Assembly (NCBI GenBank): GCA_039028615.1
Contig: JBCCHT010000009.1
Span: 128,001 to 192,000, forward strand
Length of the DNA: 64,000 bases
DNA from: Myxococcota bacterium
GTDB lineage: Bacteria > Myxococcota_A > Polyangia > Nannocystales > Nannocystaceae
Direction of reading: 5' to 3'
The notes beneath the pieces were generated by a model. That model worked only from the letters and a program-made list of their open reading frames with translations. It was not told where the DNA came from and did not search any database. A program made the translations under genes and the position numbers. Below are positions 1-64,000 of this stretch, piece by piece (within the stretch, counting starts at the first letter, position 1; the number at the start of each line of letters is the position of its first letter).

Positions 1-498
1 GCTCGACAAGGCGGCGCGTCTTTGGGCGGCTCGTCGCCGACGTGGAGCGACACGTCCCGCGGCTCGAAGCGATGGTCATGTCGCCGACCGAGATCACCGA
101 GCTCGGTCCAGGGTTCATCGGCAAGTCGATGCGCGAAGTTGAAACCGGTCACGAATCGACGCGCGAGTCTCAGGGGTCGCGACTTCCTGCTGGCTCACGA
201 CGTGCGCCTCGATCCGCTCGCCGAGTCTTCATCATCGTCCACGGTCGCCGCACGGCCGTGACCACGGACGCTCGTTCACCGTCGCGAGTCCAAGGCGTCC
301 CACGTCTTCGAAGAACACCGGCTATTCGTTTCTCGTCGTTCGCGGCCACGGTGGCTCGCACGGCGGGACGGACGCTGGGGCGACCGTTCCTTGACACCCC
401 CGGACTACGGTGGCAGCGTCATTACGGTGGTAGGGCACTCGATGCCGGCGGTCTTTCGGGAGGGCATGCTTCTCGGAAACCGTCGAGAAATTGTCTCC

Positions 499-1389
499 AT
501 GGGGGGCTTGTCGGTTGCTCTGATCGTCGCGTTGGGCGGATGTACGGCCGTCAACCCTGCGTACGGTGTGTCGGAATCCGCGACCGGTGGCGCCGATGGG
601 AGCGGCGGCGCTTCGATGGGCAGCGGCGTCTCGATGGGGCCCGGCACGTCCATGGGCGCCGACGCCTCGATGGGGGGCGGTGGGGCGACCAGCGTCGCGA
701 CTGAACCCCCCGCCGAAGAGGGGGTGGCGACCACAGACGAGCCGAAGTCGGTTTGTGGCGACGGCATGCTGGACGATGGCGAGGAATGCGATGACGGCAA
801 CGATGATCCGCACGACGGATGCATCGCCGATTGCGTGATTCCGAAGTCATGCCTGGAGATCCTCGAAGCGCAGCCGGAGGCCGAAGATGGCGATTTCCTC
901 ATCGCTCCCGTAGACGGAGAGCTGCTCGACGTCCACTGCGACATGACCACGGACGGAGGCGGCTACACGTTCCTTGCGTTCGAGGGCAAGGACTTGATCC
1001 GCACTCAGGACGCGGATGGAATCTGCGCCAGCCTCGGGATGCAGCTATGGATCCCACGAACCGAGGCGCATCGGAATTCGAGCTGCGAGCTGGGCGACCC
1101 CAACGTCATGATGCGCATCATGGGGCTCTACCCTGGTGAAATGGGGGCGGGCTGTCAGGCGCCGATGCACAGCGACAGCCGAGATTGTTACTGGGTCGCA
1201 AGTGATGGCGGGCCGTTCTGGGTCCGCAGCCGACCTCGCGTCGAACCCAATGGAAGCGCGACGATCAACGAGGGCGCCTGGTACGAATGGGACGAGCAAT
1301 GCGAGGTCGTCAACATGGATGACCAGGGAGGCCAGGATCGCAGCACTGGATTCTATTGTGATGTCGGCGACAAGTGGGGGCTGGAGTAG
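499..1389 (+). CDS. Secreted lipoprotein with myxobacterial Cys-rich repeat and fibrinogen-like (YCDxxxxGGGW-type) domain
   Basis: Lipobox-like signal MGGLSVALIVALGGC from ATG 499 (ORF open from 391); CGDGMLDDGEECDDGNDDPHDGC repeat; PKSCLEI...VHCDMTTDGGGYT fibrinogen-like motif. Confidence 0.75.
   Translation: MGGLSVALIVALGGCTAVNPAYGVSESATGGADGSGGASMGSGVSMGPGTSMGADASMGGGGATSVATEPPAEEGVATTDEPKSVCGDGMLDDGEECDDGNDDPHDGCIADCVIPKSCLEILEAQPEAEDGDFLIAPVDGELLDVHCDMTTDGGGYTFLAFEGKDLIRTQDADGICASLGMQLWIPRTEAHRNSSCELGDPNVMMRIMGLYPGEMGAGCQAPMHSDSRDCYWVASDGGPFWVRSRPRVEPNGSATINEGAWYEWDEQCEVVNMDDQGGQDRSTGFYCDVGDKWGLE
613..684 (+). repeat. Four imperfect 18-bp tandem repeats encoding S-M-G-x-x-x linker
   Basis: TC(G/C)ATGGG recurs at 613, 631, 649, 667 (period 18). 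Confidence 0.7.
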
Positions 1390-1463
1390 CGGGGCGCCGA
1401 ACGGAGCGATGGTGAATCTGGGCCGCTGTCGAGCAGCCGCCGCGCCACGCTAGACTCCGGCCG

Positions 1464-2522
1464 ATGACCAGCGGGATCGTTCGTGGGCGCGGCGTGATCC
1501 GAGAGCGTGGTGTTCGAGAGGGCTGCGCGTCAGCCTTCGCTCGTCTTGCCTTCGTGCTCGCGGCGACCTCGGTTGCGTGCGCGTCCGAACCGGCACCGAC
1601 GGCCCCCGCGGAGGAGGTGGTCCTGCCGCAGGCTCCCGTGCCGGGCAGCAGTGGAGCGCCGACGACCGATAGTGAGGCGGAGCCGGCCTCCGCAGATTCG
1701 GCCATCGAGGCTCCCGCGGAGGATGAAGACCGGGCCGACTACCAGCGCGACGACGTCGATCGCAGCAAGGCCGTCGTCGTTCCCTTCGCGGTCCGCGACT
1801 CCACGATCCCGATCGAAGTGACGCTGGATGGCCCGGGGGGTCCGGCGGCGGCCAACTACCTGTTCGACACCGGCGCTTCGTTCATGACGGTCTCGACCGC
1901 GATGGCTCGTCGCATCGGGCTGGAGATCCCACCCGATGCTCCCACGCTCGAATTTCGTATGGCGACGGGAACCTTCACGCATTCGTTGGTGCGGTTGCCC
2001 GCGCTCGAAGTAGGGGCGACGCGACTCGAAAAAGTGCTCGTGTCGGTCTGCGACACCTGCGTCGAAGAGCGAGCCGGCATCGACGGCTTGCTGGGAGGCA
2101 ATGTCATTCGGGAGTTTCTGGTCGAGATGGACTATCGCGACGGAAACTTGGTGCTCCTGCCCTGGACGACAGTCAGAGACAACCGAGCCGGGGACCTGGA
2201 GGTCATGGTCCGACTCAGCGTCGAAGGCACGCCCTCGATGTTGCTCGGGGCCGTGGACTGGTCCGTGAAGGTCGAGAACATGTCGCCCCATCCCATGGCG
2301 GAGCTGAGGCCGGTGGTGGAGTTCGACGGCGGCGTTCGTCTCGTGGGGACCACCATCGAGCACATACCGCCGCGGGGGGTGGCATCATCGAAGGTCGAAG
2401 GACGGGCCCGTGAATGGGGCACGGACTCGAGCCCCATCCGCTACACGCTGGGGCTCGAACACGGTCGCTGGGCATCCGATCCGTCGCCGGACTCGAAGGC
2501 GGCTGCCGACCCCAGCCGCTAG
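1464..2522 (+). CDS. Retropepsin-like aspartic protease, probable lipoprotein
   Basis: YLFDTGAS catalytic motif, GLLGGNVI motif, signal ending VAC; exact start uncertain. Confidence 0.8.
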   Translation: MTSGIVRGRGVIRERGVREGCASAFARLAFVLAATSVACASEPAPTAPAEEVVLPQAPVPGSSGAPTTDSEAEPASADSAIEAPAEDEDRADYQRDDVDRSKAVVVPFAVRDSTIPIEVTLDGPGGPAAANYLFDTGASFMTVSTAMARRIGLEIPPDAPTLEFRMATGTFTHSLVRLPALEVGATRLEKVLVSVCDTCVEERAGIDGLLGGNVIREFLVEMDYRDGNLVLLPWTTVRDNRAGDLEVMVRLSVEGTPSMLLGAVDWSVKVENMSPHPMAELRPVVEFDGGVRLVGTTIEHIPPRGVASSKVEGRAREWGTDSSPIRYTLGLEHGRWASDPSPDSKAAADPSR

Positions 2523-2833
2523 AGGTACACGAACAGCCAGTTGCAGAGCCAAAGCGTCACCATACCGCCACCGAGGGTGAGCGCTACGCTGCGGGTGTAC
2601 CAGGCGATGAGCACGGCGACGATGGCGGGCACGAGGCGCTCGGGCGGAGGCCCGCCCACGGCGTCGTGGGGCAGCAGGGTCGACGCCACCAGCAAGGGCA
2701 GGACGGCAGCGGGGACCCGCTGGAGCACTCGATCGGCGCGGGTGGCCTCGGACGAGCGCGGGATGAGGAACATGGAAAGCCGCAGGGCGAAGGTGGCGAG
2801 CCCCACGAGGACGATGGTGAAAAGGACGGTCAT
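2519..2833 (-). CDS. azlD: AzlD-family branched-chain amino acid exporter small subunit
   Basis: MTVLFTIVLVGLATFALRLS..VPAAVLPLLV hydrophobic pattern; overlaps azlC stop. Confidence 0.8.
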   Translation of the reverse strand: MTVLFTIVLVGLATFALRLSMFLIPRSSEATRADRVLQRVPAAVLPLLVASTLLPHDAVGGPPPERLVPAIVAVLIAWYTRSVALTLGGGMVTLWLCNWLFVYL

Positions 2834-3510
2834 CGTTCGCGATCCAGGAATGCACCGACGGCGAGGCCGACGGCCACGGCGGTCATGAGACGAAAGGAGG
2901 CGGGCAGCCCCGAGACCAGGAAGTAGGTGCACAGCGACGCGGCGGCGGTGGCCAGGTTGGTGCGCCCGCGACAGGCGGGGACGGCGAGGGCGATGAACGC
3001 CAACGGGGCGGCAAAATCGACGCCGAGGGCCGGGGGGGCGCCCATGCCCACCGTGGCCCCGACCACCGTGCCGAGCTGCCATGCGCACCACAGCGTCAGG
3101 CCGACGCCGAGGTAGAACGCGGTGTCGTGGGTATGGCCCTCGGGCTCTTCGTGGCGGGCCACGGTGAGCGCGTAGGCGTGGTCGGTGAGCAGGTACGCGA
3201 GCCCGAGCTTGCGTAGCAGGGAGTGCCCGCTGAAGGCTCGGGACAGCCCCGCGCTATAGAGCACGAGCCGCGAGTTGATGACCACGGCGACCAAGACGAG
3301 CATGCCGATCGAGGCCCCGGTGGTCGAAAGCTCGAGCACCGCGAGCTGAGCCGCCCCCGCGAAGACGCCGATGGACATGAACGCGGCTTGCAGCGGGGAC
3401 CAGCCGGCCTCGGTGGCGGCGATGCCCGCCGCGATGCCGAAGGGGAAGGCCCCGGCCGCGAGCGCGAGGCTGCGTCGAACCCCCTGCCAGGCTGCTTGGC
3501 GGGCGTTCAC
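2830..3510 (-). CDS. azlC: AzlC-family amino acid exporter permease
   Basis: PFGIAAG, VFAGAAQL, INSRLVLYS, YLLTDHAYA motifs. Confidence 0.9.
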   Translation of the reverse strand: MNARQAAWQGVRRSLALAAGAFPFGIAAGIAATEAGWSPLQAAFMSIGVFAGAAQLAVLELSTTGASIGMLVLVAVVINSRLVLYSAGLSRAFSGHSLLRKLGLAYLLTDHAYALTVARHEEPEGHTHDTAFYLGVGLTLWCAWQLGTVVGATVGMGAPPALGVDFAAPLAFIALAVPACRGRTNLATAAASLCTYFLVSGLPASFRLMTAVAVGLAVGAFLDRER

Positions 3511-4448
3511 AGCGTCAGCTCCATCATGAGGTCGCCGCGATCGTACTTGGGGTGAGGACCGCTATGGGTGACCCGGAAGCCGTGCTTGCGATAGAGGTTG
3601 ATCGCGGGGACGAGCTTGGAGTTGGTGACCAGGTGCAGCTTGGGCAGGCCGAGCTCACGCGCGCGCTCGATGGCGGCCCGCAGCAGCTTCACGCCGATGC
3701 GGCGGCCCTGCCACCGTTCGGTGACCGCCATCTTGGTCAGCTCGCAGGACTCGCCCTCTCGCTGCAGGGCGCAGGTACCCACGATCTGGTCGTCGACCCG
3801 CGCGAAGAGGATGGCCCCGCCGTCGCGGACGAGCACCGAGGGGTCGGCAAAGAGCTCTTCGTCGATGGGCTCGACCGTGAAGTACTTGTCCAGCCACTCG
3901 ATGTTGAGCCGGCTGAAGTGATCGGCGAGGGCGGGGTCGAAGTCGACGATCTCGACGGTGTCGAGCATGCGTCGGCGCTGGCGATCGGACACGCGCTCGC
4001 TGAGGCTCTGCACGGCCAGCGCGCTCTCGAGGCCCTGGACGGCGGCGAGGACGTCGACGCCGCCGTAGTCGACGGCGTCGCGCAGGCTCGACTCGATGTC
4101 GTCCCATAGCTCGCGCAGCCGCGGAAGCATGGCGACGCCGGCCTCGGACAAGGACAGCAGGCGGCGGCGCTCGTCGTCGGCATCGCGCGAGGCTTCGATG
4201 AGGCCGCGCTCGAGCAAGCGCTTGGCGGTCTGACTGACGGCGGCGTGGGTGAGCCCCAGCTCGCGCGCGCACTCGCCCACCGTCAGCTCGCCGCGATCGG
4301 CCAGTACCCGAAAGACGGGGAACCACCGCGGCTCGAAGCGCACCTCGGCGCCCCGGTACACGATCACGCCGCTGCTCATGATGCGGTCGCTCAGGCGACG
4401 CAGGCGGCTGCCGAGCGCGAGGAGGCCCAGGTCATCGATAAAATCCAT
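3507..4448 (-). CDS. Bifunctional MarR-type HTH regulator / GNAT N-acetyltransferase
   Basis: N-terminal LGSRLRRLSDR..HAAVSQTAKRL..DERRR wHTH; C-terminal ELTKMAV..QGRRIG..AINLYRKHGF GNAT motifs. Confidence 0.9.
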   Translation of the reverse strand: MDFIDDLGLLALGSRLRRLSDRIMSSGVIVYRGAEVRFEPRWFPVFRVLADRGELTVGECARELGLTHAAVSQTAKRLLERGLIEASRDADDERRRLLSLSEAGVAMLPRLRELWDDIESSLRDAVDYGGVDVLAAVQGLESALAVQSLSERVSDRQRRRMLDTVEIVDFDPALADHFSRLNIEWLDKYFTVEPIDEELFADPSVLVRDGGAILFARVDDQIVGTCALQREGESCELTKMAVTERWQGRRIGVKLLRAAIERARELGLPKLHLVTNSKLVPAINLYRKHGFRVTHSGPHPKYDRGDLMMELTL

Positions 4449-4459
4449 CGTGAATGACT

Positions 4460-4477
4460 TCCGTTAGTGCTTACGGA
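4460..4477. promoter_or_regulatory. Near-palindromic operator candidate upstream of the MarR-GNAT gene
   Basis: TCCGTTAGTGCTTACGGA, 11 bp upstream of the start codon in an AT-rich gap. Confidence 0.55.
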
Positions 4478-4520
4478 GTTAATAACGCAAAAGGAAAGAA
4501 GCGCCAGAAACTCCATGAGT

Positions 4521-4544
4521 GACCGGAATTAGACCATTCCGGTC
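4521..4544 (-). terminator. Stem-loop downstream of the Cys-repeat gene (terminator or protein-binding site)
   Basis: GACCGGAAT-N6-ATTCCGGTC perfect inverted repeat about 27 bp after the stop at 4572; no strong U tract. Confidence 0.45.
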
Positions 4545-4571
4545 GCTAATGAACAGCGGGGGACGCGCCGA

Positions 4572-6725
4572 TTACGGGATGGGGCCCGGGAAGCAGTCGC
4601 CGCCGACGCAGCAGAACTCGGTGAGGATCGTGCAGTCCGGGAGGCACACGAGCATGCCTTGGCTGCCCGCGCCCTGGGACGAGCAGGTCTCGCCGTCGAA
4701 GTCGGTGCCGTCGCACTCTTCGCTGCCTTCTTGCACCCCGTTGCCGCACTGGTGGCAGCTGCTGGTGTTGAAGTCACAGCTCGCCGTGCACGACAGGCTC
4801 CCGCCCGTGAAGCCTTGGCCGACGCAGGTGGCACCGCCCAGGTTGCCGCCGTCACAGTCTTCGCCGGCGTTGATGGCCCCGTCGCCGCACTCGTAGCAGT
4901 TCGAGGTGACGAGGTTGCAGCTGCCGTTGCACGACAGGCTGCCGCCGTCGAAGCCCTGACCCACGCAGGTGTTGCCGCCGAGGTTGGCCGAGTCGCATTG
5001 CTCGCCCGGGTTCACGTCGCCATCGCCACACTCGTAGCACGCCGAGGTGTTGTAGGTGCAGCTACCCGTGCAGCCGAGCGGGCCGCCGTCGAAGCCGAGC
5101 GAGCCGCAGCTGCCGGTCCCGAGGTCGGAGCCGTCGCACTGCTCGCCGCTGTCGAGGTTGCCGTCGCCGCACTCGAAGCACGCGCTGGTGTCGAAGGTGC
5201 ACGAGCCGGAGCACAGCAGCGAGCCGCCGTCGAAGCCCTGGCCGGCGCAGGTGTTGCCGCCCAAGTTGCCGCCGTCGCAGCTCTCGCCCGGGTCGATGCT
5301 CCCGTCGCCGCACTCGTAGCAGGCGGAGGTGTCGAGGTTGCACGAGCCGGTGCACCCCAGCGTGCCGCCGTCGAAGCCGGCGCTGCCGCAGGTGTTGCCG
5401 CCGAGGTTGGTGCCGTCGCACTGCTCACCGGGGTCGACGCTGCCGTCGCCACAGCCCGCGCCCTCGCACGACCCGGTGTCGTAGGTGCAGGTGGGCGAGC
5501 AGCCCAAGGTACCGCTGAAGAAGCCCAGGCTCTGGCAGGTGGCGCCGCCCAGGTCGAGCTGGTCGCACTGCTCGCTGCCGTCGATGGCCCCGTTGCCGCA
5601 GTCGCTACAGCCGGTGGCGTCGAGGCTGCAGGTGGGCGTACACGCCAGCGAGCCGCCCGTGAAGCCCAGATCTTGGCAGGTGGCGCCGCCGAGGTCGTCG
5701 GCGTCGCAGTCCTCGCTGCCGGTCGCGACTCCGTCGCCGCAGGCCGAGCACTCGCTCGAATCGAAGCTGCACTCGGCCGTGCACTGGAGCGCGCCGTCGT
5801 CGAAGCCGAGGTCCTGGCAGGTGGTGCCGCCCAGGTCGGCGCCGTCGCAGTCTTCACCCGGGTCCTGGGTCGCGTCGCCACACGCCGCGCAGCCGTCGGT
5901 GTCGAAGTTGCAGCCCTTGGTGCACTGGAGCACGCCGCCGTCGAAGCCCTGGCTCTCGCAGGTCTCGGCGCCGACGTTGCCGGGCTCGCAGTCCTCGGGC
6001 GGCATGATCGTCCCGTCGCCACAGGCACTGCAGGCCGAGTAGTCGTGGCGACACTCGGCATCGCAGCCGAGCGGCTCGGTCACCTCGCCCAGGTTGACGT
6101 CGGCACAGGTCGAGTTGGCTCCGAGATCCGCGCCGTCGCACTGCTCGTCGCCATCGATGGCCCCGTTGCCGCACTGCGTGCAGTTGGTGGTTTCGAAGGT
6201 GCAGTCGGCCGCGCACGAGAGCGCCCCTCCGGCGAAGCCGATGGAGCCGCACTCGGCATCGGCCAGGTCGGCGCCGTCGCAGTCCTCGCCTTCTTCGGCG
6301 ATGCCGTTGCCGCACTCGGGAGGATCGGGGGGCAGCTGGGGCCCGTCGTCGCCCGACTCGCCGGAGTCCCCGTCCCCCGTCTCGGCGCCGTCGTCCAGCG
6401 GGACGCAGAAGTTGGCCAGCCCCACCACCGCCGCCGCGCCGTAGCGCTGGCCCGAGGCGCAGTTGTCGTCGGGGACGCTACAGTAGCCCGTGTCCTGGCA
6501 GACCCCGGTGGCGCCGCCCTGGAAGCACTGCTCGTTGGTCTGGCACTGGAAGTTGGTGGTGGTGCGGCAGCCGGCCGCCGTCAGCAAACCGAGGGTGAAT
6601 CCGAGCCAAGGGCTCTGCCATTTCCAGCGTCTGCGATCGACCCCCACCGCGGCCAGAGTAACGTGCGCACCGCGGACTCGCCACATCGATCGGCGGTCCG
6701 ACGGACGCGTCGTATTCGTGCGCAC
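4572..6725 (-). CDS. Large Cys-rich repeat lipoprotein (12 tandem ~47-aa six-Cys repeats)
   Basis: Lipobox LLTAAGC; repeats CG(D/N)G....E.CDG.(D/N)LGG.TC...GF.GG.L.C...C..DTS.C; true start probably downstream of 6725. Confidence 0.85.
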   Translation of the reverse strand: MRTNTTRPSDRRSMWRVRGAHVTLAAVGVDRRRWKWQSPWLGFTLGLLTAAGCRTTTNFQCQTNEQCFQGGATGVCQDTGYCSVPDDNCASGQRYGAAAVVGLANFCVPLDDGAETGDGDSGESGDDGPQLPPDPPECGNGIAEEGEDCDGADLADAECGSIGFAGGALSCAADCTFETTNCTQCGNGAIDGDEQCDGADLGANSTCADVNLGEVTEPLGCDAECRHDYSACSACGDGTIMPPEDCEPGNVGAETCESQGFDGGVLQCTKGCNFDTDGCAACGDATQDPGEDCDGADLGGTTCQDLGFDDGALQCTAECSFDSSECSACGDGVATGSEDCDADDLGGATCQDLGFTGGSLACTPTCSLDATGCSDCGNGAIDGSEQCDQLDLGGATCQSLGFFSGTLGCSPTCTYDTGSCEGAGCGDGSVDPGEQCDGTNLGGNTCGSAGFDGGTLGCTGSCNLDTSACYECGDGSIDPGESCDGGNLGGNTCAGQGFDGGSLLCSGSCTFDTSACFECGDGNLDSGEQCDGSDLGTGSCGSLGFDGGPLGCTGSCTYNTSACYECGDGDVNPGEQCDSANLGGNTCVGQGFDGGSLSCNGSCNLVTSNCYECGDGAINAGEDCDGGNLGGATCVGQGFTGGSLSCTASCDFNTSSCHQCGNGVQEGSEECDGTDFDGETCSSQGAGSQGMLVCLPDCTILTEFCCVGGDCFPGPIP
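4600..6315 (-). repeat. Intragenic tandem array of ~141-bp units
   Basis: Twelve CG(D/N)G-initiated units counted in the translation; recurring DNA such as gccgccgtcgaagcc and gccgcactcgtagca. Confidence 0.85.
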
Positions 6726-6774
6726 GCCTCTTTCTCTGGCCGAGACGTGCGCACGAGCGCAGGGCGATTTTCGC

Positions 6775-7008
6775 CTAGCGGTGCTCGAAACAGTCCCGGT
6801 CGGGATGGCACGCCTCGGGCACGCACAGCGAGTGATCGGGACCGGTCACGAACTGAGTGCGCAGGCAGTGGTAGCTGCTCGAGCGGCTGGTGACGTACGC
6901 GTCCGGTGTCTCCTGGCCGTAGACGTGCAGCGCTTTCGTTCGCAAGTGGCGGCAGACGGGGGTCCCGGCCTCGAGGTGGTGGCGGCTGTGCTCGTCGAAA
7001 GTGGGCAT
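6775..7008 (-). CDS. Small Cys/His-rich hypothetical protein (77 aa), last gene of the molybdoenzyme operon
   Basis: TAGGAG RBS overlapping the upstream stop, 12-bp gap; 5 Cys and 9 His; CRHLRTK..YHCLRT..GPD..C..EAC..R.C. Confidence 0.75.
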   Translation of the reverse strand: MPTFDEHSRHHLEAGTPVCRHLRTKALHVYGQETPDAYVTSRSSSYHCLRTQFVTGPDHSLCVPEACHPDRDCFEHR

Positions 7009-7020
7009 GGCGGGTCGCTC

Positions 7021-8034
7021 CTACTCGGGCAATGGAATGTCGGTGGCGTGGTGAAGGGCTTCGCGGAGCAGCCCCTGCACCAGCGGGACCTTGTAGCCGT
7101 TGCCCTCGAGGGGCTGGGCGGGCGCGGTGGCGGCCTCGGCTGCGCGAGCGAACAGCTCGGCACTGGGGGCCTGACCCTCGAGCGCGGACTCGGCCTCGGC
7201 ACTCCGCCACGGAACGGGGGCCACATGCCCCAATCCCACCCGAACGTCGCGGAGCGTGCCCCCCTCGAGGCGCAGGCGAACGCTCGCCTCGGCCAGCGGC
7301 CAGTCCTGCGACTGCTTTTCCTTGGCGGTGGCGTAGGCGGAGCGCTGCTGCTTGCCCGGCGCCGGCAGGTGCACCGAGAGCAACACCTCGCCCGCCTTCA
7401 GGCTGTGCTCGCGCATCGGGTCGACCGTCGGCCCGATGAAGAGCTTTTCGATCGGCATGCGCCGGGTCTTGCCGCCCGGGCTCCACACCTCGATCTCGGC
7501 ATCGAGGGCCACCAGCGGTGAACCCAGGCTCGAGGGGTGCACGATGTAGCTGGGGCCGCCGCCGAGGATCGCGTGGTAGCGATGGTCGCCGGTCAGGGCG
7601 AGGCACATGTCGCCGCCCTTTTTGAGGCACACGAGGTCGGAGTGGCGGTAGTACCAGCAGCGCGGTCGCTGCAGCAGGTTGCCGCCCACGGTGGCCGCGT
7701 TGCGGATGCCCGGCGTGGCCGCGATGCCGGCCGCCTGGGCCACGGCCCGGAACGCGTCGGGCAGGGCATCGAAGCCGCTGAGCTGGCCCAGGGTGACCAA
7801 GGCCCCGATACGCAGGCTGCCGTCGGAGCCGGACTCGATGCCCCGCAGGGCCTTGCCCTCTTCGCCGCCGATGGCGTGCAGCTCGACCAGCTCGTCGGGG
7901 GCGTCGAGGCCCTCTTTCATGCGGTCGATGAGGTCGATGCCGCCCGCACGAAACACGCGGGCGTCGTCGCGGGCGGTGACCCGTGCGCTGGCGTCTTGGA
8001 GCGTGGGCACGCGAACGATGGAGAAGCGGTTCAT
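7021..8034 (-). CDS. Xanthine dehydrogenase family FAD-binding subunit (PaoB/YagS-like)
   Basis: AGGIDLIDRMK, IRNAATVGGNLLQRPRCWYYR, NGYKVPL; ATGA overlap with the Mo subunit. Confidence 0.92.
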   Translation of the reverse strand: MNRFSIVRVPTLQDASARVTARDDARVFRAGGIDLIDRMKEGLDAPDELVELHAIGGEEGKALRGIESGSDGSLRIGALVTLGQLSGFDALPDAFRAVAQAAGIAATPGIRNAATVGGNLLQRPRCWYYRHSDLVCLKKGGDMCLALTGDHRYHAILGGGPSYIVHPSSLGSPLVALDAEIEVWSPGGKTRRMPIEKLFIGPTVDPMREHSLKAGEVLLSVHLPAPGKQQRSAYATAKEKQSQDWPLAEASVRLRLEGGTLRDVRVGLGHVAPVPWRSAEAESALEGQAPSAELFARAAEAATAPAQPLEGNGYKVPLVQGLLREALHHATDIPLPE

Positions 8035-10403
8035 CGGCTCGTCCCCTTGGCGAGGGTGGTGACGGAGGGCTTGGACTTGCCCGGGACCTTGCCCAGCGCG
8101 GCGAGGACCCGCGCCGGAGTGATGGGCAGCTGCCGCACCGGAGCGCCCAGGGCGTCGAAGACCGCACAGGCGATGGCGGCTGCGGTGGGAATGGTGGAGG
8201 GCTCGCCGATGCCGGCCGCCCCCGTGCTGTTGGCGCCCGTATAGACCTCGGTGAGCACCACGTCGATCTTCGGCACGTCGCGGGCGCCCAAGATCTTGTA
8301 GCTCTCGAGGTTGGGGTTGAGCATGCGACCGAGGTCGTTGTCGAGCACGCGCTCCTCCATGAGGGCGTAGCTCGTGCCCAGGATGACCCCGCCGTTGATC
8401 TGGCTGCGTAGGGTCAGCTCGTTCATCACCCGACCGCAGTCGTGCAGGGCGAGGACCTCGGTGGCTCGGACCTCGCCGGTCCAGGTGTCGACCTCGACCT
8501 CGGCGAACTGGATGCCCGCGATCTGGTGCATGGGAGCGCCGGGCAAGGGCAGAGGCGCGTTGCCGTAGGTGCGCGGCCGCGTGCCCGTGGCCACGATGGA
8601 CTCGCCCTCGATCTTCTTGCACAGCTGGGTGAAGGTGATCGAAGAGTCGCCGCCGTGGGCGGTGCCTTCGTCGTCCCAGCGGACCTTGCTGGGGTCGACC
8701 TTCAGGCGCTCGGCCGCCAGCGCGGTGAGCTCGACCTTGGCCTTCTCGCAGGCGTTGCGCACGGCCGGGGTCACGCTGGAGGTGGTCTGCGACCCGCCGC
8801 TGCCCACCGACGAGCCGAACTCGCTGCGGCCGTAGCGGACCCGAATGGTCTCGAGCGGGCGGTGGAACACCTCGGCGCCGATCTGCGCCAGCACGGTGGC
8901 AATGCCCCCGCCGATGTCCTGCACCCCGTTTTTGACCTCGATGGTGCCGTCGCGGTGGATCTCGGCCGTGGCCACGGCGGCCCGGCCTCGACCGAAGTCA
9001 CCCCAGATGGAGGCGGCCACGCCCACGCCGCGTCGCAGCCGGGTCTTGCGGGCTCGCATGTCGGCGGAGCGACGACGACGCTCGACCCAGCCGAAGCGCT
9101 CGCGACCGTGCTCGAGCTGTTTCTTTCGCACCGGGTGCTCGTCGTGGTCCAGGCGCATCTGCACCGGATCGATGTCCATCGCCGCGCCCAGCTCGTCCAT
9201 GGCCAGCTCGAGCGCGAACGCCCCTTGCGGGTGTCCGGGCGCCCGCATGGCCGTGCCCGGGCCGCCGTTGGTGAACACGTCGTGGGCCTTGACCAGCACG
9301 TGCGGGCACTTGGTGTAGATGCCGGTCGCGTTGCGCCCGATGCCCGCGCCCGTGCCCACGCCCGCCGTGCCGTGCGACTCGATCTCGATGGCGTGCAGCA
9401 AGCCCTTGCGGCCGCCGAGCTTCACCTTCTGCCGCGAGTCGGGCCGGTTGCCCGTGCACACGTGCTCCTCGTGGCGATCGCACATCAGCTTGACCGGGAC
9501 CTTGGCCTTCTTCGCGAGCTCGCCCGCGATGAAGCCGAGCCGGCTGCCGGGCGCGCTGGCGCCGAACTTGGCTCCGAAGCCGCCGCCCAGGTAGTCGGTG
9601 ATGACGTGCACGTCTTGGGAGCGGAGCCCGAAGATCCCCGCCATCTCGTCGCGCACGCTGAAGATGGCCTGGGTCGAGGCCCACACCGTCATCGCCGAGT
9701 CCGAGTCCCAGCGCACGAGCAACCCGTGGGTCTCGAGCGCGGAATGGGTCTGGACCTGGGTGATGTAGGTGGCCTCGTGGACGACCTGCGACTCCTTGAA
9801 GCCCTTGGCCGTGTCGCCGCGTTGGGAGGGGGGCAAGGGGCGAACGTTGCCCTGGAGCGTGCCGCCGCCGCCCGTGCCGGGCTCGTCACCCTCGGTGCGT
9901 CGCTCTTTGATTGGGGCCGAGTGCACGATGGCCGACTTGGGTCGCATCGCGCCTTCGGTGTCGACCACGTAAGGCAGCTGCTCGTACTCGACCACGATAT
10001 GGTCGAGGGCATCCCGCGCTTGCTCGGGTCGATCGGCCGCGATGGCGGCGACGTCCTGGCCGGCGAAGCGCAGCACGCTGCCGGGCTCGGCCACGGCAAT
10101 GACCGCCTTGACGCCCGGCTGCTTCTTCGCCGCCCCGAGATCGATGGACTTGATCCGCGCCGCCGGATGGGGACTCCGCAGCACGGCGGCCCACAGCATG
10201 CCGGGCACCGCGATGTCGAAGGTGTACTTGGCGCGGCCGCTGACCTTGAGGTGGCCGTCGATCCGCGGCACCGGCTTGCCCACCACCTTGAGCTTGGTAT
10301 CGGCGTCCCAGGGTCGGGGCTCGCTGTCGGGCACGGTGACCGACTGCTTGCGGACGTTGCCCTCGAAGCCCAGCTTGAGCGTCTCTTTGCGGTTGTCGGG
10401 CAT
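8031..10403 (-). CDS. Xanthine dehydrogenase family molybdopterin-binding subunit (PaoC/YagR-like)
   Basis: RIDGHLKVSGRAKY, GGGFGAK, MRAPG, QINGGVILG, GIGEP motifs; start at MPDNRK. Confidence 0.93.
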   Translation of the reverse strand: MPDNRKETLKLGFEGNVRKQSVTVPDSEPRPWDADTKLKVVGKPVPRIDGHLKVSGRAKYTFDIAVPGMLWAAVLRSPHPAARIKSIDLGAAKKQPGVKAVIAVAEPGSVLRFAGQDVAAIAADRPEQARDALDHIVVEYEQLPYVVDTEGAMRPKSAIVHSAPIKERRTEGDEPGTGGGGTLQGNVRPLPPSQRGDTAKGFKESQVVHEATYITQVQTHSALETHGLLVRWDSDSAMTVWASTQAIFSVRDEMAGIFGLRSQDVHVITDYLGGGFGAKFGASAPGSRLGFIAGELAKKAKVPVKLMCDRHEEHVCTGNRPDSRQKVKLGGRKGLLHAIEIESHGTAGVGTGAGIGRNATGIYTKCPHVLVKAHDVFTNGGPGTAMRAPGHPQGAFALELAMDELGAAMDIDPVQMRLDHDEHPVRKKQLEHGRERFGWVERRRRSADMRARKTRLRRGVGVAASIWGDFGRGRAAVATAEIHRDGTIEVKNGVQDIGGGIATVLAQIGAEVFHRPLETIRVRYGRSEFGSSVGSGGSQTTSSVTPAVRNACEKAKVELTALAAERLKVDPSKVRWDDEGTAHGGDSSITFTQLCKKIEGESIVATGTRPRTYGNAPLPLPGAPMHQIAGIQFAEVEVDTWTGEVRATEVLALHDCGRVMNELTLRSQINGGVILGTSYALMEERVLDNDLGRMLNPNLESYKILGARDVPKIDVVLTEVYTGANSTGAAGIGEPSTIPTAAAIACAVFDALGAPVRQLPITPARVLAALGKVPGKSKPSVTTLAKGTSR

Positions 10404-11038
10404 CAGGCCTCTCCCCTCTGGCCCGCGGCCTCGAGCACCGCGGCCACCACATGGGGGTAGGTGCCGCAGCGGCACAGGTTGCCGGAAATCGCGTCCTCCA
10501 CGTGCTCGGCGGTCATCGCCTCACCCTTGGGGTGACGGCGCAGCAACGAGGTGCAGGAGATCAACATGCCGGAGGTACAAAAGCCGCACTGCAGGGCGTC
10601 GTGCTTGACGAAAGCCGCCTGTAGGGCGCTCAGTTCCTCGCCTTCGGCCAGCCCCTCCACGGTGGTCACGTCGCGGCCGGCCACGTCGTGGGCGAGCATC
10701 ATGCAGCTGTTGCGCGGCAGGCCATCCACGATCACGAGGCAGGCACTGCACGAACCGCGATCACACACGACCTTGGGGCCCGTGGTGTCGAGGTCGATGC
10801 GTAGTGCCTCGAGCAACGTGGTGCGGGGCTCGACCGAGGTCTCGACCGGCGTGCCGTTCAAAGAAAAACGAAGGGGGGAGGGGTCGGGGCCGAGCTCGGC
10901 GGGGGCGGTGGCGTCGTCCACTGCCGCTCCGTCCGGGGGTCCTTCGGTCCCGTTGCCACGAACGCAGCTGCTGACCAGCGTCGCCGTGCCTACACCTCGA
11001 AACAACCCCCGTCGAGTCAGCTTGGTGCGTTCTGACAT
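10403..11038 (-). CDS. (2Fe-2S)-binding subunit with Tat signal (PaoA/YagT-like)
   Basis: LTRRGLF twin-arginine motif; CDRGSCSAC, QCGFC, NLCRCGTY. Confidence 0.93.
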   Translation of the reverse strand: MSERTKLTRRGLFRGVGTATLVSSCVRGNGTEGPPDGAAVDDATAPAELGPDPSPLRFSLNGTPVETSVEPRTTLLEALRIDLDTTGPKVVCDRGSCSACLVIVDGLPRNSCMMLAHDVAGRDVTTVEGLAEGEELSALQAAFVKHDALQCGFCTSGMLISCTSLLRRHPKGEAMTAEHVEDAISGNLCRCGTYPHVVAAVLEAAGQRGEA

Positions 11039-11074
11039 CCCGCGCAGGATATCAGCTCGTGTCGGGGGCCGAGT

Positions 11075-11908
11075 TCAGGGCGCAGTCGGCGTCGACCAGA
11101 AGGGCGCGTAGGCTTGTTCGCGGTTGCGGTGGATGTCGACGAGGCAGGCCTCGAGTCGCTCTCGGCCGTCGCCTTGGGCCACGCCCTCGAAATTCTTGCG
11201 GGCGATGTCGGCGGACAGCGACGAGTCGGGCTGGACGCTGCGCTCGAGGATCGCCACCAGTCGCGGATCGAGGCGCTCGGCCTCGGCCAGGAGCTTGGCG
11301 TGGGACGCTTGCTGGGCCTGAAACCGGACTTGGTCGAGGACCTCGGCTCGCACGCATTGGATCACCGGATCCGGAGTCCGTCGCAGCAGGGGCACGAGGC
11401 TGTCGGGGGTCAGGCGCGGGGGCTTCTCTCCCGGTTCCATGATCCCGCTGCGCGGGTGGAAGCCCACCATGAAGAACGTGGGCACGGGCAGCTCGTCGTA
11501 GAGGGCGCGGACTTGCTTGACGAACACGTCGAAGGGTCGCGCATGCTCCCACTGCAGCGCGGACGTCGAGCGTACGAAGGTGATCAGGATGATCTCCGCG
11601 TCCGGAGCGTCCGCGACCACCGCGGCGATGCGAGCGGCGACGCGCTCGGGGGTCGCCGGGTCGTCGTAGACGAGCGGTCGATGCACTCGCGCTTGCTCGC
11701 GGCTGCGGCGAGCGAAGGGGCACAGGCCGAGCTGCTCCACCACTTCGAGCAAGTAGCGGTCGTGGACCGCATGCACCACCGACGGCGGCGGGGCGCCGGG
11801 AGGCGCCGATTCATCGTGACGGCATGCACCCTCCACGGGCACCGAGTGTACGGCGGCCGCTGCCCCTCGCGGAACTCCCTCGGGGTCGGGACGCGCGAGT
11901 TCCAGCAC
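11075..11908 (-). CDS. DUF1415-like hypothetical protein
   Basis: LEVVEQLGLCPFA, FHP and RRTPDP motifs resemble DUF1415; start uncertain. Confidence 0.6.
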   Translation of the reverse strand: MLELARPDPEGVPRGAAAAVHSVPVEGACRHDESAPPGAPPPSVVHAVHDRYLLEVVEQLGLCPFARRSREQARVHRPLVYDDPATPERVAARIAAVVADAPDAEIILITFVRSTSALQWEHARPFDVFVKQVRALYDELPVPTFFMVGFHPRSGIMEPGEKPPRLTPDSLVPLLRRTPDPVIQCVRAEVLDQVRFQAQQASHAKLLAEAERLDPRLVAILERSVQPDSSLSADIARKNFEGVAQGDGRERLEACLVDIHRNREQAYAPFWSTPTAP

Positions 11909-11927
11909 GGACTGCTATGGTCGTGAG

Positions 11928-13655
11928 GTGGCGCCGTCGGCCGAGTCAGGGCAGCAAGGCCCCGAAGCGCCCGTGCGCGAGCGTCTACCGCATTGGCTGA
12001 GCCTGCTGCTGCTGGGGCTGGTGCTGCTGCGGGTCGGCTATCACGCCAGCTACCTGACCGACGATCCTTTTGCCCTGGCCACGTTCTCGGACGGGCGGGT
12101 GTACGAACAGGCCGCGCTGGACCTGCTCGAGCACCCGCCGCTGGGGAGCCGCCCGTTCTACTTGCAGGGGCTGTACGCGGCTCAGCTGGCGCTGCCCATG
12201 GCGATCGTGCCGTGGATCTCGCTGGCCATGCTGCTCCAGCTGACCCTGGCCGGCCTGGCGCTTTGGGGCTTGTTTCGCGCTATGGCGTGGGTGGTGGGGC
12301 GCCGCGAAGCCGCGATGGGGCTGGCGGTGCTGTTGGCCTATCCCGGCCTGGCCTTCTACGAAAACAAGTACCTCACCGCGTCGCTCGGGGTGGTGACCAT
12401 GGCGCTGATGGTCATCGCCTTGGCCCGGCTTCAGCGTCGGCCCACCGCAAAGGCGGTGGTGGGGCTCGGGGTCGCGACCGGGTTGGCCGTGCTCGCTCGG
12501 GGCAACATGCTGCTGGCGGTCCCCGGGGTCGCGATGGCGGCGGTGCTCGTGTGGCGGCAGACCGACCAGGCTCGCTGGCGCGCGGTGGCGTGGTTGTCGC
12601 TCGGCCTGGCGTTGGCGCTGGGCCCCATGGCGGCTCGCAACGCCATCGTCATCGGTCGCCCCGCCGTCATGCCGGCCCATGGCGGCGGCACTTCCTTCTA
12701 TATCGGCAACAACCGACACGCCCGCGGGGTCTGGAACAACGCGGGCGGGCTCATCAGCGGCGAGGTGGTGCACGAGCGCGAGGAGCTCGTGACCGAGCTG
12801 GGCGTGGCCCCCGGCTCCGAGAGCGAGCAGGCCGCGGCGATCGGCCGGGCCCTGTATCGGCGAGCCTTCGACGAGATGGCCGAAGACCCCGGGGCATGGG
12901 TGTGGCTCGAGCTCCGCAAGACGTGGCTGATGGTGGGCAACGACGAGCTCACCCAGGACTACGACGTCTACGGCGAGCGGGAGATGCTGCCCTGGTGGAG
13001 CGGTCGAGGCCTGCCGTTTTCGGTGTTGCTCGCGCTCGGCTGCGTGGGAGCGATCGCCACCGTCCGTCGGGTGGCCGCGGGCCAGCTCGAGGCCTCGCAC
13101 TGGCGACCTTGGTGGTGGATGCTCGGCTTCCAGGCGCTCGCGGTCGTGGCCGCCAACCTGCTGTTCTTCACGTCGGCCCAGCATCGGGTGCCCCTGGTCG
13201 TGCCGTTGGTGGTGTTCATCGGCCCCGGCATCGACTGGCTGGTGCGCGGGCGCAGCCACGAGGCCGCCGCGAAGGGCCGCAGGTGGTGGTGGGGCTCGGT
13301 GATCCTGGCGGTGGTGATCCTGGGACAGGCGGCTCAGCCTCGGCACAAGCGACACGAACCGAGCGCGGTGCACTACTACAACCTCGCGCTGGCCCACGTG
13401 CGTCTGGGACAGCCGAAGCTGGCCATTGCGGCGTTCGATCGGGCGGTGGAACGCCGGCCCGACCATCCCGTCATTCGCCTCGAGCGGGCGGTGCTGCATC
13501 GTCGTCGGGGGCACCTCGACCAAGCCCAAGCCGATCTCGACGTCCTGCGGGGTCTGCCGGAGTCCACGAGCTGGGTGCAGCAGCGGGTCGCCGACGAGCA
13601 GCGGCGAGTGATCGCGCTGCGCCGGGTCGAGGCCGCCAGCCGTCGGCGGCGTTGA
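11928..13655 (+). CDS. GT-C fold (PMT/ArnT-like) integral membrane glycosyltransferase with C-terminal TPR
   Basis: Many TM segments, N-terminal SDGRVY acidic loop, RNAIV..GGTSFYIGNN, HRVP; C-terminal HYYNLALAH..A...FDRAVE..PDH TPR. Confidence 0.7.
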   Translation: MAPSAESGQQGPEAPVRERLPHWLSLLLLGLVLLRVGYHASYLTDDPFALATFSDGRVYEQAALDLLEHPPLGSRPFYLQGLYAAQLALPMAIVPWISLAMLLQLTLAGLALWGLFRAMAWVVGRREAAMGLAVLLAYPGLAFYENKYLTASLGVVTMALMVIALARLQRRPTAKAVVGLGVATGLAVLARGNMLLAVPGVAMAAVLVWRQTDQARWRAVAWLSLGLALALGPMAARNAIVIGRPAVMPAHGGGTSFYIGNNRHARGVWNNAGGLISGEVVHEREELVTELGVAPGSESEQAAAIGRALYRRAFDEMAEDPGAWVWLELRKTWLMVGNDELTQDYDVYGEREMLPWWSGRGLPFSVLLALGCVGAIATVRRVAAGQLEASHWRPWWWMLGFQALAVVAANLLFFTSAQHRVPLVVPLVVFIGPGIDWLVRGRSHEAAAKGRRWWWGSVILAVVILGQAAQPRHKRHEPSAVHYYNLALAHVRLGQPKLAIAAFDRAVERRPDHPVIRLERAVLHRRRGHLDQAQADLDVLRGLPESTSWVQQRVADEQRRVIALRRVEAASRRRR

Positions 13656-13695
13656 GCGCTTGCTCGCCCGGGTCGGCCGTTGCACCCTGACCTTC

Positions 13696-14757
13696 GTGAC
13701 TCGAGAGGCTGCGACCGAGGCCCAGGCCCGCGAGGTTCTTCCCGCCTTCGGCATCACGCCGGCCACCGTCGGCCCGCTGGGGCACGGGCTCATCAATGAC
13801 ACCTTCGCCGTGAGCGGGCCCGACGGGGACTACGTGCTCCAGCGGGTGCACCCCGTGTTCGCGCCCGAGATCCACCTCAACATCGCCGCGGTGACCCAGC
13901 ACCTGGTGCGCAAGTCCATGGTGACTCCGCGGCTCGTCTACAGCCTCGACGGCAGCCCTTGGGTCGAGCGCGGGGGGAAGGTCTGGCGGCTGATGACCCG
14001 GATGCCCGGGGTCAGCGTCGACGCGGCCGACGACCCGGCGCAGGCTCATGCGGCGGCACGGCTGCTGGGGCGGTTTCACTCCGCGCTCGACGACCTCGAG
14101 CACGAGTTCGTGGGGTTGCGGGCCAACGTGCACGATACCCCCACGCACCTGCAGCGGCTCCGCGATGCCGTCGAGCAGCACCCGGGACACCGACTCTTCG
14201 CTCAGGTCGAGCCGATCGCCCACCAGATCCTGCGCCAGGCCGAGACCTTGCCGCCGCTGGCCGGGGCACGCACCCGCATCGTGCACGGTGACCCCAAGCT
14301 CAACAACGTGCTCTTCGAAAGCGACACCGGCCCGGGGCGGCGGCAGGCCCAGTGCTGGATCGATCTCGACACGGTGGCGCCGATGTCCCTGGCCGTCGAG
14401 CTGGGCGATGCATGGCGCTCGTGGTGCAACCGCAGCGGCGAGGACGAGGCCGAGGCTCGCTTCGACGCCGAGGTCTTCGAGGCCTCGTGGCGGGGCTATC
14501 GGGCGGGGTGCACCCTGGAGCTCGACGCCGACGAGCGCGAGGGGCTGCTGCACGGCGTCGAGTGGATCACGCTCGAGCTCGCCGCTCGTTTCACCGCGGA
14601 CGCGTTGTTCGAGAACTACTTCGGGTGGGACTCCAGCCGCTTCGCCAGCGCGGGAGACCACAACCTGCGGCGGGCGCAAGGGCAGTGGTCGCTGCACCAC
14701 GCGGTCATGAAGGCCAGGGTCGAGAGGGCGCGAATCCTGTCCGCCGATGGCGCTTGA
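13696..14757 (+). CDS. Aminoglycoside phosphotransferase-family kinase (N-acetylhexosamine kinase-like)
   Basis: GHGLINDTF, YVLQRV, HGDPKLNNVLF, IDLDTV, ELAARF.D...YF..HNLRRA. Confidence 0.85.
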   Translation: MTREAATEAQAREVLPAFGITPATVGPLGHGLINDTFAVSGPDGDYVLQRVHPVFAPEIHLNIAAVTQHLVRKSMVTPRLVYSLDGSPWVERGGKVWRLMTRMPGVSVDAADDPAQAHAAARLLGRFHSALDDLEHEFVGLRANVHDTPTHLQRLRDAVEQHPGHRLFAQVEPIAHQILRQAETLPPLAGARTRIVHGDPKLNNVLFESDTGPGRRQAQCWIDLDTVAPMSLAVELGDAWRSWCNRSGEDEAEARFDAEVFEASWRGYRAGCTLELDADEREGLLHGVEWITLELAARFTADALFENYFGWDSSRFASAGDHNLRRAQGQWSLHHAVMKARVERARILSADGA

Positions 14758-14835
14758 CCGATTGGTCAAGGGGGCTGTGCCCCACATCCCGCGGCCTCCG
14801 CAAGCGCGAGAGATCGGGTAATCTAGTCCGCGGAG

Positions 14836-17007
14836 ATGGGGGAGACCGAGGACAGCCGCTCGATCGGCGATGGTTCGATCCATCCGTCCGAGGTCACCCA
14901 GGCGTCCCGAAGCGGCGGTCCACCCGAAGACGCCGCGGCTGCGCTGCAGGAGCTGGTCGCCCGCAAGGTGAAAAAGCAGCTCTTCGGTGGCCCCAACTCC
15001 ACGCGCACGATCGGTCGCTACACGGTGCTCGACACCCTCGGCGAGGGCGGCATGGGCACGGTGTTGCGGGGCTTCGATCCCGAGCTCGATCGCCAGGTCG
15101 CTCTCAAGGTCCTGCAGAGCCAGATCAGCCACCGCGAAGCGGCGCGCCTGCGTCGTGAGGCGCAAGCCATGGCCCGGCTCTCGCATCCCAATGTGGTGCA
15201 GGTCTACGAGGTCGGTGAGTCCAATGGGCGCATCTTCGTAGCGATGGAGCTGGTCGCCGGCCAGACCCTGCGCGAGTGGATGAAGGAGGGGCACGGCTGG
15301 CGCGAGTGCGTGGCGCTGTTCATCTCGTTGGGCGAAGGCCTCGCGGCGGCCCACGAAGGCGGGCTCGTGCATCGCGACTTCAAGCCCGGTAACGCGCTCA
15401 TCGACACCAAAGGCCGGCCCCGTGTGCTCGACTTCGGCCTGGCTCGCCAGACCGACGGCTACGACGACTACGAAGACGACCCCTCGCTCAGCTCGGTGAG
15501 GAACGCGCTGGTGACCACGGGCGAGGCGGTGCTGGCCGACACCCCGCTGACCAAGACGGGCGCGGTGGTGGGGACGCCCGCCTATATGTCGCCCGAGCAG
15601 TATCACGGCGACACCGTCGACACGCGTAGCGACCAGTTCAGCTTCTGCGTCACGATGTACGAGGCGCTCTACGGCGAGCGCCCCTTCGCGGGCAGTGAGC
15701 TCGAGAACATCATGGAGGCGGTGCGGCTCGGTGAGCTGACGCCGGTCGCCAAAGGGCGCAGCGTGCCGCGAGCGCTCCGCAAGATCTTGGTGCGCGGCAT
15801 GGCCCTGGATCCCAACGATCGGTGGCCCTCGATCGACGCGTTGCTCTCCGAGCTGCGTGCGATGGTCGCGTCGCGCTGGCGAGCCTGGGCCGTAGCCGGT
15901 CTCGCGTCGGTGCTGCTGGCGACGGGCGGGGCCCTGGCGGCGGCGGCCTACCTCGGCGACGATGGTATCTCCTGCGATGGGCTCGAGCGCGAGCTGCAGG
16001 GCGTTTGGGACCCCCAGCGAAAGCAGGGCGTCGAGGCGGCATTCACTGCGACCCAGGCGGAAGGGGCCGCACAGACCTGGGCTGAGGTCGAGGCTGGCCT
16101 CGATGACTACACCCGTCGCTGGGTGGCGGTGCGCACCGATGCGTGTCGAGCCGCCGCGCGCCCGGAGCAGGCGCTCGATGCGGTCGTGGCCGACGCAGAG
16201 TGCCTCGAAGACCAGCGGTTGGCCCTGCGCGAGACCGTCGATGCGTTGACCGACATCGATGCCGATGGGGTCTCCGCGGCGGCTTCACGAGTCTCGCGGC
16301 TCGCGACGCCCGGCGACTGTCGCGGTGGCGACGATGCGCTCGCTTCTGTCGAAGGCGGGGAGGAACCCTCCGACTCGGCGAGCGCATCGTCCGACGTCTT
16401 GCTCCTCGACGACTGCCCCTACGATCCGTCGCTGGCGCTGTGCCTGCGCTTCGAGTCGATCGAAGGCAGCACCGTCTACGAGGACACCAACCCGTCGATT
16501 CGAGGCGAAATCTCCGGCGACGCTCGGATCGAGCCCGGCCCGCACGGCAACGCGCTGGTGCTGCCCGGCCACGATGGCCGGCTCACGCTCGATCGCCCCA
16601 TCAACCCTCCGGGCTCGTTCAGCATCGACCTTCAGCTGTGGATGAACGACGGCGCACAGCGGTGGTCCGGCATCGTCGACAACTGGATCAAGGACGAAGG
16701 CATCTGGCTGGGGGTCACCACGCGCCCGGGGGGCCTCGCGTTCTGGGTCGACGGCGTCTCGATCTCGATCGAGGACGTCCCCAAAGATCGCTGGATCCAC
16801 GTGCTCGCCACCTTCGACGTCGGTACCGGGGTCATGTCCATGTACGTCGACGGCAAGCTGGTCGCGCTCGGACAGCACAGCGGGCCCGCGACGCCGCGGC
16901 CTGGACCGATGATCCTCGGCTGGGGGGTCGACGACGATGCGCCCTTCGGAGGCAAGGTCGACACGGTGAGGATCTGGCACCGCGTGCTCGAGCCTCCACC
17001 GCAGTAG
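14836..17007 (+). CDS. Membrane Ser/Thr protein kinase with C-terminal LamG/ConA-like domain
   Basis: GEGGMG, VALK, HRDFKPGN, DFG, GTPAYMSPE; TM helix; WIHVLATFD..MYVDG..GKVDTVRIW LamG motifs. Confidence 0.92.
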   Translation: MGETEDSRSIGDGSIHPSEVTQASRSGGPPEDAAAALQELVARKVKKQLFGGPNSTRTIGRYTVLDTLGEGGMGTVLRGFDPELDRQVALKVLQSQISHREAARLRREAQAMARLSHPNVVQVYEVGESNGRIFVAMELVAGQTLREWMKEGHGWRECVALFISLGEGLAAAHEGGLVHRDFKPGNALIDTKGRPRVLDFGLARQTDGYDDYEDDPSLSSVRNALVTTGEAVLADTPLTKTGAVVGTPAYMSPEQYHGDTVDTRSDQFSFCVTMYEALYGERPFAGSELENIMEAVRLGELTPVAKGRSVPRALRKILVRGMALDPNDRWPSIDALLSELRAMVASRWRAWAVAGLASVLLATGGALAAAAYLGDDGISCDGLERELQGVWDPQRKQGVEAAFTATQAEGAAQTWAEVEAGLDDYTRRWVAVRTDACRAAARPEQALDAVVADAECLEDQRLALRETVDALTDIDADGVSAAASRVSRLATPGDCRGGDDALASVEGGEEPSDSASASSDVLLLDDCPYDPSLALCLRFESIEGSTVYEDTNPSIRGEISGDARIEPGPHGNALVLPGHDGRLTLDRPINPPGSFSIDLQLWMNDGAQRWSGIVDNWIKDEGIWLGVTTRPGGLAFWVDGVSISIEDVPKDRWIHVLATFDVGTGVMSMYVDGKLVALGQHSGPATPRPGPMILGWGVDDDAPFGGKVDTVRIWHRVLEPPPQ

Positions 17008-17085
17008 GAGCGACCCCCTCGTTCGGGTGGCGCGCTCGCGGGCAGGCTGCCGTACCGTGGGACCTTCCCCTGGCTCGGACCGACG

Positions 17086-17538
17086 ATGAAGCTCCCTCGA
17101 ATCCACCGTTACGCGTCGTCTTACGCTCCTGCGCCCACGGGGGCGGTGGCCTCCTCTCGCGGCCTCACGCCGAACTCGAAAAAGAAGAAGAACAAGTCGA
17201 CCGAGTACGTCGTGCGAGGAGGTCAGTGCAACACGCAAGACTTCATCAACGGCGCAGAGAACAACGGCTTCGTGCAGGACGATGACGACGAGATCGACGG
17301 GCTCTCGGTCAACCTGGTGACCGCACCCACCTCGATCAAGTCGACCCAGTCATCGGTGTACTTCTGTGACACCACGCTGCCGCAAAAGAGCCGCTGCGCC
17401 GCCAAACGCAGCGACATCGAGGGGGCCGGAGGCACCGTCGAGGAAGACCCGATCAAGGGGAACGCCGACCATGCCAAGGTCTCGGGGCTCACGGCGAAGC
17501 AGCTGAACTCGCTGTTCACGCGCCATTTCTCGTGCTGA
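17086..17538 (+). CDS. Hypothetical protein resembling a polymorphic-toxin ADP-ribosyltransferase-like (Tse2-type) domain
   Basis: GC3-rich codons; VVRGG, GLSVN, I..AGG.V..DP..GN..H..VSGLT..Q..SLFT pattern recalled from RHS C-terminal domains. Confidence 0.55.
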   Translation: MKLPRIHRYASSYAPAPTGAVASSRGLTPNSKKKKNKSTEYVVRGGQCNTQDFINGAENNGFVQDDDDEIDGLSVNLVTAPTSIKSTQSSVYFCDTTLPQKSRCAAKRSDIEGAGGTVEEDPIKGNADHAKVSGLTAKQLNSLFTRHFSC

Positions 17539-17563
17539 GCCCGGTCGACGGCGCGCGGCCGGC

Positions 17564-18511
17564 TCAGGCCGCGCGAGCAGCCCGGAACGCCCGTGGGCTC
17601 TCGCCCGTGGCTCGCTTGAACGCTCGGCTGAACGCCGCCTCGCTCGCGTAGCCCACCGCGGCGGCCGTCTCGGCCAGGCTCGCCCCGTGCCGAAGATCGC
17701 GAGCGGCGACCTGCATGCGCCAGCGCGTGAGGTAGGCGGCCGGCGTCTCTCCGACCTTCTCCGTGAAGCGGTTGTACAACGCCGTGCGCGACATCCCGGC
17801 GCGGCGCGCCAGTGAACCGGCCGTCCATGCGGTGGCCGGCTCGGCGTGGATGAGCCCCAGCACCCGCGACAACTTCGGATCACCGAGCGCGCTGAGCCAC
17901 CCGATGCTATCGGCGGGCGCCTCGGCGATGAACCGACGCACGGCCTGCACGAAGAGCACGTCGGCGAGCCGAGCGACGACGGTCTCCGACCCGGGCTGGC
18001 CACCGCTCGTCTCGGCGCCGAGCAACCGCAGGGTGGCGTCGAGCCAGGCCGCGGCGGGGCCTTCGGCACACCGCACGTGCAGCAGCGGCGGCAGCTGGGG
18101 TCGCAGCATGGCGGCCGCTTCGGCGGTGAAGTGGAAGCTCCCACACAGGACCGAAGTGCGTGCTCCGTCGCCGCCGTGGGTGATGCAAGGCAGGCCGTCT
18201 TCGCCCGGCGGGGCGTCGAGGCTGGCGATGGGGGAGGGGACGATGGCGGGATCGGAGCTGAGCACGTGCGCGTCGCCGTGCGGCATGATCAGCACGTCGC
18301 CGCTGCGAAACGTGACCCGATCGTCGCCGCCGTGCACCCGGGCAAAGCCGGCGCCGCGCACCACGACATGGAAGATCGCGGGACGGTCGGGCCCGGGCTC
18401 GCCGCTGCCGCGCGTGGAGACCGACCAGGGCTCGCCCAGCTCGGCGCGGCTGAACACCGTCCCGCGGACGCCGGACCGATGGAGAAGCTCACTGAGTGGA
18501 TCTGGATGCAT
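17564..18511 (-). CDS. AraC family transcriptional regulator with cupin domain
   Basis: DPLSELL, FHVVVRG, PHGDAH, AGMSRT, YLTRWRM, VGYASEAAFSRAFKR. Confidence 0.93.
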   Translation of the reverse strand: MHPDPLSELLHRSGVRGTVFSRAELGEPWSVSTRGSGEPGPDRPAIFHVVVRGAGFARVHGGDDRVTFRSGDVLIMPHGDAHVLSSDPAIVPSPIASLDAPPGEDGLPCITHGGDGARTSVLCGSFHFTAEAAAMLRPQLPPLLHVRCAEGPAAAWLDATLRLLGAETSGGQPGSETVVARLADVLFVQAVRRFIAEAPADSIGWLSALGDPKLSRVLGLIHAEPATAWTAGSLARRAGMSRTALYNRFTEKVGETPAAYLTRWRMQVAARDLRHGASLAETAAAVGYASEAAFSRAFKRATGESPRAFRAARAA

Positions 18512-18628
18512 GATTGTGTACGAATGAGCAAGTAAATGGGACGTGAAATGATACCATCGTCCAGCGCTCGGGACTATTCCTATTGAGGCCGGCGATGGAC
18601 GCCGGCCCCGAAGACCCGGAGTAGACCG

Positions 18629-18907
18629 ATGACCCGCACCCTCGTTGCCACCGTCCTGAACTTCCTTTTTCCCGGCGCCGGCTACCTCGTCCTGGGCCAT
18701 CGCGTGCCCCTGGCATTGATGTGGCTGGTGGGCGTGATGGGGCTGACCTATGTGGAGCTCGGCATTCAGACGGCGGCGCCCTCGTACTACTGGCCCATGT
18801 TCGCGTCGGTGTTCCTCATGAACACCGCGTTTGCCATCGACGCCTATCGCGTGGGCAAGGCCAAGGCGCAGGAGCAGGCGGGGGGCATGGCCCTGCAAGC
18901 GGCCTGA
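18629..18907 (+). CDS. Small membrane protein divergent from AraC
   Basis: LNFLFPGAGY motif, three hydrophobic segments, GGAG RBS. Confidence 0.75.
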   Translation: MTRTLVATVLNFLFPGAGYLVLGHRVPLALMWLVGVMGLTYVELGIQTAAPSYYWPMFASVFLMNTAFAIDAYRVGKAKAQEQAGGMALQAA

Positions 18908-18928
18908 ACCGCCGTTATACTCCGCGAA

Positions 18929-19450
18929 GTGTCCGACCCAGCGCCGAAACCCGAGCGCCAGCCGAGGACCGCGGTGTACCCGGGGTCCTTCGATCCGATG
19001 ACCGTTGGCCACCTCGACATCCTCGAGCGTGCAGTCAAGATCTTCGACAAGGTGATCGTGGCGGTGGGTCAGCACCCGACCAAGCGCGGCTACTTCACGG
19101 TGGAAGAGCGCGTTCAGCTCATCCGCCGCAGCGCCGAGCACCTGGGCGACGGATTCGAGGCGGTCTCGTTCTCCGGGTTGGTCATCGACTTTTGTCGAGC
19201 GCGCGGCGCTCAGCTCATCGTTCGCGGCCTGCGAGCGGTCAGCGACTTCGAGCCGGAGTTCCAGATGGGCCTGGCCAACCGGGATCTGCACCCGGAGGTC
19301 GAGACGGTGTTCCTGATCCCGCGGCCCGACCGGATGTTCGTCAGCAGCTCGCTGGTGCGGGAGATCGCCAGCCACGGCGGCGACTACCAGCGCTACGTGA
19401 GCCCCGCCGTGGCCGAGGCCATGAAGGCCCGCAGCCACAAGGGTTCCTGA
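18929..19450 (+). CDS. coaD: Phosphopantetheine adenylyltransferase
   Basis: YPGSFDPMTVGHLDI, VRGLRAVSDFEPE, VSSSLVREIA. Confidence 0.97.
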   Translation: MSDPAPKPERQPRTAVYPGSFDPMTVGHLDILERAVKIFDKVIVAVGQHPTKRGYFTVEERVQLIRRSAEHLGDGFEAVSFSGLVIDFCRARGAQLIVRGLRAVSDFEPEFQMGLANRDLHPEVETVFLIPRPDRMFVSSSLVREIASHGGDYQRYVSPAVAEAMKARSHKGS

Positions 19451-19452
19451 GC

Positions 19453-20085
19453 GTGGCCAACAGCGACCCCAAAAAGGCCCTCGCGCATCGTCCCGGCTCC
19501 GACCTCGAGCCCTGGCGAGGGGACGACCACCTGGTGAAGGTCGAGGCCGCGGCCGAGGCCGGACTGCCGCGCAACGAGGCCGAGCTCGACCTGTACACCA
19601 AGGGGTTTTCGGCGGGCATGACCGTCGAGGACGACCACGACGGAGCGATCGTGGCCCGAGGCCGGACGGTGCTCTCGGATCGAGAGCTCCGCAAGAGCGT
19701 GCGGGCGCCGTTGCAGTACCTCGGCGTCGCGATGGATGCGGTGAAGGTTCGGGTGCACGACGGCGACTTCGAGCTGCGCGTGGCCAAGCATGCGGCCGAA
19801 GCCAGCCAGCCCGCGCTCGAGTCGGGCAAGGTGGCGCTCAAGCTGTGGTTCGGCTTCGGTTTACTCGGTCTTGCCTGCTACCAAATCCTCGCCATCCCAG
19901 CGGCGGCGGCCGTGTTGTGGGGGATCGGCTTGATGCTCGGCGGGTGGCAGCTGCGACAGGGCATGGCCAGCGGTCGCATGATGCTCGCCGGTCGGCTCGC
20001 GGTAGGCCTGGGTATGTTGGCCCAAGAAGAAAAGATCATCCTGCCCCCGGGTGACGCCCCGACCCTCGAGCTCGGCGGAGACTGA
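19453..20085 (+). CDS. Hypothetical membrane protein
   Basis: GTG start 2 bp after coaD; two C-terminal TM helices; coding-like codon bias. Confidence 0.7.
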   Translation: MANSDPKKALAHRPGSDLEPWRGDDHLVKVEAAAEAGLPRNEAELDLYTKGFSAGMTVEDDHDGAIVARGRTVLSDRELRKSVRAPLQYLGVAMDAVKVRVHDGDFELRVAKHAAEASQPALESGKVALKLWFGFGLLGLACYQILAIPAAAAVLWGIGLMLGGWQLRQGMASGRMMLAGRLAVGLGMLAQEEKIILPPGDAPTLELGGD

Positions 20086-20152
20086 CACTGACTCCACGTC
20101 GGGCGGTGATGATACCTTCGGGGCGCCAATGCGATCGAAGGGAGCTTCACGG

Positions 20153-21685
20153 ATGCACGACGTCGGGCAGGTGCGGAGATGGGGAAGGCCGGCTGCGCTC
20201 GCGGGCGCCATGATGGCCGCGCTGGCGGCTCCCCGCGCGGCGGAGGCCGGGGGCTTCTACGTGCCCGAGATCGGCCCCCGTGAGACGGCGATGGCCGGGG
20301 CCGCGGTGGCGCAATCCTCCGAGACCAGCACCGCCGCCATCTTCCACAACCCGGCGAACTTGGCTGGGCCCACGGGCACCCGCATCCAGGTCGCAGGCAG
20401 CATCTTTTTGCCCAACGTCGAGTTTTATCGGCGGCCGGTCGACGACCCGCTCAGCGGCGAGCGCATTCGCTTTGGTCGCACCCGCAACTCCAACCGCATC
20501 GGCGGCGCGCCCTACCTCGGGGTCGCGAGCGACTTCGGCGTGCCCAACTTGGCGGCCGGCGTCGCGGTGCACGTGCCCTTCGGCGCCCACCTGGTGTTCC
20601 CGCGCGACGGCGAGGGCCGCCACGTGGTCACCGAGGTCAACCTGCGCACCATCTACGTGACGCCGACGGTGGCCTACAAGCTCTTCGATCGGCTGAGCAT
20701 CGGCGTGGGCTTCAACTACATCTATGCCGACCTGTCGCTCGACCAGGTCAACGCGGCGCACTTCGTGACCGGGGACCCCGAGCTCATTCCGCAGCCCGAT
20801 CCCAGCCAGGAGGGCATCACCCAGCTGCGGGGGCGCGACGCGGCGAGCTTCGGGGCGAACATCGGCATCACGTACACCGACCCGGAGAACCGCTACGCGT
20901 TCGGGGCCAGCCTGATGACCCCGGGCAAGCTGCACTTCCGTGGTCCCGTGCAGGTCATCAACGGCGAGATCACGCCGCTGGTCGACGAGGAGGGCAACGA
21001 GCTACAGCCCGCCGGGGTCCGCAGCGACATGCAGACCACGACCTATCCGCTGCCGATGATCCTGCGGCTGGGCACGATGTTCCGTCCCCACGATCAGGTG
21101 ATGGTCGAGGTCGACTACAACTGGCAGCGCTGGAAGACCTTCGACCAGATCACCGCGCAGTTCGACAACAACTACGAGCTGCTACCCACCCCCGGGGCGT
21201 ACATGGCCGACGTGGTGCTCGAGCAGCACTGGACCAACAGCCACACGCTGCGCCTGGGCACCGAGTTCTCGCCGCTGCCGGTCGAGCGTCTGCCGCTGCG
21301 GTTGCGGGCGGGCGTGCTGCTCGACCAGAGCCCCATCCGCGACAAGTACTTCGACTTGCTCGCCCCCGACTCCGACAAGATCGGGCTGAGCGTCGGTGCG
21401 GGCTACACGTTCGCGGTGGGCGACAAGGTGAAGATCGACGCCGACCTGGGGTTCATGCACCTCATGTTCCGAGAGCGAAATATCGCTCCAGAGACGGTCG
21501 GAGCGCCGCTTTCCGGGAACGACGACGATGCGTCGCCGCTCAACGACTCGATGGACAACCCCTTCGGTCGCGAGGTGCCCGGCTCGAGCAAGACCATCTT
21601 GAACAAGCCCGCGCCGAGCTTCTTTCACGGGGTGACACGCGCGTTCTTCGACATCCTCGGCGTCGGGGTGACGGTGCGGCTATGA
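20153..21685 (+). CDS. FadL/OmpP1-family outer membrane transporter
   Basis: Signal peptide then GGFYVPE..AMAGA..AIFHNPANL, YVTPTVAYK, PDSD motifs. Confidence 0.88.
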   Translation: MHDVGQVRRWGRPAALAGAMMAALAAPRAAEAGGFYVPEIGPRETAMAGAAVAQSSETSTAAIFHNPANLAGPTGTRIQVAGSIFLPNVEFYRRPVDDPLSGERIRFGRTRNSNRIGGAPYLGVASDFGVPNLAAGVAVHVPFGAHLVFPRDGEGRHVVTEVNLRTIYVTPTVAYKLFDRLSIGVGFNYIYADLSLDQVNAAHFVTGDPELIPQPDPSQEGITQLRGRDAASFGANIGITYTDPENRYAFGASLMTPGKLHFRGPVQVINGEITPLVDEEGNELQPAGVRSDMQTTTYPLPMILRLGTMFRPHDQVMVEVDYNWQRWKTFDQITAQFDNNYELLPTPGAYMADVVLEQHWTNSHTLRLGTEFSPLPVERLPLRLRAGVLLDQSPIRDKYFDLLAPDSDKIGLSVGAGYTFAVGDKVKIDADLGFMHLMFRERNIAPETVGAPLSGNDDDASPLNDSMDNPFGREVPGSSKTILNKPAPSFFHGVTRAFFDILGVGVTVRL

Positions 21686-21845
21686 GCTGCGCACGAAGTC
21701 GGCCGGGGTACGGCGCGGACGCGGGGGCGCCCCGCGGCCGTAGCGATGGGCACGGTGCTGCGGTATCGTGGCTTGCACCGCGATGGATCGCCGCATCGGG
21801 CTCGGCCGGCGGAGGGCACGCAAACGGGTGGAGTGGAGGGAACCG

Positions 21846-22838
21846 ATGATTCGTCTTCGAATGCTGAGCACGGCCGCGTTGATCGTGGGTCTGGGTACGG
21901 GCTGTGGCTTTGGCGTCGACCCCTTCGCCGACGACATCGGTGGAGCCGGGGGTGACGAAGGCGATGCCGACGGCGGGGGCCCGGCCGATGGCACGACCTC
22001 CGGCGGCGGCGTCGACCCGATGGACGAGACCTCGGTGGGCGAAGGCTCGGCCGAAGGGTCCGAGGACGACGGGGCGACCGACGACGCGGGCGAGACGGGC
22101 ATGGCCGAGCCGCAGTGCGAGCCCACGCCCACGCGCATGGTCGTGCTGGGCGACAGCATCTTCGCGTGCTTCGGGGTCGGCGGGAAACAAAGCGCCGACT
22201 GCTCCGCGCTCCAGCTGCACAGCTACATCTCGGACACGGTGGGGCCGGTCAGCTACGAGAACCTCGCGGTCAACGGTGCCCGCACCACCGACGTCATCAA
22301 CAACCAGATCCCGGCGATGGAGGTCGGGATGCCGGGCCACGTGTTCGTGCTCGTCTTCATCGGCGGCAACGACCTGGCCGCGCACATCTTCTCGTCGGAC
22401 GACGCGGCCACCAACGCGTGGGAGAACACCACGGGGCCCGACGTCGCCAACCACTGGGAGAACATCTTCGCGTTCTTCGAGAACCCGGCGAACTTCCCCG
22501 ACGGGGTCACCGTGCTGATGAACACGCAGTACAACCCCTTCGACGATTGCACCGCGTCGCCCTATCCCACGGTGACGCCGGTCAAAAATGAAATTCTCGG
22601 AATGCACAATGTTGCGCTTACGGCCCGGGCCGACGCGCGCGACTATGTGTTCATCGCCGATCAACACGCGCCGTTCCTGGGGCACGGGCACCACTTCGAC
22701 AAGCCGGAGTGCCCCGGCTACATCGCGGGGGCGGAGAACTGGATGAACGATCTCATCCACCCCGACGCGGCCGGACACGCCAACATCGGGCAGGTGCTCA
22801 GCAACGCGGTCGACGGCATGTACGTCGACTGTGAGTGA
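21846..22838 (+). CDS. SGNH/GDSL hydrolase lipoprotein
   Basis: GGAGG RBS; lipobox GLGTGC; LGDS, GART, IGGND, DLIHP blocks. Confidence 0.88.
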   Translation: MIRLRMLSTAALIVGLGTGCGFGVDPFADDIGGAGGDEGDADGGGPADGTTSGGGVDPMDETSVGEGSAEGSEDDGATDDAGETGMAEPQCEPTPTRMVVLGDSIFACFGVGGKQSADCSALQLHSYISDTVGPVSYENLAVNGARTTDVINNQIPAMEVGMPGHVFVLVFIGGNDLAAHIFSSDDAATNAWENTTGPDVANHWENIFAFFENPANFPDGVTVLMNTQYNPFDDCTASPYPTVTPVKNEILGMHNVALTARADARDYVFIADQHAPFLGHGHHFDKPECPGYIAGAENWMNDLIHPDAAGHANIGQVLSNAVDGMYVDCE

Positions 22839-23132
22839 TCTTTGCCGCCGCGCCGCCTCGTAACGTTCGTTGCATTTGTCCCCCCGTTTCCGGGTGCGTT
22901 CGGGGCGCGCCGGTTGGCGCCCGCGTGTCCCGAAGTGGAGATGGCAGGAGGCCGGTGAGCGTCGTCGCACACTCGATGGGTCGCAGACCCGGACCCGTCG
23001 TGGCCGGCCCCCTTCGATCGCTGGTCCCGCGGGCGCGTCGCCTGAGCGAACGTGGCCGCGCTTACACGCTGAGCTTACGCACGCGGCCTCGATGGTCGGT
23101 CGAGGGGATGCGGTTTAGAGTCCCTGCGATCG

Positions 23133-23834
23133 ATGGCGGACTCGTCGGACATTCCGCGGCTCATCAGCGAGCTGTGCGATCAGTTCTATGGGCTGGGCTG
23201 GGTCTCGGGGACCGGCGGCGGCATCTCGATCCGTGGCGACGAAGGCATCTACATGGCGCCCTCCGGCGTCCAAAAAGAGCGCATCGCGCCCGACGACGTC
23301 TTCCTCCTGGATGGCTCAGAGCTGACGCAATGCCGGGTTGTCCGGCGTCCGGCCAGCAGCGCGCTACGGGTCAGCGAGTGTCAGCCGCTGTTCTACAACG
23401 CCTTCCGCATGCGGGGCGCGGGCGCGGTGATCCACAGCCACTCGATCTGGGCCATGCTCGCCACGCGCCTGTGCTCGCCGCAGGGCCGGGCCGGGGTGTT
23501 CGCGTGCGAGGGGCTCGAGATGCAGAAGGGACTGCGCGGCAAGGGCTGCTTCGAGCGCATCGAGGTCCCCATCATCGCCAATACCGCTCGCGAGTCCGAG
23601 CTCACCGAGTCGATGGCCGCGGCCATGGCAGCGCACCCGGATGTCGATGCGGTGCTCGTCGCGGGGCATGGTGTGTACGTGTGGGGCGAGACCTGGGTGA
23701 AGGCCAAGACCCAGGCGGAGTGCTACGACTACCTCTTCCGGGCCGTGGTCGAGGCGCACCGCCTCGGGATTCCACTGACCACCGCGAAGGCGACCGGGCC
23801 CACCTTGGCCCCGGCACAGGGAGCGAACCAATGA
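23133..23834 (+). CDS. mtnB: Methylthioribulose-1-phosphate dehydratase (APIP/Mde1-like)
   Basis: GWVSGTGGGIS, APSGVQKERI, AVIHSHS, HGVYVWG..W.KAKTQAECYDYLF. Confidence 0.95.
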   Translation: MADSSDIPRLISELCDQFYGLGWVSGTGGGISIRGDEGIYMAPSGVQKERIAPDDVFLLDGSELTQCRVVRRPASSALRVSECQPLFYNAFRMRGAGAVIHSHSIWAMLATRLCSPQGRAGVFACEGLEMQKGLRGKGCFERIEVPIIANTARESELTESMAAAMAAHPDVDAVLVAGHGVYVWGETWVKAKTQAECYDYLFRAVVEAHRLGIPLTTAKATGPTLAPAQGANQ

Positions 23835-24298
23835 TTCTCGAGTGGCTCGACGACAACGCGGGGCAGGCTCCGTGTACGCCCGATGACCTCAATGCCGCCG
23901 GCGTGCTGCACGAGCGCCTCGAGGTCGACCCCGTCGCCTATCAGCCGCCGCTCGATCGCCTCAAGGCCGAGCGCGGGTACGTCGAGCAAGACATCATCGA
24001 GCTCCGCCCCGACACGCCCAAGCTCGACGACCTGTGCGCCAAGTTTGCCCCCGAGCACCTGCATACCGACGACGAGGTGCGCTACGTGCTCGAGGGCGAG
24101 GGCATCTTCGACATTCGTTCCACCGATGACCGGTGGATGCGAGTCACGGTGCAGCAGGGCGACCTGCTCGTCGTGCCCGCCAACATCCACCATCGCTTCT
24201 TCCTGACCGATCGCAAGCAGATTCGCTGCGTACGGTTGTTCAAGGACAGCTCGGGTTGGGTGCCGCACTACCGCGAGCACGCACCCGATCCGGCCTGA
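23831..24298 (+). CDS. mtnD: Acireductone dioxygenase
   Basis: [36 protein letters not shown] overlap with mtnB. Confidence 0.93.
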
Positions 24299-24342
24299 CC
24301 CACGCCTTCATCTGCGAAGGACCACACCGAGGAATTTCTTCC

Positions 24343-25668
<1,326 letters not shown>

Positions 25669-25807
25669 TTCTCTGTTCGCCATCGGCGAACGCATCGACG
25701 CCCGCGTGCTTCCTCGGAAGCCGCGGGCGTCTTCGTGGTTGCAGTCTTTGCAAACGGCGCAATCGCAAGCCAATTGCAAAAGAATGGCGTTCGAGTACCC
25801 TGCGCCA

Positions 25808-28144
25808 ATGTCCCTTGGAGGTCTCGCTGCGGCGCTCTCGCTGAGTTCCGTGTTGCTGGTCGGCGGAGCCCCGTCCGCTTCTTCCGACCCCTTTCGTCAG
25901 CTCGAGGAGATCCTGCCCACTCCCACCACGACGCGCACGGGCTCGGGCGCGCCGGGTCACGAGTACTGGCAGCAGGAAGTCGACTACCGCATCGAAGTCT
26001 CGATCGATGACAAAGATCATCGGCTCCATGGTCGAGAGCGGGTTCGCTACCAGAACAACTCGCCCGACACGCTGGAGTACCTGTGGCTGCAGCTCGACGC
26101 GAACGTCTACAGCCCCACGGCGGGTCGAGCCAGCACGGCCACCGCTCCGACCTTCGATCGGGTCCCGTACCGCGCCTTGGGCTACCTGGTCGCGGGCCGG
26201 ACCTTCGATGGCTCGGTCGAGCTGTCCGAGGTCGTCGATCGACGCGGCCGCTCGCTCGACTACACGGTGTCCGGCACGATGATGCGGATCGATCTGCCCA
26301 AGCCGCTCAAGCCCAAGGGCAGCTTCGTGTTCGAGATCGAGTGGTCCTACGCGATCAACGACAGCGAGCTCGTACCGGGGCGCACCGGGTTCGAGCGCTT
26401 CGATGATGGCAACATCATCTACGAGATCGCGCAGTGGTTCCCCCGGCTGGCCGCCTACGAGGACGTCAACGGCTGGCAGAACAAGCAGTTCCTGGGCGGG
26501 GGAGAGTTCACGCTGGAGTTCGGCGACTACGACGTGTCGATCACCATGCCCGACGACTACGTGGTCGCGGCGACGGGTGAGCTACAAAATGCGCGGTCCG
26601 TGCTCTCGGCGAGCCAGCGCGAGCGGCTAGAGGACGCCGAGGAGGCGGACGCGCCCGTGTTCATCGTCAACCCCGCCGAGGCCGAGGCCAACCAGGCCGC
26701 GACGCCTTCCAAAGGCACGAAGAGCTGGCGCTTCAAGGCCGAGGACGTGCGGGACTTCGCGTTCGCGGCGTCGCGGAAGTTCATCTGGGACGCGCAGCAG
26801 GTGGAGGTCGGCGGCAAGCCGGTCTGGGCCATGTCGTACTACCCGCTCGAGGGCGAGCCCCTGTGGAGCAAGTACTCGACCAAGGCCATCATCCACACGC
26901 TGAACGTCTACGGGCGCTACGCCTTCGACTACCCCTATCCGGTCGCGATCTCGGTCAACGGCCCCGTCGGGGGCATGGAGTACCCGATGATCTGCTTCAA
27001 CGGGCCTCGCCCCGAGGAGGACGGGACCTACGACAAACGGACGAAGTACGGCCTCATCTCGGTGATCATCCACGAGGTTGGCCACAACTTCTTCCCCATG
27101 ATCGTCAACAGCGACGAGCGCCAGTGGACCTGGATGGACGAGGGGCTCAACACCTTCCTCCAGTACCGAGCCGAGCAGGAGTGGGAGGCGGGCTATCCGT
27201 CACGGCGGGGCGAGCCGCGGAAGATCGTCGAGTACATGCTCAGCGAGGAGCAGGTGCCGATCATGACGAACTCGGACTCGCTGCTTCAGTTCGGCAACAA
27301 CGCCTATGCCAAGCCCGCCACCGCGCTCAACATCCTGCGCGAGACGGTCATGGGGCGGGAGCTGTTCGACTATGCGTTTCGGCGCTACGCCCAGCGCTGG
27401 AAGTTCCGGCGCCCGATGCCCTCGGACTTCTTTCGCACCATGGAGGACGCCTCGGCCATCGACCTCGACTGGTTCTGGCGCGGGTGGTTTTACACGACCG
27501 ATCACGTCGACATCGCGATTCGGTCCGTGCGGGAGTATGTCCCCGACCCGGGCGGGCCCGTGGCGGACAAGAACGCCGAGCGCGAGCTTCGGGACGCGAC
27601 GCCCAAGAGCCTCTCGGAGCAGCGAGACGAGGCGCTGCCCAAGGTGGCCGATGAAGACAAGGACATCCTGGACTTCTACAACTCGTTCGACGAGCTCGAC
27701 CTCACCGCGGCGGACGAGCAGGCGGACGCGAAGCAGCGAGAGGCGCTGACCCCGGAGGAGCGCGCGCTGCTGGACCTCGAGGCGCACTACTTCGTGATCG
27801 AGCTGGACAATGTCGGGGGCCTGGTGATGCCGGTCATTCTCGACCTTCGATTCGAGAGCGGGGCCCGACGCGAGGTTCGGATCCCGGCCGAGGTGTGGCG
27901 CAGGAACTCGCAGCGGATCGGCAAGCTGCTCATCGTCGACGAGCCCATCGTCTCCGTGACCGTCGATCCCCACCTCGAGACCGCCGATGCCGACCTGAAC
28001 AACAACCATTGGCCGCCCAAGCCGCAAAAGAGCCGGTTCCAGATCTACAAGGACGAAAAGAAGAAGAACCCCATGCAGGAGGCGGGGCTCGGCAAGCCGG
28101 TGGAGGCCAAGGAGACCAAGGCGACCCAGGAGCAGGCCCGATGA
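25808..28144 (+). CDS. Secreted M1 family zinc metallopeptidase
   Basis: Signal peptide; GGMEYP, HEVGH, WMDEG, NAYAKP; start could be 25784. Confidence 0.93.
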   Translation: MSLGGLAAALSLSSVLLVGGAPSASSDPFRQLEEILPTPTTTRTGSGAPGHEYWQQEVDYRIEVSIDDKDHRLHGRERVRYQNNSPDTLEYLWLQLDANVYSPTAGRASTATAPTFDRVPYRALGYLVAGRTFDGSVELSEVVDRRGRSLDYTVSGTMMRIDLPKPLKPKGSFVFEIEWSYAINDSELVPGRTGFERFDDGNIIYEIAQWFPRLAAYEDVNGWQNKQFLGGGEFTLEFGDYDVSITMPDDYVVAATGELQNARSVLSASQRERLEDAEEADAPVFIVNPAEAEANQAATPSKGTKSWRFKAEDVRDFAFAASRKFIWDAQQVEVGGKPVWAMSYYPLEGEPLWSKYSTKAIIHTLNVYGRYAFDYPYPVAISVNGPVGGMEYPMICFNGPRPEEDGTYDKRTKYGLISVIIHEVGHNFFPMIVNSDERQWTWMDEGLNTFLQYRAEQEWEAGYPSRRGEPRKIVEYMLSEEQVPIMTNSDSLLQFGNNAYAKPATALNILRETVMGRELFDYAFRRYAQRWKFRRPMPSDFFRTMEDASAIDLDWFWRGWFYTTDHVDIAIRSVREYVPDPGGPVADKNAERELRDATPKSLSEQRDEALPKVADEDKDILDFYNSFDELDLTAADEQADAKQREALTPEERALLDLEAHYFVIELDNVGGLVMPVILDLRFESGARREVRIPAEVWRRNSQRIGKLLIVDEPIVSVTVDPHLETADADLNNNHWPPKPQKSRFQIYKDEKKKNPMQEAGLGKPVEAKETKATQEQAR

Positions 28145-28620
28145 TCGGCCGTCGAGCGCTGCTCGCTGGCCTGGCCGGAGCGCTGGTGGCCCGAAGCGCC
28201 GGGGCGCATCCCTATCACGTGAGCACGGCCGAGGCCTGGGTCCGGGATGGCCGGCTCGAGGTCGCGCTGAAGGTCTCGCCCGAAGATCTCCAAGAGGCCC
28301 TGCGCCGAGCCGCGGGCAAGAAGGTCGACATCGACGGCGACATCTCGGCCCTCATCCGGGCCTACCTGCGGAAGCACTTCACCGTGCGCGGCCCGGACGG
28401 ACTCGTGCCGATGAAGTGGGTGGGCAGTGAGGTCGAGGTGGAGACCGCGTGGCTGTACTTCGAATACGAGACGCCCGGCTCGGCCAAGGGCTATGCGCTG
28501 TACAGCGGGGTGTTCTTCGACATCGCCCCCGCGCAGGTCAACCGGGTCCTGGTTCACCACGGTACGGCCTCGCGAACCCTTCGCTTTCGCCCTGGCGACC
28601 GACCCCGCCGCCTGGGCTAG
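28141..28620 (+). CDS. DUF6702-like exported protein
   Basis: ATGA overlap with the peptidase; GRRALL signal; mature N-terminus HPYHVS; WLYFE and QVN motifs. Confidence 0.75.
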   Translation: MIGRRALLAGLAGALVARSAGAHPYHVSTAEAWVRDGRLEVALKVSPEDLQEALRRAAGKKVDIDGDISALIRAYLRKHFTVRGPDGLVPMKWVGSEVEVETAWLYFEYETPGSAKGYALYSGVFFDIAPAQVNRVLVHHGTASRTLRFRPGDRPRRLG

Positions 28621-28704
28621 CCGAGGCGGCAACGCGGGCGACTTCGCCCCGTGCGCAGGCTCGATCCGCCGTTTCGAGCCCGTCGGAGAGAAAATTCATG
28701 GAGG

Positions 28705-28731
28705 TGTAAGAAACGAGGGGGGGCGTGCGTC
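28705..28731 (+). promoter_or_regulatory. ECF sigma-type promoter candidate TGTAAG-N17-CGTC
   Basis: TGTAAG 28705-28710, 17-nt spacer, CGTC 28728-28731, 46 bp upstream of the metallothionein-like start. Confidence 0.55.
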
Positions 28732-28777
28732 AGCACGAGCACGAAGGGCCGGGATGGCCCAAAACCGAGGAAACCCC

Positions 28778-28927
28778 ATGGAAGACACCTGCAAATGCCC
28801 GTGCACGCAATGCGAGAGCCATTGCTCCTGCCCCTGTTCGCCTCCCCAAGACGGCGGCTGTTGCTGCGGCGCGACGTGCACCTGCGGCGACAACTGCCCG
28901 TGCGATGAGTCCTGCGGCTGTCCTTGA
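28778..28927 (+). CDS. Metallothionein-like Cys-rich peptide (49 aa, 16 Cys)
   Basis: GAGGA RBS 6 nt before ATG; MEDTCKCPCTQCESHCSCPCSPPQDGGCCCGATCTCGDNCPCDESCGCP; no aromatic residues; all Cys codons TGC/TGT in frame. Confidence 0.85.
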   Translation: MEDTCKCPCTQCESHCSCPCSPPQDGGCCCGATCTCGDNCPCDESCGCP

Positions 28928-28954
28928 TGCCGTGAAGTACACTGATCGTCGTTG

Positions 28955-29521
28955 ATGGCCGTTCAGGCGAAAGTCCCCTCGAGGGAGACCCTGATCGCGG
29001 ATGCTCTTCGTGAGCACGCCGCCCAGTTCCGTGCGTTCGTCGGCGCGCGCGTGCCTCCGGGCGAGGTCGAGGACATCCTGCAGACCGCGGCTTTTCGCGC
29101 CGTCGAGCGCTCCGGGTCCCTGAAGGACTCGGAGCGTCTCCTGCCGTGGCTGTACCGGCTGCATCGCAACATCATCGTCGACACCATGCGCCGACGAGCG
29201 AGCCGCGAGCGCGTGGTCGACCCCCATGCGGTGGCGCCCGAGCCCTCGGCCCAGCCCTCCGAAGACCCGTGTCACTGCGCCCTCGTGCTGGCCCGGCAGC
29301 TGAGCCCGGCCTACGCGTCGATGCTGTCGCTGGTGGACGCGGGAGATGCTTCGGTGGCGGAGGCCGCCGAGGCGCTGGGAATCTCCACCAACAATGCCGC
29401 CGTTCGTCTTCATCGTGCACGCAAGGCCTTGCGAAAAGCGATGCTCGAGCACTGCGGCGTACGCAGCCCGAGCGAGTGCGCCGACTGTCGCTGCGCATTC
29501 GAAGGTTGCTGCGCGATGTGA
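28955..29521 (+). CDS. CorE-like ECF sigma factor with CxC linker and C-terminal Cys-rich domain
   Basis: EDILQ..WLYRLHRN.IVD (sigma2), PCHC linker, AEALGISTNNAAVRLHRARKAL (sigma4), HCGVRSPSECADCRCAFEGCC tail. Confidence 0.88.
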   Translation: MAVQAKVPSRETLIADALREHAAQFRAFVGARVPPGEVEDILQTAAFRAVERSGSLKDSERLLPWLYRLHRNIIVDTMRRRASRERVVDPHAVAPEPSAQPSEDPCHCALVLARQLSPAYASMLSLVDAGDASVAEAAEALGISTNNAAVRLHRARKALRKAMLEHCGVRSPSECADCRCAFEGCCAM

Positions 29522-29578
29522 TGCCCACGGACGAAGGTCCGGCGCCCGTGCCCGCGATTTGAGGCTGTTCGCGGGCTC

Positions 29579-30409
29579 GTGCTATGGGATGACGTCGAGA
29601 TGGCGAAGTTCAACGTCTGTGCCCGGCGGATTCTCGTGGGCACGGCCGTCGCCAGCAGCTACGACTGGATCGACTTTCACCGCTGCGTGGAGGGCCTCGC
29701 CCGCCTGACCGGAGAGCCCTTCACGGCCGTCTTTGCTCGGCTGGAGAAGCAGCACGGCTTCGGTCGTCGCCCCGGTAGCTGGCCGGACGGGAGCACGCTG
29801 CGGGCGGCGACCCGGCAGCTGGTCGAAGAGCGCGAGGCCTGGCTGGCTCGTTACCGTGCCTTCGTCGAGCAACGTCGTCGCGAGAAGAAACAGGGCCTCC
29901 GCCACCGTCGCCGCGAGCCCCTCGAGGAGCTGGAGGCCAGTCGACGCCAGCATGCGGCGTTTCGGCCCCGGCTCGGCTACTGGGGCTGGGCTCGGCTCCG
30001 CGAGGGGCTCGGCACGGTCGTCCCTCACCAGGACTCGCGGCTCCGCTTTCCGATCGTGCGCGGCGGCGGCCTGAGGGTCTGTCTCGATCTGCGCCGTCAC
30101 CCGGAGCCGGCCCTCGATCGAAGCGCGTTCGAGGGACTCGAAGGGGCGCTGGGGAGGACCGAGCTCCGCTCGCGGGTGCTGGTGGTCGTCGCCACGGCGA
30201 AGATTGCTGCGGCCTGGCTGGAGAACCCCGGCGGCCCCGAGCTGCGACGTGCACTGAAGCTGGGGCGGCGGCTCGGCGGTTTTCGTCGCGAGATCTGGCT
30301 GGCCCATCGCACGCCGGCTCACGCGGCCGAGCGCTGGCCCGCGGTGAGCGATGAACTTCGAGCCATCATCGACGGCGAGGGCTGGACGTTGCGGGCGATC
30401 CGGCTATAG
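29579..30409 (+). CDS. Hypothetical protein
   Basis: 276-aa ORF with GC3-rich codons; no motif recognised; start may be 29600. Confidence 0.6.
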   Translation: MLWDDVEMAKFNVCARRILVGTAVASSYDWIDFHRCVEGLARLTGEPFTAVFARLEKQHGFGRRPGSWPDGSTLRAATRQLVEEREAWLARYRAFVEQRRREKKQGLRHRRREPLEELEASRRQHAAFRPRLGYWGWARLREGLGTVVPHQDSRLRFPIVRGGGLRVCLDLRRHPEPALDRSAFEGLEGALGRTELRSRVLVVVATAKIAAAWLENPGGPELRRALKLGRRLGGFRREIWLAHRTPAHAAERWPAVSDELRAIIDGEGWTLRAIRL

Positions 30410-30420
30410 CGACCTCGGCG

Positions 30421-32223
30421 TTACTGCCCGCGTGCAAACTCGATGTCCTCGATGCACTGATCCGCGCCACACATGCGACCAATGACGCGCGCGTGCAGTG
30501 AGCCGACCAGGGGCTCGGGCGAGCCCTCGCCATCCCAGGCGTCGATGCTCAGCGTGCCTTGATGCAGGAACCCGACGTAGTCGAAGTTGCCCGCTTCTCC
30601 CAGCCGGACGACGAGGCCCTTGGCGTCCTCCCAGTCGTCGACCCGAATCTGGGCGCCGGCCTGGAGTGCGTCGCGGTCGACCTCCACTTGGGTCGCGAGG
30701 ACGCCTTCGCCGTAGGTGCCCCGGAAGGTCAGGGTCACGGGGCTGTAGCCCCCGGGATCGACGGCTTCCGCCGTGGCATCGGTGACATCCCACGGCTCAC
30801 CGTCGAGCATGGGCATGACGGTGGCCTCGCCGGGGGCGGGGGGTTGGTCTGCCGAGCCCACCGTCGCCTCGAAGGTCACGTCGAGGGTCCCGCGGTCCAC
30901 GATGCACAAGGCGCTGTACTCGTCGATCTCCCACTGGGGCTCGGCGGCGAGGTCGGCCTCGACTCGGGCGCGCTGCGTCAGCAGGAAGTCGCGCTTGATG
31001 CCCTGGGCAAACTCCACGAGCTCTTCCTCGTCGGGATCGATGTGCGGGGCGACCAGCGCGGCCTGGCGATCGAACTCCGTCACCAGCGCGTCCTCGTCCC
31101 ACACCGTCGCCAAAAGCTCCCGGAGCCGGTCTTCATAGGCGGCGCGGCCCTCGGGGTGGAGATAGAGGCGACGTGCCAGCCGGGCGTTGGCCTTCACCGA
31201 GGCCAGCGTGCCTCCATCCGAACCCCAGAACAGCGTGCCATCGACGCCCCACGGGATGAAGGTGAAGCGTCCGTCCTGGTCGCCGTAGATCCAGAAGTTG
31301 TTCTTGTTCTGGGGGTAGCCGTCGTCGTTGTTAATGAGGACTTCGACGGCCCAGTAGGCATAGAAACGGTCCAGATCGACGACTGCATCGAGAGCCGGGA
31401 TGAGATCGTCGTCGGGGACGGCGGCCGCGGTGACCACCGCGCCCAGATCGAGGCGGCTGGGGTCGGACTCGTTGGTCTTCTTGTCGAAGGTTCCCGTCAG
31501 CGTGGGGCGGAAGTCGCTCTCGTGGCCCTCGTAGAGGTTGCCCTCGTCGGACTCGAAGTGCTGCGCCAAGAAGGGCTTTTTGATGGGCTCGACGTTGACG
31601 TAGAGCCCGAGGTCCTGACCGTTGACGTACACGTGGACGTACGAGCAGCGCGGCGCGGGCACGCCCGCCGCCGCATAGATGCCGTAGCTGATGCACTGGC
31701 CGACCTTGGAGGGGTCTTGCTCGGCGTTGTTGAGCGTCATCCGCTTCATGCCGCCGAGCTCCAGATCCTGGTCGAAGTGATGGAACTTCAGCTTCAGGGC
31801 GGGGCGCTCGTCGTCCATCGACCCGAAGCCCTTCTTGCGCACGCCGACGGGTGCCAAGGGGAATCCATCGACGGTGACGTCGGCCGAAAACCAGGTGAAC
31901 GGCTTCGGGAAGGGGCTGGTGAAGCAGCCGGCTCCCTCGTCGCCGAGGATGTGCTCGTAGTCCCGGCTCTGGTGACGCAGCGCGTCCCAGTCCGCTTCGT
32001 CCATGACGATGGAGATGTCGTAGACTCGCTCGAGATCGAAGAATCGCCCGTCGCTCTGGGGCGGGTCGGCGCCTTCGGTTTCGTCGCCGGAGGTCGTCGT
32101 GTCGACGGCCGCCGTGGTGTCCGACTGGGCGGGCGGCGGCTCGTCGTCGCCGCGTTTGCACGCCGACGCCATCGCCACGAGCGACACCGCAATGCCCGGC
32201 AGCGCCCTGCGAAGGCGTCTCAC
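30421..32223 (-). CDS. CotH kinase-family lipoprotein
   Basis: Signal ending ASAC; VGVRKKG, LKLKF, TLNN..QDPS, GLYVNVE, DGY..NKNNF, FIPWGVD. Confidence 0.88.
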   Translation of the reverse strand: MRRLRRALPGIAVSLVAMASACKRGDDEPPPAQSDTTAAVDTTTSGDETEGADPPQSDGRFFDLERVYDISIVMDEADWDALRHQSRDYEHILGDEGAGCFTSPFPKPFTWFSADVTVDGFPLAPVGVRKKGFGSMDDERPALKLKFHHFDQDLELGGMKRMTLNNAEQDPSKVGQCISYGIYAAAGVPAPRCSYVHVYVNGQDLGLYVNVEPIKKPFLAQHFESDEGNLYEGHESDFRPTLTGTFDKKTNESDPSRLDLGAVVTAAAVPDDDLIPALDAVVDLDRFYAYWAVEVLINNDDGYPQNKNNFWIYGDQDGRFTFIPWGVDGTLFWGSDGGTLASVKANARLARRLYLHPEGRAAYEDRLRELLATVWDEDALVTEFDRQAALVAPHIDPDEEELVEFAQGIKRDFLLTQRARVEADLAAEPQWEIDEYSALCIVDRGTLDVTFEATVGSADQPPAPGEATVMPMLDGEPWDVTDATAEAVDPGGYSPVTLTFRGTYGEGVLATQVEVDRDALQAGAQIRVDDWEDAKGLVVRLGEAGNFDYVGFLHQGTLSIDAWDGEGSPEPLVGSLHARVIGRMCGADQCIEDIEFARGQ

Positions 32224-32261
32224 GCTAGCGAGTACACCACACCGACCCTTCGCGGGTCATT

Positions 32262-32468
32262 TCAGTCCAGGATCTCCAGGTCGTCGAGGCTGAGGTCTTC
32301 GACGACGGGGAGTCGGACGGTATCGGCAGGATCCGGGTCTGGCTCGGATTGAGGCGCATAGACTTCCGGTGGGTGCTCGGCCGTCGAGCGGGGATCGTGA
32401 CTGACATCGAACGTGCCCGCGATGAGCACGTGGTTGGCGCTGCTTTTGAACAAAGGGGAGGCGAGCAT
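32262..32468 (-). CDS. Small acidic hypothetical protein (68 aa)
   Basis: GAGGA RBS before ATG 32468; coding-like 3' codons; tail VEDLSLDDLEILD. Confidence 0.45.
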   Translation of the reverse strand: MLASPLFKSSANHVLIAGTFDVSHDPRSTAEHPPEVYAPQSEPDPDPADTVRLPVVEDLSLDDLEILD

Positions 32469-32575
32469 CGGCAGTCCTCGGAAGGTTGGAGCGTGCTCCA
32501 CCCCGTCCGGGTTACGTGGCGAACCCAGCGCCGGTCACTTTGTCGCGGATGTCACTACACGCCGCGCCTTGAAAC

Positions 32576-33553
32576 CTATTCGGGATAGCCCTGGGGAAAG
32601 CGTTGGTGCCACTTCCAGGCGCTGTCGACGATGTCTCGCAGCTCGGGGAACTTGGGGGTCCAACCCAGTTCGGCGCGGATCTTGGTGCTGTCGGCGGTGA
32701 GGGCGGCCGGGTCTCCGGGGCGTCGATCGGCCATCTCGTGGGGCACGGGGTGCCCGGTGACCGCACGTGCCGTCTCGATGACCTCCATCACGGAGAAGCC
32801 CTGGCCGTTGCCGAGGTTGTAGACCCGGCTGCCTTCGTCGAGGGCGCGCAGCGCCAGGATATGGGCCTGCGCCAGGTCGATGATGTGGATGTAGTCGCGG
32901 ATGCAGGTGCCGTCGCGCGTGGGGTAGTCGTTGCCGAAGACGAAGATCTTGTCGCGCTTGCCCTGGGCGACCTGGAGCACCAGCGGAATGAGGTGGGTCT
33001 CGGGGTCGTGATGCTCACCCCGATCGACGCTGGCCCCGGCGGCGTTGAAGTAGCGCAGGGCGGCGAAGCGCATGCCGTGCACCGTCTCCGTCCACTTCAG
33101 GATGCGCTCGAGCATGTGCTTGGACTCACCGTAGGGGCTGCCCGGGATGATGCGCTCGTTCTCGTCGATGGGCACCTTGCTCGGCTCACCGAAGAGCGCG
33201 GCGGTGGACGAGAGGATGAAGCGGCCGATGTTGCGCTCGACCATGCTCTCGATGAGGTTGAGGCCGTTGGTGACGTTGTCCCCCACGTACAGGAACGGCT
33301 TTTTCATCGACTCGCCGACCTGCGAGCGAGCGGCGAAGTGCATGACCGCATCGGGCTTGGTCTCGTCGAGCACCGCGTCCACGGCGGCTCGATCGGCGAG
33401 GTCACCCTCCACGAGCCGGGCCTTCGGGTGGACCGCGGCGCGGTGTCCGAGCGAGAGGTTGTCGAAGACCACCACCTCGGCGCCGGTCTCCACCAGCTGC
33501 TCGACCGTCACGCTCCCGATGTAGCCCGCGCCTCCAGTGACCAAGATCTTCAT
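32576..33553 (-). CDS. galE: UDP-glucose 4-epimerase
   Basis: [42 protein letters not shown]. Confidence 0.96.
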
Positions 33554-33643
33554 GCGAACGGCATCGTAGCAGCCAGCGGGTACCCCGGGGCGGACGGGGC
33601 CGCAGCGACCCATCGTGCGTTGGGTCGCGGGCAGGCTCTTCTT

Positions 33644-34840
33644 TTACAGGCCGAGGGCCTGCGGGGCGGAGGCGAAGTAGGCCTCGAGCTCGTCTCGCAG
33701 AGGCTGCTTGGCCTCGGGCGGAAGCCAGGCGCTGTCGATACCGCCCAGGGCGAGCTGGCGTAGCTGATCGAGCGTGGGATCGAGCCACTCGATGATCGCC
33801 AGGTAGTTCGCATCCGCATACCCGCCGAAGTACGCGGGGTCGTCGGAGTTGATGCACACCAACACCCCGTGGCCCTGCAGCTCGAAGAGGTTGGACTCGG
33901 TGGGATCGGGAAAGACCTTGAGCTCGAGGTTGGAGCGAGGGCAGACGGTGAGCGGGATGCGATGGGGCTCGCCGTAGGCGGCGAGGACCTCGGGGCCGTC
34001 CTGGGCCGTGGCGAGGAACTCGAGCAGCGCCGGGTCTTCGGTGGAGCGCACGCCGTGGTCGATGCGGGTGACCTTCAGCTCGCGCAGCGACGTCCAGATA
34101 TATGCGGGCGGGCCTTCCTCGCCTGCGTGTGCGGTGGGGAGCAGGCCTTCGCTCCGCGCCCGGGCGAAGACCTCGGTGAACAGCTCGGGAGGGTAGGGCG
34201 CTTCGTACGAGTCCAGCCCCAGGCCCACGATGCGCCGGTCGGCGGGCGCGTGGCGGTTGTGGTCGAGCACCTGCCCCAGCGTGGCCCAGGCGGTGGCCTC
34301 GGACAGCGATGCGCCGCTCCAGTCGCGATCCTTGGCGGCATCGCCCGCCTCACCCACCGGAGCGTCGCGCAACAAGCAGGCGATGAGCCGCACGTGGATC
34401 CCCGCGTCGATCGCCGGCTGCAGGCCGCTCCACAGGCCGCGGACCACGGTCGACATCGCAATGCCTCGACTGGTGTGGGTCTGGGGATCGAAGAAAATCT
34501 CGGCCACGCGAACCTGCTGCGCGATTAGGCGCTGGGCGTAGGCTTCTGCGAGATCGTGGAAGTCTCGTTCGTTCAGTATGGCGCCCGCGACCGCGTAGTA
34601 GACGTCGAGGAACTGGCCCAGGTCGTCGAAGCGGTAGGCCGCGCGCAGGTCATCGAGCTTCGCGTAGGGAAACGCTTTGGAACCCTGTTCGATGCCATTT
34701 CGTTGCGCCATGGCAAAGGCGAGTTCCGGCTCGAGCGTGCCTTCGATGTGCACGTGCAGGACCGTTTTGGGCATGTGCGCGATGAAGGTCTGCAGTCGCG
34801 TGGGGTCGACCGAGCGCAGCGATCGTGCATGACTGGACAT
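33644..34840 (-). CDS. Adenosine/adenine deaminase family protein
   Basis: HVHIEGTLEPE, FFDPQTHT, AHAGEEGP, RIDHGVR, NSDDPAYFGGY. Confidence 0.92.
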   Translation of the reverse strand: MSSHARSLRSVDPTRLQTFIAHMPKTVLHVHIEGTLEPELAFAMAQRNGIEQGSKAFPYAKLDDLRAAYRFDDLGQFLDVYYAVAGAILNERDFHDLAEAYAQRLIAQQVRVAEIFFDPQTHTSRGIAMSTVVRGLWSGLQPAIDAGIHVRLIACLLRDAPVGEAGDAAKDRDWSGASLSEATAWATLGQVLDHNRHAPADRRIVGLGLDSYEAPYPPELFTEVFARARSEGLLPTAHAGEEGPPAYIWTSLRELKVTRIDHGVRSTEDPALLEFLATAQDGPEVLAAYGEPHRIPLTVCPRSNLELKVFPDPTESNLFELQGHGVLVCINSDDPAYFGGYADANYLAIIEWLDPTLDQLRQLALGGIDSAWLPPEAKQPLRDELEAYFASAPQALGL

Positions 34841-34904
34841 CGAGCCAACTGTATCGAAGTCGTGGGCCTGATATGATGATGTTTCCGGCCGAAAGAGGGA
34901 GGGG

Positions 34905-35474
34905 TTGATTCAAGGCAATCCGATCCGCGAGACCACGCGTCGTTTGATAGCGGAGCTCGATCGTCAAACGCTCGAGCTGGCGGAAGCAGGTGCGCGTAGA
35001 CACTCGCTGGACGCGACGGGCCAGGCCATGGCCGTCGCGGACACCCTCGAGCTATTGGCGGCGGCGCGGGTCTTGGCGCGGCTGGCGGGGCTGGATATCG
35101 GAGAAGAGCAGGCCGTTCGCCTGCTGCTGTATCGCTACGAAGTGCCCGAGGCGGTCCGAGAGCACGTGCTGGGGTTCGCAGCCGGCAGCGCGTCGTTCGA
35201 GCACGTGCAGGCGCTGTTCGTGCCCGGTCGCCAGGTCACCCGACACCTGTTTTGGGTGTTCGCCTCGCTGGCCTGCTTCGAGGGGCTGCGCGACGACGTG
35301 CGGGACCAGGTCGAGTCTTTGGGCTATCGGCTCGGGCTGGGCGCGGATCTCGTGCGCGTGCTCCTGCAAGAGGCCGAAGTCTCGGTGGCGGCCACCCTGC
35401 GGGGCGACGACGCCACTTTGCGTCGACTTCGCCAGCTCCGCTACGCGATCTTCGACTTCGGCATGTCGTCCTGA
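34905..35474 (+). CDS. Hypothetical helical protein (weakly TerB-like)
   Basis: Strong GAGGGAGGGG RBS before TTG; LA..EG...E.LG.RLGL pattern is only suggestive. Confidence 0.6.
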   Translation: MIQGNPIRETTRRLIAELDRQTLELAEAGARRHSLDATGQAMAVADTLELLAAARVLARLAGLDIGEEQAVRLLLYRYEVPEAVREHVLGFAAGSASFEHVQALFVPGRQVTRHLFWVFASLACFEGLRDDVRDQVESLGYRLGLGADLVRVLLQEAEVSVAATLRGDDATLRRLRQLRYAIFDFGMSS

Positions 35475-35532
35475 CACCGTCCGCATCGGCGTCGATCGAC
35501 AAGCGGCGCCGGGTCGGTGAACATGGCGTTCG

Positions 35533-37230
35533 ATGGCAGGCCTGCTCGACGCCCTGAAGAAGGACCGTATCGTCGCGGAACCCGGCTACAACCGCTGGAA
35601 GGTCCCGCCCGCCTCGATCTCGATTCACCTGTGCATCGGCTCGGTCTATGCCTGGAGCATCTTCAACCCCCCGCTGACCCGGGCGCTGGGGGTGGTGGGA
35701 AGCTCGGCCGACGACTGGGACCTCAGCGCGGTCGTCTGGATCTTCTCGGTCGCCATCGTGTTCCTGGGCCTCACCGCGGCGGTGGCCGGGCGCTGGCTCG
35801 AGCAGGTCGGCCCGCGCATGGTCGGGGTGGCGGCCGCGTGCTGCTGGGGCGGCGGCTTCTTGCTCGGCGGCCTGGGCATCACCACCCACCAGCTGTGGCT
35901 GCTCTATCTCGGCTATGGCGTGCTCGGTGGGGCCGGCCTCGGCCTAGGCTACGTGTCGCCGGTCAGCACCCTCATTCGCTGGTTTCCCGACCGCCGCGGC
36001 ATGGCCACGGGCATGGCGATCATGGGCTTCGGGGGAGGAGCGATGATCGCCGCGCCGCTCAAGGAGTGGCTGCTGGGGCTCTACTATCGGGCGCCCGATT
36101 ATCTCGGCCCCACCGACGAGGTCTCGCTGGTCACCGAAGGCGGGCGGCGCCTGGCCGAGGTGGCGGGGCAGCTACGCGAGGTCGTGGTGGTCGGGGCAGG
36201 CGACGTGGCGGCGATGGCCCAGCCTGGCCCCGAGGGGGTCTACGTGGTGGGGACGGGCTCCACTGGCGTGGCGTCGACCTTCTTCACCCTCGGGCTCGTC
36301 TACTTCGTGGTCATGCTGGTGGCCTCGTTCTCCTATCGGGTGCCGCCGCAGGACTGGACCCCCGAGGGCTGGACGCCGCCCTCGGACGACCGAGCGTCGC
36401 GCAAGATGATCACGCGACACCACGTCGACATCGACCAGGCGCTCAAGACCCCGCAGTTCTACCTGCTGTGGATCGTGCTGTGCTTCAACGTGACCGCGGG
36501 CATCGGCGTGCTCGGGGTCGCCAAGACCATGATGAGCGAGATCTTCGGCAGCACGCTGCCGCACGTGGTCGACGGCGCGTTCGCGGCCACCTACGTGCTG
36601 ATGATCTCGGTCTTCAACATGGCGGGGCGCTTCGCCTGGGCGAGCCTGTCGGACTGGATCGGCCGCAAGACCACCTACACCGTGTTCTTCGTGCTGGGCA
36701 CGGCGCTGTACCTCAGCATTCCCTATGCCGCGCAGCAGGTGAGCGCGTCGCCGGCCGTCGAGTGGTTGGTGCTCTTTTATGCGGCCACGATGATCATCTT
36801 CACGATGTACGGCGGGGGCTTTGCCACCATCCCCGCGTACCTCGCCGACATCTTCGGCACGCGCTTCGTGGGGGGCATCCACGGACGGCTGCTCACCGCC
36901 TGGAGCACGGCCGGGGTGTTGGGTCCCTTGGCGATCACTTCGCTGCGGGCGGGCTCCATGCGCAATGCCATCAGCGACCTGTCGACCAAGGTCGACCCGG
37001 CCGCGTTCGAGGCCAAGTTCGGGGCCGGCCTGGACCAGCTGGATGCGCTGGTCGAGGCGAAGACGGTGACCATCGCCAAGCTCATGGAGCTGGCGCCGCC
37101 CGGGACCGCCGACCCCTCGAGCACGCTGTACAACACCACCATGATGGTCATGGCGGGGCTGCTGGTGGCGGCGTTGGTGGCCAACCTGATGGTCAAGCCA
37201 GTCGACGCCAAGCACCACCTCGAGGAGTGA
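35533..37230 (+). CDS. OFA-family (oxalate/formate antiporter-like) MFS transporter
   Basis: HLCIGSVYAWS, WFPDRRGMATGMAIMGFGGGA, YGGGFATIPAYLADIFG. Confidence 0.93.
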   Translation: MAGLLDALKKDRIVAEPGYNRWKVPPASISIHLCIGSVYAWSIFNPPLTRALGVVGSSADDWDLSAVVWIFSVAIVFLGLTAAVAGRWLEQVGPRMVGVAAACCWGGGFLLGGLGITTHQLWLLYLGYGVLGGAGLGLGYVSPVSTLIRWFPDRRGMATGMAIMGFGGGAMIAAPLKEWLLGLYYRAPDYLGPTDEVSLVTEGGRRLAEVAGQLREVVVVGAGDVAAMAQPGPEGVYVVGTGSTGVASTFFTLGLVYFVVMLVASFSYRVPPQDWTPEGWTPPSDDRASRKMITRHHVDIDQALKTPQFYLLWIVLCFNVTAGIGVLGVAKTMMSEIFGSTLPHVVDGAFAATYVLMISVFNMAGRFAWASLSDWIGRKTTYTVFFVLGTALYLSIPYAAQQVSASPAVEWLVLFYAATMIIFTMYGGGFATIPAYLADIFGTRFVGGIHGRLLTAWSTAGVLGPLAITSLRAGSMRNAISDLSTKVDPAAFEAKFGAGLDQLDALVEAKTVTIAKLMELAPPGTADPSSTLYNTTMMVMAGLLVAALVANLMVKPVDAKHHLEE

Positions 37231-37233
37231 GGG

Positions 37234-37881
37234 TCAGCTCGCGTTGGCGTGGGGGTCGGGCATGATGTCGATCGAGGGCGGGTAGACCTCGCGGAAGGCG
37301 GGACGCTCGGACAGCCGGGCCAGGTAGGCGCCCAGCGTAGCGTTCGACTCCAGCAGCCCGTGCATCTTGGCCCAGACCAGCGAGTGTCCGACGCAGATGT
37401 CGGCGACGGAGAAGGCCTCGCCGAGCAGGTAGGGCCCGTCGCCGAGCGAGCGGGCGATGCGGTCGGCTCGCGTGTTCCACTTGTCGACGGTCTCGGCCAC
37501 CAACTGCGGGTCGCGCTGGGCCGGGGGCCGAAAGAGGCGATGGGCGTTGAGGGTGGCGAGCAGGTGATCGAGCTCGGCGGGGGCAAAGACCGCCCACTGC
37601 AGAGCGGACCGCCACGCGGCCGTGCCCACCTCGGGGAGTAGGGGGGTCCCCGTCGAGGCGATGAGCGCCAGCGCCGAGGACTCGACCACTGGCTGCCCGT
37701 CGAATACGGCCGTCGGCACCACGCCCAGGGGGTTTACGGCGAGGTAGGCCTCGGATTTCTGCTCCCCCGCGAACACGTCGACCTGATGGGGTTCGTAGGA
37801 CAGACCCGCCTCGACAAAAGCCCAGCGGGCACGGGCGGAGCGGGTGGGTTGGGGGGAGAAGTACAGATCGGGAGTGCTCAT
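37234..37881 (-). CDS. Glutathione S-transferase family protein
   Basis: RSARARW, NPLGVVP, ESSA, YLLGEAFSVADI, RPAF. Confidence 0.9.
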   Translation of the reverse strand: MSTPDLYFSPQPTRSARARWAFVEAGLSYEPHQVDVFAGEQKSEAYLAVNPLGVVPTAVFDGQPVVESSALALIASTGTPLLPEVGTAAWRSALQWAVFAPAELDHLLATLNAHRLFRPPAQRDPQLVAETVDKWNTRADRIARSLGDGPYLLGEAFSVADICVGHSLVWAKMHGLLESNATLGAYLARLSERPAFREVYPPSIDIMPDPHANAS

Positions 37882-37884
37882 GGA

Positions 37885-37934
37885 TTTAGCTTTCAAAATG
37901 AAAGCTAAAATTATAACTTGCGATTTGCAATCTA
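37885..37934. promoter_or_regulatory. HxlR operator candidates in the divergent GST/HxlR gap
   Basis: Perfect palindrome TTTAGCTTTCA-AAA-TGAAAGCTAAA (37885-37909) plus degenerate copy TAACTTGCGATTTGCAATCTA (37914-37934). Confidence 0.75.
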
Positions 37935-37960
37935 ATTAATCGAGCTAGACTGGCGTCGCC

Positions 37961-38359
37961 ATGGAGCGGCGATCCGATTGCCCCATCAGCTTCGCGCTGG
38001 ATCTCTTCGGCGATCGGTGGAGCCTGCTCGTGGTGCGCGACCTGGCGCTCAAGGGCAAGCACTCGTTCTCCGAGCTGGCTGCCTCCGACGAGGGCGTCGC
38101 GACCAACGTGCTGTCCGATCGCCTGGCGCGACTCGAAGAGGCGGGCGTCATCCTCAAGTCGCGCGATCCGGCCGACGGGCGGCGCTATGTCTATCGGTTG
38201 TCGGGGGCGGGCAAGGACCTGCTGCCCGTGCTCGTGGAGCTCATCGTCTGGAGTGCGACGCACGACGACGCCACGGCGGCCCCGGCCTCGTTCGTGCGTG
38301 CGGCGAAGCGCGACCGCGAGGGCCTGCTTCGCCGCCTGCGCGCCTCGCTCGACGACTGA
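37961..38359 (+). CDS. HxlR-family winged-helix regulator
   Basis: RSDCPISFALDLFGDRWSLLVVRDL, TNVLSDRL, YRLS..GKDL. Confidence 0.93.
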   Translation: MERRSDCPISFALDLFGDRWSLLVVRDLALKGKHSFSELAASDEGVATNVLSDRLARLEEAGVILKSRDPADGRRYVYRLSGAGKDLLPVLVELIVWSATHDDATAAPASFVRAAKRDREGLLRRLRASLDD

Positions 38360-38379
38360 GCGGGGGTGGGCTCAGCCGC

Positions 38380-38862
38380 CTACGGGTTGTTCTTGGCCCA
38401 CTGCGGCAGTCGCGTGGTGACGACCCGGGTGCCGCTCCAGGAGTCGTGCCACATGCGCCCGCTGCTGCTGAACGCGGAGAACGCCTCGAAGGGCACGAGG
38501 CGAGCGAAGCTGCGGCCCAGCACCTTGAGGAAGGTGGGCGCGCTGCCGTCGTCGGTGACGACCCGAGTGCCCGCCAGATACTTGCCCGGGGTGCGGCCGA
38601 GCGTGGTCTCGAACAAGACGTAGTAGGTGACCATGAAGATCACGCCGAGCACGAAATCGGGGACGCTCATGAGGGCCTCGGCTCCGCCGATGATCGCGAG
38701 GCCGAAGCCCGCGATGAAGCCGAAGATCATCGTGCCGATATAGTCGATGATGAAGGTCAGGAAGCGCTGACCCGTGGATGCATCGATGAGTTCGGGGTGA
38801 TCGTCTTGCGGGGTGTACTCGGACTCCGCCTGCGGGGCGGCGTATGGATTGGGGGCTTCCAT
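38380..38862 (-). CDS. RDD family membrane protein
   Basis: NPYAAP, RFLTFIID, GRTPGK, WHDSWSGTRVV. Confidence 0.88.
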   Translation of the reverse strand: MEAPNPYAAPQAESEYTPQDDHPELIDASTGQRFLTFIIDYIGTMIFGFIAGFGLAIIGGAEALMSVPDFVLGVIFMVTYYVLFETTLGRTPGKYLAGTRVVTDDGSAPTFLKVLGRSFARLVPFEAFSAFSSSGRMWHDSWSGTRVVTTRLPQWAKNNP

Positions 38863-39100
38863 CCAGCCAGGGGTCGCCGAACCTCGCGCACTGTCAAGCC
38901 GAGCGTCCTCGATCGGCGCGATCGTGCCGGGCCGCGGGTCCGATCGGGCGGTCGGCCGAACCGAGGCGACGAGCGGCGCCATCGAACCCCGTGTGTCGGG
39001 TGTGGGGGCCGGGTTCGACGACGAGACGTGATCGGCCATGCACGGCCTCCGGACGAGCGTTGCCGCTGCCGGCCGGCGGCCCGTATGCTGGGACGCGACC

Positions 39101-41953
39101 GTGGCCGACACGCCGGAACCCGAGCGCTCGCTCGCGACGATCCTGAGCGAGCTACGACCCGAGGCGTCCGGGCTGGGCGCGCGGCAGACCAAGGCGAAGG
39201 TGCTCGAGCGATTCGGGGCCGCCACCGCGCCCAGTCGCCTCGATCGCTACACGATCCTGCACGAGCTGGGTCGTGGCGGCTGGGGAGTCGTGTACGCCGC
39301 GTACGACACTCGGCTGCAGCGAAGGGTGGCGCTCAAGTTGTTGCATGAGCGGCTGACGGGCGAGCGCCCCGACCAGCTGCTGCACGAGGCTCAGGCCATG
39401 GCTCGCCTGTCCCATCGCAACGTGGTGGCCGTGCACGACGTGGGGGAAGACGACGGCCAGATGTTCGTGGTGATGGACCTGGTCGAAGGGGTGAGCATGC
39501 ATCAGTGGCTCGCCCGGAAGCGCCCGCCCTGGCCCGCCATCGTGGAGCGCTTCATCGAAGCGGGCCGCGGTCTGCAGGGCGCCCACGAGGCGGGGTTGGT
39601 GCACCGGGACTTCAAGCCCTCCAACGTGTTGATGGGCGATGATGGTCGCGTGCAGGTCACCGACTTCGGGGTGGCCGCGCGTCAGGTCGATCTGCAGGGC
39701 CCGCGGGCGCCCGCGGGCACGGTGGGACTGCAGGCGCCCGAGATCCTCGCCGAGGGGCCAGTGGGGGCGGCGGCGGATCAGTTCAGCTTCTGCGCGTCGC
39801 TGCGGCAGGCCCTCGAGACCGCGTCGGGACCCTCGGCGCCCCCGTGGCTCGAGCACGTCATCGCGCGCGGGGTCCAGGAGCGGCCCGAGGATCGCTGGCC
39901 TTCGATGCAGGAGCTGCTCGATGCGCTCGACGATCGGCTGCGTGGCGGTGCGCGTCGGCGGCAGGCGATCGGGCTCGGCGCGCTGGGGGCGGTGACCATG
40001 GCCGGAGCGGTGGGTCTATGGGCGGGGGCGGCCCCGACCGCGTGCGAGAGTGCGGCCACGGGCACACGAAACTCGGTGCAGGCGGCCGATGCTTCGATTC
40101 GACAGGCCTTCGTCACCGCGTCGCCCGAGCGTGGTGAAGCGCGGTGGAACGCCGCGCGGACCCGTCTCAATGCGTTTGCCCGTGAGATCGGCGATCAGCG
40201 GCTCGATGCCTGCGCCGAGCCTCCGACCGACGACGAGCGGCGTCGACAGATCTGCCTCGATCGGCGCGGGTGGGAGCTCGACTCGTTGCTCGATGTCCTG
40301 CAGAGCGCCGAGCCAGGGGTGGTGGAGCACGCCACCATGGCGGTCACGCTGCTGGTCGAAGGCCGACCGTGCACCGATGCGGTGGTGGGGCCTCCCTTGC
40401 CCACGCGGGAGCAGTACACCCGCACGCTGCCGGCCCAGCAGCGACTGGCCCGCGCCAAGGAACTCCAGCACGCGGGGCAGTACGCCGCCGCGCTCGAGCA
40501 AGCCGAGGTCGCGCTGAGCGGGGCCGAAGGGGCGGGCTACGAACCATTGGTGGCCGAGGCGGGCTACCGCCGTGCGATCCAGCTGGTGTTCTTGGGCCGC
40601 TACGCGGAGGCACGCGAGCAGCTCGTGCGCACCTTGGCGTCGGCCGAGCGAGGTCGTCACGACCACTTCGTGAGCTGGTCGCAGATCCTGCTGGCCTCGG
40701 TCGATGGCTTCTATCGGGGCCAGCCTGCGGCTGGTCGAGCGTGGGCCGAAGCGGCGCGTGCCAGCATCTCGGGTCTCGATGACGATCCGTTGTTGCTGGG
40801 GGCATTGCTCGGCACGCAGGGCGCCATCGCTCGAGCCGAAGGCGACTACACGCGGGCGCTCGACTACGCCGAGCGGGCGCTCGCCGCTCGTCGGGCGTCG
40901 CTGCCCGAGCACCACCCGTATGTGGGGGCGGCCCTGCTGCTCGTGGGGAACGTGCGCTACGAGAGGGGAGAACACGACGCCGCGCTGGATGTCTACGAGC
41001 AGGCGCTGGCCATTCGTACCGACGCGTTGGGCCCCGATCACTCCGAGACCGGCGTGGCCCACAACAACGTGGCCTTGCCCTTGATGGCGCTGCAACGAAC
41101 GCAAGAGGCCGACGCCCACCTGCGACGGGCCCTGGAGATCTGGTCGCGCACGCCCAGCGACGTGATGCACGTGCTGCGGGCTCGCTACAATCGGCTTCAG
41201 ATCGCGATCACCGAGCGACGACTCGAACAGGCCCACCAGGGGCTCGCGGCGCTGCGGGACGACATCGAGGCCCAGGCGCCCGACAACCTCGGCTTGCTCG
41301 CCAACACCGAGACGTCACTGGCCTCCGTGTCGATCGAGCGAGGGGACTTCGAGGGGGCGCGGCGCCACCTCGAGGCCGCGCGGGCGCGGACGCCCGCCGA
41401 GCACCCCGGGCACGGAGACATCGAAGGCCGGCTAGGGGAGCTCGCGCTCGCGCAACGAGACTTCGCTCGGGCGCGGACCCACTCGAGCCGGGCTCTCGAG
41501 ATCGCCCGCGTTTCCTACGAAGCCGAGGCGCCCGCGGTGCTCGGGGCCCGGGTGGCGTTGGCGTCTGCGGAGTGCGAAGGGGGCGAGCTCAATGCCGCCG
41601 CGCTGGCCGAGCTCATGGTGCTGCGGGAGCTGGCCGGGCACGCGCCGTCGGCTCCGCTGCGCCGAATCGACGTCGACCAACGGATCGTGCGCTGTCACGT
41701 CGCGGGAGGGCGACCCGAGGATGCTCGGGCATGGTTCGCGAAGCTCGAGGAGCCCACGCCCGACGAGCCGGCGTTCGATGTCTCGAGTCGGGCGCTGGCC
41801 GAGCTGTGGTCGCTGCAGGCCGAGCGGGCGTTGGGCTCGCTGGGCACCGACTGCGCCGCCCGTCTGAAGCGGGTCGAGCTCGCCCTCGGCCCGTCCCGGC
41901 CGCGCTACGCCTCCTGGCTCGATGAGCTTCGCGAGTGTGATACGAATCGGTGA
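39101..41953 (+). CDS. Membrane Ser/Thr protein kinase with TPR repeats
   Basis: GRGGWG, VALK, HRDFKPSN, DFG, APE; TM helix; ALAIR..ALGPDH TPRs; start uncertain (39038-39101). Confidence 0.9.
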   Translation: MADTPEPERSLATILSELRPEASGLGARQTKAKVLERFGAATAPSRLDRYTILHELGRGGWGVVYAAYDTRLQRRVALKLLHERLTGERPDQLLHEAQAMARLSHRNVVAVHDVGEDDGQMFVVMDLVEGVSMHQWLARKRPPWPAIVERFIEAGRGLQGAHEAGLVHRDFKPSNVLMGDDGRVQVTDFGVAARQVDLQGPRAPAGTVGLQAPEILAEGPVGAAADQFSFCASLRQALETASGPSAPPWLEHVIARGVQERPEDRWPSMQELLDALDDRLRGGARRRQAIGLGALGAVTMAGAVGLWAGAAPTACESAATGTRNSVQAADASIRQAFVTASPERGEARWNAARTRLNAFAREIGDQRLDACAEPPTDDERRRQICLDRRGWELDSLLDVLQSAEPGVVEHATMAVTLLVEGRPCTDAVVGPPLPTREQYTRTLPAQQRLARAKELQHAGQYAAALEQAEVALSGAEGAGYEPLVAEAGYRRAIQLVFLGRYAEAREQLVRTLASAERGRHDHFVSWSQILLASVDGFYRGQPAAGRAWAEAARASISGLDDDPLLLGALLGTQGAIARAEGDYTRALDYAERALAARRASLPEHHPYVGAALLLVGNVRYERGEHDAALDVYEQALAIRTDALGPDHSETGVAHNNVALPLMALQRTQEADAHLRRALEIWSRTPSDVMHVLRARYNRLQIAITERRLEQAHQGLAALRDDIEAQAPDNLGLLANTETSLASVSIERGDFEGARRHLEAARARTPAEHPGHGDIEGRLGELALAQRDFARARTHSSRALEIARVSYEAEAPAVLGARVALASAECEGGELNAAALAELMVLRELAGHAPSAPLRRIDVDQRIVRCHVAGGRPEDARAWFAKLEEPTPDEPAFDVSSRALAELWSLQAERALGSLGTDCAARLKRVELALGPSRPRYASWLDELRECDTNR

Positions 41954-42573
41954 TGCCCGACGACGCTGCCTTGCTCGCTCGCTGGTCGTCGGGAGACACG
42001 ACCGCGGCGCAGCAGCTCGTCCAGCGCTATTTCGACGGTCTGTACCGGTTCTTTCGCAACAAGGTGCAGGACGACATCGACGACCTGATCCACGACGTGT
42101 TGCTCGCGTGCCTCGAGCGTCGCGAGGAGCTGTCGCAGTGGCGGAGCTTCCGGGCCTACGTGTTCGCGATGGCGCGCCACCGCCTCTACGCCCGCTTCCG
42201 CGCCAACCTGCGCGAGGCCGAGATCTTCGATCCCGGGGTGACCTCGGTCGCCCGACTCACCCCGGGGATCAGCAGCGTGGCTGCGGCGGCCCAGCTCCAA
42301 CAGCGGCTGCTCGACGCGCTGCAGGCCATCCCGCTCGAGCTCCAGATCGCCCTGGAGCTGCGCTACTGGGAAGGGCTCACCGGACCCGAGCTCGCCGAGA
42401 CGCTGGGCATCCCCGAAGGCACCGTCCGCAGTCGAGTCCGGCGCGGCATCGAGGCCCTGCGCGAGCAATTCGAGGCCTCGGGTGAACCGGGCCTCGGCCG
42501 CCCCGACTTCGAGGCCTGGGCGGCTGAGCTCGCGGCGGCCAGCCCCGCCGCGCCGCCCTCCAAGGGGCCGTGA
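41953..42573 (+). CDS. ECF sigma-70 factor coupled to the kinase gene
   Basis: LYRFFRNKV..DDLIHDV, SFRAYVFAMAR, ELRYWEGL..ELAETLGIPEGTVRSR; overlaps the kinase stop. Confidence 0.92.
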   Translation: MPDDAALLARWSSGDTTAAQQLVQRYFDGLYRFFRNKVQDDIDDLIHDVLLACLERREELSQWRSFRAYVFAMARHRLYARFRANLREAEIFDPGVTSVARLTPGISSVAAAAQLQQRLLDALQAIPLELQIALELRYWEGLTGPELAETLGIPEGTVRSRVRRGIEALREQFEASGEPGLGRPDFEAWAAELAAASPAAPPSKGP

Positions 42574-42594
42574 CTCGAGACGAGTGGGGGCCCG

Positions 42595-43536
42595 CTACTC
42601 GGGAATCCCACAGTAGCCGATGTGCTCGGCACCCGGCGGCACCTCGCCTTCGGCGTACCAGGGGATGCACTCCTGGCCGCTGGACTGACCCTCGCACTGC
42701 GCGTCGGGATCGGCGTCGGTGAGGTCACAGAGGCTCGAGCAGCACAGCGCGCTCTCGCAGCCGGGCACGATGGCCGCGGGGGCGCAGAACAGGCCCGGGT
42801 TGCAGACGTTGATGTACTCGCACGCGTCCCCGTACTCGCCCTGCTCACCGCTGTAGTCGGGGTAGCACGCGAACTCGCCGTCCACGCCCGGGTAGCACGC
42901 CTCCAGCTCGGCCGGGCAATCTTGAAGGAGCGGATCGCACACGGGCAGGCAGAGGATCAGCACTCCGTCGGAGGTGATCGTGCAGGCCGTGCTCGCATCG
43001 GAGCAGGTCGGTGCCTCGGGGCTGCCCTCGCAGAACGCCACGCAGGTGCCCTGGTTGGTCTCGGGGTCGATGTTCCAGCACATCGATCCGACGCCGCAGT
43101 CGTCGACGCCGGAGAGCCCACCGCCCTCGGCGAGGCAGCCGTCGCCCGGCTGTCCCGGGTTGTCGGCCACGGGCACGCAGCGGGTCGCATTCCAGGCGAT
43201 GCCGCCGTCGGAGGCCCACGCCGTGCACTTTTCTCCATCGGGGCAGTCCTGGGTCCAGACGTCGCATTCCACCGTGCTGCCCACGTCGGGCTCGGCGATG
43301 AAGTCCGACGAGGTCATCCCGCTCTCGCCGTCGCCCGGAGTCGCTCCGGTTCCGTCGGCGCTGGCGTTGCCCGTGTCTGCACCGTCGCCCGCGCTCGGGC
43401 CCGTGTCTGCGCTGCCCGTGTCCGCTTCGGGTAGCGGGGTCGTGCCGCCCGTTTGGCGACCGTCGTTACCCGAGTCACAACCCGCGACGATCAGTACCGC
43501 CGCCCCCACGATGAACATCCCTTGCCTGATTCGCAT
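42595..43536 (-). CDS. Cys-rich myxobacterial lipoprotein
   Basis: GAGGAGGAG RBS; lipobox LIVAGC; CDVWTQDCPDGEKC..WN..C, CDPLLQDC, CCSSLCD. Confidence 0.85.
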   Translation of the reverse strand: MRIRQGMFIVGAAVLIVAGCDSGNDGRQTGGTTPLPEADTGSADTGPSAGDGADTGNASADGTGATPGDGESGMTSSDFIAEPDVGSTVECDVWTQDCPDGEKCTAWASDGGIAWNATRCVPVADNPGQPGDGCLAEGGGLSGVDDCGVGSMCWNIDPETNQGTCVAFCEGSPEAPTCSDASTACTITSDGVLILCLPVCDPLLQDCPAELEACYPGVDGEFACYPDYSGEQGEYGDACEYINVCNPGLFCAPAAIVPGCESALCCSSLCDLTDADPDAQCEGQSSGQECIPWYAEGEVPPGAEHIGYCGIPE

Positions 43537-43673
43537 CGATGGCTCCTCCTCCACTCGTTCCGGGCGGCGAAGAGTCGCGAGGCCGAGATTCGATCACGAC
43601 TATTTTCGTTTTTTTCGAGGCGCCCGCGATCGCACGGTGCAAGCCGTTGCGCAGGGCGACGCGGTGGAGGTCG

Positions 43674-45488
43674 TCAGGCGGCGGGAGAGGTGCCGCTGAC
43701 TTCGTCCCGGCGACGATGGCGAGCCGGCTTCGGGGCGTCGGGCTCCGCATCTTCGGGGGCGTTCGATCGCCCGGAGAGCGTCAGCCCGCCTTCGTGCGCG
43801 CTCGACCGAGCGGGGGCCGAGCCGCCCAGCGGAGCGCGCCCGTGCAGCGCTCGCGCCACCGTTTTCCGCAGCAGCGCGGTGGGAATGGGCTTGGTGAGCA
43901 CGGGCTGCCCGCACGACTCGGTGAAGCGAGCGGCGGCCTCGGTGAACGCCCCGCCGGTCATGAACACGAAGCGATCGACCAGCGCGGGATAGCGGGTCTG
44001 GACGTTGCCGTACAGGTCCATGCCCGTCATGTCCGGCATCATCAAATCGCAGAGCACCAGATCGAAGTGCGGGTCGTGGCCGAACAGCTCCAGCGTCTGG
44101 TGGCCGCTGTCGACGATGACCACGTCGTGCTGACGACGGAGGAGCCGGCCGATGGCGCTGCCTACCAGGGGGTCGTCGTCCACGAGCAGGATGCGGGCTC
44201 GACCCAGCACGGCGGGGTTGGAGTCGGGCTCTTCCGCCGCGGTCTCGGGCTTGGTCGCGGGCAGTCGCACCACGAACTCGGTGCCGAGCCCCATTCGTGT
44301 GCTGAAGTCGATCTCGCCCGCGAGCTCGTCGACGATGCGCTTGCAGACGGGAAGCCCCAGCCCCGTGCCGCCTCGGTTTTGCTTGGTGGTGTAAAAGGCC
44401 TCGAAGAGTCGCTCGCGATCCTCGGCGGGGATGCCCTGGCCCGTGTCCTTGATGCGGATGACCACCCGATCGCCCTCGAGGGTGGTGCGCACGTGGATGC
44501 GGTTGGCGGCAGCTTGCCCGGCGTCGATGGCCTGCGCGGCGTTGGTCAGCAAGTTGACGAAGAGCTGGATGAGGCGCCGCGGGTTGGCCCGCACGGTGGC
44601 GCGGGACTCGAGATCGGACTCGAGGCGCGCGTGGTGGCGGATCTCGTTGTAGGCCATGCGCATCGCCTCGCGTAGGGCGTCGTCGATGGAGGCGTCGGAA
44701 ATCTCGTCGGTGGGGCGCGTGACGGTGAGCAGGTCGGTGACGATCTGGCGGATCCTGTCGGCACCGGAGATGGCCTGCTCGAGCGCCTCGTCCACGGGGC
44801 GCCAGCGGCCCGCCTCGGGCAGCGAGTCGCGTAGATACTCGAGGTTCGAGGACACGTAGGTCAGCGGGTTGTTGATCTCGTGGCTGACCTCGGCTGCCAT
44901 GCGGCCCATGGTGGCGAGCTCCTCGGCTCGGGCACGCATTCGCTCGCTCACCGCCAGCTCGCGAGCGATGCGGGCTCGCTCGCGGACCTCGGCGAGCTCG
45001 CGCTCGCGCTCGCGTCGAAACAAGGTGCTGCCCGCGATGGCCAACGATCCGACCAGGGCCGTCTGCCCGATCCACTGCGAGTTCTCGGTGAACGAAAGGT
45101 CGGCATCGACGGCGAGCACGACGACGCCGCACAGCGCTGCCACCGAGCACGTCGTGGACACGAGGGGGTCGTTGGGCGAGACCACCAGGTACATCAGCGG
45201 CAGGGCCATCACCCAGACCATGCCGCTGGAGTTCACGCCGCCGGAGTCGAACGTCGCCACGGTCAACGCCGCCGCCGAGGCCACCCCGCTGAGCGCCGCG
45301 AGCCAGCGGTTGAGTCGACCGCGGCGACCGGACACCAACCCGGTGCCGACGAGCATGGCCGCCCAGATCGCGGACAGGAACGGGTCGACGCCGAACACGT
45401 GCTCGGGGTGGATGAGCCCGTGCACGAACACGACGACACCCGCGAACACGAACAACCACCGCCGTGGGTCGATGTCCCGGGTCTTCAT
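43674..45488 (-). CDS. Hybrid membrane sensor histidine kinase / receiver protein
   Basis: N-terminal TMs; HEINNPL H-box, NLLTNA, DTGQGI, FYTTK, GTGLGL; receiver ILLVDDD..DLMMP..FMTG..KP. Confidence 0.93.
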   Translation of the reverse strand: MKTRDIDPRRWLFVFAGVVVFVHGLIHPEHVFGVDPFLSAIWAAMLVGTGLVSGRRGRLNRWLAALSGVASAAALTVATFDSGGVNSSGMVWVMALPLMYLVVSPNDPLVSTTCSVAALCGVVVLAVDADLSFTENSQWIGQTALVGSLAIAGSTLFRRERERELAEVRERARIARELAVSERMRARAEELATMGRMAAEVSHEINNPLTYVSSNLEYLRDSLPEAGRWRPVDEALEQAISGADRIRQIVTDLLTVTRPTDEISDASIDDALREAMRMAYNEIRHHARLESDLESRATVRANPRRLIQLFVNLLTNAAQAIDAGQAAANRIHVRTTLEGDRVVIRIKDTGQGIPAEDRERLFEAFYTTKQNRGGTGLGLPVCKRIVDELAGEIDFSTRMGLGTEFVVRLPATKPETAAEEPDSNPAVLGRARILLVDDDPLVGSAIGRLLRRQHDVVIVDSGHQTLELFGHDPHFDLVLCDLMMPDMTGMDLYGNVQTRYPALVDRFVFMTGGAFTEAAARFTESCGQPVLTKPIPTALLRKTVARALHGRAPLGGSAPARSSAHEGGLTLSGRSNAPEDAEPDAPKPARHRRRDEVSGTSPAA

Positions 45489-45694
45489 GCCGAGGCTGCG
45501 CAGCACGTGATCGGGATAGTACTAGATTGTGAAACTTGAGTATTTCCCATTACGGGAAAATTGGGATCTAATGCTCGGGAGCGAGAGCGCTCGTTTTCGC
45601 TCTTGACCGCTGAACAGCAGCTGACGCCATCGATCAGGAGGCTGCGTGGCTCCGGCTTGTCCGGCCGAAACAGCCACAACATACTCGAGAGCGG

Positions 45695-47317
45695 ATGGAA
45701 GGGTGCCGGCCATGGTGGTTGCTGTTGGGGGCAGTGTCGGCGTGTGGTGCCGACGGCAGCCCGCCGCATTTGGTCGATCCGGGGCCCCAGGTCGCGGTGG
45801 TCGCCGAGCCCCTGCAGCTGACGTTGCAGGCCGCCGACGCCGACGGTGATCCGCTCGAGTACACGTTCGGGTCGGCCACCATCGAGAACCTGGAGGACAA
45901 CGCCGAGCTGCTGGTCGTGCCCGATGGGTCGGGGCTGTTCACGTGGACTCCCGTCGCCGCCGATCTCGGAGCGCACTCGATCTTGTTCTCGGTGTCGGAC
46001 GGAGAGCACGAGACCGGTCGCACGGTGGCGATCGAGGTTCGTGGTGCGGTGGGGGAGGGCAGTGCCCCCGTGTTTCGCAAGCCGCTGGGCGAAGGACTCG
46101 TGCACGACCTGCTGGATGCTCCGTGCATCCCTCCCGTGGACATCGAGATCCACGACCCCGACGACACCGAGATCGATCTGCGATTGCTGCCGCCCTTCGT
46201 CGACGGGGTCGAGCTGACGGTGACGGACGGCGGCCGGGCGGGGCGTCTTTCGTGGTGCCCCGACGCGAGCCAGCGCGAGGCCGCGGGGCGCATCGATCTA
46301 GTGATGTCGGCGGACGACGGCGACAACCCTCCCACGCTGCGGCACTTCACCGTGCTGCTGGCCCGGGGTGAGGACTGTCCGTCTCAGCGGCCGCAGCTGA
46401 CCCACATGCCGGTCGACATGGAGACCCTGGCCGACCCGGTGATCGAGGTCGATGCGAGCGACGACCTCGGGTTGCTCGCGGCGCCCATCGTGTACTGGAG
46501 CACCGAGGCGGTCGAGCTCGAGGACATGGAGCCCCGCTTCATGGAGCTCGCTCAGGGCGATCTGCAAGGGGGGCGTTTCGTGGCTCGGCTGCCGAACCCC
46601 ACGATCGCGCTGGGAGCGGGTGCCAGCGCTCCGCTCTACTACCGGATCTCGGTCGGCGACGAGGACAGCTGCTTCGTGCACAGTCCCGCCGAAGGCGTGC
46701 ACGAGATCCAGATCGTCAATCCCGGCGGCGACGGAGCGTCGGCGTGCCAGCCTTGTTCTTGGGACGGGCAGTGTGGCGGTGCCGAGGACCTGTGCCTTCA
46801 GTTCGGGGTCGAGGACCGGGCGTGCGGTCGGGCCTGCGACGACTCGTCGGACTGCGGCGTGGGCTTTTCGTGTTCCCCCGAGCCGTTGACCTCGGTCGAG
46901 GGCGCGAGCGGGCGACAGTGCATCCCGGCGTCGGGGCAGTGCCCCGACCTCGCTTGCGAGGACGACGACCACGAGCCCGACGACACGCTGCGTCAGGCGC
47001 TGGGGCAACCCGCGCTCCCCGAGGGGCTGCTGCCCGGGCGACGTCTGTGTCCGCTCGACGAGGACTGGTATCGGATCGAGCTGTCGCAGTCGGCTCGCGT
47101 CCTCGCCCTCGGATCGGCATCGGCCGGCCCCGTGCTCGATCTCGGCCTGGTCGATGATGCAGGGCGGCTTCGAGCGAGCGCAGTCGACACGGAGGCCGGC
47201 GCGTCGATCGACAGCACCTGCGTTTCGGCGGGGAGCTACGCCCTACGGGTCTCCACCGGGGTGGGTGTTGCCGTCGACTATCAGCTGAGCTACGTGCTCG
47301 ATGTGGACGGGTGCTGA
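45695..47317 (+). CDS. Secreted lipoprotein with Ig/cadherin-like, Cys-rich and PPC-like domains
   Basis: Lipobox AVSAC; DADGDPLEY, FTWTP, VSDG; C..C..D.QC..C..C cluster; CEDDDHEPDD..DEDWY. Confidence 0.78.
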   Translation: MEGCRPWWLLLGAVSACGADGSPPHLVDPGPQVAVVAEPLQLTLQAADADGDPLEYTFGSATIENLEDNAELLVVPDGSGLFTWTPVAADLGAHSILFSVSDGEHETGRTVAIEVRGAVGEGSAPVFRKPLGEGLVHDLLDAPCIPPVDIEIHDPDDTEIDLRLLPPFVDGVELTVTDGGRAGRLSWCPDASQREAAGRIDLVMSADDGDNPPTLRHFTVLLARGEDCPSQRPQLTHMPVDMETLADPVIEVDASDDLGLLAAPIVYWSTEAVELEDMEPRFMELAQGDLQGGRFVARLPNPTIALGAGASAPLYYRISVGDEDSCFVHSPAEGVHEIQIVNPGGDGASACQPCSWDGQCGGAEDLCLQFGVEDRACGRACDDSSDCGVGFSCSPEPLTSVEGASGRQCIPASGQCPDLACEDDDHEPDDTLRQALGQPALPEGLLPGRRLCPLDEDWYRIELSQSARVLALGSASAGPVLDLGLVDDAGRLRASAVDTEAGASIDSTCVSAGSYALRVSTGVGVAVDYQLSYVLDVDGC

Positions 47318-47421
47318 CGGGGAGTGCAGAGCGCGGGTTCGGGCGCACATGGGAACACCCGTGTGACTTCCGTTCTCCCTTTTCATGTCACGCCAATGGT
47401 ATTTCAATGAGCACGTAGCCG

Positions 47422-48051
47422 ATGAGCCAACGTCGTTTCCCCAAACTGATACAGGACGCCATCGATCTCGCGCGGACGAAGCTGTGGGACCAGGTGCAGT
47501 GGCCCTCGCCCGAGGTGATGCATCGCCGCGGCGGGTGCTTCGAGGTCGCCGCGTACCTGCGTCAATGCTGGAGCGCCGACCAAACCAAGGACATCCTCAC
47601 CCGCTTCGGGGCCGACATTCATCCCGACGCGTGGCCGATGGGTCCGCACCTGACGCTGCACGAGTACGGCGAGACCTTCGCCAACCTCAGCGTGGGGGCC
47701 TACACCCACGTGGGGCGCGAGGTGTTCCTCGACCTGAGCGATCGGGTGATCATCGAAGACAGCGTGTCGCTCGGCATGCGCTCGATGGTCCTGACCCACC
47801 GCAACCTCGGCGAGTATCCCAACAAGCCGGCGGCCAAGCTCATCCCCAAGAAACGACGCCCCACCATCTTGCGGCGGGGGTGTTCGGTCGGGGCGGGCTG
47901 CGTGTTGCTATGCGGCGTGGAGATCGGTGAGCACGCGGTGGTCAACGCGGGCGTGGTGGTCGACCGCGACGTGCCGCCCCGCACCATCGTCACGAGCACG
48001 CGGCAGAAGGCCGACTATCAGATGCACGAGCGCTTCTTTCGGGACGTCTGA
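47422..48051 (+). CDS. Left-handed beta-helix (hexapeptide) acyltransferase
   Basis: VGAYTHVG, IEDSVSLG..VLTH, VGAGCVLLCGVEIGEHAVVNAGVVVDRDVP. Confidence 0.85.
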   Translation: MSQRRFPKLIQDAIDLARTKLWDQVQWPSPEVMHRRGGCFEVAAYLRQCWSADQTKDILTRFGADIHPDAWPMGPHLTLHEYGETFANLSVGAYTHVGREVFLDLSDRVIIEDSVSLGMRSMVLTHRNLGEYPNKPAAKLIPKKRRPTILRRGCSVGAGCVLLCGVEIGEHAVVNAGVVVDRDVPPRTIVTSTRQKADYQMHERFFRDV

Positions 48052-48061
48052 CCGACGCAAA

Positions 48062-48089
48062 GACGCCGGTCTCGAAGGAGACCGGCGTC
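48062..48089. terminator. Bidirectional intrinsic terminator between convergent genes
   Basis: 12-bp stem GACGCCGGTCTC-GAAG-GAGACCGGCGTC flanked by A and T runs. Confidence 0.8.
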
Positions 48090-48117
48090 CGTGTTTTCAC
48101 TCGGGTGACCGAGTCGC

Positions 48118-48993
48118 TTACGGCCAGATGAGGACGACCTTGCGGTCCTGGGCGCGCTCGGACTCGGTGCCGCCCGCACCCGCCTCGAGGCTGCCCTTGG
48201 CCAGCACGCGGAGCTGCTCGCCGGCCACGCCCTGGTCGATGAGGAAGGTGCGAACCGAGCCGCCGCGGCGCTCGGTGAGCATGATGTTGTACTCCTCGGT
48301 ACCCACCGCGTCGGCGTGCGCCTCGAGGATGACCTCCTGGCCTTGCTCGGCGATGCACGAGGCGGCCGCGGTGAGCTCCTCTTGGCTCTTCGGCGTCAGC
48401 TTGTCGCTGTCGAAGGCGAAGTAGACCGCGTCGAGGTTGCAGGGCCCGCCACCCACGGTGCCGCCGCCCGAGAAGATGCACATGCCCCCGTCGCAAATCT
48501 CGTCCATCGGGCACTGGTCGTCGGTGGTGCACTGACCCGCCGCGGCGCAGCGGCCCGTGTCGAAGTTGCAGGTGCTGGGCGAGCACTCGATGTCGTCGGT
48601 GCACATGCCACAGGCACCCGCGGTGCAGACGAGGCCACCGACACACTCGATGGTCTGGGCGCAGGGCGAGCCCATCTCGCCGGGGCCACCGTTGCCGCCC
48701 TGGCCCGCGGCTGCGGCCTCGGCCGGATCCATGCAGCGGAACTCGTGGCAGACCCAGGGGCTCGCGCCGGCCGGGGTCTTGTCGACGCACTCGGCGTCCG
48801 TCTTGCAGTTCTGGCAAGTGCCGTCGACGCAGGTCTCACCCAGCTCTTGCTTGCAGTGCTTGTCCTTCTTGCATTGGGGATAGGGCTTGCTCTTGCAGCC
48901 CGTACCGGGGAACAACAGCATCGCCGCCGCGAAGGCGGTGCCGAGCGACCAATGAAGGCGGGGGAGGGAAAAGGGGAGCGTGGTGTCGAGCAT
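48118..48993 (-). CDS. OmpA/Pal-family lipoprotein with Cys-rich repeats
   Basis: Lipobox GTGC; five four-Cys units; VYFAFDS, HADAVGTEEYN..L.ERR OmpA domain. Confidence 0.88.
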   Translation of the reverse strand: MLDTTLPFSLPRLHWSLGTAFAAAMLLFPGTGCKSKPYPQCKKDKHCKQELGETCVDGTCQNCKTDAECVDKTPAGASPWVCHEFRCMDPAEAAAAGQGGNGGPGEMGSPCAQTIECVGGLVCTAGACGMCTDDIECSPSTCNFDTGRCAAAGQCTTDDQCPMDEICDGGMCIFSGGGTVGGGPCNLDAVYFAFDSDKLTPKSQEELTAAASCIAEQGQEVILEAHADAVGTEEYNIMLTERRGGSVRTFLIDQGVAGEQLRVLAKGSLEAGAGGTESERAQDRKVVLIWP

Positions 48994-49191
48994 GGATCTT
49001 GGTGGCCGGGGGTGTGAGCCAAAGAGTGCCCGACCCTCGCGCGCCCGTCGACGGTCGGCGGCGTCCCGTGATGCGAAATTTCTGGCGCAGGGCGTCCGAA
49101 ACGGGGAACCAGGCCGCTGGAGCGGTTTTTTTCCCGGGGTCGATGGACCCATTGGGGCGCTACGCCACGCCCCCTGATATCGTCCCTGGCC

Positions 49192-49698
49192 ATGCGGAAG
49201 TACAGGCAGGGCCTGACATTGGCTCTTGGTTGGCTCTTGGTCGGTTGTGGCGACGACGGGGGGTCGGTGGAGATGGGTAGCACCGGAATCGAAGCCAGCA
49301 GCAGCAGCGGAGAAGAACCCTTGCCCGAGGCACCCTTGGCCATCGGCGAGATCGACATCGCCACCGGGTGCGCGTTGGAGGGGGCGACCCGGGTGGAGCT
49401 GCATGCCACGCGAGTCGGCTGCGTGAACCCACCACCCGCGCCCTGCACCGTCACCGAGCCGCCGCGGTCCGATGCGGGCGAGGGCGTCGATTGCCCCGCG
49501 GCCGCGTCCGAGACGCTCTACGTCGAGATTCCCATGGCCGGCCGCTATCACTTCGAGGCGGTGACCTTGGCGGGCGAAGAAGAGCTGTCACGCGAGTGCT
49601 ACGGCCGCGACGGTGAGGCCGAAGTCCTGGTGACCGCCGACGAGATCGAACAAAACGTCATGGTCGCGGTCGAGTCGCTCGACGGCTCAGCCTGTTGA
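49192..49698 (+). CDS. Hypothetical lipoprotein
   Basis: Lipobox LLVGC; acidic, several Cys. Confidence 0.75.
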   Translation: MRKYRQGLTLALGWLLVGCGDDGGSVEMGSTGIEASSSSGEEPLPEAPLAIGEIDIATGCALEGATRVELHATRVGCVNPPPAPCTVTEPPRSDAGEGVDCPAAASETLYVEIPMAGRYHFEAVTLAGEEELSRECYGRDGEAEVLVTADEIEQNVMVAVESLDGSAC

Positions 49699-50022
49699 GC
49701 TCGTGTCTTCCTGCGTGTGCAGGTCGTCTTCGGGACGCAGGGGCGACGGGCATAGCTGGTAGACGCTGTTGCGGGTCTGGACGTACAGGGACTTGTGCTC
49801 GCCCGCCTGCAGGATTCGCAAGATCCGGGTGGTGACGCGCGGCCGCCCCTGCGTGTCCACCAGCGTCATCGGTCGGCCTACTTTCGGTGGCCACAGTAGC
49901 CAGACGGTGCGCGGCGCAAACCGTCGGCGCTGCTGCCGGTTGGACTTCGTGCGCGTCCGCGTCGTCAGGTAGAAAGTCACGAGAACGAGAGGGCCTCGCT
50001 GTCGAAAGCGTGCACGGTTCAT
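49687..50022 (-). CDS. Small basic hypothetical protein
   Basis: Coding-like codon bias; P.VGRPM..T.RILR..LYVQTRNSVYQL motif. Confidence 0.6.
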   Translation of the reverse strand: MNRARFRQRGPLVLVTFYLTTRTRTKSNRQQRRRFAPRTVWLLWPPKVGRPMTLVDTQGRPRVTTRILRILQAGEHKSLYVQTRNSVYQLCPSPLRPEDDLHTQEDTSSTG

Positions 50023-50206
50023 GCCGAATTGCGCTCGCCCGAGCAGAGGTCATGCGTCGACGCCGAGCCCGCGGCTCGACTGCGAGTTTGGCCTGAGCGC
50101 CAGCGCACGATTTGCCGACGCCCGTACGAAATCGGGACTCTCGTAGGCCTCGGGCCGTCCCTGGGGCCAGGGGGCCGCTGCCTCGCGCCGTCACGGGCTC
50201 CTGCGT

Positions 50207-51604
50207 ATGATGCGGCTGCGCGTGAGAGCCGACGAACAGATGGCCCGCCGACGAACGGGCATCGTGGTGGCGGTGTTCTCGGCGGTGCTGTTCGTAGTGC
50301 TGTTCATCGTGGGGCAGGCCCGCGGCATGTTCACCCCCAAGGTGCAGGTCATCACTGATTTCGTGATGACCTCGGGGCTACGCGAAGGAAGCCCAGTGCA
50401 GCTGGCCGGGGTGGCGATTGGGCGGGTCAGCGGCATCGACTACGTCGACGTGCGCTATCGCTGCGACCCGGCGACCGAAGACATCGGTCGCTACGGCACG
50501 GGCCGCACCGACAATTGTGACAAGCGCCTGTTCTGCACGCCCTCGGCGGAGTGCGGCGAGCTCGAGCCCATGGCGGACGGCTTCGGCTACGGGCGCTGCG
50601 TCGACGATCGCGACTGCAGCGAAGACGAGATCTGCGTGACGACCGAGTTTCGCCGTCGCGAGCCCCGGGTGCTGTGGATGGGCCCGCACGGCGTCTGTGC
50701 GCGCTACAACACCTTGCACCATCGGGTGCGTGTCGAGATGACCCTCGAGTCGGAGCACCTCGAGCTCATTCGTCGCGACAGCCGGGCCTCGATCTCGGCC
50801 AACAGCGTGCTGGGCGATCAGCTCATCAACATCACGCCCGGCATCGGCGACGCGGTGGAGGAGGGCGAGCGCATCCTGTCCGACCCCTCGCTGGCCGAGG
50901 ACATCGACCTGTATCGCAAGCGACTCGAGCGGGCGATGGAGCAGGTCGACGAAGCCCTGGCGGCGGTCACCGGCTTGGTGGCGAACCTCGGCGACCGCCG
51001 CACGATCAAGGCCATCTCCGGGCTGGCGCGCAACTTGGAGCAGATCAGCGAGCAGGTGGCGGCCCAGCGGGGCCTCATCGGTGCGCTGATCGGCGAGCCC
51101 AAGTACAAGGTCGACTTCGGCGTCATCCTGCATGCGATCGGGCTGTCGGCGGGCGGCGTCGATCGCTTCGTCGGCAAGGGCAACTCGATCCTCGGCACCG
51201 TCGATCGCAACCTCGACCCGCTGCTGGCCGACGTCCAAGCCACCACCCACGTGCTGCGAGAGCTGCTCGAGGACCTGCGGGACCCGGCCAACCGCAGCGT
51301 GGTGGCCAAGCTCCTCGACGACCCCGACGGCGACATCGTGGCTGCGCTGGAGGGCATCGTGGCCCAGACGGCGGCGCTCACCGATGCCGTCTCCAGCCTG
51401 ACCACGGCCATCGACGACGAGAAGGGCACCATCGGCAAGCTGGTGGCCGACCCCAAGCTCGCCGCCGACCTCGGCCGCCTGCTCTCCAACCTCCGCGACA
51501 AAGAGGGGCTCACGCGCCTGTTGCTGTGGGCGGCCGAGCAAAAGGGCGTGGGGGTCAAGGCGTCGCGTAGCTCGGCGCGACCGAGCCGCGCCCGGACCCA
51601 GTGA
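50207..51604 (+). CDS. MlaD/MCE family protein with Cys-rich insertion
   Basis: N-terminal TM, SGLREGSPVQLAGVAIGRV, IRRDSRASI..SVLGDQLINITPG, GTIGKLV.D helical tail. Confidence 0.88.
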   Translation: MMRLRVRADEQMARRRTGIVVAVFSAVLFVVLFIVGQARGMFTPKVQVITDFVMTSGLREGSPVQLAGVAIGRVSGIDYVDVRYRCDPATEDIGRYGTGRTDNCDKRLFCTPSAECGELEPMADGFGYGRCVDDRDCSEDEICVTTEFRRREPRVLWMGPHGVCARYNTLHHRVRVEMTLESEHLELIRRDSRASISANSVLGDQLINITPGIGDAVEEGERILSDPSLAEDIDLYRKRLERAMEQVDEALAAVTGLVANLGDRRTIKAISGLARNLEQISEQVAAQRGLIGALIGEPKYKVDFGVILHAIGLSAGGVDRFVGKGNSILGTVDRNLDPLLADVQATTHVLRELLEDLRDPANRSVVAKLLDDPDGDIVAALEGIVAQTAALTDAVSSLTTAIDDEKGTIGKLVADPKLAADLGRLLSNLRDKEGLTRLLLWAAEQKGVGVKASRSSARPSRARTQ

Positions 51605-51678
51605 CCGCCATGGCCGCGTCGAGGCGCGAGTGCGCGCGGTTGGGGGGGGCCGCCGTGAGATCGGCGCGCCAGGCACGG

Positions 51679-51728
51679 TTGTCGGATACCCCTAGGGGGT
51701 ATATGGTTTGCATACCCCTGGGGGGTAT
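51679..51728 (+). promoter_or_regulatory. Sigma70-type promoter overlapped by two CsoR operators
   Basis: ATACCCCTAGGGGGTAT (51686-51702) and ATACCCCTGGGGGGTAT (51712-51728); TTGTCG-N17-TATGGT. Confidence 0.85.
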
Positions 51729-51733
51729 CCGTC

Positions 51734-52024
51734 ATGCTCGACGAACCGGGAAAAAAGAAGCTCCTGACTCGCTTGCGCCGTATCGAGGGCCAGGTGGGGG
51801 GCCTGCGCCGCATGCTCGAACAGGACGACTACTGCGTCGACGTGCTGCTGCAGATCAGCGCCGCCCAGGGGGCTCTGGGCAAGGTGGGGCACATCCTGCT
51901 CGAGTCGCACATTCGGCACTGCGTGCAAGAGGCGTTCACCCACGGTGACGCCGGGTCCCGCGACGAGAAAATCGACGAACTCATGGAAGTCTTCTCCCGC
52001 TACGGCGGACGGGCATCGAGGTGA
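51734..52024 (+). CDS. csoR: Copper-sensing repressor CsoR family
   Basis: RLRRIEGQVGG, YCVDVLLQISA, LESHIRHC (C-H-C ligand set). Confidence 0.93.
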   Translation: MLDEPGKKKLLTRLRRIEGQVGGLRRMLEQDDYCVDVLLQISAAQGALGKVGHILLESHIRHCVQEAFTHGDAGSRDEKIDELMEVFSRYGGRASR

Positions 52025-52027
52025 GCC

Positions 52028-53251
52028 ATGGCGCTGTGGCACGCGATTTGGGCGACCCTGCTCGAGCTTTCGCCCTGGCTGTTGCTGGGAGCGGTGGTGG
52101 CCGGGGTCCTGCACCGGGTGCTGCCACCCGGCTTCATCGGTCGGCACCTGGGCGGGCGCGGCGGCGTGCTCAAGGCGGTGGCCTTGGGGGTGCCCTTGCC
52201 GCTGTGCTCGTGCGGCGTGATTCCGGCCGGTCTCGGCTTGCGGCGTGACGGCGCCAGCCCGGGCGCATCGGTCGGCTTTCTCATCAGCACGCCGCAGACG
52301 GGGGTCGACTCGATCCTGGTCTCCGCGTCGATGCTCGGGTGGCCCTTTGCGCTGCTCAAGCTCGCGGTTGCAGGCGTGACGGGGCTCGTCGGGGGCTGGC
52401 TCACCGATGCCACGGGGGCCGGGGACGACGATGCCAGGCCGTCCGGGTCGGGCTCCGAGGCTGCGACCGAAGGTCCCCGTAGCGTTCGCGCGGCCGTCAA
52501 TCACGGGGTCGACGTCCTGCGCACCATTTGGCGTTGGCTCGTGTTCGGCGTCGTCGTCTCGGCCCTGATCACCACCTTCGTCCCGCCTTCGGTCTTCGCC
52601 TCGTTCACCGGTTCGGGGGAGCTGGTGTCCCTGGTGGCGGTGCTGCTGCTGGCGCTGCCTCTTTATGTCTGCGCGACCGCGTCGGTGCCCATCGCGGCCG
52701 CCCTGGTCGCCGGGGGCTTTCCTCCGGGGGCGGCGCTGGTCTTCCTCATGGCCGGCCCCGCCACCAACCTCGCCACGCTCGGGGCCGTGCATCGCGGGCT
52801 GGGCCGGCGGGCGCTGGTGATCTACGTGGCCACCATCGTCGCCGGCAGCATCTCGGCCGCCGTGCTCTTCGACTTCGTGCTCACGGGCACCGCCGCCGTC
52901 GCCCACGTGCACGCCGAGCATGCGTCGCCCGTCGCCATCGCCTCTTCGGTGCTCTTGCTCGGGCTGCTGGCCTGGTTCGCCTTCGAGGATCTTCGCGCGT
53001 GGTGGCCTCGCGGGGCATCGCCCACGGTCGAGGCGGCGGTCGTCGAGCTTCCGGTGCAGGGCATGACCTGCGGCGGCTGTGCCAATCGCCTGCAGCGAGC
53101 CTTGCTTGCGGATCCAGGTGTAGTGGAAGCCACGGTGGATCTCGAAGGCAAGCGAGCTACGGTACGCACCACCACGTCCGGGTCACGGATTCGCGACATC
53201 GTGGAGGAGGCCGGCTTTCAGCCGGGAGAAGCGAGCCTGGTATCCTCCTAG
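52028..53251 (+). CDS. DUF318/ArsP-like metal permease fused to C-terminal HMA domain
   Basis: PLPLCSCGVIP, STPQTGVDS, YVCATASVP, AGPATN; GMTCGGC HMA motif. Confidence 0.9.
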   Translation: MALWHAIWATLLELSPWLLLGAVVAGVLHRVLPPGFIGRHLGGRGGVLKAVALGVPLPLCSCGVIPAGLGLRRDGASPGASVGFLISTPQTGVDSILVSASMLGWPFALLKLAVAGVTGLVGGWLTDATGAGDDDARPSGSGSEAATEGPRSVRAAVNHGVDVLRTIWRWLVFGVVVSALITTFVPPSVFASFTGSGELVSLVAVLLLALPLYVCATASVPIAAALVAGGFPPGAALVFLMAGPATNLATLGAVHRGLGRRALVIYVATIVAGSISAAVLFDFVLTGTAAVAHVHAEHASPVAIASSVLLLGLLAWFAFEDLRAWWPRGASPTVEAAVVELPVQGMTCGGCANRLQRALLADPGVVEATVDLEGKRATVRTTTSGSRIRDIVEEAGFQPGEASLVSS

Positions 53252-53267
53252 CCGCTTCCCCGCCATC

Positions 53268-54449
53268 ATGAGCGTCCTCGATTCACTGCCTCGGCTCCCG
53301 ATTTCGGTGAGCCCCCTCGTCGCCGTTCGTGGTGCTTGCCTCGGGCTCGCCATGGGCCTGCTCTCGCTGGGCTGCGGCCCCAAGCTCCAGGTCACGCGAC
53401 TCAACTCCGACCACAAGAAGCCGAACAACGTCTGGGTTTTCTTCACCGTCGAAGAAGGCGAGGAGCCCGTCGCCGAGCTCACCGCCGAAGACTTCGCGAT
53501 CTACGAAGACGAGAAGCTGGTCTCCACCTTCGAGAGCCAGCAGACCATCCAGAACCCCGAGGTCGCAGCTGTCATGTACACGCTGCTGCTGCTCGACATG
53601 AGCGGCAGCATCACCGAGTCGGGCTCCGCCGACATCGTGGTCGATGCGGCCAAGAGCTTCGTCGAGCGCGTGGGCAAGTCCCAGAAGGTCGCGGTCTTCG
53701 CCTTCGACGGTGACAAGAAGATCCGCTCCGTGGTGCGCTTCACCGAGGCCAAGGGCTCGGTCGAAGGCGGGCTCGAGGGGCTGCGTAGCTACAAGGCCAA
53801 GGACCCGTCCACCAACCTGCACGGGGCCGTCGTCCAGGGGCTCGATGTCCTGCGAAAGGCGCTCGACAAGGACAAGCGCCCGCTCAAGTTCGGCACCGTC
53901 GTCGTGTTCTCCGATGGCACCGACCGCGCCGCTCGGGTCACCAAAGAAGAGATGACCGAGGCGCTCGGCCAGTCCGACTATCGCGACTTCGAGATTTTCG
54001 CCATCGGCGTGGGCGGGGAGATCGAGGAACAGAGCCTCGGCGAGATCGGTCGCGATGGCACCGAGCTGGTCGAAGACGGCAGCAACGTCCAGGAAGCGTT
54101 CGAGCGCGTCGCCAGGCGCATCGAGGCCCACGCCAAGCGCTTCTATTTGCTGTCCTACTGCACGCCCGCCCGCAACGGCGAGCACACCGTGCGCATCGAG
54201 GCCCAGGCCGATCGCAACGCCAAGGGCCGCGCCCGCAAGACGGGCAGCGTGTCATGGACCTTCGATGCGACCGGCTTCGGCCCGCCGCCCGCGTGCGACC
54301 CTTCGCGCAAACCAGCGTTCAAGCTCGACGCGAACCTGGTTCCCGACGACGAGGCCGAAGAAGACGACGGGAACGACGGCGGCCGCGGCAAGGGACGAGC
54401 CAAGGGCGGCTTCTCGTTCGGCAAGCCGGCCTCGCCCGGCGGTGAGTAA
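53268..54449 (+). CDS. VWA domain lipoprotein
   Basis: Lipobox LSLGC; LLLDMSGS MIDAS, TNLHGA, VFSDGTD. Confidence 0.88.
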   Translation: MSVLDSLPRLPISVSPLVAVRGACLGLAMGLLSLGCGPKLQVTRLNSDHKKPNNVWVFFTVEEGEEPVAELTAEDFAIYEDEKLVSTFESQQTIQNPEVAAVMYTLLLLDMSGSITESGSADIVVDAAKSFVERVGKSQKVAVFAFDGDKKIRSVVRFTEAKGSVEGGLEGLRSYKAKDPSTNLHGAVVQGLDVLRKALDKDKRPLKFGTVVVFSDGTDRAARVTKEEMTEALGQSDYRDFEIFAIGVGGEIEEQSLGEIGRDGTELVEDGSNVQEAFERVARRIEAHAKRFYLLSYCTPARNGEHTVRIEAQADRNAKGRARKTGSVSWTFDATGFGPPPACDPSRKPAFKLDANLVPDDEAEEDDGNDGGRGKGRAKGGFSFGKPASPGGE

Positions 54450-54486
54450 CACCTCCGGCTGAACGGCCCCGTGGTACCGTCAACCG

Positions 54487-55710
54487 GTGACGTCGATCCG
54501 GGCACCGCGGCACGGGGTGACCGGGCTCGGCCTCGCGCTCGTCGTCGTTTCGACGCTGGCCGATCCGCTCGGTCTATCGTCGCAGCCGGGCTTCGGGAGC
54601 GTTCAGGTCGCGGGGCTCTTGGCGGGCCTGGTGCTGGTCGGATGGGGCGCGACGGCGGGGCACACCAAGCTCCGCGGCGCTCGCAATCGAGTGCTGCTCG
54701 CCGTGGGTTCTGTGTACTTCACGCTGTGGGGTATCGAGCTCCTGTTTACCTATCCCCTCAACCCGCGGCTGCACGTCAAGATGCCGATCCTGGGCCTGCA
54801 CGGGCTGTACGAGATCGGGGACCAGACGGCCTACCGGATGACCCCGCACTATCGGGGGACCTTCGACGATGGCGTCGTCTCGGTCCCCGTGGTGACCAAC
54901 TCGCGCGGTGACCGAGACGACGAGCCACGGCCCGACGTCCCCGAGTCACGGCGGGTGCTGCTGCTGGGCGACTCGCAGACCTGGGGGCATGGACTCACCG
55001 GGGCCGAGAGCGTCGACGCGCGGATCGAGCATCACTCGCAGACGGGGCTCGATGCCTACAGCGTCGCGGTGCCGGGCTACGGCGCGGGCGACAGCTTGGC
55101 GCGGTATACCGAGACCGACTGGTGGCGTGGACCCACCGTCGTGTACGTGTTCTTCGCCAACGACCTCCAGAACGACAACGTCGACCCGGGGCGCATGACC
55201 GTGTACTCGGGGTACCCGGTGCCGGTCCATCGTCCCGACGGGGTGCCCTATACCGAGCAGGAGTGGGACCAGATCATCGAGATCACCCGCAAGCACGGCC
55301 ACATCAGCGGCGAGCAGAACCCGCTGCGGCTGACCTTCACCTTGGTCCGGCTCCGCACGATGCTCGCCCGTGCGCTCGACCGCAACGCGCGGCTCATCGG
55401 CTACTCCGATGAGCACTTCGGCCCCGACAACGTGAAGATCGCCCTGGGCTACACCGAGCAGATGAGAGCGCTCGCGCGAGAGCGCGGTGCCGCGTTCAGG
55501 GTCGTCGTCCTCCCCGCGGTGGGCGAGGCGATGGCCGACGAGTACTCGGACTGGACCCGGGAGTACGTCGACGGCTTGGCCGCGGGCGGGTTCGACGTCC
55601 TCGAGGTCATCGAGGCCCTCGATTCATCGCACTACTTCGGCCACGACCCCCACATCAATGCGGCGGGGGCGGATCGGTTGGCCCGGGCGATCGTCGCGAG
55701 CGTGGAGTAG
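54487..55710 (+). CDS. Membrane-anchored SGNH hydrolase family protein
   Basis: TM segments; TNSRGDRD, LGDSQTWG, PGYG, FFAND, DPHINAAG. Confidence 0.82.
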   Translation: MTSIRAPRHGVTGLGLALVVVSTLADPLGLSSQPGFGSVQVAGLLAGLVLVGWGATAGHTKLRGARNRVLLAVGSVYFTLWGIELLFTYPLNPRLHVKMPILGLHGLYEIGDQTAYRMTPHYRGTFDDGVVSVPVVTNSRGDRDDEPRPDVPESRRVLLLGDSQTWGHGLTGAESVDARIEHHSQTGLDAYSVAVPGYGAGDSLARYTETDWWRGPTVVYVFFANDLQNDNVDPGRMTVYSGYPVPVHRPDGVPYTEQEWDQIIEITRKHGHISGEQNPLRLTFTLVRLRTMLARALDRNARLIGYSDEHFGPDNVKIALGYTEQMRALARERGAAFRVVVLPAVGEAMADEYSDWTREYVDGLAAGGFDVLEVIEALDSSHYFGHDPHINAAGADRLARAIVASVE

Positions 55711-55723
55711 GCCTCGCGCGCGT

Positions 55724-56941
55724 CTAGGCGGCGTGGACCCGAACGGCCGCGCGAGCCTGCGCCTTGGCTTCGGCTTGGGCGTTGCGCCACGCTTCGATGA
55801 GCTCCGTTTCACGCTCGCGGCTGATGCCCGCGCGCATCGTGCCGCGGCGCTCCTCGGGTTGCTCTCGCCACCAGGCCAGCGTGTCGCGGACCGTCTCTTC
55901 CAGGCTGCGCGTGGTGAGGCCGGTGTCCTTGGCCCGCGTGGCGTCGATCTGGGCGAAGCCTTCGTAGCCCTCGGCCCCGGGCGGCACCCACACGGGCATC
56001 TGCATCCACGGAGCGACCTCGTTGGCCTCGAGGAACTCCTTGTCGGCCCACACCAGCGAGCCCTTGGTCTGGGCCTGGGCGAGGCAGGTCTCGAGCAAGG
56101 CGCCGATGGTGGTGGGAGGGAAGGGGCCCACCAGGTTGTAGACGCCGGTATGGACCTGCTCGAGGGCGCCGATCATCCACGCCGCCAGATCCCGTGCATC
56201 GATGACCTGGATGGGATCGTCGGGCGTGCCGGGGCTGAGGATCTCGCCGCCCTGGTCGATGCGGGCGGGCCAGTAGGTGAAGCGATCGGTGGGATCGCCC
56301 GGGCCCACGATGAGCCCCGGCCGAACATTGGTGGCGCGCCCGGGCAGGACTTCCTCGACGGTGGCCTCGCACGCGGCCTTGAGCCCGCCGTAGAACTGCG
56401 GGACGTCCTCGACGGTGGGGTCTGCGAGCGTGGCGGTGGGGTAGGTCTCGTCGATGCCGAGCTTGGTGAAGTCGGCGTAGGCGGAGACGCTGGACACGAA
56501 CAGGTATTGACCCACGTTGGGCGCGAGTAGCTCGGCCGACTGCCGCACCACCCGGGGCACGTAGCCCGAAGTGTCGATGACCGCCCGGAACCGCCGACCC
56601 TTCAGCGCATCGAGCTTGCCGTCGCGGTCGCCCTTGAGTTTCTCGAGGTCGGGGAAGAGCCCGGGGTTGGTCTTGCCGCGGTTGAACAGCGTCACCGTCC
56701 AGCCCTGGGCGAGGGCCGCCTCGACCACGTGAGGACCCAGGAATCCGGTGCCACCCAGCACCAGGAGGCTCTTTTCGGCGAAATCTTCGGGGCGCGGTGC
56801 GGCCGGGGCTGGGGCAGCCGCGGTCCCGCCCGCATCGGGGGTCTGCGAGGCGGGCGATTGATCACGCCGGCAACCGAGCGTCAGCAGGCCGGTGGTGCTG
56901 CAGGCCAATCCTCCGAGGAACCGTCGTCGTGTGCTTCGCAT
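55724..56941 (-). CDS. NAD(P)-dependent epimerase/dehydratase (atypical SDR) with Tat lipoprotein signal
   Basis: MRSTRRRFL..LTLGC; LGGTGFLG, FNRG, YGGLK, RPGLIVGPGD.TDRFTYW. Confidence 0.9.
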   Translation of the reverse strand: MRSTRRRFLGGLACSTTGLLTLGCRRDQSPASQTPDAGGTAAAPAPAAPRPEDFAEKSLLVLGGTGFLGPHVVEAALAQGWTVTLFNRGKTNPGLFPDLEKLKGDRDGKLDALKGRRFRAVIDTSGYVPRVVRQSAELLAPNVGQYLFVSSVSAYADFTKLGIDETYPTATLADPTVEDVPQFYGGLKAACEATVEEVLPGRATNVRPGLIVGPGDPTDRFTYWPARIDQGGEILSPGTPDDPIQVIDARDLAAWMIGALEQVHTGVYNLVGPFPPTTIGALLETCLAQAQTKGSLVWADKEFLEANEVAPWMQMPVWVPPGAEGYEGFAQIDATRAKDTGLTTRSLEETVRDTLAWWREQPEERRGTMRAGISRERETELIEAWRNAQAEAKAQARAAVRVHAA

Positions 56942-57033
56942 ATCGTCTCCGCGCCGGCCTTGGACCCGCGGTCCCCCGGTCGTAGTTTCGTCGCCGACCG
57001 AAACTACCGCGCGATCGTGGTAGTCCAAAGCCC

Positions 57034-58278
57034 GTGTCCGAGCCGACGCCCACCGCCGAGCCCTCGCGGAGTGAGCGCGCCCGGGCGATCGAGGGCAGCC
57101 TCTGCTTCTTCCTGCTGCTGGCCGGGTACTACGTGCTCCGCCCCGTACGCGAGGAGATGGGCATCCAAGGCGGGGTCCGCCAGCTGCAGTGGCTGTACAC
57201 GGGGACCTTCGTCGCCGTGCTCGCGGTGGTGCCCGTGCTGTCGTGGCTGGTCTCACGGCTACGACGACGGGTGGCCGTGCCCATCATCTACGGGCTCTTC
57301 GTCGCCAACCTCTTGGTGTTCGCGGTCCTCGTGCCGCAGGTGAGCGCGCAGACCAAGGTCGTGCTCGCTCGCGTGATCTACGTGTGGATCAGCGTCTTCA
57401 ACATGTTCGCCATCTCGCTGTTCTGGGCGCTGATGGCCGACTCGTTCGACGTGGCGAGCAGCAAGCGTCAGTTCGGGGTCATCGCGGCGGGTGGCAGCGC
57501 AGGGGCGATCCTGGGCCCGCTGCTCACCGCCAGCCTCGCCGAGCGCCTCGGGCCGATTCCCCTGTTGCTGGTCGCGGCGGCCCTGTTGTTCGGGGCGACG
57601 CTGTGGGTGGCTCGCCTCGGTCGCGCCGCTCGGGACGGCGACGAAGACTCGATCGGCGGTCGGTGGTGGGAGGGCGTGGCTCGGTTGGTGCGCTCGCCCC
57701 AGCTGCTCGCCATCTCCGGCTACATCGTCCTGCACACCTCGGTGTCGACGTTCTTGTACTTCGAGCAGGCCAACATCGTGGCCGCGGCCTTCGACGACGA
57801 AGGCGTGCGCACGCGGCTATTCGCCCAGATGGACCTGGGGACGAACGTGCTCGCCCTGGCGCTTCAGGCCCTGGCGACGGCGGGTCTCATTCGTCGCTTC
57901 GGCATCGGGTTCCTGCTGCTGTCGGTGCCGATCTTGAGCCTCGCCGGGTTCGCCGCGCTGACCGTCGCCCCCGTGCTGGCGGTGCTGGTCACGGTGCAGG
58001 TGCTACGGCGCGCCTTCAACTATGCGCTCGCCCGCCCCGCTCGCGAGATCCTCTTCACCGCCGTCGATCCGGCAGAGCGCTACAAGAGCAAGCTGGTCAT
58101 CGACACGGTGGTCTATCGCGGCGGTGACCTCATCTCGGCCTGGGCCTTCGCGGGCCTCAGCGGTCTCGGGCTCGGCCTCGGGGCGATCGCGGCGGTCGGC
58201 ATGCGGGTCGCCGCCGTCTGGGGGGTCGTGGCCCGGATGCTGGGCAAGCGGGCGCCCGCCGCTCGGCCCGACGCGTGA
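57034..58278 (+). CDS. Npt/TLC-like (NTP/NDP exchange) MFS transporter
   Basis: YYVLRPVRE, WISVFNMF..SLFW..D, KRQFG, YALARPAREILFT, YKSK..IDTVVYRGGD. Confidence 0.88.
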   Translation: MSEPTPTAEPSRSERARAIEGSLCFFLLLAGYYVLRPVREEMGIQGGVRQLQWLYTGTFVAVLAVVPVLSWLVSRLRRRVAVPIIYGLFVANLLVFAVLVPQVSAQTKVVLARVIYVWISVFNMFAISLFWALMADSFDVASSKRQFGVIAAGGSAGAILGPLLTASLAERLGPIPLLLVAAALLFGATLWVARLGRAARDGDEDSIGGRWWEGVARLVRSPQLLAISGYIVLHTSVSTFLYFEQANIVAAAFDDEGVRTRLFAQMDLGTNVLALALQALATAGLIRRFGIGFLLLSVPILSLAGFAALTVAPVLAVLVTVQVLRRAFNYALARPAREILFTAVDPAERYKSKLVIDTVVYRGGDLISAWAFAGLSGLGLGLGAIAAVGMRVAAVWGVVARMLGKRAPAARPDA

Positions 58279-58287
58279 CGCAGGCCG

Positions 58288-58755
58288 TCAGCGCTCCCAC
58301 TTCGTGTAGGGTGTGCGGCTGAGGTTCGAGTTGAGGTAGCGCGGATCCTCGGTCACGTCCTCGCCCACCCACGCGGGCCGCTCGAACTCTTGCCCCCGTC
58401 GCTCGAGCTCGATCTCCGCGACCACCAGGCCCTCGTTTTCGCCGGAGAACACGTCGACCTCCCACGTGAAGCCAGCGAAGGGCACGAGGTAGCGGATCTT
58501 GTCGATGCGGCCGGGCTCGCACAGCCGATCGAGCATCTCGTCGGCGTCCTGCACGGGGATCGGGTACTCGAACTCCGGGGCGGCGGCGCCGACCTTGCGC
58601 CCCTTGATGGTCAGTCGCGCCTGGTCACCGATGCGACGGATCCGAACGGTGCGATCGGGATCGCGACTGAGATACCCCTGGCGAATGGTCTGGCCATCGC
58701 TGGGGAGCGGAAAAGGCCCCGGCACCAGGAATTTGCGCTCGATTTCCGTTCCCAT
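58288..58755 (-). CDS. CYTH domain protein
   Basis: EIERKFL, QGYL, VRIR, LTIKG, EFEY, AEIEL, RYLN. Confidence 0.93.
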   Translation of the reverse strand: MGTEIERKFLVPGPFPLPSDGQTIRQGYLSRDPDRTVRIRRIGDQARLTIKGRKVGAAAPEFEYPIPVQDADEMLDRLCEPGRIDKIRYLVPFAGFTWEVDVFSGENEGLVVAEIELERRGQEFERPAWVGEDVTEDPRYLNSNLSRTPYTKWER

Positions 58756-58814
58756 GGTTCGCGCCCAGTGTACGCGGATTGGCCGGCGAGTTTGAGCTAC
58801 CCTCGTGTCACCCC

Positions 58815-59915
58815 ATGAGCGCCGCCCCCAAGAGGTTGATGATCGTGATCGGCACTCGGCCCGAGGCCATCAAGCTGGCCCCGGTGGCCCTGGCGGCGCA
58901 AGCCGACCCGCGCTTCGAGGTGCGAGTGGTCCGTACCAGTCAGCACCGCGAGATGCTCGATCAGATGGTCGAGCACTTCGGGCTGCCCATCGCCGCCGAT
59001 CTCGACATCATGCGGCACGACCAGAACCTGGCGCAGATCACCACCGCCGCGCTCGAGGGGCTGTACGGCACCATCGCCGAGCAGGCGCCCGATTGCGTGG
59101 TCGTGCAAGGCGACACCACCACGACCTTCTGCGGCGCCCTGGCGGCTTTTTATCACCGCATCCCCGTCGCCCACGTCGAGGCGGGCCTACGCACGGGCGA
59201 CCGGTTCTCGCCCTATCCCGAGGAGGTCAACCGCTGCCTCACGGGGCAGATCACCGACTTCCACTTCGCCCCCACCGAGGGCGCCCAGGCCAACCTGCTG
59301 CGCGAAGGCGTGCCCGCCTCGCAAGTCACGGTGACGGGCAACACGGCGATCGACGCGCTGCACATCACCCTGGCCAAGCGGAAGGAGCCGGTCACGGTGA
59401 AGGGGCGGCAGATCCTCGTGACGGCGCACCGCCGAGAGAACCATGGCGAGCCGATGGCCGCGATCTGCGACGCGGTGCTGCGCCTGGTCGAGGCCTTCCC
59501 CGACGTCACCGTGCGGTTCCCCGTGCATCTCTCCCCGCGCGTGCGCGAGACCGTCTTCGGGCGACTGCAGGGGCACGAGCGCATCACGCTCGAGGACCCG
59601 CTCGGCTACGCCGATTTCGTGGCCGCGATGGCCGAGTCCACGCTCATCCTCTCGGACTCGGGCGGCGTCCAGGAAGAAGCCCCCTCGCTCGACAAGCCGG
59701 TGCTGGTCTTGCGTGAGAGCACCGAGCGGCCCGAGGCGGTCGAGTCCGGCGCCGCGCGGCTGGTCGGCACCGACGCCGAGCGAATCGTGGTCGAGGCGCA
59801 GCGCTTGCTCGAAGATGCCGAGCACTACGGCGCGATGGCCCGCGCGCCCAATCCTTTCGGCGACGGACGAGCCGCCCAGCGCATCATCGATGTCCTCGCG
59901 GGACGACTCTCATGA
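58815..59915 (+). CDS. wecB: UDP-N-acetylglucosamine 2-epimerase (non-hydrolysing)
   Basis: GTRPEAIKLAP, QGDTTT, HVEAGLR, PEEVNR, HRREN, DSGGVQEEAP, NPFGDG. Confidence 0.95.
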   Translation: MSAAPKRLMIVIGTRPEAIKLAPVALAAQADPRFEVRVVRTSQHREMLDQMVEHFGLPIAADLDIMRHDQNLAQITTAALEGLYGTIAEQAPDCVVVQGDTTTTFCGALAAFYHRIPVAHVEAGLRTGDRFSPYPEEVNRCLTGQITDFHFAPTEGAQANLLREGVPASQVTVTGNTAIDALHITLAKRKEPVTVKGRQILVTAHRRENHGEPMAAICDAVLRLVEAFPDVTVRFPVHLSPRVRETVFGRLQGHERITLEDPLGYADFVAAMAESTLILSDSGGVQEEAPSLDKPVLVLRESTERPEAVESGAARLVGTDAERIVVEAQRLLEDAEHYGAMARAPNPFGDGRAAQRIIDVLAGRLS

Positions 59916-60751
59916 GCAGCACCATCGAGTTGAACACCAAGAAGGACTTTTGGGACGGCCCCGGCGGCGCCAAGTGGGTCGCCTCGCAGGCCCTCATGGA
60001 TCGGATCCTGGAGCCCTTTGCCACCGCCGTGCTCGACGACGCCCAGCTGCCGAGCGAAGGCACGCTGGTCGACGTCGGTTGTGGCTGCGGCGGGAGCACC
60101 TTGATGGCCGCGCGCCGCCAGCCGGGGCTGAGCGTGATCGGGGTCGATGTCTCGAGCGCGATGCTCGAGCGGGCGCGGGAGCGAGCCCGCGACGAGGGGC
60201 TCGACATTCGCTTCGAGCACGCCGATGCCGCGACCGCCCGCCCGGCACCGGGGGTCGACCGCATCATCTCGCGCTTCGGGGTGATGTTCTTCGCCGACCT
60301 GGTGGCCGCGTTCCGCAACATGCGGCAGTGGCTGAAGCCCGGCGGACGCTTGGTGGCCGCGGTCTGGAATCCGCTCGAAGACAACCCTTGGATGCTCGAC
60401 CTATTCGAGACCCTGAAGCCTCACGTCGACGTCTCGCTGCCGACCCCCGGCGGCCCCGGTCCGTTCTCGTTGGGCGACCTGGCCACCACGGGGGAACTGC
60501 TGAGCGAGGCGGGCTTCGTCTCCGTCGCGCAGTACCCGATGGGCCTGCCCATGCGCATTCCCGGTCCCATCGAGGACGCGATACGTTTTCAGCTCGAGCG
60601 AACCCTCGTGGCCGAGGCGCTCGAGGGGGCCTCGCCCGAGCAGCGAGAGGCCGTGCACGGCGCCATTCGGGCGTACGTGGAGGCGCGCCACGACGGTAAC
60701 GCGCTGACGTTGGCGGCCAGCGCCCGCTTGATCGACGCTGGGATCGAGTGA
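59912..60751 (+). CDS. Class I SAM-dependent methyltransferase
   Basis: [33 protein letters not shown]. Confidence 0.92.
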
Positions 60752-60847
60752 GGCCGGCGTCCGCCTGCGGTCGTGACCCATCGCGTGTACGGGGAATCTT
60801 CGGGGGCACCCCGCGCCGCCGAGTCGCGCTACCGTAGTGCGGTCATC

Positions 60848-61501
<654 letters not shown>

Positions 61502-61507
61502 GCCCGG

Positions 61508-62083
61508 CTACGGCTTCGCGGCGGCGGCTCGATCGCGCAGCGCTTGCAGCATGCTGGCCGGGTCCGTCGCGGTCAGCAGGTGCGCGCGGTTGTGGGCTTG
61601 GAGCAGCCTCTCGCTCACCGCCCGGTCGAACCACGCCAGCAGGTGGTCGTAGTACCCGTCGACATTGAGCAGCCCGATCGGCTTTTGGTGCATTCCGATC
61701 TGCGCCCACGTGGTGACCTCGGCGAGCTCCTCCAGCGTACCGAAGCCGCCCGGCAGCGCGATGAAGGCATCGGCGTGCTCGAACATCGCGGTCTTGCGCT
61801 CGTGCATCGAGTCCACCTCGATGAGCTTCGACAGCCCACGATGGGGAATCTCGCGCGCGAATAGCCGCGTCGGGATGACCCCCGTGACCGCGCCCCCCTT
61901 GGCCATCACCGTGTCGGCGATGAGCCCCATCAGGCCCACCGTGCCGCCGCCGTATACGAGCTCGAGGCCCTCGGCGGCGAGCCGCTCGCCCAGCTCGCGT
62001 GCGGCCGCAGTGATGGATTCGTTGTGCCCCGGCGCCGAAGCACAGTAGACACAGACCCGTTGGATCGTTGACGTGGCGGGCAC
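61508..62083 (-). CDS. LOG family nucleotide phosphoribohydrolase
   Basis: VYGGG.VGLMG, MHERK, PGGFGTLEE, KPIGLLN. Confidence 0.93.
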   Translation of the reverse strand: MPATSTIQRVCVYCASAPGHNESITAAARELGERLAAEGLELVYGGGTVGLMGLIADTVMAKGGAVTGVIPTRLFAREIPHRGLSKLIEVDSMHERKTAMFEHADAFIALPGGFGTLEELAEVTTWAQIGMHQKPIGLLNVDGYYDHLLAWFDRAVSERLLQAHNRAHLLTATDPASMLQALRDRAAAAKP

Positions 62084-62205
62084 GGCGATTCCCTGAATGT
62101 GTAGGCTCTTCGAAGAGAGTCGGGCTCGAGCGCGCGATGACGCGAGTTCCGACGCGGCGTCGGCCGTCGGTCACCCCTGGTGCAGGTGACCGGCCGGCGT
62201 TCGGC

Positions 62206-62538
62206 TCATCGCAGCAGCTGCTCGAGCAGTTCGAAGTTCTCTTGTTCCTTGGGATCGATGACCCCGTCGGCCGAGAACACGGCCCGTGCCGCGTCGAGGA
62301 ACAGCTCGCGGTGCTGACGCGGGACGCGAGTAGGATCGACCTCTTCCGGCGGCGGCGGGCTCTTGAGCCAGCGCATGATCTGATCGCGGTCCTGCTCGAG
62401 GGCCAGCGTCTTCATCAGCTTCTCGACGATCTGCTTCTCGTCGTCCTGGACCTCGAGGTCGGCCCAGGCGAACGAGCACACGAACCTCATCAGGCGGAGA
62501 CGATCTTCGCGATCCAGCTCGGCGACGGTGGCGTCCAT
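62206..62538 (-). CDS. TerB family protein
   Basis: AWADLEVQDDE and ADGVIDPKE duplicated metal-binding-like motifs. Confidence 0.8.
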   Translation of the reverse strand: MDATVAELDREDRLRLMRFVCSFAWADLEVQDDEKQIVEKLMKTLALEQDRDQIMRWLKSPPPPEEVDPTRVPRQHRELFLDAARAVFSADGVIDPKEQENFELLEQLLR

Positions 62539-62663
62539 GGGCGGACGATATCACGTCGGCGCCGCCGTCGGACGGGCCCGGCCCCGAGCGCGCAATTGGG
62601 CGCAGAACGGGCGCAACTGCGCGGTTGGGGCCTTTTTCGTCGTTCGCCTACACCGCGAGCCCG

Positions 62664-64000
62664 CTACATCGACAGCGAGCCCTTGCGGAAATCGGACTTG
62701 CCAATCAGGGCGTTGATGAGCACCGGGGTCCCTTCAGCCGCCGCCTTTTTGGCGTCCGCCATCACCCCTGGCAGGTCCTCTGCTCGCTCGACCTTGAGCC
62801 CCTTGGCCCCGAAGCCCGCCGCCACGCGGTGGTAGTCGCTGTGGGCGAGGACGGTGCCGACATCGTCTTGGAGCAGCACGACCTGGTCGCGGGCGATCTG
62901 CTGCCAGCTCGCATCGTTGCCCACCACCGCGATCACGGGCAGCCCGTGGCGCACGAAGGTATCGAACTCCGCGATGCTGTAGCCCGCCGAGCCGTCGCCG
63001 TACAGCAGCCAGACCTCCGCGTCGGGGCGCACCAGCTTGGCTCCCAGGGCGAAGCCCGCTCCCACACCCAGCGTGCCGAAGGCCCCCGGGTCGAGCCACG
63101 ACAGCGGGCTGCGGGGGCGCGTGATGTACGACGCGGTGGCCACGAAGTCGCCGCCGTCGGCCACCTGCACGCTGTCGTCCGCCAGCGCCCCGTCGATCGC
63201 CGAGCACACCGCCATCGGGTTGATGGGGTCGATGGTCTCCGCCGCCTGCGTCGCGATCTCCTGCTCGCGTTCTTGGTCGCGGCCTTCGAGCTTCGCCATC
63301 CACGACTCGCGTGCCGACGTGTTCGTCGGCTTCGCTTGCTCGGCCAGCGCGAAGATCATCTCCGCCGGGTCGGCCACCACCGCCAGCTGCGGGCGTCGGT
63401 TCTTCTTGACGTCGACCTCGCTGCGCCCCACCGAGATCAGCTTGGCCTTGCGCGAGATGGACATGCCGTAGTTGAGCCGGAAGTCACAGGGCACGCCGGC
63501 CAGCAGCACCAAGTCCGCTTCCTTGAGTGCTTTGGTCCGCTTGTGCCGGAACCACTGCTCGTGCGACGGCCCCATCAGCCCGCGCGCCATCCCGGACAGG
63601 TACACGGGTACGCCCAGCTTCTCGATGCTCGCCACCAGGCGCTTCAGCTCGTCCGCCTGCAGCGTCGCCTGGCTACCCAGCACGAAGACGGGTCGCTCCG
63701 ACTCCTCGAGCATCTTGGCCGCGCGGGCGACTGCTCCGGGGAACGGGGTCGGCGGGCGAGGGCGGATGCGAGGCCCGGGCGTGGGGCGATTGGCGCCCGC
63801 GAACACCCGAGCCAGGTGCAGCCGCAGGTAGCCCTGCAGCGCCAGCTCCGGCAGGCTCTTCGCGTCGGAGGCCGCCTTCGCGCCGTAGAACTCCCGCACG
63901 TTCTGCTCCGGGTAGAGCAGGTCGACGGGGCACTCCACGAACACCGGGCCCGGCACGCCTTCTTGCGCCACCTGGAATGCCTTCTCCAGCATCGGCACCA
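62664..64000 (-). CDS. Thiamine pyrophosphate enzyme, acetolactate synthase-like (ILVBL/HACL2-type); 5' end outside window
   Basis: PGPVFVECPVD, DFRLNYG, DGGDFVAT, WLDPGAFGTLGVG, GDGSAGYS..GND TPP motif. Confidence 0.9.
   Translation of the reverse strand, partial: VPMLEKAFQVAQEGVPGPVFVECPVDLLYPEQNVREFYGAKAASDAKSLPELALQGYLRLHLARVFAGANRPTPGPRIRPRPPTPFPGAVARAAKMLEESERPVFVLGSQATLQADELKRLVASIEKLGVPVYLSGMARGLMGPSHEQWFRHKRTKALKEADLVLLAGVPCDFRLNYGMSISRKAKLISVGRSEVDVKKNRRPQLAVVADPAEMIFALAEQAKPTNTSARESWMAKLEGRDQEREQEIATQAAETIDPINPMAVCSAIDGALADDSVQVADGGDFVATASYITRPRSPLSWLDPGAFGTLGVGAGFALGAKLVRPDAEVWLLYGDGSAGYSIAEFDTFVRHGLPVIAVVGNDASWQQIARDQVVLLQDDVGTVLAHSDYHRVAAGFGAKGLKVERAEDLPGVMADAKKAAAEGTPVLINALIGKSDFRKGSLSM

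What the first reader, a model, noticed from the sequence alone, without database searches (positions are those of the whole stretch)
28705..29521. Candidate self-contained metal-response circuit: ECF promoter, metallothionein, CorE-like sigma factor
Seen: 27 bp after the MT-like stop begins an ECF sigma with a CxC linker (PCHC) between sigma2 and sigma4 and a 6-Cys tail (HCG-x6-CxDCxC-x4-CC). No recognisable anti-sigma gene is adjacent. Known: Myxococcus xanthus CorE and CorE2 have this CxC plus Cys-rich tail, act without an anti-sigma and are switched directly by metals (Cu for CorE, Cd/Zn for CorE2); their described targets are mainly exporters and oxidases. Inference: here the sigma would induce itself plus a cytoplasmic metal sponge that strips its activating metal, a negative-feedback loop in which the MT works as a chemical anti-sigma. 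I do not recall this pairing being described.
Basis: partly seen in the sequence, partly recalled or inferred. Interest (0 to 1): 0.85.

Follow-up and report, generated by a model that had tools for sequence, protein, structure and literature searches.

The report
Metallothionein wired to metal-sensing sigma factor
A tiny unnamed gene for a 49-residue peptide that is one-third cysteine sits with a cysteine-tailed sigma factor behind one conserved promoter motif in all close relatives that could be checked, and the pair likely forms a two-gene circuit in which metal switches the sigma on and the peptide it likely induces would soak up the metal and switch it off again.

Summary
Confirmed. Window 28705-29521 holds a promoter motif (TGTAAG-N17-CGTCA), a 49-aa, 16-Cys ORF (28778-28927) and, 27 nt later, an ECF sigma with a CxC linker and a 6-Cys tail. 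Among 36 close sigma homologues with enough upstream DNA (window included), 36 carry the promoter. 35 carry the intact peptide and one a TGA-interrupted copy. 0 of 66 distant ECFs have either. The peptide is under purifying selection (0 of 140 Cys codons lost) and matches no Pfam, NCBIfam or PDB family. The promoter is the only strong copy in this 12-Mb genome, and the same motif precedes copper-ATPase-like genes beside CorE-type sigmas. This subclade lacks the Cys that switches CorE off (0 of 116) and adds a terminal CC. Best reading (0.58): a metal-activated sigma induces itself weakly and a metallothionein strongly, and the metallothionein drains the metal. Metal binding, co-transcription and feedback are untested. 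The metal is unresolved, though neighbouring genes lean to zinc. The pairing was not found in the papers searched, and the ECF238 classification states no conserved promoter or context. This scan noted similar modules earlier in other genomes. New variant of a known kind.

The parts
28705..28710 (+). -35 element TGTAAG of the predicted ECF promoter
   Evidence: TGTAA invariant in 33 of 33 aligned sites, sixth base G 23 / T 10; only match to TGTAAK-N16/17-CGTCW in the genome
28728..28732 (+). -10 element CGTCA, 17 nt after the -35 hexamer
   Evidence: CGTC invariant in 33 of 33 sites; leave-one-out matrix scores this site 34.1 bits, next best in the genome 21.2
28767..28771 (+). Shine-Dalgarno-like GAGGA before the peptide gene
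   Evidence: sequence; SD-like word before 36 of 38 peptide genes but only 5 of 38 sigma genes
28778..28927 (+). metallothionein-like ORF, 49 aa, 16 Cys, 1 His, CCCG core; unnamed family
   Evidence: 12 invariant Cys in 34 aligned members; 44 TGC/TGT swaps and 0 Cys lost in 140 codons, pooled pN/pS 0.34; no Pfam, NCBIfam or PDB match
28928..28954 (+). 27-nt spacer with no SD and no stable fold
   Evidence: gaps 4-30 nt in 36 of 38 loci; fold z -0.54; no terminator-like site
28955..29521 (+). ECF sigma factor, CorE-like (ECF44/ECF238-like), 188 aa
   Evidence: AlphaFold2 model mean pLDDT 80.8, fold matches are ECF sigmas
29270..29278 (+). CxC linker motif C106-H-C108
   Evidence: CxC in the linker region of 119 of 120 homologues; essential in CorE and CorE2 (PMC4937300)
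29450..29512 (+). C-terminal Cys-rich domain H-C-G-V-x5-C-x2-C-x-C-x4-C-C; lacks the CorE C184-equivalent, adds terminal CC
   Evidence: position-4 Cys 0 of 116, CC 114 of 116; spacing of CorE Cys from PMC3107203
29515..29600 (+). stable predicted RNA hairpins right after the sigma stop, no U-tract; possible 3' end of the transcript
   Evidence: z -3.40, 0 of 200 shuffles, one of six stretches folded; not checked for conservation

Best explanation
A CorE-like sigma factor and a 16-cysteine peptide gene share one conserved promoter motif, and most likely a soft metal ion (zinc/cadmium somewhat more likely than copper) activates the sigma, which likely transcribes both genes, after which the peptide is predicted to bind the metal as a metallothionein and would so switch the sigma off again. 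Shown here: gene order, the conserved promoter motif, its uniqueness in this genome, selection on the peptide, a strong ribosome-binding site on the peptide but not on the sigma, and loss of the CorE off-switch cysteine in this subclade. Inferred, with rough odds: the sigma reads this promoter (0.9); metal bound to the CxC and tail activates it without a protein anti-sigma, as in CorE and CorE2 (0.8); the peptide binds metal in thiolate clusters (0.9); the peptide is made in excess over the sigma and lowers free metal enough to end the response (0.75-0.8). The result would be a short positive loop (self-induction) capped by a negative loop (the sponge). Having lost CorE's built-in off cysteine, this subclade would rely on that external sink. 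The steps are not independent, so the overall confidence is a judgement, not their product.
For: Linkage: 35 of 36 close homologue loci have the intact peptide upstream, and the 36th has a TGA-interrupted copy. Of 7 further short loci, 3 have the full peptide, 2 a partial one at the contig edge, and 2 have no upstream DNA. The 36 loci form 25 clusters at 70% sigma identity, with G+C 0.54-0.72. Sources label homologues Myxococcota, Actinomycetota, Pseudomonadota and Acidobacteriota, and loci with the peptide lie within 96-98% of proteins labelled Actinomycetota and Myxococcota. Searching from the peptide side gave 5 of 61 related genomes, all beside this sigma (all five were in the query alignment), and 11 of 401 phylum genomes, 9 beside a CorE-like sigma, 3 of those not in the query. 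Promoter: 36 of 36 vs 0 of 66 controls. Beside CorE-type sigmas the same motif, mostly with a 16-nt spacer, precedes proteins with YHS/CPMHP/GMxCxxC motifs of copper ATPases and chaperones in 18 of 75 loci (labels recalled from motifs, not scanned). That is the type of the known CorE regulon (PMC3107203). It is the sole site in G000, G019 and G028, and the extra sites in G002, G024, G260 and G294 are no more than control counts and lead to no SD-led ORF. Peptide. Off-switch: CorE C184A is constitutive and loses the peak; that position is Cys in 0 of 116 close homologues and in 64 of 72 CorE-type ones. Metal context: 14 of 33 loci have a MerC-domain, CobW/ZigA-like, ZnuA/AztC-like, ZIP, MerR or ArsR gene among the nearest called neighbours, and none of 93 neighbours matched a P1B-ATPase or multicopper oxidase family.
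Against: Nothing functional was measured. The window's own neighbours are not metal genes. CorE2's Cd/Zn-determining Cys174 position is not Cys in any of 116 homologues, which by the published rule points to copper and conflicts with the zinc-type neighbours. CorE is only partly autoregulated and CorE2 not at all. The link between the lost off-switch Cys and the peptide is not clean. 15 of 60 lower-scoring loci have an upstream Cys-rich peptide, several with the Cys intact. L125, L171 and L188 lack that Cys and show no adjacent peptide. Two peptide copies stand alone. The subclade's branch has SH-aLRT 90 on a quick tree, below the tool's 95 mark. A second, SigZ-type Cys-tailed sigma in this genome (C7) could in principle read the promoter. 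Relatives are not independent samples.
Confidence: 0.58

Rival explanations
1. The peptide is simply a target: a metal store or detoxifier (for example banking surplus zinc, as BmtA does in marine Synechococcus), and its effect back on the sigma is negligible.
For: Two solo copies behind the same promoter, one beside an AztD-like zinc chaperone gene. Zinc-uptake-type neighbours. In other loci the promoter drives exporter-like genes instead. Zur-activated metallothionein banks zinc in Synechococcus WH8102 (PMC9337993 abstract).
Against: If metal activates the sigma and the peptide binds that metal, some feedback follows from mass action. The coupling is near-obligatory in this subclade and goes with loss of the off-switch Cys.
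Confidence: 0.2
2. The peptide contacts the sigma directly, either as a physical anti-sigma or metal stripper, or in the opposite sense as a chaperone that delivers metal and activates it.
For: Gaps of 4-30 nt and a sigma gene without its own SD suggest coupled synthesis. The conserved CCCG core and 12 fixed Cys go beyond a generic Cys-rich peptide. One database protein (P0127) joins the peptide to a sigma-like tail (may be an assembly or calling error).
Against: Solo copies exist. Apart from Cys and one Gly nothing is conserved in the peptide, so there is no obvious binding surface. CorE and CorE2 work with no such partner. The SD pattern suggests a large excess of peptide, not 1:1.
Confidence: 0.12
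3. The signal is thiol oxidation or an electrophile or metalloid (arsenite, mercury), not free Zn or Cu, and the peptide is a thiol buffer.
For: Pyridine nucleotide-disulphide oxidoreductase, MerC-domain, MerR and ArsR neighbours in some loci. The second Cys-tailed sigma in this genome follows a glyoxalase-like gene with a CC-rich tail (label recalled).
Against: The closest characterised relatives respond to metals. The sister group's promoter drives metal-ATPase-like genes. CxC/CCC spacing is typical of metal-thiolate clusters (PMC13578184).
Confidence: 0.07
4. The small ORF is a leader peptide that tunes sigma translation to cysteine supply; the peptide itself has no function.
For: It is Cys-codon-rich, directly upstream, and the sigma lacks its own SD.
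Against: Exact Cys spacing is conserved rather than a run of codons. Solo copies and copies downstream of a sigma exist. No attenuator-like fold at the junction.
Confidence: 0.03

Closest known systems
CorE and CorE2 of Myxococcus xanthus (former ECF44, now in or beside ECF238; PMC3107203, PMC4937300)
   Same: sigma2+sigma4 ECF with CxC linker and C-terminal Cys-rich domain; no anti-sigma gene; Cys at the positions of CorE C181, C189 (essential), C192 and C194; an ECF promoter of similar spacing (the CorE paper describes AAC at -35 and G at -10, 16-18 nt apart)
   Different: no Cys at CorE C184 (its off switch) or at CorE2 C174 (its Cd/Zn determinant); extra terminal CC; the predicted regulon is only a metallothionein-like gene plus itself, not ATPases, oxidases or a CDF; the promoter lies in front of the sigma's own operon in 36 of 36 loci; spacer mostly 17 nt vs mostly 16 nt in CorE-type loci
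SigZ / ECF238 (Casas-Pastor et al., PMC7826278 supplement)
   Same: short Cys-rich C-terminal extension, no anti-sigma; SigZ models are the best named match
   Different: score far below the SigZ cut-off; the supplement states that ECF238 promoter motifs are not conserved, the group is not autoregulated, and context is conserved only in subgroup s2, whereas this subclade has a near-invariant promoter and neighbour
Bacterial metallothioneins SmtA/BmtA, MymT, Pseudomonas MTs
   Same: about 50 aa, Cys-rich with CxC and CC motifs, no signal peptide by inspection
   Different: 33% Cys against about 16% given for canonical bacterial MTs (PMC13578184); no aromatic residues; no family match; predicted control by a metal-binding sigma instead of SmtB/ArsR-type repressors, RicR or Zur
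Bufferins under SigF/NrsF in Caulobacter (PMC11626156)
   Same: small Cys-containing metal-binding peptides induced through an ECF sigma
   Different: bufferins have signal peptides, are modified by MNIO enzymes and use a true anti-sigma; here there is no signal peptide, no modifying enzyme and no anti-sigma

Membership tests
ECF (group 4) sigma factor | sigma2 and sigma4 only, small size | tested here: met
   188 aa; TIGR02937 above cut-off; Pfam r4_2 above, r2 at 23.4 vs 24; fold matches ECF sigmas
CorE-like / former ECF44 | CxC motif between sigma2 and sigma4 | tested here: met
   C106/C108; 119 of 120 homologues
CorE-like / former ECF44 | C-terminal Cys-rich domain | tested here: met
   six Cys; four align by spacing with CorE C181, C189, C192, C194
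CorE-like / former ECF44 | canonical CorE spacing C-x2-C-x4-C-x2-C-x-C (a common trait; the review says the Cys distribution varies) | tested here: not met
   second Cys absent in 116 of 116 close homologues, present in 64 of 72 CorE-type ones; filed as a CorE-like sister subclade, not as a CorE orthologue
CorE-like / former ECF44 | no co-encoded anti-sigma factor | tested here: met
   no anti-sigma family among window neighbours or among 93 neighbours of 33 loci; an unrecognised one cannot be excluded
CorE-like / former ECF44 | activity depends on bound metal | not testable with these tools
   needs reporter or in vitro assay
ECF238 (2021 classification) | score against the group's own HMMs | not testable with these tools
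   models not available; neither CorE nor CorE2 sequence was in my tree
SigZ equivalog (TIGR02959) | score above curated cut-off | tested here: not met
   80.4 vs 168.65 bits
Metallothionein superfamily | low molecular weight, high Cys in CxC/CxxC/CC motifs | tested here: met
   49 aa, 16 Cys, 12 invariant; nearest named Atlas clusters are eukaryotic metallothioneins at 0.82-0.85, leads only
Metallothionein superfamily | binds several metal ions in thiolate clusters | not testable with these tools
   needs purified peptide
Described bacterial MT families (SmtA/BmtA, MymT) | match to the family profile or a solved structure | tested here: not met
   0 families for 34 of 34 members in Pfam and NCBIfam at E<=1, 0 PDB matches; HMMER's bias filter can suppress Cys-rich hits

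The most novel reading that the evidence does not exclude
A widespread subclade of metal-sensing sigma factors has given up CorE's built-in off-switch cysteine and outsourced shut-off to a dedicated, previously unnamed metallothionein family that takes the metal from the sigma. This would be a two-gene, 0.8-kb, self-limiting metal circuit in which a metallothionein does the job of an anti-sigma factor.
Probability: 0.3. Interest if true: 0.85.

Novelty: new variant of a known kind. Interest (0 to 1): 0.64.

Why it matters
Characterised bacterial metallothioneins are few (PMC13578184), and the regulators seen in the papers I read are repressors or Zur. This adds an unnamed family with eukaryote-like cysteine density and a different predicted regulator. 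It gives an explicit promoter consensus (TGTAA[GT]-N16/17-CGTC[AT]) for CorE-like sigmas, a group published as lacking conserved promoters, which makes their regulons searchable. How a directly metal-activated sigma is turned off when the metal has one redox state is open in the CorE2 work, and this cassette makes it testable with two short genes. If it works as proposed it is also a compact part for metal biosensors.

Tried and rejected
Void results: my reference for the peptide was one base out of frame (protein 2). Those were redone in frame (profile search); the word-index homologue search for the peptide was not repeated. One search was also out of frame; the correct reading of L123 is. 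The single scan of the GTDB collection returned only distant ECFs, which then served as the control set. A search for long fused forms found none at E<=1e-30 (weak evidence; it covered only 358-2000 aa, so a 240-aa fusion would have been in the range, where the seven longest top hits I read carried no peptide). No RNA holder was listed, which says nothing about expression. The complex prediction of sigma with peptide was not available, so direct binding is untested. I considered a one-base error at the peptide's end, because a shifted frame would overlap the sigma start. Rejected: gaps of 27-30 nt and peptides ending at CGCP occur in relatives and a public contig agrees. The in-frame TGAs flagged in sigma hits are natural stops. 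Folds after the L123 TGAs show no special stability. A Zur-like palindrome (recalled motif) occurred in 5 of 39 loci vs 0 of 66 controls; too weak to use. The careful tree did not finish; only a quick tree was read, leaving out loci with under 400 nt upstream and two broken or truncated sigmas. The exact window peptide is not in the 15-billion-protein collection, and 5 of 9 relatives looked up are named only 'hypothetical protein', the other 4 unnamed. Paper searches returned nothing relevant.

Full report
Observation. The sequence shows, on the + strand, TGTAAG (28705) - 17 nt - CGTCA (28728), a GAGGA ribosome-binding word, a 49-codon ORF (28778-28927; 16 Cys, 1 His, no aromatic residue), a 27-nt gap and a 188-aa ORF (28955-29521). 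The latter is an ECF sigma (TIGR02937 above cut-off; best named model SigZ at 80 bits, cut-off 169) with C106-H-C108 in the linker and six Cys in the tail. An AlphaFold2 model (mean pLDDT 80.8) matches ECF sigma structures; no listed PDB match carries a CorE or SigZ name. The flanking genes are peptidase M1, DUF6702, an ORF without family and CotH.

Conservation of the pair. I collected homologous loci from 61 related genomes, JGI metagenomes (best 80 of 562 kept) and 401 genomes of the phylum (30 loci fetched), and scored them with a profile of 48 of the 120 listed homologues. Loci scoring 200 or more (43 distinct sigmas, window included) share the tail H-C-G-V-x5-C-x2-C-x-C-x4-C-C, in a few cases without the final CC. 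Of the 36 with at least 400 nt upstream, 35 have the intact Cys-rich ORF directly upstream and 36 have the promoter motif. The 36th, L123, has the ORF with two in-frame TGA at invariant Cys positions. Of the 7 shorter loci, 3 have the full ORF, 2 a part at the contig edge and 2 no upstream DNA. In 66 distant ECF loci neither the motif nor a Cys-rich ORF within 160 nt was found; three such loci had chance Cys-rich frames further away. The 36 loci fall into 25 clusters at 70% identity, and G+C spans 0.54-0.72. Among 75 lower-scoring sigmas (mostly CorE-type), 60 had enough DNA: 15 have a Cys-rich ORF upstream, 3 downstream, and 24 have the promoter within 450 nt (one of the 15, L115, is a broken member of the close group). 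On a quick tree the 35 close sigmas included form one group (SH-aLRT 90, not starred), apart from the CorE-type group.

Search from the peptide side. A profile of 34 peptides (12 invariant Cys, CCCG core) hit 5 of 61 related genomes, each time beside this sigma (all five were in the profile). It hit 11 of 401 phylum genomes. Nine of the 11 lie next to a CorE-like sigma (3 of them new to the profile; one, G427, has a deviant -10 element). Two stand alone, and both keep the promoter. G382 has a CorE-like sigma on another contig, and G357 only SigZ-type ones at the sensitivity used. The family matches nothing in Pfam, NCBIfam or PDB. It has 22 representatives at 50% identity, and where named it is 'hypothetical protein'. 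The Atlas gives unnamed clusters at 0.88-0.91 and eukaryotic metallothioneins at 0.82-0.85, leads only. It is a real gene: over 11 chosen equal-length pairs, 140 Cys codons show 44 TGC/TGT swaps and no loss, pooled pN/pS is 0.34, and an SD-like word precedes 36 of 38 peptide genes but only 5 of 38 sigma genes, with gaps of 4-30 nt in 36 of 38.

The promoter. TGTAA and CGTC are invariant in 33 aligned sites. A matrix built without the window's site scores it 34.1 bits, the next site in the 12.3-Mb genome 21.2. The exact pattern occurs once in G000, G019 and G028. G002 and G260 have one extra site and G024 and G294 four, within the range of the reversed-pattern controls, and none leads to an SD-led ORF. 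The loose core pattern alone is at chance level in this genome (15 found, 15.3 expected), so the claim rests on position and conservation. Beside CorE-type sigmas the same motif, mostly with a 16-nt spacer, precedes proteins with copper-ATPase and chaperone motifs in 18 of 75 loci (labels recalled from motifs). That is the kind of regulon shown for CorE, whose paper describes AAC at -35 and G at -10 (PMC3107203; its Figure S3 is an image I could not see, so my consensus may overlap theirs). This internal control makes it likely that the motif is read by these sigmas. No terminator-like site or stable fold lies between the two genes, whereas stable hairpins follow the sigma stop.

The tail. By spacing, CorE C181, C184, C189, C192, C194 are positions 1, 4, 9, 12, 14. 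C184A makes CorE constitutive and removes the peak; C189 is needed for activation. In CorE2, Cys174 (position 5) sets Cd/Zn specificity. In 116 of the 120 listed homologues whose tail could be parsed, positions 1, 9, 12 and 14 are always Cys, positions 4 and 5 never, and 114 add CC at 19-20. In 72 of 75 parsed lower-scoring sigmas position 4 is Cys in 64. So the subclade that always carries the peptide lacks CorE's main off residue. The link is imperfect: L125, L171 and L188 lack the Cys and have no adjacent peptide, and several CorE-type loci have both.

Which metal. 14 of 33 close loci have a MerC-domain (6), CobW-type (4), ZnuA, ZIP, MerR or ArsR gene among the nearest called neighbours, and none of 93 neighbours matched a P1B-ATPase or multicopper oxidase family (crude gene calling, short flanks, no matched control). 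ZigA, AztC and AztD are the best NCBIfam matches for four such genes, all below cut-off. This leans to zinc. The lack of the position-5 Cys leans to copper by the published rule. My estimate (judgement): Zn/Cd 0.5, Cu 0.3, other 0.2.

Mechanism. Most likely metal binds the CxC and tail and activates the sigma. The sigma then transcribes peptide and sigma from the one promoter, the peptide is translated strongly and the sigma weakly, and the peptide binds the metal and ends the response (0.58). Rivals: plain target or store with negligible feedback (0.20), direct partner (0.12), thiol or metalloid signal (0.07), leader peptide (0.03). A SigZ-type sigma on contig C7 is a possible second reader of the promoter; no such motif was found near it. 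Direct binding between peptide and sigma could not be modelled.

Literature. What I saw: PMC4937300 (parts 1 and 4 of 7, Discussion part 1, passages; supplements searched except file 1, which may hold the alignment figure; Table S4 part 1 of 3 read; 0 hits for 'metallothionein' in text and searched supplements); PMC3107203, PMC6851896, PMC8999054 and bioRxiv 10.1101/2019.12.11.873521 (passages; 0 hits for 'metallothionein'); PMC7826278 (supplement passages, file cut when stored; ECF238 'promoter motifs are not conserved', 'not autoregulated'); PMC10141476, PMC13578184 and PMC11626156 (passages); PMC9337993 (abstract). Searches listed no paper that, by title or abstract start, pairs a metallothionein with a CorE-like sigma. 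The library omits most subscription papers, so this is 'not found', not 'absent'.

Earlier notes of this scan. Seven notes from other genomes describe the same kind of module with peptides of 28-56 residues; none resembles this peptide by sequence. They are unchecked AI notes seen after my reading was formed and are not counted as support.

Verdict. Both parts are of known kinds; the wiring, the peptide family, the tail variant and the explicit promoter consensus were not found described. New variant of a known kind; interest 0.64.

Noticed in passing
L123:325-483 and 1041-1043: The peptide has two in-frame TGA at invariant Cys positions, and the sigma ends G-Y-TGA where relatives have G-C-C: three Cys-to-TGA changes in 1.2 kb. 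Either selenocysteine or decay; single case, no special hairpin seen.
   Followed up: partly
L081, L085, L086: A different Cys-rich small ORF (47-57 aa) lies about 30 nt downstream of CorE-type sigmas in one genus; no promoter motif was found upstream.
   Followed up: partly
L077-L196 (CorE-type loci): The TGTAA[GTC]-N16-CGTC motif precedes copper-ATPase-like, HMA-like and cupredoxin-like genes; likely the CorE-family target promoter.
   Followed up: partly
L226 (G382) and L231 (G357): Stand-alone peptide genes with the promoter; L226 lies between folE and an AztD-like gene.
   Followed up: yes
G000:C7:4000-5430: A second Cys-tailed, SigZ-type sigma directly after a glyoxalase-like gene with CC-rich tail (label recalled); possibly an arsenic or cadmium module.
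   Followed up: partly
P0127: 144-aa database protein that starts with the peptide and ends with a sigma-like tail; natural fusion or assembly error.
   Followed up: no
L176 and L141/L143/L164/L165: Other Cys-rich peptides upstream of CorE-type sigmas, from 30-31 aa (8-9 Cys) to an 86-aa repeat form with 24 Cys.
   Followed up: no
G352 (L170, L215, L217): One genome holds both the 17-nt-spacer peptide-sigma cassette and a 16-nt-spacer CorE-type peptide-sigma pair plus a P1B-ATPase-like target, a natural test of cross-talk.
   Followed up: partly
window 29579-30409: 276-aa ORF without Pfam or NCBIfam match starts 57 nt after the sigma stop, inside the predicted hairpins; not conserved next to the cassette in the loci examined.
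   Followed up: no

Follow-up and report, generated by a model that had tools for sequence, protein, structure and literature searches.

Few bacterial metallothioneins have been characterized, and the sources consulted describe the SmtA/BmtA type, MymT and one thioredoxin fusion. SmtB serves as the regulator of the SmtA-type metallothionein. Metallothioneins as a class are defined as small proteins rich in cysteine, arranged in CxC, CxxC and CC motifs (PMC13578184). The SmtA/BmtA proteins of Synechococcus and Pseudomonas (PF02069) adopt a GATA-type zinc-finger fold that includes histidine, with BmtA being tied to zinc regulation (PMC10612145). MymT of Mycobacterium tuberculosis is a small, unannotated cysteine-rich ORF product that was found late, and sequesters metal as a Cu(I)-binding protein (PMC7558416). 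M3Cys9 clusters have been described in animal and plant metallothioneins; the mammalian beta domain, SpMTA of sea urchin and Ec-1 of wheat pair a nine-cysteine segment with a smaller cysteine segment (PMC10612145).

The closest described regulators are CorE and CorE2 of Myxococcus xanthus, which belong to the sigma factors of extracytoplasmic function (ECF) in group ECF44, now ECF238. These proteins consist of sigma2 and sigma4 domains only and act in a metal-homeostasis context (PMC4937300). A linker CxC motif and a cysteine-rich tail are the hallmarks of CorE-like factors (PMC8999054; PMC4937300), and the linker motif is essential in both CorE and CorE2 (PMC4937300). Loss of Cys174 from CorE2, the residue that marks its Cd/Zn-responsive subtype, shifts the response to copper (PMC4937300). 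The group description of ECF238 states that target promoters are not conserved and that the group is not autoregulated (PMC7826278), and corE2 is likewise reported not to be autoregulated (PMC4937300). The main text of both CorE papers contains no mention of the word metallothionein (PMC3107203; PMC4937300). In the literature covered (subscription reviews of 2011 and 2018 lie outside it), passages of PMC13578184, PMC7558416 and PMC11672702 among it, no account was found of the peptide family described here or of any metallothionein controlled by a CorE-like sigma factor.

A cysteine-rich peptide gene and its family

The window (the whole 64,000-nucleotide stretch of DNA analyzed, from the Myxococcota genome G000) carries a metallothionein-like peptide gene at 28778–28927 on the forward strand. 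Translation yields 49 amino acids with 16 cysteines (positions 5, 7, 9, 12, 16, 18, 20, 28, 29, 30, 34, 36, 40, 42, 46 and 48), a single histidine (position 15), no aromatic residues, a linker of SPPQDGG and a net charge of -6. A ribosome-binding site, GAGGA, lies at 28767–28771 (forward strand), 6 nt upstream of the ATG. These features, the charge aside, agree with an earlier note on this DNA, as does the observation that in the list of ORFs the peptide appears solely within a longer frame, a GTG-initiated one of 166 aa (28427–28927) whose tail it forms. An alternative in-frame ATG at 28754 would give 57 aa and has no good ribosome-binding site; the start at 28778 is preferred because of the lengths of the homologues. 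The cysteines fall into an N-terminal segment, CxCxC-x2-C-x3-CxCxC (28790–28837, forward strand), and a nine-cysteine core, CCCG-x2-CxC-x3-CxC-x3-CxC (28859–28921, forward strand).

Short cysteine-rich frames are common in G000, a genome of 68% GC that contains 25 ATG-initiated ORFs of 25–90 aa with at least eight cysteines and 20% cysteine, and therefore conservation was tested and composition not relied upon. The nine-cysteine core occurs once in G000 (six frames, 12.3 Mb). The family comprises 54 members representing 48 distinct peptides of 43–60 aa, with 11–16 cysteines (14 in 29 of them; 27% cysteine), and shares the CCCG-led core together with four to seven N-terminal cysteines. The core shows little or no variation across 47 aligned members, though it was the search criterion for the 33 of the 48 that derive from metagenomes; the N-terminal count, which formed no part of the search pattern, is four to seven in all 33. 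Among the eight closest genomic homologues, cysteine is invariant at 14 of 16 positions, with C5, C20 and His15 varying. The N-terminal half had also been described as a seven-cysteine-plus-histidine domain, a description that does not extend to the family: histidine is missing from 40 of 48 homologues with no conserved histidine column, and the N-terminal half usually carries four or five cysteines (commonest form CxC-x2-C-x3/4-CxC; a five-cysteine pattern in 36/48) and seven in only 7/48. Positions other than cysteine are weakly conserved (median identity 31%).

Over the 21 codons of the core, pS averages 0.70 and pN 0.22, third positions being the most variable (the pairs are not independent), and cysteine codons alternate between TGC and TGT (340/91). 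An RBS-like 4-mer precedes 47 of the 48 homologues by a loose, uncontrolled test. The conserved core, the 48 distinct homologues and the excess of synonymous over replacement change rule out a spurious-frame artefact. Judged by these patterns of sequence conservation, the 49-codon ORF is a real, conserved coding gene under selection, and the expectation of conserved homologues under purifying selection is borne out.

Among sigma factor relatives from 61 genomes, the same peptide lay upstream in all four of the closest cases, and a first profile made from these five peptides, that of the window included, picked out members in 8 of the 73 genomes searched from the order. An eight-peptide profile run on a 401-genome sample of the phylum gave ten matches, eight being members (G000 included) and two being cysteine-rich stretches of unrelated longer ORFs; this search overlooked true members that were later recovered by searching for the sigma factor first. 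The DNA pattern of the core retrieved 42 stretches from metagenomes, of which 40 were members (one without its start), and none of 29 matches in viral contigs belonged to the family. In the class Acidimicrobiia, sigma-first searching matched a single genome in 401 and, subsequently, six among 121 relatives, with all six carriers encoding a peptide of 43–45 aa and 13 cysteines behind the promoter motif described below. The module is present in many myxobacteria-related and some actinobacterial genomes, hence in at least two phyla. Individual members vary: an 18-cysteine form in G101 (locus L333, C28) has four tandem CKC units, a repeat expansion of the CxC-x3 module (unit CKCGPD), and G393 contains a degenerate peptide, the only sigma factor found there being SigZ-like. 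One member (L177, P0007) reads into sigma-like sequence to give a 144-aa product, probably through a frameshift or assembly error.

Existing annotation rarely captures the gene. The exact 49-aa peptide is absent from a collection of 15 billion proteins, and a search with the single peptide against 5.8 billion proteins gave no match. Nine family peptides were looked up exactly; two were present, both as 'hypothetical protein', and seven were absent, though a different choice of start codon would also produce a miss. Profile searches of protein clusters returned 12 and 17 clusters named only 'hypothetical', whose source names are Labilithrix, Polyangiaceae, Myxococcales and Lujinxingia; one entry, WP_164856419.1, comes from Lujinxingia sediminis. 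These names suggest that G000 belongs to a myxobacterium of the class Polyangia. The partner sigma factor gave 171 clusters by comparison, and its exact protein, unlike the peptide, is in the database. Gene finders mostly miss the peptide gene, as had been suspected. Pfam, NCBIfam and the PDB yielded no accepted match for the family; the sole match to a Pfam metallothionein was Metallothio_5 (E 0.37, one of 47 members), and no metallothionein chain of the PDB was matched at E up to 10, bearing in mind that HMMER bias correction weakens profile tests on cysteine-rich peptides. The nearest named language-model clusters are metallothioneins (0.82–0.85), sub-threshold leads only.

The peptide likely resembles a metallothionein by every feature examined, its function being predicted from sequence. 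The family is small and cysteine-rich, an aromatic residue occurs in one of 48 homologues, and an AlphaFold2 model of the peptide has neither strands nor helices, the trait of little fold thus resting on a weak model (pLDDT 54.5) that gave no match in Foldseek. As with SmtA/BmtA, the peptide is small, cysteine-rich, predicted to be cytoplasmic and likely a zinc buffer. Unlike them, the family has no conserved histidine or aromatic residue, and its predicted regulator is an ECF sigma factor rather than SmtB or Zur. Membership of the SmtA/BmtA type is rejected, given PF02069 matches in 0 of 47 members, the missing histidine and the single aromatic, which upholds the proposal of a distinct family. 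MymT offers a parallel as a small cysteine-rich ORF found late, but is described as mycobacterial and Cu(I)-binding; the peptide family has no Pfam or NCBIfam match. The mammalian beta domain, SpMTA and Ec-1 share with the peptide the lack of histidine and aromatics, the CxC-x3-CxC arrays and the arrangement of nine cysteines plus a smaller segment, whereas the core here is led by CCC. The description 'eukaryote-like' thus stands for composition and motif spacing, and fails for profile or structural matches to eukaryotic metallothioneins; on present sequences, convergence appears equally likely as homology.

The partner sigma factor and a shared promoter-like site

The gene for a 188-aa CorE-like ECF sigma factor (group ECF238) begins 27 nt past the peptide stop codon (28955–29521, forward strand; Sigma70_r2 and r4_2). 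It contains sigma2 and sigma4 domains only, a linker CxC (C106 and C108; 29270–29278, forward strand) that is invariant in 60 aligned homologues, and a C-terminal cysteine-rich domain, H-C-x7-C-x2-CxC-x4-CC (29450–29512, forward strand). Among the same 60 homologues, H166, C167, C175, C178 and C180 are invariant and C185 and C186 are conserved in at least 90%; the tail, a variant layout with six cysteines, is common to 117 of 119 database homologues. A regular-expression search found no other CxxCxC-tailed sigma factor in G000. The protein shares its domains, linker motif and cysteine-rich tail with CorE and CorE2, but differs in the tail, which has no equivalents of Cys173 and Cys174; an alignment anchored on the terminal CxxCxC places serine where CorE2 has Cys174. 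Most partner sigma factors form one supported clade (99/90) with this derived tail, and database members of the clade include Actinomycetota and Pseudomonadota bins. Two peptides (L048 and L176) precede canonical CorE-type sigma factors instead.

The pairing is tight. The sigma gene lies directly downstream in 40 of 43 members (those with at least 500 nt of contig downstream; five of 48 were dropped), at a spacing of 13–145 nt, and sigma-first searches recover the peptide, so the proposed synteny with CorE-like sigma factors holds. Across 26 Myxococcota loci found sigma-first, derived-type sigma factors had the peptide in five cases, lacked it in two and met a contig edge in two, while other sigma factors had it at 2 of 17; for the derived-type sigma factors of G256 and G457, no peptide was found elsewhere in the genome with the query used. 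The genes flanking the module in the window recur in none of 71 homologous loci, and the unit is therefore taken to be promoter, peptide and sigma factor. Upstream of the module, 25706–28620 (forward strand) encodes an M1 peptidase followed by a DUF6702 protein, and 29588–30409 (forward strand), past the sigma gene, encodes a 273-aa product that matches nothing in Pfam or NCBIfam and lacks homologues both in G000 and in the loci fetched. A functional link to any of these three genes is rejected on the same absence from the 71 loci.

A predicted ECF promoter was found by motif match at 28705–28731 (forward strand), with TGTAAG as the -35 element (28705–28710), a 17-nt spacer and CGTC as the -10 element (28728–28731). 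This site, which precedes both the peptide and sigma genes, is the single match to TGTAAG-N17-CGTC in the window, where 0.03 are expected. Scored with a matrix built from 45 other members, it ranks top in G000 at 27.2 bits, against 17.8 bits for the next site; members themselves score 13.4–28.8 bits, so weaker targets may be present in G000. Of the 48 peptides, 46 have the motif in the 150 nt upstream, compared with 16 of 4800 shuffles, and the two remaining homologues have one-mismatch versions. Seven further genomes (G002, G028, G019, G061, G062, G882 and G906) contain no exact match to the pattern other than the peptide's own site; additional matches in other genomes are about as numerous as in a backwards control and mostly due to chance. 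The same motif precedes metal exporters in other loci. In G418, peptide and sigma genes are on separate contigs and each retains the site. This speaks for the peptide as a target of the sigma factor and for autoregulation of the latter. Peptide and sigma factor are likely transcribed from the shared site, and conservation of the motif before peptide-sigma units contrasts with the published account of non-conserved ECF238 promoters. Four genomes from a single genus (L266, L326, L331 and L332) also conserve the 17-nt-spacer motif some 300 nt upstream of the gene for an RpoH-like sigma factor.

The close pairing also invites a reading in which the peptide partners the sigma factor in regulation, either as a soluble anti-sigma factor or as a metal donor to its cysteine tail, rather than storing metal in bulk. 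ECF sigma factors are usually co-transcribed with an anti-sigma factor (PMC8999054), and in addition to the tight co-occurrence and short spacing, peptide and sigma factor show modest co-divergence (Mantel rho 0.25, 15 of 5000 permutations, 28 pairs, kin not being independent). However, CorE-like sigma factors reportedly need no anti-sigma factor (PMC4937300; PMC7826278), and no conserved anti-sigma-like neighbour was found at the peptide-sigma loci scanned. The poor conservation of non-cysteine positions, separation of the two genes in G418, repeat expansion in G101 and the presence of unrelated cysteine-rich peptides (L010, L014, L015 and L256) in the equivalent promoter-driven position, be it upstream or downstream of a sister sigma gene, also speak against such a partnership, which we regard as improbable.

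Candidate metals and the predicted circuit

Spacer length follows the sigma clade: 17 nt in 36 of 37 derived-type pairs, and 16 nt in both canonical pairs and throughout the 14 sites of ten canonical loci. Canonical CorE-like loci encode CopA-type ATPases in four of ten cases (three directly behind the site), a multicopper oxidase in one, and RND pumps (62 of 96 ORFs scanned). The neighbours of the peptide loci instead include MerC-domain proteins (six loci), COG0523/CobW proteins (four loci), ZIP, ZnuA, Fur, FolE, DUF1826 and CDF proteins. The 129 and 113 ORFs scanned (of 137 and 172 crudely called) include neither a P1B ATPase nor a multicopper oxidase. The E-value limits of the scans differ, so that the comparison can be trusted where large copper enzymes are concerned but not in the case of MerC. 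In G113, a 17-nt site precedes a ZntA-type ATPase, a link absent from three congeners. Zinc or cadmium is favoured because zinc-homeostasis genes surround the peptide loci, whereas copper genes accompany the 16-nt sister clade. The zinc-starvation genes nearby have their own regulation, and what their presence suggests about the metal is a hint.

Other observations concern the same loci. MerC-domain membrane genes adjoin the module without mer operon genes at L004, L005, L040 (by eye), L046, L047, L184 and L212. A second peptide type with 11 cysteines lies directly downstream of canonical CorE-like sigma genes (L010:1279–1449, L014:1310–1453 and L015:1279–1452, all reverse strand), each behind its own 16-nt-spacer site, and further cysteine-rich variants are upstream of canonical sigma genes at L256:1576–1728 (forward strand; G388, C1) and L301. 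Both sigma types are present in G388, and each has a peptide and a spacer length of its own.

No P-type ATPase was found in the G000 assembly (94 contigs), there being no PF00122 match, no DKTGT motif and no CopA, while five of five relatives have two to eight; the gap may be a real loss or an assembly gap, as the assembly may be incomplete. A PF02069 metallothionein is likewise missing from G000, the Synechococcus control being detected. The genome does encode a CDF protein and an oxidase, with no promoter motif upstream of the oxidase operon. The lack of both PF02069 metallothionein and P-type ATPase fits a reliance on sequestration.

The same circuit could instead handle copper, the peptide being a Cu(I)-thionein and the sigma factor sensing copper as CorE does. 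The Cys174 rule, with serine at that position in a sigma factor that lacks the residue conferring a Cd/Zn response, and the two peptides preceding CorE-type sigma factors (L048 and L176, with 16-nt sites) point toward copper. Histidine-free CxC-x3-CxC arrays are also typical of fungal Cu-thioneins, a copper sink could be useful in a genome where no CopA was found, and a di-haem peroxidase gene (L184), a MerR gene (L189) and an RND gene (L183) each occur once nearby. Against this stand the absence of CopA and multicopper oxidase genes from the peptide loci scanned, unlike the sister clade, the difference of the derived clade's 17-nt spacer from copper-gene promoters, and the G000 oxidase operon without the motif. 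A copper-handling circuit is on these grounds unlikely, if far from negligible, and sequence context makes zinc or cadmium appear about twice as probable as copper.

On balance, and by a modest degree of belief, we favour the view that the peptide is a cytoplasmic metallothionein for Zn(II)/Cd(II), co-transcribed from the shared site with a metal-activated sigma factor and serving as a feedback buffer. Excess metal would bind the linker CxC and cysteine-rich tail of the sigma factor, activating it as shown for CorE and CorE2. The sigma factor would then transcribe the peptide-sigma operon, a positive autoregulation suggested by the motif, its predicted targets being the peptide and itself rather than the exporters and oxidase of CorE and CorE2. 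The peptide would fold around the metal, the nine-cysteine core probably as an M3Cys9-type cluster, which fits those of animal and plant metallothioneins, and the four to seven N-terminal cysteines would add one or two ions. As free metal falls, the sigma factor would switch off, closing a negative feedback loop.

High thiol content, the MerC-domain neighbours, best NCBIfam matches of the sigma factor to SigZ models (below cut-off) and a single radical SAM gene lying some 6 kb off in G002 might alternatively suggest a general thiol, redox or metalloid (arsenite, mercury) scavenger, or the precursor of a RiPP or disulfide peptide. No mer or ars operon genes were found among the neighbours scanned, however, nor any conserved modifying enzyme, protease or exporter. 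None of the 48 homologues has a signal or leader peptide, the first cysteine following within a few residues of the start. A RiPP precursor is accordingly rejected, and this group of readings as a whole seems marginally more improbable still than a regulatory partnership.

Beyond the favoured zinc/cadmium buffer, the module could be imagined as a portable two-gene zinc thermostat of eukaryote-like chemistry. The peptide would replace an anti-sigma factor by competing for the activating metal, the 17-nt rather than 16-nt spacer would insulate the circuit from the copper CorE circuit where a genome has both, and sequestration would stand in for export in G000 with its missing P-type ATPases. This extended picture is tentative and rather doubtful.

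The family adds a histidine-free, 13–16-cysteine metallothionein-like type, found in at least two phyla, to the few bacterial metallothioneins characterized. As annotation mostly misses it, bacterial metal sequestration is probably under-counted. CorE-like sigma factors gain a conserved promoter and a predicted target, and the compact, predicted sensor-plus-sponge circuit may be of use for studies of metal specificity and for biosensors.
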